Assembly (NCBI GenBank): GCA_964583985.1
Contig: CAZOYD010000072.1
Location: 1 to 15,878, forward strand
Length of the DNA stretch: 15,878 nt
Reading direction: 5' to 3'
Origin: an uncultured archaeon
GTDB taxonomy: Archaea > Asgardarchaeota > Lokiarchaeia > Sigyniarchaeales > SOKP01
Below the pieces are notes generated by a model that was not told the origin of the DNA, made no database searches, and was given only the letters and a program-made list of their open reading frames with translations. The position numbers and the translations under genes were made by a program. Positions 1 through 15,878 of this stretch are shown piece by piece (position 1 is the first letter of the stretch; every line of letters begins with the position of its first letter).

Positions 1-1
1 C

Positions 2-310
2 GATCTTTCCATTACTGGTCCATACGATTCGATTTGGTATAGTTTAGATGGCGGATCAACAAATATTACTGCGAGTGGTCTCACGGGAACGATTAATCAA
101 GCTACTTGGACGGCATTAGCAGACGGAATAATAACCATCGATTTCTACGCGAATAATTCTGCGGGGATGGAAGGAAACGCTCAGGTTCAGGTGTTCAAAC
201 AAGTATCGATTGAACCACCACCTGGAATTCCGGGTTACGATCTTTACTTGCTTATAGGAGCGTTAAGCGTTATATCTGCCCTTATTATAAGAAAACGCGT
301 GAAATACTAA
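2..310 (+). CDS. 3' part of a secreted/cell-surface protein with a Loki-CTERM-type C-terminal sorting signal (5'-truncated by window edge)
   Basis: Manual translation, frame 2: DLSITGPYDSIWYSLDGGSTNIT...TIDFYANNSAGMEGNAQVQVFKQVSIEPPPGIPGYDLYLLIGALSVISALIIRKRVKY*. This is a beta-rich Ig-like module (WYSLDGG, FYANNSAG), a Pro linker, an IPGY motif, a hydrophobic helix and a basic tail. TAA at 308-310. Confidence 0.88.
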   Translation, partial: DLSITGPYDSIWYSLDGGSTNITASGLTGTINQATWTALADGIITIDFYANNSAGMEGNAQVQVFKQVSIEPPPGIPGYDLYLLIGALSVISALIIRKRVKY

Positions 311-331
311 TTCCCTTATTTTTACTTTTTT
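311..331 (+). terminator. Oligo-T archaeal-type terminator
   Basis: TTCCCTTATTTTTACTTTTTT directly after the stop at 310. Confidence 0.5.
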
Positions 332-413
332 GAAAATTAGCATAAATATAATCTTATCTAACTATATTTAATTGAATGATTCTTCCACAATTCGTACAAG
401 AATATATATATAT

Positions 414-431
414 ATCAAATATATATTTGAT
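414..431. promoter_or_regulatory. Perfect 18-bp palindrome, possible operator
   Basis: ATCAAATATATATTTGAT is its own reverse complement. It abuts an (AT)7 run at 402-415, so part of it is low complexity. Confidence 0.3.
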
Positions 432-506
432 CAAGCTAAAATTGAAATATTTGCCCCAAAAACGTTCAATTTATATAGAAAACTCTTACCAATTGTAGTT
501 GATAAG

Positions 507-540
507 ATTGGTTAACTATTTTGAGAAATATTATTCATCT
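507..540 (+). repeat. Direct repeat R1, copy a (34 bp)
   Basis: ATTGGTTAACTATTTTGAGAAATATTATTCATCT matches 2931-2964 at 31/34 positions. Confidence 0.8.
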
Positions 541-636
541 GTTAAGGATAACATGGACACTGTGATTCTAAGTGAATCGAGCTTGAAAAAAGATTGGTCT
601 CGTCCAGAGGAAGACGAAGCATGGCAAAATTTGTAA
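541..636 (+). pseudogene. C-terminal fragment of a DUF2281-like type II antitoxin
   Basis: VKDNMDTVILSESSLKKDWSRPEEDEAWQNL* carries the SExSLxKDWxxPEEDEAW tail typical of antitoxins encoded just upstream of PemK/MazF toxins. The N-terminal part is missing. Confidence 0.75.
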
Positions 637-662
637 AGGGAGATATCGTAGTTGTTAATTAA
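621..662 (+). pseudogene. mazF: N-terminal fragment of a PemK/MazF-family toxin
   Basis: MAKFVKGDIVVVN* overlaps the antitoxin end by 16 nt. It matches the MazF N-terminal KGD(I/V)VVV motif but stops before the PFPFSD...KxRP core. Confidence 0.7.
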
Positions 663-670
663 GAACTTTA

Positions 671-690
671 TAAAAAATAAAGAAAAAAGA
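671..690 (-). terminator. Oligo-T terminator for the minus-strand CTERM mini-ORF
   Basis: The minus strand reads TCTTTTTTCTTTATTTTTTA a few nt after the stop at 698. Confidence 0.45.
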
Positions 691-697
691 TGTAAAT

Positions 698-826
698 TTA
701 GGATTTAGATCGTTTTCGGAGGAGAATGGTTGAAAATACACCGAGCGCTCCTATTAACAAGTAGAGATCATAACCAGGAATTGTTGGAGGAGGTTGTTGT
801 TGTGCTGAGGTTTTTACCACAATCAT
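698..826 (-). pseudogene. Stand-alone Loki-CTERM-type tail (42-aa mini-ORF; relic of a paralogous surface-protein gene or a microprotein)
   Basis: MIVVKTSAQQQPPPTIPGYDLYLLIGALGVFSTILLRKRSKS*. Thirteen residues (IPGYDLYLLIGAL) are identical to the gene at 2-310. There is an in-frame TGA immediately before the ATG. Confidence 0.8.
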
Positions 827-935
827 TCAACTCTTACTTTTTTACATTTCATTTTCGCCTTGAAAGATTAATGCATACTTTTATTTAAATATTTAACTTA
901 CTTTAACTTCATAAAAGACAAAATAGAAATAATTA

Positions 936-2813
936 TTGAGGAGGAGATGTATAATTAAGGTAGAACAATTATTAGAAGATGGAAATAAGCTCTTCGAAGA
1001 AGGAAAGCTTGAAGATGCTTTAAAAATCTTTGAAAAGGTTGTTAAAAAAGATAAAAATTATAGTTTAGGTTGGTTAAATAAAGGTAAAGTTTTAGTAGAA
1101 TTAGGAAAGTATGAGGACGCAAGGAATGCTTTAGAAGAGGGTTTAAAGCGAGATCCTAAAGTCCTGAAAATTAATCATTATCTAGGTAGGGTATATGAAG
1201 GTCTTGGAGATTATTCGAAGGCACTTGATTACTATGAAAAATCCATTAACCATGATAAAGACGATGTAGATTCATGGTATCATGAAGGTAATATTCATTA
1301 CGTGCTTGGGAAACTAGAAAATTCGTTGAAATGTTATGAAACTGCTTTCAGTATCTCTCAAAACTTTAAAGATATAAATGAAAAGTTGGAAAAAATAAGG
1401 AGTTTATTAAAGAAAAAAGAATCTGATTCGGCACTTTCTAACAAACTCATAGAAGATGGTAAAGCATTAAAAGAAAAGAATCAAACTTCCGAAGCTATTG
1501 AGAAATTTGAGAAAGCTGTAAAAATTAATAGAAACAATGCTGATGCCTGGAATGAACTTGGAGAGTTGTATCTCGAACTTAAAAAGTATGACCAAGCAAG
1601 AGAAAAGTTTAAAGAGGCTTTAATGGCTGATCCGAATCTAGTGAAGGCACAGCAAAATTTATCCTTAACTCTCGAACAAATTAAAGAGATTAAACAGAAA
1701 GAAGAAGAAGCAATAAAAAGCAAAATGCCTCAATTTGAACAAGAGGAGGAAGATGATGCTTACATTTGCGATAATTGTGGTGCACGTGTTGATCCAAATA
1801 GAAATATATGCATGAGATGTGGAGCTTTTAATAATCCAATCAAGAAATACCTTGCAAAGAAGGCTTTTAAAGAGACAAGTTTCTATTTACTTAGGCAAAT
1901 TGAGAAACCGTCATTTTCTGGTATGAGTTCTGATGGCCCATTTAATGAAGGTTTAAAATTATTAGAGCAAATGGAGTTAGATAAAGCAATTAATTATTAT
2001 AAAAACGTGCTTAAATCAAATCTAAATAATGAAGTTCTATGGAATAATCTGGGCGTAGCATACATGGGTTTAAAAAACCGAAAAGAAGCATTAAAATGTT
2101 ATAATAAAGCTTTAGAAATAAATCCTAATTATTACATAGGGCTATACAACAAAGGAGCTGTTTATTATGTATGTAGGCAGAACATAGACGCGATTAAGAT
2201 TTTTGATGCGGCATTAGAATTAAATCCCAATTGCGGTGAAGCATTTAATGATCGGATATTAGCTTATGAAAATTTTTCTGAGAAAGATTTCGCGAAATTA
2301 AGTGATTCTGAGCATAAAGAACTAAGAAAAAGGTTAGACTTGTTTAATATAGGAGGTGTAAATCACCTTAGAGGAATGATGAATTTAAGTTCTGCACTCG
2401 TTGATCTTGGAAACGGCAAGGATGCGATACTAGGGCATTATAAGATTATTGTTAAAAATAGTAGACAAATAAAAAATTTGTTTGAGGAAGCTCAAAAATT
2501 TGAAGCCAAGGGACAAATAAAACTCGCAATTAACTATTTGGATAAGGCCTTGAGCTTAAATCCTCAAGATGCTGTTGTCTGGGTAGGTAAAGGACTTGCT
2601 TTGAGTCGGCTGAACATGGTTAAAGAAGCTGCAGATTGTTTTACTCAAGCAACAACTTTTGATCCTAATTATGAATTAGCATGGCTTTATCGTGGAGTCT
2701 CAGTAGCATTTCTAGAGCAATATGACTTAACCTATAAATGCCTTGAAGAGGTTTTAAGAATAAACCCTTTCAATAAAGAAGCAATTGAAGCGAAAAAGAG
2801 TATATTTCAATAA
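936..2813 (+). CDS. Tetratricopeptide repeat protein with a central zinc ribbon
   Basis: Many TPR motifs (WLNKGKVLVELGKYEDA, AWNELGELYLELKKYDQA, LWNNLGVAYMGLKNRKEALKCYNKALEINP, VWVGKGLALSRL). CDNC-x10-CMRC zinc ribbon near 1767-1820. The start codon is uncertain. Confidence 0.92.
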   Translation: MRRRCIIKVEQLLEDGNKLFEEGKLEDALKIFEKVVKKDKNYSLGWLNKGKVLVELGKYEDARNALEEGLKRDPKVLKINHYLGRVYEGLGDYSKALDYYEKSINHDKDDVDSWYHEGNIHYVLGKLENSLKCYETAFSISQNFKDINEKLEKIRSLLKKKESDSALSNKLIEDGKALKEKNQTSEAIEKFEKAVKINRNNADAWNELGELYLELKKYDQAREKFKEALMADPNLVKAQQNLSLTLEQIKEIKQKEEEAIKSKMPQFEQEEEDDAYICDNCGARVDPNRNICMRCGAFNNPIKKYLAKKAFKETSFYLLRQIEKPSFSGMSSDGPFNEGLKLLEQMELDKAINYYKNVLKSNLNNEVLWNNLGVAYMGLKNRKEALKCYNKALEINPNYYIGLYNKGAVYYVCRQNIDAIKIFDAALELNPNCGEAFNDRILAYENFSEKDFAKLSDSEHKELRKRLDLFNIGGVNHLRGMMNLSSALVDLGNGKDAILGHYKIIVKNSRQIKNLFEEAQKFEAKGQIKLAINYLDKALSLNPQDAVVWVGKGLALSRLNMVKEAADCFTQATTFDPNYELAWLYRGVSVAFLEQYDLTYKCLEEVLRINPFNKEAIEAKKSIFQ

Positions 2814-2930
2814 AACAACTCAAATTTTGGCTCGCAGTTATGCTTCGGAGATGATGCGAATGCTGAGAATTAGTATAGATAATAGAACTTATAAGCATGA
2901 ACTAACTGAAAAAGATCTTGAAGCTCTAGC

Positions 2931-2964
2931 ATTGGTGAAATATTTTAAGAAATATTATTCATCT
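2931..2964 (+). repeat. Direct repeat R1, copy b (34 bp)
   Basis: ATTGGTGAAATATTTTAAGAAATATTATTCATCT; 31/34 identical to 507-540. Confidence 0.8.
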
Positions 2965-2968
2965 CGGT

Positions 2969-3020
2969 GATTTTTGTTTACTATTTCTAATATTGTGTTA
3001 TAAGGGGAAATTTTTAATAC
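2969..3020 (+). repeat. Direct repeat R2, copy a (52 bp; diverged copy of the chlI promoter region)
   Basis: GATTTTTGTTTACTATTTCTAATATTGTGTTATAAGGGGAAATTTTTAATAC aligns ungapped to 14672-14723 at 45/52 positions. Confidence 0.85.
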
Positions 3021-3044
3021 AAATGAAGTGTTTCCCAACTTGTC

Positions 3045-3092
3045 ATGGTAAAAAGGATTAATTTCCCATTTACTTCTTATAGTCTTCCTTAA
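3045..3092 (+). pseudogene. 5' relic of a ChlI-family AAA+ gene
   Basis: MVKRINFPFTS, then IV after a 1-nt shift, resembles the (F/Y)PF(T/S)xIxGQ start of ChlI proteins (compare MRKFLFPFSAIL at 14744). It sits at nearly the same distance behind the duplicated promoter. Confidence 0.65.
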
Positions 3093-3150
3093 TGGTGAAT
3101 AGAACCCAGAAGCATTAAGTTTTTCTATCAAAAAATACAAGATTATTTCA

Positions 3151-6117
3151 TTAATAGAATTGATATTCTTTAATTATTTGAATTGGTTCTGTTTCTTGTA
3201 ATACCTGTAAACCAATCTCCCTAATTTTATCTAAATCTGGTTGAATGAGTTTATATATCTCATCTATTATTATATTTTTCTTTTCTACATAACTTTTAGC
3301 TATTACAGAGCATTGTTTTGATAATTCCGCAATTTTTATTTGTTCTTTAGAGTTTTTAAATTTTGGAATGTTAAAATACAATGGTCGTTTATGATGATGA
3401 CGAGTATCACTTATAATTTTTACACTTTTTCTTAATTCTGGAATATTTAGCATTCCACATAAATAGTAAGCCTCAAGTTTATTATTGGTGCCATAGTAAT
3501 ATATAGTGGAATCAATAAAGATCCTACTTTCTGGATCCTCAACCACGGCAGCCATTAATGTCTTAGCATTTGGAAAAACTATTTTATAGGGGAATTGTTG
3601 ATTTTTTCTGACTTTTCCATTGACACATAATTTATTTCTATAATTGATACCTATCTCGAAAAGATCTTTTTTCAATGTCTCTTGATATATCGATTTCAAA
3701 TTATTCCAATGTTTTTTAGCAAATGGTCCAAGGTTTTTTATATCATAGACTAGGTTTTGATCTAATGGTAAAAAGATGGTGTATGGTTCAATATGAAATG
3801 GATACAATTGTCGAGATAAAGTTGCTTTAAATAGCGTATTTGTCTCAACTCGAACGTTTTTATAGTATTGTTTCTTCCACTTCCCTTTAGCTTGAGGAGA
3901 AATCCAAGGATTTATCACAGAAACCTTACCATCTTGAATCGTATTATTTACTTCACAATACAATAAGGATTTTGGAATTAAATCAGCTCCTTGAATAAAA
4001 TCATTAAAATAGTCAGATAAATGGCATGGTAATAATTTGTCTTTCTTTTCGCTTTTAATCAGTTTTTTCACAAAATATTTTCCTTTTGGCTTTTCTTGAA
4101 AATATACATACGGTTCTAGATGATTTATTTCAAGCTCTTCCATTGTTTCTGAATCTAGAATATGGCTTGTAACTGGATATTTATCTAAAACAGGATTAGT
4201 CTGGTTTTGATCATAATTAGCAAAGATACAACAGCAATCAATGTTAAAGACTAGGTCATTGAATTCATAGAAACTAATATTATTAAATATCTCAAATCTC
4301 CTCGCTTTTTCATTTTGAGATGAAACTAATAACGAGCGTGGCATAACAAATGCAATTTTCCCTTTTCCATTGGATCTTAAATATAATTCGGGTACTTTAT
4401 AGAGAAAAACTACTGCCTCCTCTATGTTTGTTATATTTTGAGCAGGAGGTTTGATATCAAATTGACTTGATATTCTTTTCATTGATTTCTTTAATTTTGT
4501 GTCAGCATCTTTATAGGTCAACCATGGAGGATTTGTGATGATGAGATTCATCTTTTTTTGCATTAACAAAATCCTAATCCCTACTAAATTATTCAATATA
4601 TACAACCAAATATGGTCCTTATCTTCTTTTTTTAATTCATACAACTGGTTAAAAAAATCATAAACGGATTTTATTTCAAAATTCTTGAGTTCTGAAAAAT
4701 TTTCACTCAATTCATTATGTGCGTTTAGAGCTGCTTGCCATGCTTCATCAAAATCATTAAAATCTTCCCAAACATTATATAATGATTTGATTAATATTTG
4801 AAATGTTTCTATATTGTTAGAAGTGAGGGCGTAACCTGGAATTTTCAATTCCTTTTCATCATCAATAAGATCAACACAAAAGGCATAATAACTCCCTAAA
4901 TTAAAATCTGCATATTCAGATATTTCTAAAGGATCGATAGAATTACATAAAAAGATATTGATCGAGATTTTTTCAATCCAGTCTTTTCTATTCTTAAAAT
5001 ACAAAAGACAATTTGCTTTTGTCGTAAGTACTGCAATAGGATTAATATCAAAACCAAAAACATTATTGATTGCATCAAACCACTCCTCAGGAGGTTCTTG
5101 ATCATGAGGAAACTCAAAGTGAGAATCAATCTTTTTATAAGTCTCAATAAGAAACGTTCCAGAACCACATGAAGAATCTAACACTCGATCCCTTAATTCA
5201 TAACTATTTTCAACCATTTTCTTACAAAGAGATTCTGGAGTGTAGTATTCACCTAATCGATGTCTTACACCTGCGATTATCATTTCTTGATAAATCGTAC
5301 GGAATATATCTGTCGCCTTTAATTGGACAGTTTTCATGATTTCAAAATAATCATCGCATAAGCTTTGCACGTTGATCACCCATCGGAAAAAATCATAATG
5401 AAAGAGAGAAATCCCAAGTAATTCGAAATAATTTTCCAAATCCTTAAAATATTCTCGCGAGTAACGTTCAGGATTAATAAACTCCTTGTATAGAATCAAT
5501 TTTAATAGCATGCTTAAATATGAATGCCTTAAAAAGAGTTCTCTTCCGACTTCATCATCATGATATGCTAACCTAAAATGTTTTTTCCATTGCTGAAAGC
5601 AGACTGTTTTTTCTCCCGAATGGTCATTAAAATGCTGTTCAAGGCGACCATATGATAGAATGTAAAGTGGCGAATTAACTCCAAATAAAATCGCAAATTG
5701 TTCAGAATCCAGTGAACTTGGTTTGAAAAGACATTCTAAAAGGGATTGTATTGATTTCTCATCAATATCCCGTCTATTTCTCAAAAAGAGAGAGTTGTTA
5801 TAATACCAAATTTTGGATTCTGAAATTACAATAAGTAAGGATGCTTGTTTCCCTTTTGTTTGAGTGTATTCATCAAGATATTGCTTTCCTTTTGAATTTA
5901 CCCAGGATTGAAGATCTTTATCAGAAATTTTAAATTTAAAATCGATTATAACATCTCCAATAAGACAATCTGGTTTCCCACTTAATATTCTGAGTTGAGC
6001 TTGGTAATTTATCCCAAGATTATCAAAAAGACTATCAAACCAATGTTCAATTTCAAACTCGTTTTTTGCCCTCTTAACTGGACTTAGGTCAATCTGAAGA
6101 TCTTTTATCAATAGCAA
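3151..6117 (-). CDS. Fused restriction-modification enzyme (Type IIG-like): N-terminal PD-(D/E)xK nuclease, N6-adenine methyltransferase and target-recognition region
   Basis: GKPDCLIGDVIIDFK (PD...DxK); GEYYTPE (motif X); VLDSSCGSGTFL (motif I, SAM binding); GFDINPIAV; IITNPPW (motif IV); FVMPRSLL. TTG start preceded by GAGGG. Confidence 0.9.
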   Translation of the reverse strand: MLLIKDLQIDLSPVKRAKNEFEIEHWFDSLFDNLGINYQAQLRILSGKPDCLIGDVIIDFKFKISDKDLQSWVNSKGKQYLDEYTQTKGKQASLLIVISESKIWYYNNSLFLRNRRDIDEKSIQSLLECLFKPSSLDSEQFAILFGVNSPLYILSYGRLEQHFNDHSGEKTVCFQQWKKHFRLAYHDDEVGRELFLRHSYLSMLLKLILYKEFINPERYSREYFKDLENYFELLGISLFHYDFFRWVINVQSLCDDYFEIMKTVQLKATDIFRTIYQEMIIAGVRHRLGEYYTPESLCKKMVENSYELRDRVLDSSCGSGTFLIETYKKIDSHFEFPHDQEPPEEWFDAINNVFGFDINPIAVLTTKANCLLYFKNRKDWIEKISINIFLCNSIDPLEISEYADFNLGSYYAFCVDLIDDEKELKIPGYALTSNNIETFQILIKSLYNVWEDFNDFDEAWQAALNAHNELSENFSELKNFEIKSVYDFFNQLYELKKEDKDHIWLYILNNLVGIRILLMQKKMNLIITNPPWLTYKDADTKLKKSMKRISSQFDIKPPAQNITNIEEAVVFLYKVPELYLRSNGKGKIAFVMPRSLLVSSQNEKARRFEIFNNISFYEFNDLVFNIDCCCIFANYDQNQTNPVLDKYPVTSHILDSETMEELEINHLEPYVYFQEKPKGKYFVKKLIKSEKKDKLLPCHLSDYFNDFIQGADLIPKSLLYCEVNNTIQDGKVSVINPWISPQAKGKWKKQYYKNVRVETNTLFKATLSRQLYPFHIEPYTIFLPLDQNLVYDIKNLGPFAKKHWNNLKSIYQETLKKDLFEIGINYRNKLCVNGKVRKNQQFPYKIVFPNAKTLMAAVVEDPESRIFIDSTIYYYGTNNKLEAYYLCGMLNIPELRKSVKIISDTRHHHKRPLYFNIPKFKNSKEQIKIAELSKQCSVIAKSYVEKKNIIIDEIYKLIQPDLDKIREIGLQVLQETEPIQIIKEYQFY

Positions 6118-6125
6118 GTTAATCC

Positions 6126-6179
6126 CTCTAATATTAGAGTATAATTTGGTTGTTTAATAATTTAGAAATCTCGATTTCT
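6126..6179. promoter_or_regulatory. Two palindromes in the divergent RM/hypothetical intergenic region
   Basis: CTCTAATATTAGAG (6126-6139, perfect, overlapping the RM ribosome-binding site) and AGAAATC-tc-GATTTCT (6164-6179). Confidence 0.4.
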
Positions 6180-6229
6180 CTTTTGATTTTTTAATAATCT
6201 ACCTAATTAATTAAATAAATTGGTGTATT

Positions 6230-6766
6230 ATGCCAGTGACTAAAGATCATTATTTAGGAAAAGTTAAAGAACATACTCTCAAAGAAGCGTTATCAAAAAT
6301 ATGCCGAGATATGGGAGAAGATGAAGATATAAATATTGTATTTTTGCAAAAAGACTGTGATATTATTATAACTCATACTACTATTCAAATATCTGATCCA
6401 AATTATCTGGCTGTTCTGGTTGAAGAACCGTTTTCGATGGATTTATTAAACAAAATAAGAACTGATTTTAGGGGTTTTCTCCATTATTATCAAAAGCATA
6501 TTAAAATCATTCCAAATGATGACATATGCTATATTAAATATCCTAAAATTATCAGATTATACGAGATCGATGAAGATATTTTTGAGATGCTTGAAAATGA
6601 ACATGATATACCCGATTCTTATTTAGATGATTATCAATGGGAAGAACTACTGAATTCTGAATTATGGAAGAAAGCTCAGACTCAAATAGCTCGGGAAATC
6701 ATTGCTTATAAATTTAAAAATGAAATATCAGTAGATCCAATAATGGATGCAATAGAATCAATCTAA
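6230..6766 (+). CDS. Hypothetical protein with an acidic C-terminal half
   Basis: 178-aa ORF with ATG start preceded by GGTG. It is divergent from the RM gene and overlaps the convergent gene by 4 bp. No recognised motif. Confidence 0.75.
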   Translation: MPVTKDHYLGKVKEHTLKEALSKICRDMGEDEDINIVFLQKDCDIIITHTTIQISDPNYLAVLVEEPFSMDLLNKIRTDFRGFLHYYQKHIKIIPNDDICYIKYPKIIRLYEIDEDIFEMLENEHDIPDSYLDDYQWEELLNSELWKKAQTQIAREIIAYKFKNEISVDPIMDAIESI

Positions 6767-9738
6767 AAATCTTCCCGGCTCATGACCTCATCAACGGTTA
6801 TATCAATTCTGTGAGCTCTCTTTTCCTCTCTATCAGATCTACCTTTCTTTAGTTCCTTTCTTTTATTCATAACAGGTCTTATTATTATCACAACCACCAA
6901 ATATGCAAGAAAACCCATGATTCCTAACATTATCAATCCCATGAATAGGGGTAAAAAATCAAATGGCCCTACACCTCCATTATCAATAACGTCATCATAT
7001 AAGACTTGACCGCTTGGATGGAAGCCATCCTCTAGAATAAATTCGAGATAATACTCATCATTCTTACTAGGCTCAAAGACTAAGGAAAACGTCGAATATT
7101 CTTGAAAATCCTTCCTTGTAAACTCTTCAATTCTCACAGCCAAACTATTCCCTTGAATATAAGCTTTGAGTGTCGATTCGGTTGCTGGCCGGAACCCAGA
7201 GGAAAATTCGTACGATATGTTAGTGGAATATCGCACAGAGTTTCCACTTACAATCTTTTCCATACCATCAGAATAAAATCTAAATTGTGTGGAAAAAGAT
7301 AGTGGTACTTGCCCTAATAACTGAATCCCCTCATATACCACTAAATTACCCGATACTTCGGGATAACAATGTGAGCTTTCGGGGATAAGCAGATTAACTT
7401 CATATGAATTATCAAGTTTCTTTTCAAGGGGGATGGTACCGAGGGCAATGCTGTCAAAGATTACCGACACTGACTCTCCAAAATTGGTTCGAATAATATT
7501 CCGAAAGGAGGTTGAAATCGTGTTTATGCTCTCTAAAAGTAGATCAGACTCACAAGTATGGTCAAATTTCAACTCATCGTTGCTAGCCATCTCAACCAAC
7601 CAAAAGAAAGCTTCTTGGCATACTCGGTTCTTCATGGGAGTGAGATAAAATTCGTTCAATTCAAGATTGTAAAGTAAATCTAAAAGAGCATCTGTTCGTG
7701 CGAAATCAAATTCAAAATCAAGCTCCAATAATTCCGCAATTTTGAATCCGTAATAAAGGGATTGAAGGTTGTCATAATGCAAGCCATCCCTTAGAAAATT
7801 TTCAATCTTATCTATATTCACATTTAGCAAGTCTATCGCATCCAAGACATACAGCATATAATACGTGTCTTCAATTTTTTGCATCGCTGTCGAACTATTG
7901 GAAGACAGGTAATAGATCATTGTATCCGTTTCAACCACTCCCTGCAATACGAATTCATAAAAGATATTCCAACTAAAAGGAAGATCTTTCAAATCCCCTA
8001 AATCCAAGAAATCAGCAAGCAATTCCAGACATTTAATTGCGTAATAACTATACTTGAGGTGATGAAGCTTTACTTGAAAGTCTTCATAAAATATTGAAAA
8101 GCCATTATACGGTAAGAATGCCCCATAATTGGCATGATTTAATTTCTTTATCTGGGATTCTAATATCTCCACTAAGAGGTTTGAAAGATCCTGTTCAATA
8201 GCAAAATCATCCAACTTGTAGAGCTTGAGCATCGCATCCAGTGCAAAATAAGTGGTTTCATGACTGATCAGGTGATTAGTCTCATTCATCAATTCGCTTG
8301 GAAGACAGTAATATTCGATAGGACCTGAGCGAAACCAGGTACGCCCAAGATTGATCCCGGGAGTAGCGTAAAATCCAAGATATCCCGGATCAGTTAAATA
8401 ACTTCTTTTTATCCAATCATAAAAATCTGAAAAACTAAGTTCAGGCACCCTAACTTCCATGAAAAAAGCATTCACGATGGAATGCATCAACTCCAAAGAC
8501 ATGTAGTCTTGAGATAAAGGAGAAAATCCTGCACCACATCTATAATAATTCAAGGATAGGGCGAGGTCATCCTTTTCTTGTTCCGTGAGCCTTATAAGAT
8601 CTCCCGACTCCTTAAGAGCTCGTACGATTTGGAACGTGTCCATGAGCTCATGATATGGAGTCACCGAGCACACATTCCAACTCCCCAACTCGTTACGATT
8701 TTGAAACACGAAATCTAATACGGCTTCTCGATTAAACTCAGTAAATCCCGTCACGTCTGCTAACTCGACTCCAAGAGCACTGGCAAGCACATTTAGGGGG
8801 GAACAATATAAATCGATCCTCCACGTATCATCTACATCGGAATATAACTGCGAAAGAAACGAATGAAAATCACCAATTTGTATAGTTCCCACGTATCCAA
8901 GCATCTCCAAGCTCTTGATGGAATAATATGAGGAAAGGAGGTTCGGTTCCATCAAATCCAACGAATCGAAAGAAATACTTCGATCATTAAAAAATCCACC
9001 AGAACTTTGTTGCAAGCTATTAATATTAGAAACCATTACTGAAATTTCAGCTGAATAACTCCTCCAATCATCTAAAAGCAAGTCAAGCGTCATGAGAGCA
9101 AAATACGTGTTATCCATTGTAGCATTCTTGAGATCTGGATGCAAGTTAGGGGTGAAGGGCTGTCCCATGAAGCCATCATCCTCTGGATTGAAACAACTCC
9201 AAATGAACTCTATCGTGCCTTGACGATCGATGAGATCAACTGCCCCAAGTAAATCCAATGAAAGCACACCGTAACATGTCGTTTCGAGGAGAGAATTCAA
9301 TTGGAAATAATATTGAGAATTGTTCGCGTCAAGGTATCGCAATGAATAATCGTCTCGGAAAAATTGCGAAACCTCATCATGATGGTTCATTATATAATTT
9401 ATAACTTCAGTTGAATTTATCATATCTATCTTTCCAATAGCGTCCAGCACGAACAAGGCATGATACGTTGCTTGGAGTGAGTTCCTGTAATATTGAGGGA
9501 AATAACCTAAAGTATTAAAATCAGCTAATTTTCGATCAAACATCTCTCTGAGCTTATCTTCGTGACTGATTGAGGATGATAATGGTGAATCATCATCTTG
9601 CTTTAAGAGTGAATCTATTTCTAACGTCTTTCTTTCATTCATTTCAATTTGAGAAATATTTACTGGAATTAAAAGCCCAATTACTAATATCAGCAAGAAG
9701 ATTCCTGCTTTTTTATACACACAGCCGTTTTTCATCAT
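6763..9738 (-). CDS. Membrane-anchored prenyltransferase/squalene-oxidase-repeat (alpha/alpha toroid) protein
   Basis: N-terminal hydrophobic signal (IFLLILVIGLLIPV). Repeats such as IEFIWSCFNPEDDGF...ATMDNTYFALMTLDLL, INSLQQSSGGF...NLLSSYYSIKSLEMLG and VLDFVFQNRNELGSW. A beta-rich region is followed by a C-terminal TM helix and a basic tail. Confidence 0.85.
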   Translation of the reverse strand: MMKNGCVYKKAGIFLLILVIGLLIPVNISQIEMNERKTLEIDSLLKQDDDSPLSSSISHEDKLREMFDRKLADFNTLGYFPQYYRNSLQATYHALFVLDAIGKIDMINSTEVINYIMNHHDEVSQFFRDDYSLRYLDANNSQYYFQLNSLLETTCYGVLSLDLLGAVDLIDRQGTIEFIWSCFNPEDDGFMGQPFTPNLHPDLKNATMDNTYFALMTLDLLLDDWRSYSAEISVMVSNINSLQQSSGGFFNDRSISFDSLDLMEPNLLSSYYSIKSLEMLGYVGTIQIGDFHSFLSQLYSDVDDTWRIDLYCSPLNVLASALGVELADVTGFTEFNREAVLDFVFQNRNELGSWNVCSVTPYHELMDTFQIVRALKESGDLIRLTEQEKDDLALSLNYYRCGAGFSPLSQDYMSLELMHSIVNAFFMEVRVPELSFSDFYDWIKRSYLTDPGYLGFYATPGINLGRTWFRSGPIEYYCLPSELMNETNHLISHETTYFALDAMLKLYKLDDFAIEQDLSNLLVEILESQIKKLNHANYGAFLPYNGFSIFYEDFQVKLHHLKYSYYAIKCLELLADFLDLGDLKDLPFSWNIFYEFVLQGVVETDTMIYYLSSNSSTAMQKIEDTYYMLYVLDAIDLLNVNIDKIENFLRDGLHYDNLQSLYYGFKIAELLELDFEFDFARTDALLDLLYNLELNEFYLTPMKNRVCQEAFFWLVEMASNDELKFDHTCESDLLLESINTISTSFRNIIRTNFGESVSVIFDSIALGTIPLEKKLDNSYEVNLLIPESSHCYPEVSGNLVVYEGIQLLGQVPLSFSTQFRFYSDGMEKIVSGNSVRYSTNISYEFSSGFRPATESTLKAYIQGNSLAVRIEEFTRKDFQEYSTFSLVFEPSKNDEYYLEFILEDGFHPSGQVLYDDVIDNGGVGPFDFLPLFMGLIMLGIMGFLAYLVVVIIIRPVMNKRKELKKGRSDREEKRAHRIDITVDEVMSREDF

Positions 9739-9744
9739 TAACCA

Positions 9745-9790
9745 AATGATTATATAATTAATTATCTCTTCAGAATGATTATATATAAAG
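9745..9790 (-). promoter_or_regulatory. Probable promoter with a 12-bp direct repeat
   Basis: AATGATTATATA at 9745-9756 and 9774-9785. The minus strand has TTTATATATA (TATA-like) upstream of the 9738 start. Confidence 0.3.
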
Positions 9791-10117
9791 GAAAAAGTGA
9801 CATAAAAGTCTAATATAAAAATAACTAGTAGTATAACCTATATTAGAAATTGGAAATGATAATAGTGTATGAATGTTGAATCTAGACTTGCAGGTATTTT
9901 AGTTTATTATTCTTCCCATATAACTTTCATTTTAGAAACTGTAAAATCAACCATGTAATTTTAGGTTTATAATACTAATTTTATGGAAGATGGTTCAATA
10001 AAAGCGGAATTAGATAGATTTCGACCATTTTTCTCCAATTTTCAAAAATAATATCATTTCCATTAGGAATTTTGAATCAACTCCTCAAAATTTATTACTA
10101 TAAATTAATACTCAATT

Positions 10118-10438
10118 TTAAAATATAATTTTCACAATTAATAAACTTATAATTGATATTGCAATGGACATTAAAATTTTTTTTATAACCCATTTTATAA
10201 CCCAATTCTTTCTTTTCTCCCACAAGTCATCCTTTTCTTTAATACTATTATCAAAAAAATCCATTCCTATTGGAAAACTAAAACCAACTTTTTTATAAGC
10301 ATCAATTAAGCATTTCCTATATTTTATTCTTCTTTTAAAAAACCCCCAATCTTTTGGTATAAATATCTTCTTGGTTGGTTGTGTTTTCAGATATTCCTTA
10401 ATAAAACTTAAAGATATTAATTTTGTAGTTAATTTCAT
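10118..10438 (-). CDS. Small basic hypothetical protein with a C-terminal TM helix
   Basis: The ORF track gives a TTG start at 10447; the ATG at 10438 is more likely. Ends ILMSIAISIISLLIVKIIF. Very AT-rich. Confidence 0.6.
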   Translation of the reverse strand: MKLTTKLISLSFIKEYLKTQPTKKIFIPKDWGFFKRRIKYRKCLIDAYKKVGFSFPIGMDFFDNSIKEKDDLWEKRKNWVIKWVIKKILMSIAISIISLLIVKIIF

Positions 10439-10463
10439 AATAAGCAATAAATTAATATTTTCC

Positions 10464-10631
10464 TTATTTTATTTTACTCTTTAATTCCTTGACATCTTCC
10501 ATAAGTTTGTAGATAATGCAATCTTCTGGTTTGTAATCATAAGAACTACATAAAATATTTTTAAGATTATTACAATCGCCTGCATACATACAAGGATGTC
10601 CTGTTACTAGTTTTGAACCCATTTTACTCAT
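10464..10631 (-). CDS. 55-aa Cys-rich microprotein (not in ORF track)
   Basis: MSKMGSKLVTGHPCMYAGDCNNLKNILCSSYDYKPEDCIIYKLMEDVKELKSKIK*, with C-x5-C-x7-C-x9-C. It is co-oriented with and just upstream of the 10118 ORF. Confidence 0.55.
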   Translation of the reverse strand: MSKMGSKLVTGHPCMYAGDCNNLKNILCSSYDYKPEDCIIYKLMEDVKELKSKIK

Positions 10632-11009
10632 TCATTATATTTATGGATAAATAGTATTATTCAATTATTAAACTAATTACACCCTATTAATTTTTCAATT
10701 TATTAAAAATTATAATGGTAGATTTGAAGAAAAATTGTATATGATTAACGAAAAAAAATTTATTATTCTCTTTACCTCTTTTAATTTCGATTTTTTCCTA
10801 TATATAACCTTCTTCAAATTCAGTTTGTATTTTTTTTATAATGAATAGGAAAATACAGCTGAGCAGATACCTATCCCGTGTGAAGTGGTAGTTGCTGAAA
10901 AGTTTGCTGCAATTTTAACAATTAATTTCATGACCAATTTTTCCACTTTTTTTATTTAAATAATTCTGCAAAAATAAAGAGTAATAACATTCATAATAGG
11001 TAAAATCAG

Positions 11010-14000
11010 ATGACAGAACCAATAAATCAAAATGCAATTTCGCTCTATTGTCCAGAATGCAACACCAAGATCCCCCCAGAGGTATTAGAAGATAACAATG
11101 ATCCAAACGTCGTGTGTTGCCCAAGTTGCGGTGTTATCATACCAATCGAGCCACAAATCGAGATCCCTGAAATAACTCAAGAAAAAAGTGAAGAAAGCCC
11201 TCAAATACAAGTACAACAACCATCACCGAGAAGAACAGCCAAGTGGCATCTCAAACTCCTTCTCTACTTTTCCATCCATGATTTGCTTTACAGCAAGGCA
11301 AGAGTCTTCACTAAACTCAAAAAGCAGAAACATTTTAATTCATTAACCATCAAGCGATATGCAAAACAACTCCGATCTAAATTACTAAAAAGTCCCATTT
11401 CGCGCCATTTAATGACAAAATTAACCCCGCGGGAGCAAAGGAGGCTCAAAAGAGCATATCACTTATTCAAGGAATCCTTAAGGGATGACACTCAGTTCAA
11501 AAAGTACCAGATTCAAGCCATTAAGAACGGAATTCAATTCATTTTCGACGTGATGAGGGGGGATTACGAGTTTGTCACTTTTTCTTCCACGGAAAAAGAA
11601 CTCATCATGGAACTCAAGGATAAGGTCAACCCATTCAAGGATATGAGGAGCAAGAGATCCCTTGGGCGGGAGTTTACCATCATTTTCGCGCGCATCATTC
11701 ACCAGTACCTCTTTGCGTTTTCACGAACCAATGAAACACTCACGCCTGAGGTAGTTAAAGAACTCGTGGATGGGATTATTGACCAGCTTAGAGCTCAAGA
11801 CAGTATCGAATGGATCGAATCACGGATCAACATCAAGTTAAACCGAAGAGAACGCTACAATTTTAAAGTGATTCGATTATGCCTGAACATTGATTGGATC
11901 CAGAGGGAATATTATTCGGATCTCCTCGTCTCGATTGTAGAAGCAGTAGACGCACTCATGAATGACATGACGAACGAGGTTCCCATAGGCGGGCTTAGTA
12001 GGATCCTCTCGCAAGGATTTGAAGAAAGTGAATTGTTTCGACTTGACAAGGCTTTCTCGAATAGAGAAAAGCTCAACATCTCCATCGTGCTCGCTCGAAT
12101 GATTCACGCTCATATCTCCGCGGCATTCCCGCCCCCAAGGCAAGCTAATCCGAATCAAAAATTACCCCCGGCGCTATGTAGAGATATCACCGCCACTATT
12201 CTCGAAGGACTGGTAGATCACCTCGATATCAACTCCGATTTTTTGTTGCGGTTTTATAACTTCTCGCTAGATAAATTTCATGCTGCACGGGAAAAATTAC
12301 TCGAAAAACTGGAAGGCGACATGATCTACCGCGCGAGCTTGAGAACCTTTCTTACGAACTTAATTGAAACCGTGTTCAAGCTAACCCGCCAGGAACCGAA
12401 GGAATCGAAACTTACACCTTTGGAATTAAGAATACGGGAGGATCTGGAGCTATATCCATATGAATGGAGGAATGAGAATGTGAAACTATTTGAGGATGAT
12501 AAGGAGATTAAGTCTGTAGAATCTGAACAAATCGGTCTTAGTTCAGGATTAAATTTGTATGATAATGATAATTCTCATTATTTGAATAATTCATCTTATT
12601 TACGCAGTGTTAGATTATTTGATATGATTAAGGCAGTAATTAAAAGTAAGATTGATGTCACTCAAAAGGTAATTTCTCAAAATCTGGGATTATCAAGAGA
12701 TCGTCTAGGAGAATACAAGGCTATAGCTAAAAGAAGTTTAAAAACATCAAACTCAGGTGAATATTATATAAGAGCAGATTTGTTAGATTCGATAGAATTT
12801 AATATATTGAACAATCCATTCTTTTCAGGACTATATGAGTGGCAAAAAAAATCAATTGTCAGAGTTATTGATAATTATAGAAGTTGGATAGTTTCTTTGA
12901 GCATCAAGTGTGCAGAATCAGATTGGAGGTATCGGGTCCATCGTCCAGGATCTTCGGATTTAGATATTGCACTTAGGAAGAAAATGTGGCTTTTTAGGGA
13001 ACTTAGAGCTTCGTATACTCAATCTGGAGAAAAAATAATAAGTGTTGAAGAATTGGGGATTGAGTTATACGGGCATACCAATAGAATCATAGAAGCTAGG
13101 TTTTATAACAAAGAAAGAGTAGGTGGTAAAGCAGATCTTTCAATTCAGTCATTTTTAATCGCATTATCATCTGTAATGATGTCAAGGATAATAAAAGATA
13201 GATCTCGGGCATTAAATGCATTATATGACTATGGGAAATCCATCTTTAATTTTGATTTAAAAAATCCTAATCATCGTCTAATTATGATACTTATATGCGC
13301 ATTCCGTTCAGAGCCAACTATCTCAGGTGTTTTCAATCAAGATTTATTATCATTAACAAGAATGTCTGATATAATCGCAAGTATCATTCAGCCAGAGACG
13401 TTCAGTAATAGAACATTAACTAATAAAATCTGGGGGGATTTTATGTTTTATGAAAATTCTATTGAAAAAATAAAACTTGCGGTTGAAAAATTGATATCTG
13501 ATTCAAACTTAAAAAGTTATACAATAGCATATTTAAATCATTATAAAGAAAATTTCGCAATAGAACGTGATTACAAATTTGAACGGAATATTATAATTGA
13601 TAGTAATTATAAAAATATTATTAAAAACAAAGCTCTGATTGAATATCTGTCAATGATCAAAGGTTCTAAAGGTTTCCTCGAAACTCTTTTATCTAAACAA
13701 GATAAAATTTGTGGGACAAGAATTTCTTCATTCAATAATAAAATGTCATATGTTTTATCTGAGGATAAAGGAAAATTCATATCGAAGATGTTAGGATCTA
13801 AAATAAAAGCATTTTCGCCACATCAAGCGCCATCCAGCTTAGGTTTTATAAATGATCTAATGGATTTCAGCCGTAATAATTTGTATGATAAGAAATATTT
13901 GTTAAGACATGGTTCTCCTGCTCATGAGATAGTCCTACCAAGTTTGGTTGAGATTAAGGATTGGGCAATTGCTTGTGAGGTTCCTGTTTATTTAAAACCT

Positions 14001-14327
14001 CAAGATTCTGAACTTGTTGCTTTAATTGGACATATCGACTTACTGGTGTTTGTTGATGGAGTATTATATGTATGCGATTACAAACCAGACCAGCAGTCTA
14101 AAACTACCCCGTCTTATAGTTTTATTAACTCGATCCCTCAGATTGCGACCTATGCCTTGGTTCTAAAGCAGATGTTTAATCTAAGGGAGTTAAAATGTGT
14201 GACATTTAACAAGAGAGGGGTATGGTTGTATGATCCATTAACCACGTTGAATGATATTACAATTTTCATAAAAAGGAATCGAGAATCAACAGTTCTTCCT
14301 TGGGTACCTTATTTAAGAGAATTTTAA
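11010..14327 (+). CDS. Modular protein: zinc ribbon, 3 helical repeats, 3 HTH-like modules and a C-terminal PD-(D/E)xK (RecB-like) nuclease
   Basis: CPEC...CPSC at the N-terminus. Nuclease motifs ACE990VPV, GHID1010LL, VCD1023YK1025P and Q1044IATY1048. Confidence 0.88.
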   Translation: MTEPINQNAISLYCPECNTKIPPEVLEDNNDPNVVCCPSCGVIIPIEPQIEIPEITQEKSEESPQIQVQQPSPRRTAKWHLKLLLYFSIHDLLYSKARVFTKLKKQKHFNSLTIKRYAKQLRSKLLKSPISRHLMTKLTPREQRRLKRAYHLFKESLRDDTQFKKYQIQAIKNGIQFIFDVMRGDYEFVTFSSTEKELIMELKDKVNPFKDMRSKRSLGREFTIIFARIIHQYLFAFSRTNETLTPEVVKELVDGIIDQLRAQDSIEWIESRINIKLNRRERYNFKVIRLCLNIDWIQREYYSDLLVSIVEAVDALMNDMTNEVPIGGLSRILSQGFEESELFRLDKAFSNREKLNISIVLARMIHAHISAAFPPPRQANPNQKLPPALCRDITATILEGLVDHLDINSDFLLRFYNFSLDKFHAAREKLLEKLEGDMIYRASLRTFLTNLIETVFKLTRQEPKESKLTPLELRIREDLELYPYEWRNENVKLFEDDKEIKSVESEQIGLSSGLNLYDNDNSHYLNNSSYLRSVRLFDMIKAVIKSKIDVTQKVISQNLGLSRDRLGEYKAIAKRSLKTSNSGEYYIRADLLDSIEFNILNNPFFSGLYEWQKKSIVRVIDNYRSWIVSLSIKCAESDWRYRVHRPGSSDLDIALRKKMWLFRELRASYTQSGEKIISVEELGIELYGHTNRIIEARFYNKERVGGKADLSIQSFLIALSSVMMSRIIKDRSRALNALYDYGKSIFNFDLKNPNHRLIMILICAFRSEPTISGVFNQDLLSLTRMSDIIASIIQPETFSNRTLTNKIWGDFMFYENSIEKIKLAVEKLISDSNLKSYTIAYLNHYKENFAIERDYKFERNIIIDSNYKNIIKNKALIEYLSMIKGSKGFLETLLSKQDKICGTRISSFNNKMSYVLSEDKGKFISKMLGSKIKAFSPHQAPSSLGFINDLMDFSRNNLYDKKYLLRHGSPAHEIVLPSLVEIKDWAIACEVPVYLKPQDSELVALIGHIDLLVFVDGVLYVCDYKPDQQSKTTPSYSFINSIPQIATYALVLKQMFNLRELKCVTFNKRGVWLYDPLTTLNDITIFIKRNRESTVLPWVPYLREF

Positions 14328-14330
14328 GAA

Positions 14331-14358
14331 TTCTTTATTTATTTCTTCTTCACTTTTG
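14331..14358 (+). terminator. T-rich terminator after the nuclease gene
   Basis: TTCTTTATTTATTTCTTCTTCACTTTT follows the stop at 14327. Confidence 0.35.
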
Positions 14359-14671
14359 GTTTAAATAATAATGATTCTTTACAGACTTTATCTCCAAAAG
14401 GTTTGAGTTTCTGCTGATTTAACTATTCTTTTATTTCAGTAGTAAAAGATATGGTTCGCAAGAAAAACAGCATATAATCTTCAATTATGCTATTATTTTT
14501 GGGATATTACTTGAATTTATACCATCAATACTAATTTCTTCAAGCAAGGAACTACTACTAGAAAGGATTACTTATTTCAATATATACATGACCTACTGAT
14601 AATTTTAACTCAGTCAAGACAAAATACTTATCAGCATAATAAATAAATTCTAAAAAGTATTGATTTTTTTG

Positions 14672-14723
14672 GATTTTTGATTAGTATTTCTAATAATTTG
14701 TTTTAAGGGGAAATTATTAAAAC
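14672..14723 (+). repeat. Direct repeat R2, copy b, containing the chlI BRE/TATA promoter
   Basis: 45/52 identical to 2969-3020. Purine-rich AAGGGGAAA plus TTATTAAA (14714-14721) lies about 23 nt before the ATG at 14744, consistent with a leaderless or short-leader transcript. Confidence 0.8.
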
Positions 14724-14743
14724 CAACAAGATTTTTCTTCATT

Positions 14744-15787
14744 ATGAGGAAATTTTTGTTTCCATTCTCAGCAATCCTCGGTCAAGATAAAATGAAAATG
14801 GGGCTCATTTTGAACGTAATCGACCCTCAAATTGGTGGAGTATTGCTAACTGGGCAACAAGGAACTGGAAAATCGACTGCTGTTCGAAGCTTAGTTGAAG
14901 TCATGCCTGAAATTGAAGTGGTTAAAGGATGCGTATTTTCTTGCGATCCGAATTTAGAATCCGAAGATTTATGCGATGAATGTCGCGAAAAGAGAAAAAA
15001 TGGTACAATTGAGCTTGAAAAGAGGAAAATGCGAATCACAGAGCTGCCCTTAGGAGTAACAGAAGATATGGTCTGCGGTGCGCTCTCTATTGATAAAGTC
15101 CTCACTGAAGGAATCCGAAGCCTTCATCCAGGGTTACTTGCTAAAGCAAATCGGGGCATATTATATGTAGATGAGATTAATTTACTCCAAGATCATATAG
15201 TTGATGTCTTATTAGACTCTGCCGCATCTGGAGTGAACATCATTGAACGTGAAGGAATTTCAGTGGCTCATCCCTCTCGATTTGTATTGGTCGGTAGTAT
15301 GAACCCCGAGGAAGGAGAACTCAGGCCGCAAATAGCGGATCGTCTTGGATTGGAGGTTAAAATTAAAGCACCTCGAGATCGTAAGCTACGAGCAGACATA
15401 ACTCGGAGTGTAATCGAGTTTGATGATAATCCCAAAGAATTTATCAAACCTTTCGAACATGAACAAGAATTATTAAAGACCAAGATTATAAAAGCGAGAC
15501 AAATTCTTAAAGATGTCGTAGTTCCGATATCTGTTTTTGAATTTGTCTCGGAGATTGTGAGTGAATTGGGCATTTTTTCTCAACGAGCAGACATAACTTT
15601 CATTCGATGTGCCCGTGCTCATGCAGCTTTGGAAGGAAGAAAAGAAATTGCTGAAGAAGATTTAAATGTCGCCCTCGATCTTGTTTTCGAGCATAGGATT
15701 CAATCACTTCATTATGAAATGACACCTGAAGAAGTTAAGGCTAAAATTACTGAGGTTTACGGAAAATTACAGAGAATTACTCTTTAA
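14744..15787 (+). CDS. chlI: Magnesium/cobalt chelatase ChlI/BchI-family AAA+ ATPase (probably the N-terminal part of a longer ChlD-like protein)
   Basis: FPFSAILGQ, Walker A GQQGTGKST, LPLGVTEDMVCG, PGLLAKANRGILYVDEINLL (Walker B), MNPEEGELRPQIADR. The same frame stays open after the TAA to the window end. The symbol denotes the family; chlorophyll function is not implied. Confidence 0.9.
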   Translation: MRKFLFPFSAILGQDKMKMGLILNVIDPQIGGVLLTGQQGTGKSTAVRSLVEVMPEIEVVKGCVFSCDPNLESEDLCDECREKRKNGTIELEKRKMRITELPLGVTEDMVCGALSIDKVLTEGIRSLHPGLLAKANRGILYVDEINLLQDHIVDVLLDSAASGVNIIEREGISVAHPSRFVLVGSMNPEEGELRPQIADRLGLEVKIKAPRDRKLRADITRSVIEFDDNPKEFIKPFEHEQELLKTKIIKARQILKDVVVPISVFEFVSEIVSELGIFSQRADITFIRCARAHAALEGRKEIAEEDLNVALDLVFEHRIQSLHYEMTPEEVKAKITEVYGKLQRITL

Positions 15788-15794
15788 GCCGGAA
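15765..15794 (+). other. 30-nt in-frame, stop-containing segment; candidate bulge-helix-bulge mRNA intron
   Basis: CGGAAAA occurs at 15760-15766 and 15790-15796, around the hairpin TTAcAGAG-aatta-CTCTtTAA. Removing 30 nt gives ...EVYGKIEKAYEDPRAYQPSKDTEGPLKHDDTP with no stop. Confidence 0.45.
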
Positions 15795-15878
15795 AAATTG
15801 AAAAAGCTTATGAGGATCCTAGGGCTTATCAACCCAGTAAAGATACTGAAGGGCCTTTAAAACATGATGATACGCCTC

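Follow-up and report, generated by a model that had tools for sequence, protein, structure and literature searches.

A block of 11.7 kb inserted in codon 10 of an Asgard archaeal chlI-type gene carries a putative surrogate promoter and start

Gene-repairing islands that carry a spare promoter and N-terminus for the gene they enter are documented in bacteria, as with SXT at prfC and the dusA islands. A comparable arrangement is found in phage 21 and e14, which in icd carry a diverged duplicate of the end of the target gene and restore it. CIMEs retain att sites but no genes for recombination, and they rely on a related element. Homology-facilitated illegitimate recombination and insertion with long target duplication need no site-specific recombinase: DNA encoding a restriction-modification system enters beside a homologous anchor, and in the insertions with long target duplication direct repeats flank the inserted restriction-modification genes. 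The SXT/R391 ICEs insert in the 5' end of prfC and supply a new promoter and N-terminal coding sequence, and the gene stays expressed (10.1101/2021.06.18.448947). Their prfC insertion site has been described (PMC2791158, PMC5812530). The Asgard elements with att sites reported in PMC11529989 have their own integrases, and a narrow literature search found no archaeal example of a gene-repairing island of the SXT or dusA kind.

The window analyzed here, 15,878 nucleotides long, is the entire contig C72 of G000, a 3.8-Mb metagenome-assembled genome (MAG) of a Loki-type Asgard archaeon. It provides a precisely mapped and population-polymorphic Loki-type case, for which no recombinase was found. 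Like SXT at prfC, the block in the window has hit the 5' end of a conserved gene, its promoter and N-terminus have replaced those of the target, and the native start is left at the far junction. However, SXT is bacterial, about 100 kb long and equipped with its own tyrosine integrase, Xis and conjugation apparatus, and its attP and attB are nearly identical, whereas the block in chlI has an archaeal host, measures 11.7 kb, shares with its target a segment only 80-85% identical and has yielded no recombinase or transfer genes. The dusA elements (e.g., IMEVchUSA3), which are mobilizable and not self-transmissible, follow the same logic with a similar divergence between heads, but they carry int and the directionality factor rdfN beside their att sites, and the block has no counterpart to these. 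Phage 21 and e14 replace a 3' end, in contrast to the promoter and start replaced here. The block can be likened to CIMEs in its integrase-less build. Insertion with long target duplication does not describe the locus, as the insertion is very recent and yet the repeats on either side of it differ by 15-20%.

The features at the two ends of the block are as follows.

2812..2967, + strand: remnant of a p955-like gene, its last 54 codons (tblastn with the 955-aa protein of G041, residues 902-955, E 2.7e-7)
2969..3034, + strand: repeat copy on the left, which is chlI's native promoter with its leader, orphaned by the insertion (over 2828-3073, 95% identity with L088, an uninserted allele; both genus promoter blocks present)
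3045..3092, + strand: relic of the chlI start (codons 1-9 and two bases of codon 10 are native, 3045-3073, MVKRINFPFT; the frame then runs into the insert as SYSLP*)
3074..14769, no strand: inserted block of about 11,696 bp (three-way alignment and mismatch map against L088)
14672..14737, + strand: right repeat copy, which brings a surrogate promoter and leader for chlI in the right end of the insert (identity with the native copy 80-85%)
14744..14769, + strand: surrogate head MRKFLFPFS, comprising codons 1-8 plus two bases of codon 9, in frame with the native chlI body
14744..15787, + strand: live chlI-type AAA+ ATPase, the first part of a chlI/chlD-like gene (NCBIfam BchI-ChlI, E 2.1e-118)

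The repeat pair on which the original prediction was built, two 52-mers at 2969-3020 and 14672-14723 identical at 45 of 52 positions, is real and somewhat longer than claimed. The ungapped match reaches 66 nt (2969-3034 against 14672-14737, 53/66 identical), and its alignment score lies 14.5 standard deviations above that of shuffled sequences and is equaled by none of 2000 shuffles. When either copy is searched against the whole 3.8-Mb genome, the sole match is the partner copy (E 2.7e-11), the next-best matches being at chance level (E at least 0.002). Because each copy matches only its partner genome-wide, the repeat is not a dispersed motif, and this whole-genome DNA search rules out the common promoter motif that had been named as a possible undoing of the prediction. 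A weaker similarity further upstream (about 2876-2968 against 14566-14671) had also been proposed; it finds no support on its own, scoring 1.3 standard deviations above shuffles with 255 of 2000 shuffles reaching the score, and instead of the longer stretch of homology suggested, the data support about 100 nt. The DNA likeness of the two chlI heads is at chance level, and they are recognizable as chlI starts only by their position and by the genus-wide M-x-K...FPF pattern. The longest identical runs between the repeat copies, of 11 and 12 nt, both lie within the promoter. As a separate observation, a genome-wide screen for duplicated promoter-plus-start segments returned 88 matches (77 at gene starts), many of which resemble paralogous gene families.

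The left copy is native. The 2828-3073 region is 95% identical to L088, the closest uninserted metagenomic allele, in which the promoter runs unbroken into the chlI body, and 87-90% identical to G001 and G041. Within 2991-3073 it differs from L088 by a single base; beyond 3073 the window is unrelated (TTCTTATAG...). Since the left copy and codons 1-10 match L088, and L088 continues into the chlI body, the left copy represents the native promoter and start. The gene of the close relatives G001, G022, G041, L088, L104 and L151 starts MVKRINFPFTAILGQDK, behind a promoter nearly identical to the left copy, and all six are empty sites in which the native promoter, MVKRINFPFT and AILGQDK follow one another unbroken (the chlI protein of G001 and G022 is 93% identical). 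The block is absent between promoter and chlI in all relatives examined, so the original prediction survives its own proviso that relatives might show the same gene order and no empty site. These uninserted relatives also support its central proposal, in which a diverged donor provided the replacement promoter and N-terminus that came with the block into the 5' end of chlI. The dead left start and the live right start that it described are both there: the dead one reads MVKRINFPFTSYSLP* and the live one MRKFLFPFSAIL (from 14744). The reading given for the dead start was correct, but its ATG is at 3045, not 3046.

The insertion point lies inside codon 10 of the chlI/chlD-like gene, and its two sides can be placed almost to the nucleotide. 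On the left, the junction is 3073/3074. On the right it falls at 14768-14770: there are 34 mismatches with L088 in 14672-14771, the last of them at 14768, after which a single mismatch occurs in the next 109 nt before the usual 5-16 per 100 nt (mean about 9) returns. The native sequence is split between ...CCCATTYAC and AGCAATCC..., with no native base lost or duplicated; the insertion is clean, without loss of target, and relatives have the empty site. The core common to both sides of the junction is CCATT(C), of 5-6 nt only, and the bases flanking it differ. Neither repeat copy is a hybrid, and given that the switch in identity occurs at 14768/14769, the exchange happened at the outermost 3' end of the segment they share. 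Alignment to the uninserted alleles shows 3074-14769 to be a horizontally acquired block of about 11.7 kb, cleanly inserted in codon 10. Neither a circle joint (...TTTCCATTCTC + TTCTTATAG...) nor an empty-site joint (...TTTCCCATTYAC + AGCAATCC...) is present in the assembly. With the exact junction sequences known, metagenome reads can be used to seek excision circles, helpers and a new integration mechanism.

The diverged surrogate region spans 14672-14769. Its head, MRKFLFPFS, has one codon fewer than the native MVKRINFPFT, and both genus-conserved promoter blocks, a TATA-like ATTTNTAAT and a AAGGGGAAAT-like block about 12 nt downstream, are intact. Both blocks recur ahead of chlI in 12 of 12 aligned genus relatives. 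The better conservation of the non-coding core than of the variable first six codons can be ascribed to purifying selection on a working promoter, and the core is best described as a putative functional promoter or regulator site, not a crossover site. The original prediction had allowed for a protein-binding site or a recombination site; the former fits, and the latter does not, because the junction is in codon 10. As judged from the sequence, the block supplies a promoter and an in-frame N-terminus and leaves the target with a full-length body, the fused chlI/chlD-like frame being about 740 aa in relatives. The surrogate promoter would now drive the live gene, a mosaic of foreign head and native body.

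The surrogate promoter is 80-85% identical to all MVKR-clade promoters sampled, and no sampled genome has a closer one. The search for the donor lineage covered 41 genus genomes, with the right copy as query, the GTDB species representatives, in which the degenerate MRKFLFPFSAILGQ pattern has no match, and JGI metagenome contigs encoding chlI relatives; no promoter in them is nearer to the surrogate than 84-86%. The surrogate derives from the same locus of an unsampled relative.

The two heads are distributed among closely related strains. A native head is found on bodies 99.4% identical to the protein of the window (P0125 and P0127, from public assemblies) and on bodies 98.5-98.8% identical (P0001, P0130 and P0135). 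The carriers of the surrogate head are the window's own protein, P0137, which is 99.7% identical and comes from an independent JGI contig, and P0043. The body of P0043 is 92.5% identical and of a type with a 32-nt insert, and its nearest relatives bear the native MVKR head. With native heads on 99.4% identical bodies and the surrogate head on a second body, the insertion is recent and polymorphic among near-identical strains, and the surrogate head has reached at least two chlI backgrounds. The repeat copies differ by 15-20%, and inserted and uninserted bodies are 99.4% identical in amino acid sequence; therefore, the right copy was part of the incoming insert and did not arise by duplicating the target.

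Between its junctions the block carries four genes and a long gap.

3151..6117, - strand: type IIG restriction-modification enzyme of 988 aa, here MTase (PADLOC REase_MTase_IIG, E 4.1e-50; Pfam N6_Mtase, 9e-14, and Eco57I, 1.2e-6)
6230..6766, + strand: 178-aa protein (hyp178) of no family
6763..9738, - strand: 991-aa membrane-anchored protein with a prenyltransferase-type alpha-alpha toroid domain (Pfam PF00432, E 6.2e-15)
9739..11009, no strand: AT-rich gap of 1.27 kb (23% GC), with ORFs of 109 aa and 55 aa only
11010..14327, + strand: 1105-aa protein, Zn ribbon at the N-terminus and PD-(D/E)XK nuclease of the Cas4/RecB type at the C-terminus (Pfam PDDEXK_1, E 3.4e-6)

The MTase, a single polypeptide, has an N6-adenine methylase core with an NPPW motif, and the PADLOC match covers residues 262-612; it has the features of the type IIG class, with an N-terminal nuclease motif read by eye only. 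For the 178-aa protein, Pfam, NCBIfam, PADLOC and PHROGs give no family match and the Atlas no usable one, and a homolog 34% identical to it adjoins the MTase ortholog in G016:C5. Homologs of the prenyl-fold protein (40% identical) form a divergent pair with the 1105-aa family in G002 and G004, and in G004 an MTase follows that pair. The N-terminal half of the 1105-aa protein is conserved, although it has no usable Atlas match; a paralog in the same genome (C22:499-3822) shares residues 3-504 only, at 77% identity, and at the DNA level is 83% identical over this N-terminal half only. Close homologs of the C-terminal half are very rare (3 proteins). A genome-contig search found no relatives of the 1105-aa protein, and neither it nor the MTase has relatives in IMG/VR. 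The GC content of the insert, 32.7% against 31.7% for the genome, is mosaic within the insert. The presence of the cargo modules in congeners, the 83% identical paralog on C22 and a GC content near that of the genome point to a probable donor within the genus. The cargo itself suggests a payload of defense and surface variation.

The MTase, hyp178 and prenyl-fold genes occur together on one 12.5-kb JGI contig at 99.9-100% identity, and a copy of the MTase gene 99.9% identical is also found on a Logan contig. Because the cargo recurs in JGI and Logan assemblies, it is not an artifact of the G000 MAG.

The original prediction had remarked on the lack of an integrase, and no recombinase domain is present in any ORF of the insert: integrase, transposase and Cas1 domains were sought with Pfam, NCBIfam, PADLOC and PHROGs. 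A tyrosine or serine integrase encoded by the element, usually beside the att site, is thus not found in the block. The 1.27-kb gap holds no recombinase remnant by tblastx and blastn against the genome, and neither a tRNA gene nor an Rfam family is present in the window. Six-frame scans of the binned genome detected one PF00589 protein, at C46:16375-16893, and no PF16795, PF00239 or PF01867; on contig C72 there was nothing, PF00589 included. The tyrosine recombinase on C46 is presumed to be a housekeeping Xer enzyme. MAGs are usually without plasmids and viruses, and a helper outside the bin is therefore possible.

We propose, giving it about an even chance, that the block is a non-autonomous site-specific integrative island of the SXT/prfC or dusA-island type whose recombinase acts in trans or has been lost. 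The block would enter as a circle and integrate through one reciprocal crossover in a short core (CCATT...) where the shared segment ends on its 3' side, catalyzed by a recombinase supplied in trans from an unbinned helper, or since lost. The native promoter and first ten codons would be left as a relic on the left, and the promoter and head of the insert would serve chlI; the type IIG restriction-modification enzyme would help to stabilize the island. A diverged copy at the end of a clean insertion is the pattern that Campbell-type site-specific integration yields, and a crossover at the edge of the homology, not in the 11- or 12-nt identical runs, fits site-specific exchange and not general homologous recombination. 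The unique repeat pair, the empty sites, the coinciding junctions and the 99.9% identical cargo in independent JGI and Logan assemblies speak for this model, as does the MRKF head on two bodies, which is incongruent with the relationship of the bodies. Against it are the absence of an integrase from the block, a binned genome with a single PF00589 protein, an identical junction core of only about 5-6 nt, a left junction known from one MAG contig, and cargo that resembles chromosomal modules of congeners and has no relatives in IMG/VR. The event also looks too recent for an integrase to have decayed, which counts against a site-specific island.

The main alternative, possible though doubtful, is capture during break repair, which would require no mobile element. 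Codon 10 of chlI would have suffered a double-strand break, mended with a linear piece of a congener's chromosome, the right end joined by short homology in the 5' region of chlI and the left by end-joining, as in homology-facilitated illegitimate recombination; the break in chlI might have been made by the incoming type IIG enzyme. This would account for a block without a recombinase in a binned genome with only one, and for its position in the interval between the MPN316 gene and chlI, a hot spot with varied content in eight genomes and many relics. The prenyl-fold gene, the 1105-aa family and an MTase are chromosomal neighbors in G002 and G004, and both the GC content of the insert (32.7%, near the 31.7% of the genome) and the 83% identity of the C22 paralog fit a congeneric donor. 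However, donor polymorphisms should then extend into the chlI body, where none is seen, the 109 nt next to the junction having 1 mismatch; unlike the known cases of homology-facilitated illegitimate recombination, the chlI anchor is without a donor-type tract. Break repair would also require the illegitimate and the homologous joint to hit the same nucleotide, and the surrogate head on two bodies would need a second identical event or spread by flanking homology.

It is rather unlikely that the block instead belongs to an Asgard island family that enters the 5' end of chlI without a canonical integrase, by means of its own nucleases or a recombinase of an unrecognized kind. In the nuclease version, the 1105-aa PD-(D/E)XK protein or the type IIG enzyme would make and resolve the break; in either version, the spare promoter and start would save the target.

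The island may also have been imported ready-made from a conspecific or sister strain by homologous recombination in its flanks, the p955 relic and promoter on one side and the chlI body on the other. Such an import would fit an insertion polymorphic among bodies at least 99.4% identical, the MRKF head on a second body and a left relic without extra decay. As a full explanation it is unlikely, since it leaves the origin of the structure unexplained and is compatible with both site-specific integration and break repair, so that it is not an alternative to them. Import by flank homology probably explains part of the present distribution of the island, not its origin.

It is very improbable that the MAG contig is an assembly chimera, or that the repeat is a promoter motif that is dispersed or matches by chance. 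The left junction is known from this one MAG contig only, but no k-mer shared at 3073/3074 could have misled the assembler, the independent JGI contig P0137 has the same right junction, an MRKF head on the G000 body, and the MTase, hyp178 and prenyl-fold genes co-occur on the 12.5-kb JGI contig; a chance or dispersed motif is opposed by the uniqueness of the repeat pair in the genome. Least credible of all is that the 5' region of chlI was duplicated in tandem in situ, or that a tandem paralog was mostly replaced by cargo, which the original prediction had offered as a second option; only the direct-repeat topology speaks for this. None of the genus relatives searched has a tandem pair of chlI genes or a second promoter copy at the locus; those examined have one chlI there, and their extra matches are split pieces of one gene or 46-48% identical paralogs on other contigs. 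The two copies differ from each other more than G000 does from G041 there, yet strains with 99.4% identical bodies are without the surrogate head.

The surroundings of chlI vary among congeners. By synteny with G041, the contigs of G000 are ordered C50, C72, C94. In most of the genus a 316-aa MPN-like gene (MPN316) lies directly upstream of chlI. In G041 and G023 a pair of genes, p218 and p955, is found between the MPN316 gene and chlI, with p955 as the upstream neighbor of chlI; p955 is a giant gene (955 aa in G041) with HNH-like, Zn-ribbon and winged-helix motifs read by eye. The p218/p955 pair is reduced to relics in G007, G016, G001 and G000. The relic at 2812-2967 is collinear with G001, G041 and L088, and a second supported relic of the p955 3' end lies at 502-540 in the window. 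There is possibly a third p955 relic before the surrogate promoter; the intergenic 14328-14671 has no detectable relic of p955 or MPN316. Different content upstream of chlI in relatives, which the original prediction had suggested looking for, is found in G005, G007, G016, G023, G041, G001 and G022 as well as G000. Differing content together with many gene relics between MPN316 and chlI marks this interval as a rearrangement hot spot, of which the 11.7-kb block is the newest layer, and as a place where congeners swap defense and surface genes. Further remnants in the window are an antitoxin relic, a MazF-like stub and, in inverted orientation, a relic of the tail of a surface protein.

The interval that separates the MPN-like gene MPN316 from chlI, the chelatase-type ATPase gene, is variable within the genus, spanning at least 16.7 kb in G000, the genome to which the window belongs, 4 kb in the relative G041 and approximately 140 nt in another relative, G005. 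Synteny with G041 places the G000 contigs in the order C50, C72 (the window) and C94 (C50:1-2942, C72, C94:1-3400). The decayed genes of the window, and the region of G041 used for comparison, are listed here.

Window 502-540 and 2812-2967: p955-like relics
Window 544-660: antitoxin relic and toxin-like stub
Window 667-795: C-terminal anchor of a surface protein, inverted relic
L087 (contig C12 of G041) 10411-13278: p955 region for comparison

A 34-nt repeat, found at 507-540 and again at 2931-2964, corresponds to the final 11 codons (..NYF.KYYSS) of a p955-like gene, and such a gene is the upstream neighbor of chlI in G041 and in a further relative, G023. Read by eye, p955 has putative HNH-like, Zn-ribbon and winged-helix motifs. 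Paralogs of p955 and its partner p218 on contigs C37 and C137 of G000 have only the first ~290 aa in common. Within 544-660, a 27-codon ORF represents the C-terminal part of an antitoxin, with 93% DNA identity to a 67-aa gene of the relative G022. After this ORF comes a stub of 11 codons (KFVKGDIVVVN*) similar to the start of the MazF/PemK toxins, and the two resemble the remains of a toxin-antitoxin pair. The inverted relic shares 86% identity with the last part of a 176-aa gene of G022, which in that genome sits immediately upstream of chlI.

The 1105-aa protein encoded at 11010-14327 (+) and its paralog of about the same length on contig C22 of G000 (L069, 499-3822) are alike at 77% over residues 3-504 and unrelated beyond, the similarity extending also to the 60 nt upstream. 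Orthologs in G002 and G004 exhibit the same pattern (395 aa at 84%, unrelated beyond). Because the likeness is confined to the N-terminal side in paralogs and orthologs, the family consists of a conserved N-terminal half and a swappable C-terminal half. In the window, the similarity break falls at the GC drop near 12,500.

The binned G000 genome, with a marker-gene completeness of 100%, encodes a single tyrosine recombinase (C46:16375-16893), and models for serine recombinases, SSV-type integrases and Cas1 found no match anywhere in it.

In the stretch 2969-3150, the orphaned native chlI promoter now faces a convergent gene, that of the type IIG restriction-modification enzyme, at its 3' end. 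If still active, the promoter would produce antisense RNA into that 3' end, and a T-rich stretch at ~3120-3126 might act as terminator of the transcript.

A 32-nt insert at NPE|EGE breaks the chlI reading frame in G041 (L087, ~13926-13957), in the metagenome contigs L104 and L151 and in the allele of P0043, a protein with a surrogate MRKF head; the allele of the window lacks it. Judging by matches split at the same position, chlI of G004, G005, G007, G009, G016 and G023 probably also carries the insert. It contains nested inverted repeats, CCGAA...TTCGG outside and ATCCTA...TAGGAT inside, and looks like a tRNA-type mini-intron.

What the first reader, a model, noticed from the sequence alone, without database searches (positions are those of the whole stretch)
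15753..15878. Candidate bulge-helix-bulge mRNA intron in an Asgard-type chlI/chlD gene
Seen: the TAA at 15785-15787 lies in a 30-nt unit bounded by CGGAAAA repeats, and the same frame continues for 30 sense codons to the window end as a P/D/E/K-rich linker-like sequence. The region folds by hand as a BHB-like motif. The central helix is ACGG(15759-62)/CCGG(15789-92), with 3 G-C pairs and one A.G mismatch. There are two 3-nt AAA bulges (15763-65, 15793-95), an inner stem 15767-74/15780-87 with 7 of 8 pairs (closed by an A.G mismatch), and a weak outer helix. Cutting after the 2nd nt of each bulge, the archaeal EndA rule, removes exactly 15765-15794 and restores the frame: TAC GGA AAA ATT GAA. 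Established: short BHB mRNA introns are known from crenarchaeal cbf5, and ChlD-type proteins continue from the AAA+ domain through an acidic/Pro linker into a vWA domain. Inference: splicing could switch output between a short ChlI-like and a long ChlD-like subunit from one gene. Alternatives are a transposon footprint with a 7-bp target duplication, a local misassembly, or a true stop. The BHB is imperfect.
Basis: partly seen in the sequence, partly recalled or inferred. Interest (0 to 1): 0.85.

Follow-up and report, generated by a model that had tools for sequence, protein, structure and literature searches.

The report
tRNA-type mini-intron in Asgard chlD-like gene
A 30-base hairpin that breaks a ChlD-like ATPase gene of a Loki-type Asgard archaeon is almost certainly an intron cut out of the messenger RNA by the cell's tRNA-splicing enzymes; published work shows this kind of splicing for only one archaeal protein gene (cbf5), yet it recurs in this gene family and in other genes of this genome.

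Summary
Bases 15765-15794 are a 30-nt insert with an in-frame TAA in a ChlD-like gene (AAA+ domain, linker, vWA domain). About 90 orthologues in 100 genomes of the family, and hundreds of proteins of about 735 aa, read straight through ...EVYGKI(E/K/Q)xAYEDP... without it.

The insert occurs in at least 9 independent assemblies that form one clade. One copy has a second stop and another a Lys-to-Gln change. Both disappear if the RNA is cut after the 2nd base of each 3-nt bulge. The 97 codons after the insert have no start codon yet show dN/dS of 0.05-0.12.

Relatives carry inserts of the same build at two other sites of this gene (30, 31 and 32 nt, some frameshifting). In each case the canonical bulge-helix-bulge geometry restores the conserved protein. 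The genome encodes two EndA paralogues and RtcB. My own scan found the same 30-nt build in nadE, leuS and other genes.

Earlier reports of this scan found the same class elsewhere in this genome. No RNA data were available. The window's copy is thermodynamically weak. The proposed ChlI/ChlD "switch" has no support.

The parts
14744..15764 (+). 5' exon: AAA+ ATPase module (ChlI/ChlD type) plus AAA lid of a ChlD-like gene
   Evidence: Pfam Mg_chelatase, AAA_5 and AAA_lid_2. It is 76-82% identical to the first ~343 residues of orthologues of about 735 aa.
15765..15794 (+). 30-nt BHB mini-intron, with boundaries set by the rule 'cut after the 2nd base of each bulge'. In the window any 30-nt deletion starting at 15760-15767 gives the same product. 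Relatives narrow the 5' cut to after 15764-15766.
   Evidence: Absent from orthologues. Present in at least 9 assemblies. Register analysis with L002 and L003. Shuffle test.
15795..15878 (+). Start of the 3' exon (acidic/Pro linker, ...IEKAYEDPRAYQPSKDTEGPLKHDDTP), cut off by the contig end
   Evidence: Same frame after splicing. In relatives it runs on for 393 codons into a VWA_2 domain. dN/dS is 0.05-0.12 over 97 start-less codons.
15759..15762 (+). Central helix H, 5' strand (ACGG, exon)
   Evidence: Pairs with 15789-15792. It has 3 of 4 pairs in the window and 4 of 4 in L118.
15789..15792 (+). Central helix H, 3' strand (CCGG, intron)
15763..15765 (+). 5' bulge AAA; predicted cut after 15764
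   Evidence: The geometry was validated on the host's own tRNA introns.
15793..15795 (+). 3' bulge AAA; predicted cut after 15794
   Evidence: Position 15794 varies (A, T or C) among relatives. T makes a second in-frame stop in L002 and C makes Gln in L003. Both are removed by the cut.
15766..15788 (+). Inner helix h' (15766-74 with 15780-88) and 5-nt loop AATTA (15775-79)
   Evidence: 7 of 9 pairs in the window and 9 of 9 in L118.
15785..15787 (+). In-frame TAA inside the intron; part of the inner stem
   Evidence: Conserved in all variants.
15757..15758 (+). Weak outer helix h (UU), pairing with AA at 15796-15797
   Evidence: 2 invariant U-A pairs. This makes it a relaxed, HBh'-like motif.
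15311..15314 (+). Intron site A (inside SMNPEE|GELRPQ). Empty in the window; occupied by 30-, 31- or 32-nt BHB introns in relatives.
15064..15065 (+). Intron site C (GVTE|DMV). Empty in the window; occupied by a perfect 30-nt BHB intron in G068 (L040).

Best explanation
Bases 15765-15794 are an archaeal bulge-helix-bulge (tRNA-type) intron inside the coding region of a ChlD-like gene (AAA+ domain, linker, vWA domain) of a Loki-type Asgard archaeon (Promethearchaeota).

In the pre-mRNA, exon bases ACGG pair with intron bases CCGG to form the 4-bp central helix. Two AAA bulges flank it, and a 9-bp stem with a 5-nt loop closes the intron. The host splicing endonuclease cuts after the second base of each bulge. 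The genome has two EndA paralogues, consistent with the broad-specificity (alpha-beta)2 type. RtcB then joins the exons. The mRNA becomes ...TAC GGA A|AA ATT GAA... and encodes one protein of about 735 aa, as in intronless orthologues.

Shown:
- the insert is real;
- it is absent from most orthologues;
- the BHB geometry sits at exactly the register that restores the protein;
- the downstream exon is under purifying selection;
- the enzyme genes are present;
- the same build recurs at other sites and in other genes.

Inferred: the cleavage and ligation themselves. No RNA data were available.
For: 1. Orthologue test. In 100 genomes of the family, about 90 orthologues are single open frames of about 735-745 aa with no stop. 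The window's gene has +30 nt and a TAA. 393 long proteins match at E<=1e-100 and none is closer than 83%. All relatives that are 87-97% identical carry the insert.

2. The insert is in at least 9 independent assemblies (JGI, ENA, NCBI, Logan) with 8 distinct sequences. They form one clade.

3. Register. L002 has a second in-frame stop and L003 a Gln codon at window position 15794. Only cuts after 15764-15766 give YGKIE in all copies, and the EndA rule predicts 15764.

4. The most divergent variant (L118/L119) turns three mismatches of the window's model into pairs (59-92, 66-88, 70-84) and changes one G-C to G.U. This gives 4 of 4 pairs in H and 9 of 9 in the inner stem.

5. Shuffle tests at the homology-fixed register: window 41/20000; L118 2/20000; site A L031 1/20000; L038 3/20000; site C L040 0/20000.

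6. Site A introns of 32 and 31 nt shift the frame, yet the downstream frame is conserved in 7 species. The 30-nt and 32-nt versions use BHB registers shifted so that both give PEEGEL. There is a compensatory U-A to C-G change with a U.G intermediate in their inner stem (read by hand).

7. The first in-frame start-like codon is 97 codons after the intron in 7 of the 8 loci examined (L037 has a TTG at codon 50). Those 97 codons have dN/dS of 0.05-0.12 at dS up to 0.9.

8. The geometry reproduces the host's own canonical tRNA introns: H 4 of 4, anticodon stem 5 of 5, cut after nt 37.

9. G000 has two EndA-family genes and RtcB. Asgard EndA is reported as (alpha-beta)2 with the L1 loop, the type that cleaves relaxed motifs (PMC5829648).

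10. The same 30-nt build splits nadE exactly between Pfam profile positions 143 and 144, and also splits leuS, an AMP-ligase gene and others.
Against: - There is no transcript evidence. No spliced or intronless form at 87% identity or more exists in the protein collection.
- The window's copy is a weak BHB: one A.G mismatch in H, two mismatches in the inner stem, and an outer helix of only 2 bp.
- Its model energy is about -0.2 kcal/mol, against an MFE of -6.9 kcal/mol for a rival hairpin. The z-score of the region is only -1.0.
- That rival hairpin is 97% paired across the alignment and has one compensatory change, in L004.
- Covariation statistics at site B do not differ from shuffles, because there is too little variation.
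- The vWA part of the gene is missing from this genome bin, so the full gene is inferred from relatives.
Confidence: 0.88

Rival explanations
1. The intron is real, and its retention is also used. Unspliced mRNA would give a complete 347-aa ChlI-like AAA+ subunit, and spliced mRNA the ChlD-like subunit of about 735 aa.
For: The intron sits exactly at the boundary between the AAA lid and the linker. The TAA is conserved in all 8 variants. G000 shows no second ChlI/ChlD-like gene at E<=1e-30. Chelatase-type motors use an I subunit together with a D subunit (established knowledge).
Against: The large majority of orthologues have no intron and make only the long form. Sites A and C lie inside the AAA+ core, where retention gives a truncated protein. 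The TAA is base-paired in the inner stem, so structure alone explains its conservation. The extra tail LQRITL varies: LQRIPL, LQRVTL, LESVPL. Another site-B carrier, G089, has a second, 48%-identical AAA+ match over residues 5-327 in a 383-aa open frame, i.e. a possible short paralogue.
Confidence: 0.07
2. The gene was truly split or killed by a 30-nt hairpin insertion with a 7-bp target duplication. The AAA+ part is made alone, and the vWA part is made separately or not at all.
For: CGGAAAA direct repeats flank the insert in the window. Gene callers annotate a 348-aa protein and a separate VWA protein that starts 97 codons downstream.
Against: The repeat is imperfect in relatives: CGGAAAG/CGGATAA and CGGAAAA/CGGACAA. 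The element is single-copy in the genome. The 97 codons between the stop and the first ATG are under strong purifying selection, and 7 of the 8 loci examined have no start-like codon there. The clade has kept the arrangement over dS of about 0.9.
Confidence: 0.03
3. The ribosome deals with the insert by stop-codon readthrough or by translational bypassing from GGA-AAA to GGA-AAA, as in phage T4 gene 60.
For: In the window, matched GGA AAA codons lie 30 nt apart with a hairpin between them.
Against: In L002 the codon after the landing GGA is TAA, and there are two in-frame stops. In L003 the landing context is GGA CAA. The introns of the same build at site A are 31-32 nt and lack matched take-off and landing codons that would give PEEGEL. 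Bypassing is not known in archaea (my own knowledge).
Confidence: 0.02
4. Assembly artefact: the 30 nt are not in the DNA.
For: Several contigs of relatives end at or in such inserts.
Against: At least 9 assemblies from different projects and assemblers carry the insert, with 8 sequence variants that fit a gene tree.
Confidence: 0

Closest known systems
BHB intron in the cbf5 (pseudouridine synthase) pre-mRNA of Desulfurococcales and Sulfolobales (Watanabe 2002; Yoshinari 2006; Yokobori 2009, PMC2738675)
   Same: A short intron inside a protein-coding region. It is recognised through a BHB-like structure built partly from exon sequence, in organisms with a hetero-oligomeric EndA. It shows lineage-specific gain and precise loss.
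   Different: Different phylum (Asgard rather than Thermoproteota) and different host gene. Here there are at least three intron sites in one gene family, a nearly fixed build of 30-32 nt (4-bp H, 9-bp stem, 5-nt loop), and further copies in other genes of the same genome. Splicing is not yet shown experimentally here.
Archaeal pre-tRNA BHB introns, including the many non-canonical ones of Asgard archaea (PMC5829648; bioRxiv 10.64898/2026.10.13.758758)
   Same: Identical motif geometry and predicted enzymes (EndA, RtcB). The host's own tRNA introns fit the same scoring scheme.
   Different: The host RNA is an mRNA. The outer helix is 2-3 bp of coding sequence rather than an anticodon or acceptor stem. 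Excision must be exact to the base to keep the reading frame.
HAC1/XBP1 unconventional mRNA splicing (IRE1 cleavage, RtcB or Trl1 ligation)
   Same: A small intron (26 nt in XBP1) is removed from a coding region without a spliceosome, by an endonuclease that reads RNA structure plus a tRNA ligase. Removal changes the C-terminal part of the protein.
   Different: Different nuclease (IRE1 rather than EndA) and different motif (twin stem-loops rather than BHB). XBP1 splicing is a regulated switch, and nothing here shows regulation.
ChlD/BchD-type AAA+-linker-vWA subunits of chelatase-like motors
   Same: The intronless orthologue has Mg_chelatase/AAA_5, AAA_lid_2, an acidic/Pro linker and VWA_2 with a DxSxS motif.
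   Different: No ChlH/CobN-type partner was examined. The conserved neighbour is an ATP-grasp_3 gene. The function in these non-phototrophic archaea is unknown.

Membership tests
Archaeal BHB (EndA-dependent) intron | [quoted passage not shown] | tested here: met
   Window: bulges 15763-65 and 15793-95, H with 3 of 4 pairs. Variant L118: 4 of 4. Sites A and C in relatives: 4 of 4.
Archaeal BHB (EndA-dependent) intron | Flanking helices h (exon side) and h' (intron side) | tested here: inconclusive
   h' has 7 of 9 pairs in the window and 9 of 9 in L118. h is only 2 U-A pairs. This is a relaxed HBh'-like form, which needs a broad-specificity EndA (PMC5829648).
Archaeal BHB (EndA-dependent) intron | Cutting after the 2nd base of each bulge gives a functional mature RNA | tested here: met
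   It restores YGKIE, identical to orthologues, in all variants, including those with an extra stop or a Gln codon. The rule was checked on the host's tRNA introns.
Archaeal BHB (EndA-dependent) intron | The host encodes the splicing endonuclease and an RNA ligase | tested here: met
   Two PF01974 genes (C4 and C3) and one RtcB gene (C1) in G000.
Archaeal BHB (EndA-dependent) intron | Base-pair covariation supports the helices | tested here: inconclusive
   Site B has no double compensatory change. Three mismatches become pairs in L118. The statistics equal the shuffles. A rival hairpin has one compensatory change. Site A has a U-A / U.G / C-G series.
Archaeal BHB (EndA-dependent) intron | Spliced junction, free or circular intron, or cleavage by EndA observed | not testable with these tools
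   No RNA data. No spliced form in the protein collection.
ChlD-type AAA+-vWA protein | N-terminal ChlI-like AAA+ module with lid | tested here: met
   Pfam hits above the cut-offs.
ChlD-type AAA+-vWA protein | C-terminal vWA domain with MIDAS motif in the same polypeptide | tested here: inconclusive
   Met in relatives: L003 and L004 in the same frame, L058 as a single 735-aa ORF, motif DSSAS. The window's contig ends before it, and the bin lacks the rest.
IS/MITE footprint with target-site duplication | Related copies or termini elsewhere in the genome | tested here: not met
   No second copy was found with up to 6 mismatches in 39 nt, or up to 3 in the 21-nt stem-loop. At up to 4 mismatches in 23 nt there is one chance-level match, on contig C5.
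Programmed translational bypass (T4 gene 60 type) | Matched take-off and landing codons that give the conserved protein in all carriers | tested here: not met
   In L002 a stop follows the landing codon. Site A introns have no suitable codon pair.

The most novel reading that the evidence does not exclude
Retention of the site-B intron is functional. The unspliced mRNA ends at the intron's TAA and yields a complete ChlI-like AAA+ subunit, while the spliced mRNA yields the ChlD-like AAA+-vWA subunit. One Asgard gene would then supply both partners of a chelatase-like motor through EndA/RtcB-dependent alternative splicing. This would be an archaeal counterpart of XBP1/HAC1-type regulated splicing.
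Probability: 0.07. Interest if true: 0.92.

Novelty: new variant of a known kind. Interest (0 to 1): 0.8.

Why it matters
In the papers I could search, protein-coding BHB introns in archaea are documented only for cbf5 of some Crenarchaeota. Here a lineage of Asgard archaea, the closest prokaryotic relatives of eukaryotes, carries tRNA-type mini-introns in this gene family at three sites, with gains and at least one precise loss. The same genome carries them in essential genes such as leuS and nadE.

If splicing is confirmed:
- It shows that interrupted protein genes, and a protein-only mRNA splicing pathway (EndA plus RtcB, the ligase also used for metazoan XBP1), are routine in these archaea.
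- It gives a tractable system for studying intron gain.
- It shows that standard gene calling systematically truncates or splits genes in these genomes. Every close relative here is annotated as a 348-aa "ATP-binding protein" plus a separate VWA protein.

Tried and rejected
1. I looked for the missing vWA part in the window's own genome by tblastn. It is absent, because the contig ends 84 nt after the intron.
2. I searched the genome for other copies of the 39-, 23- and 21-nt cores. None were found apart from one chance-level 23-nt match on C5, so the IS/MITE idea is rejected.
3. MFE folding of 15752-15804 gives a different hairpin and a z-score of -1.0. Thermodynamics alone does not show the BHB.
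4. The formal covariation test at site B does not differ from shuffles. The rival hairpin scores as well. I kept the BHB because only it predicts the exact excision, because L118 breaks three pairs of the rival, and because sites A and C and other genes share the BHB build.
5. A search of longer proteins for a spliced or intronless form within the site-B clade found none above 83% identity.
6. Rfam finds nothing in the window.
7. A permissive BHB scan of each locus is noisy, with hundreds of candidates at H>=3. I therefore fixed the register by homology before scoring.
8. Literature searches for Asgard mRNA BHB introns found nothing.
9. I rejected readthrough and bypass on the basis of L002 and the frameshifting site A introns.

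Full report
**What is there.** The window is a whole contig (G000:C72). The ORF 14744-15787 encodes a 347-aa AAA+ protein of the ChlI/ChlD type with an AAA lid. It ends at TAA 15785-87. The same frame then stays open for 30 codons to the contig end.
- CGGAAAA at 15760-66 and 15790-96;
- central helix ACGG/CCGG with one A.G mismatch;
- AAA bulges at 15763-65 and 15793-95;
- an inner stem with one C.U mismatch and an A.G closing mismatch;
- loop AATTA;
- an outer helix of two U-A pairs.

**The orthologue test.** They do. Proteins 76-82% identical read ...EVYGKIQKAYEDP......EVYGKIKEAYED... and so on, and continue through a basic/Pro-rich linker into a vWA domain with DSSAS. In a six-frame search of 100 genomes of the same family, about 90 orthologues are one open frame of about 735-745 aa with no stop. 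393 long proteins match at E<=1e-100, typically 734-735 aa. An intronless orthologue is a single 735-aa ORF with Mg_chelatase/AAA_5, AAA_lid_2 and VWA_2. Named relatives are Promethearchaeota/Promethearchaeia MAGs, including Loki_b31 and Loki_b32.

**The insert is real and inherited.** All relatives that are 87-97% identical end ...YGKLQR(I/V)(T/P)L*. Their DNA, two species genomes of the genus (G089 and G091) and five metagenome contigs found with an exon-anchored pattern carry a 30-nt insert at the same place. There are 8 distinct sequences. In a tree of the conceptually spliced proteins they form one clade, which fits a single gain. No long form is more than 83% identical to the window's protein. 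The intron therefore appears fixed in this clade. This also means that no spliced cDNA-derived sequence is available.

**Register.**
- In the window the flanking repeat makes eight 30-nt deletions equivalent.
- Relatives break the repeat. L002 has GGA TAA ATT, a second in-frame stop. L003 has GGA CAA ATT.
- Only cuts after 15764, 15765 or 15766 give YGKIE in all copies.
- The rule 'cut after the 2nd base of each 3-nt bulge' predicts 15764.
- I derived that geometry from the canonical 37/38 tRNA intron and checked it on the host's own tRNA introns. It gives H 4 of 4, an anticodon stem 5 of 5, and a cut after nt 37.

**Structure evidence at site B.** Variable positions fall mostly at unpaired places of the model. 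The most divergent variant (L118/L119) converts three mismatches of the window's model into pairs (A59-U92, A66-U88, G70.U84) and changes one G-C to G.U. This gives a canonical motif with 4 of 4 pairs in H and 9 of 9 in the inner stem. With the register fixed by homology, 41 of 20000 shuffles of the intron match the window's score and 2 of 20000 match L118's.

Evidence on the other side:
- The window's copy is thermodynamically poor as a BHB, at about -0.2 kcal/mol.
- The MFE structure is a different hairpin at -6.9 kcal/mol, with a z-score of only -1.0.
- That hairpin is 97% paired in the alignment and has one compensatory change, in L004.
- Formal covariation statistics for the BHB equal the shuffles.

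I keep the BHB model for three reasons. Only it predicts the exact excision. L118 breaks three pairs of the rival hairpin. The next paragraph shows independent cases.

**Independent cases in the same gene family.** The family search also showed stops or frame breaks at two other places.

Site A lies inside SMNPEE|GELRPQ (window 15311-15314, empty there).
- G025 has a 30-nt insert: H is CGAA/TTCG, 4 of 4; inner stem 8 of 9; outer helix 3 bp.
- G042 has an unrelated 30-nt insert with a perfect 9-bp stem and loop AATTC.
- Seven genomes have a 32-nt insert and G068 a 31-nt insert. These shift the frame, yet the downstream frame stays conserved.
- The 32-nt form uses H = CCGA/TCGG, shifted by one base relative to the 30-nt form. 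Both yield PEEGEL.

Site C lies at GVTE|DMV (window 15064|15065, empty there). G068 has a perfect 30-nt motif there (H is ACTG/CAGT).

These inserts were found through homology, not structure. Their shuffle counts are 1, 3, 41, 123 and 0 of 20000. One member of the 32-nt clade, G085, lacks the intron, which is a precise loss.

**The downstream exon is translated as part of the same protein.** In 7 of the 8 intron-bearing loci examined, the first in-frame ATG, GTG or TTG is 97 codons after the intron; L037 has a TTG at codon 50. Those 97 codons have dN/dS of 0.05-0.12 at dS of 0.09-0.91 among intron-bearing lineages. This rules out a dead gene or an independently started vWA protein. The second stop in L002 and the frameshifting site A introns rule out readthrough and bypassing.

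**Machinery and genome context.** G000 encodes two EndA-family proteins and RtcB. Asgard EndA is reported as (alpha-beta)2 with the L1 loop, the type able to cut relaxed motifs (PMC5829648). ARAGORN finds only 22 tRNA genes, 13 of them with introns, in a genome rated 100% complete. This fits the heavy tRNA interruption reported for some Asgard lineages (bioRxiv 10.64898/2026.10.13.758758). That preprint does not mention mRNA.

My own scan of G000 looked for canonical BHBs whose removal fuses two long ORFs. All three perfect hits at length 30, and several near-perfect ones, share the build of 4-bp H, 9-bp stem and 5-nt loop. Pfam shows that they split real domains:
- nadE, with profile positions 3-143 on one side and 144-242 on the other;
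- leuS;
- an AMP-ligase gene;
- an AIR-synthase-like gene;
- a VWA_CoxE gene.

Earlier reports of this scan describe the same class in other genes of this genome: thiolase, leuS, uL11, cdhD, RNase HII, rpo1N and a GTPase. I re-found leuS, and probably the VWA gene, independently. I have not checked the others.

**Comparison with what is known.** The closest precedent is the cbf5 pre-mRNA intron of Desulfurococcales and Sulfolobales (PMC2738675). My literature searches found no report of BHB introns in Asgard protein genes. The case here differs in lineage, host gene, the multiplicity of sites and genes, and the near-uniform build of 30-32 nt.

**The switch idea.** Retention would give a complete ChlI-like module, which is attractive. 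However, most orthologues lack the intron, the other intron sites cannot serve such a role, the TAA is structurally constrained, and the extra tail is not conserved. I rate it about 7%.

**Verdict.** It is a tRNA-type mini-intron in an mRNA (confidence 0.88), one member of a class that recurs across this genome. It is a new variant of a known kind. Experimental proof of splicing is still needed.

Noticed in passing
G000 contigs: C85:7886-7915(+), C64:4237-4266(-), C70:973-1002(+), C123:4513-4542(-), C31:34232-34261(-), C1:54025-54055(-): Further 30-nt (one 31-nt) BHB inserts of the same build split nadE, leuS, an AMP-dependent ligase, an AIR-synthase-like gene, a VWA_CoxE gene and a putative hydrolase. 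Pfam shows contiguous profile halves for nadE (143|144), and consistent halves for leuS and the ligase. The hydrolase on C1 was not scanned against Pfam.
   Followed up: partly
L031, L038, L040-L046, L103-L109 (relatives); window 15311-15314 and 15064|15065 are the empty sites: The same gene carries BHB introns at two other sites in other genera. Site A inserts are 30, 31 or 32 nt (frameshifting). The site C insert is 30 nt. G068 has both. G085 (L024) sits inside the 32-nt clade but lacks the intron, a precise loss.
   Followed up: yes
all verified mini-introns: The build is nearly fixed and unexplained: 4-bp H, A-rich 3-nt bulges, 9-bp stem, 5-nt loop, total 30 nt. Stem sequences are unrelated, but loops are often NNTT(A/C) (AATTA, AATTC, TTAAC, AGTTC). 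This could reflect a length constraint of the enzyme or a common mode of origin.
   Followed up: no
L005 and L006 (end 3 nt after the TAA), L040/L046 (G068, break in the site A intron), L047 (G043, starts exactly at the 3' exon of site A): Contigs of relatives repeatedly break at or inside these introns. This may reflect coexisting alleles with and without the intron, or hairpin-related assembly problems.
   Followed up: no
window 2969-3020 vs 14672-14723, and about 3045-3080: A 45/52 direct repeat. The left copy is followed by a relic MVKRINFPFTS, which is the N-terminus that relatives of this gene have; the window's live gene starts MRKFLFPFSA. About 11.7 kb (a restriction-modification-type methylase, a prenyltransferase-domain protein and a 1105-aa PD-(D/E)XK protein) seems to have been inserted at the gene's 5' end.
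   Followed up: partly
window 15752-15790: A rival hairpin (GGUUUA/UAAGCC plus AAUU/AAUU) is the MFE fold. It is 97% paired across site-B variants and has one compensatory change, in L004. It might compete with, or gate, formation of the BHB.
   Followed up: partly
G000 whole genome: ARAGORN calls only 22 tRNA genes, 13 of them with introns, in a genome rated 100% complete. This suggests many tRNA genes are hidden by non-canonical introns.
   Followed up: no
L060 (DATKTW010000008.1): A contig labelled 'Candidatus Nanopelagicaceae bacterium' carries a 94%-identical copy of this Asgard gene. The record is probably mis-binned or mislabelled.
   Followed up: no
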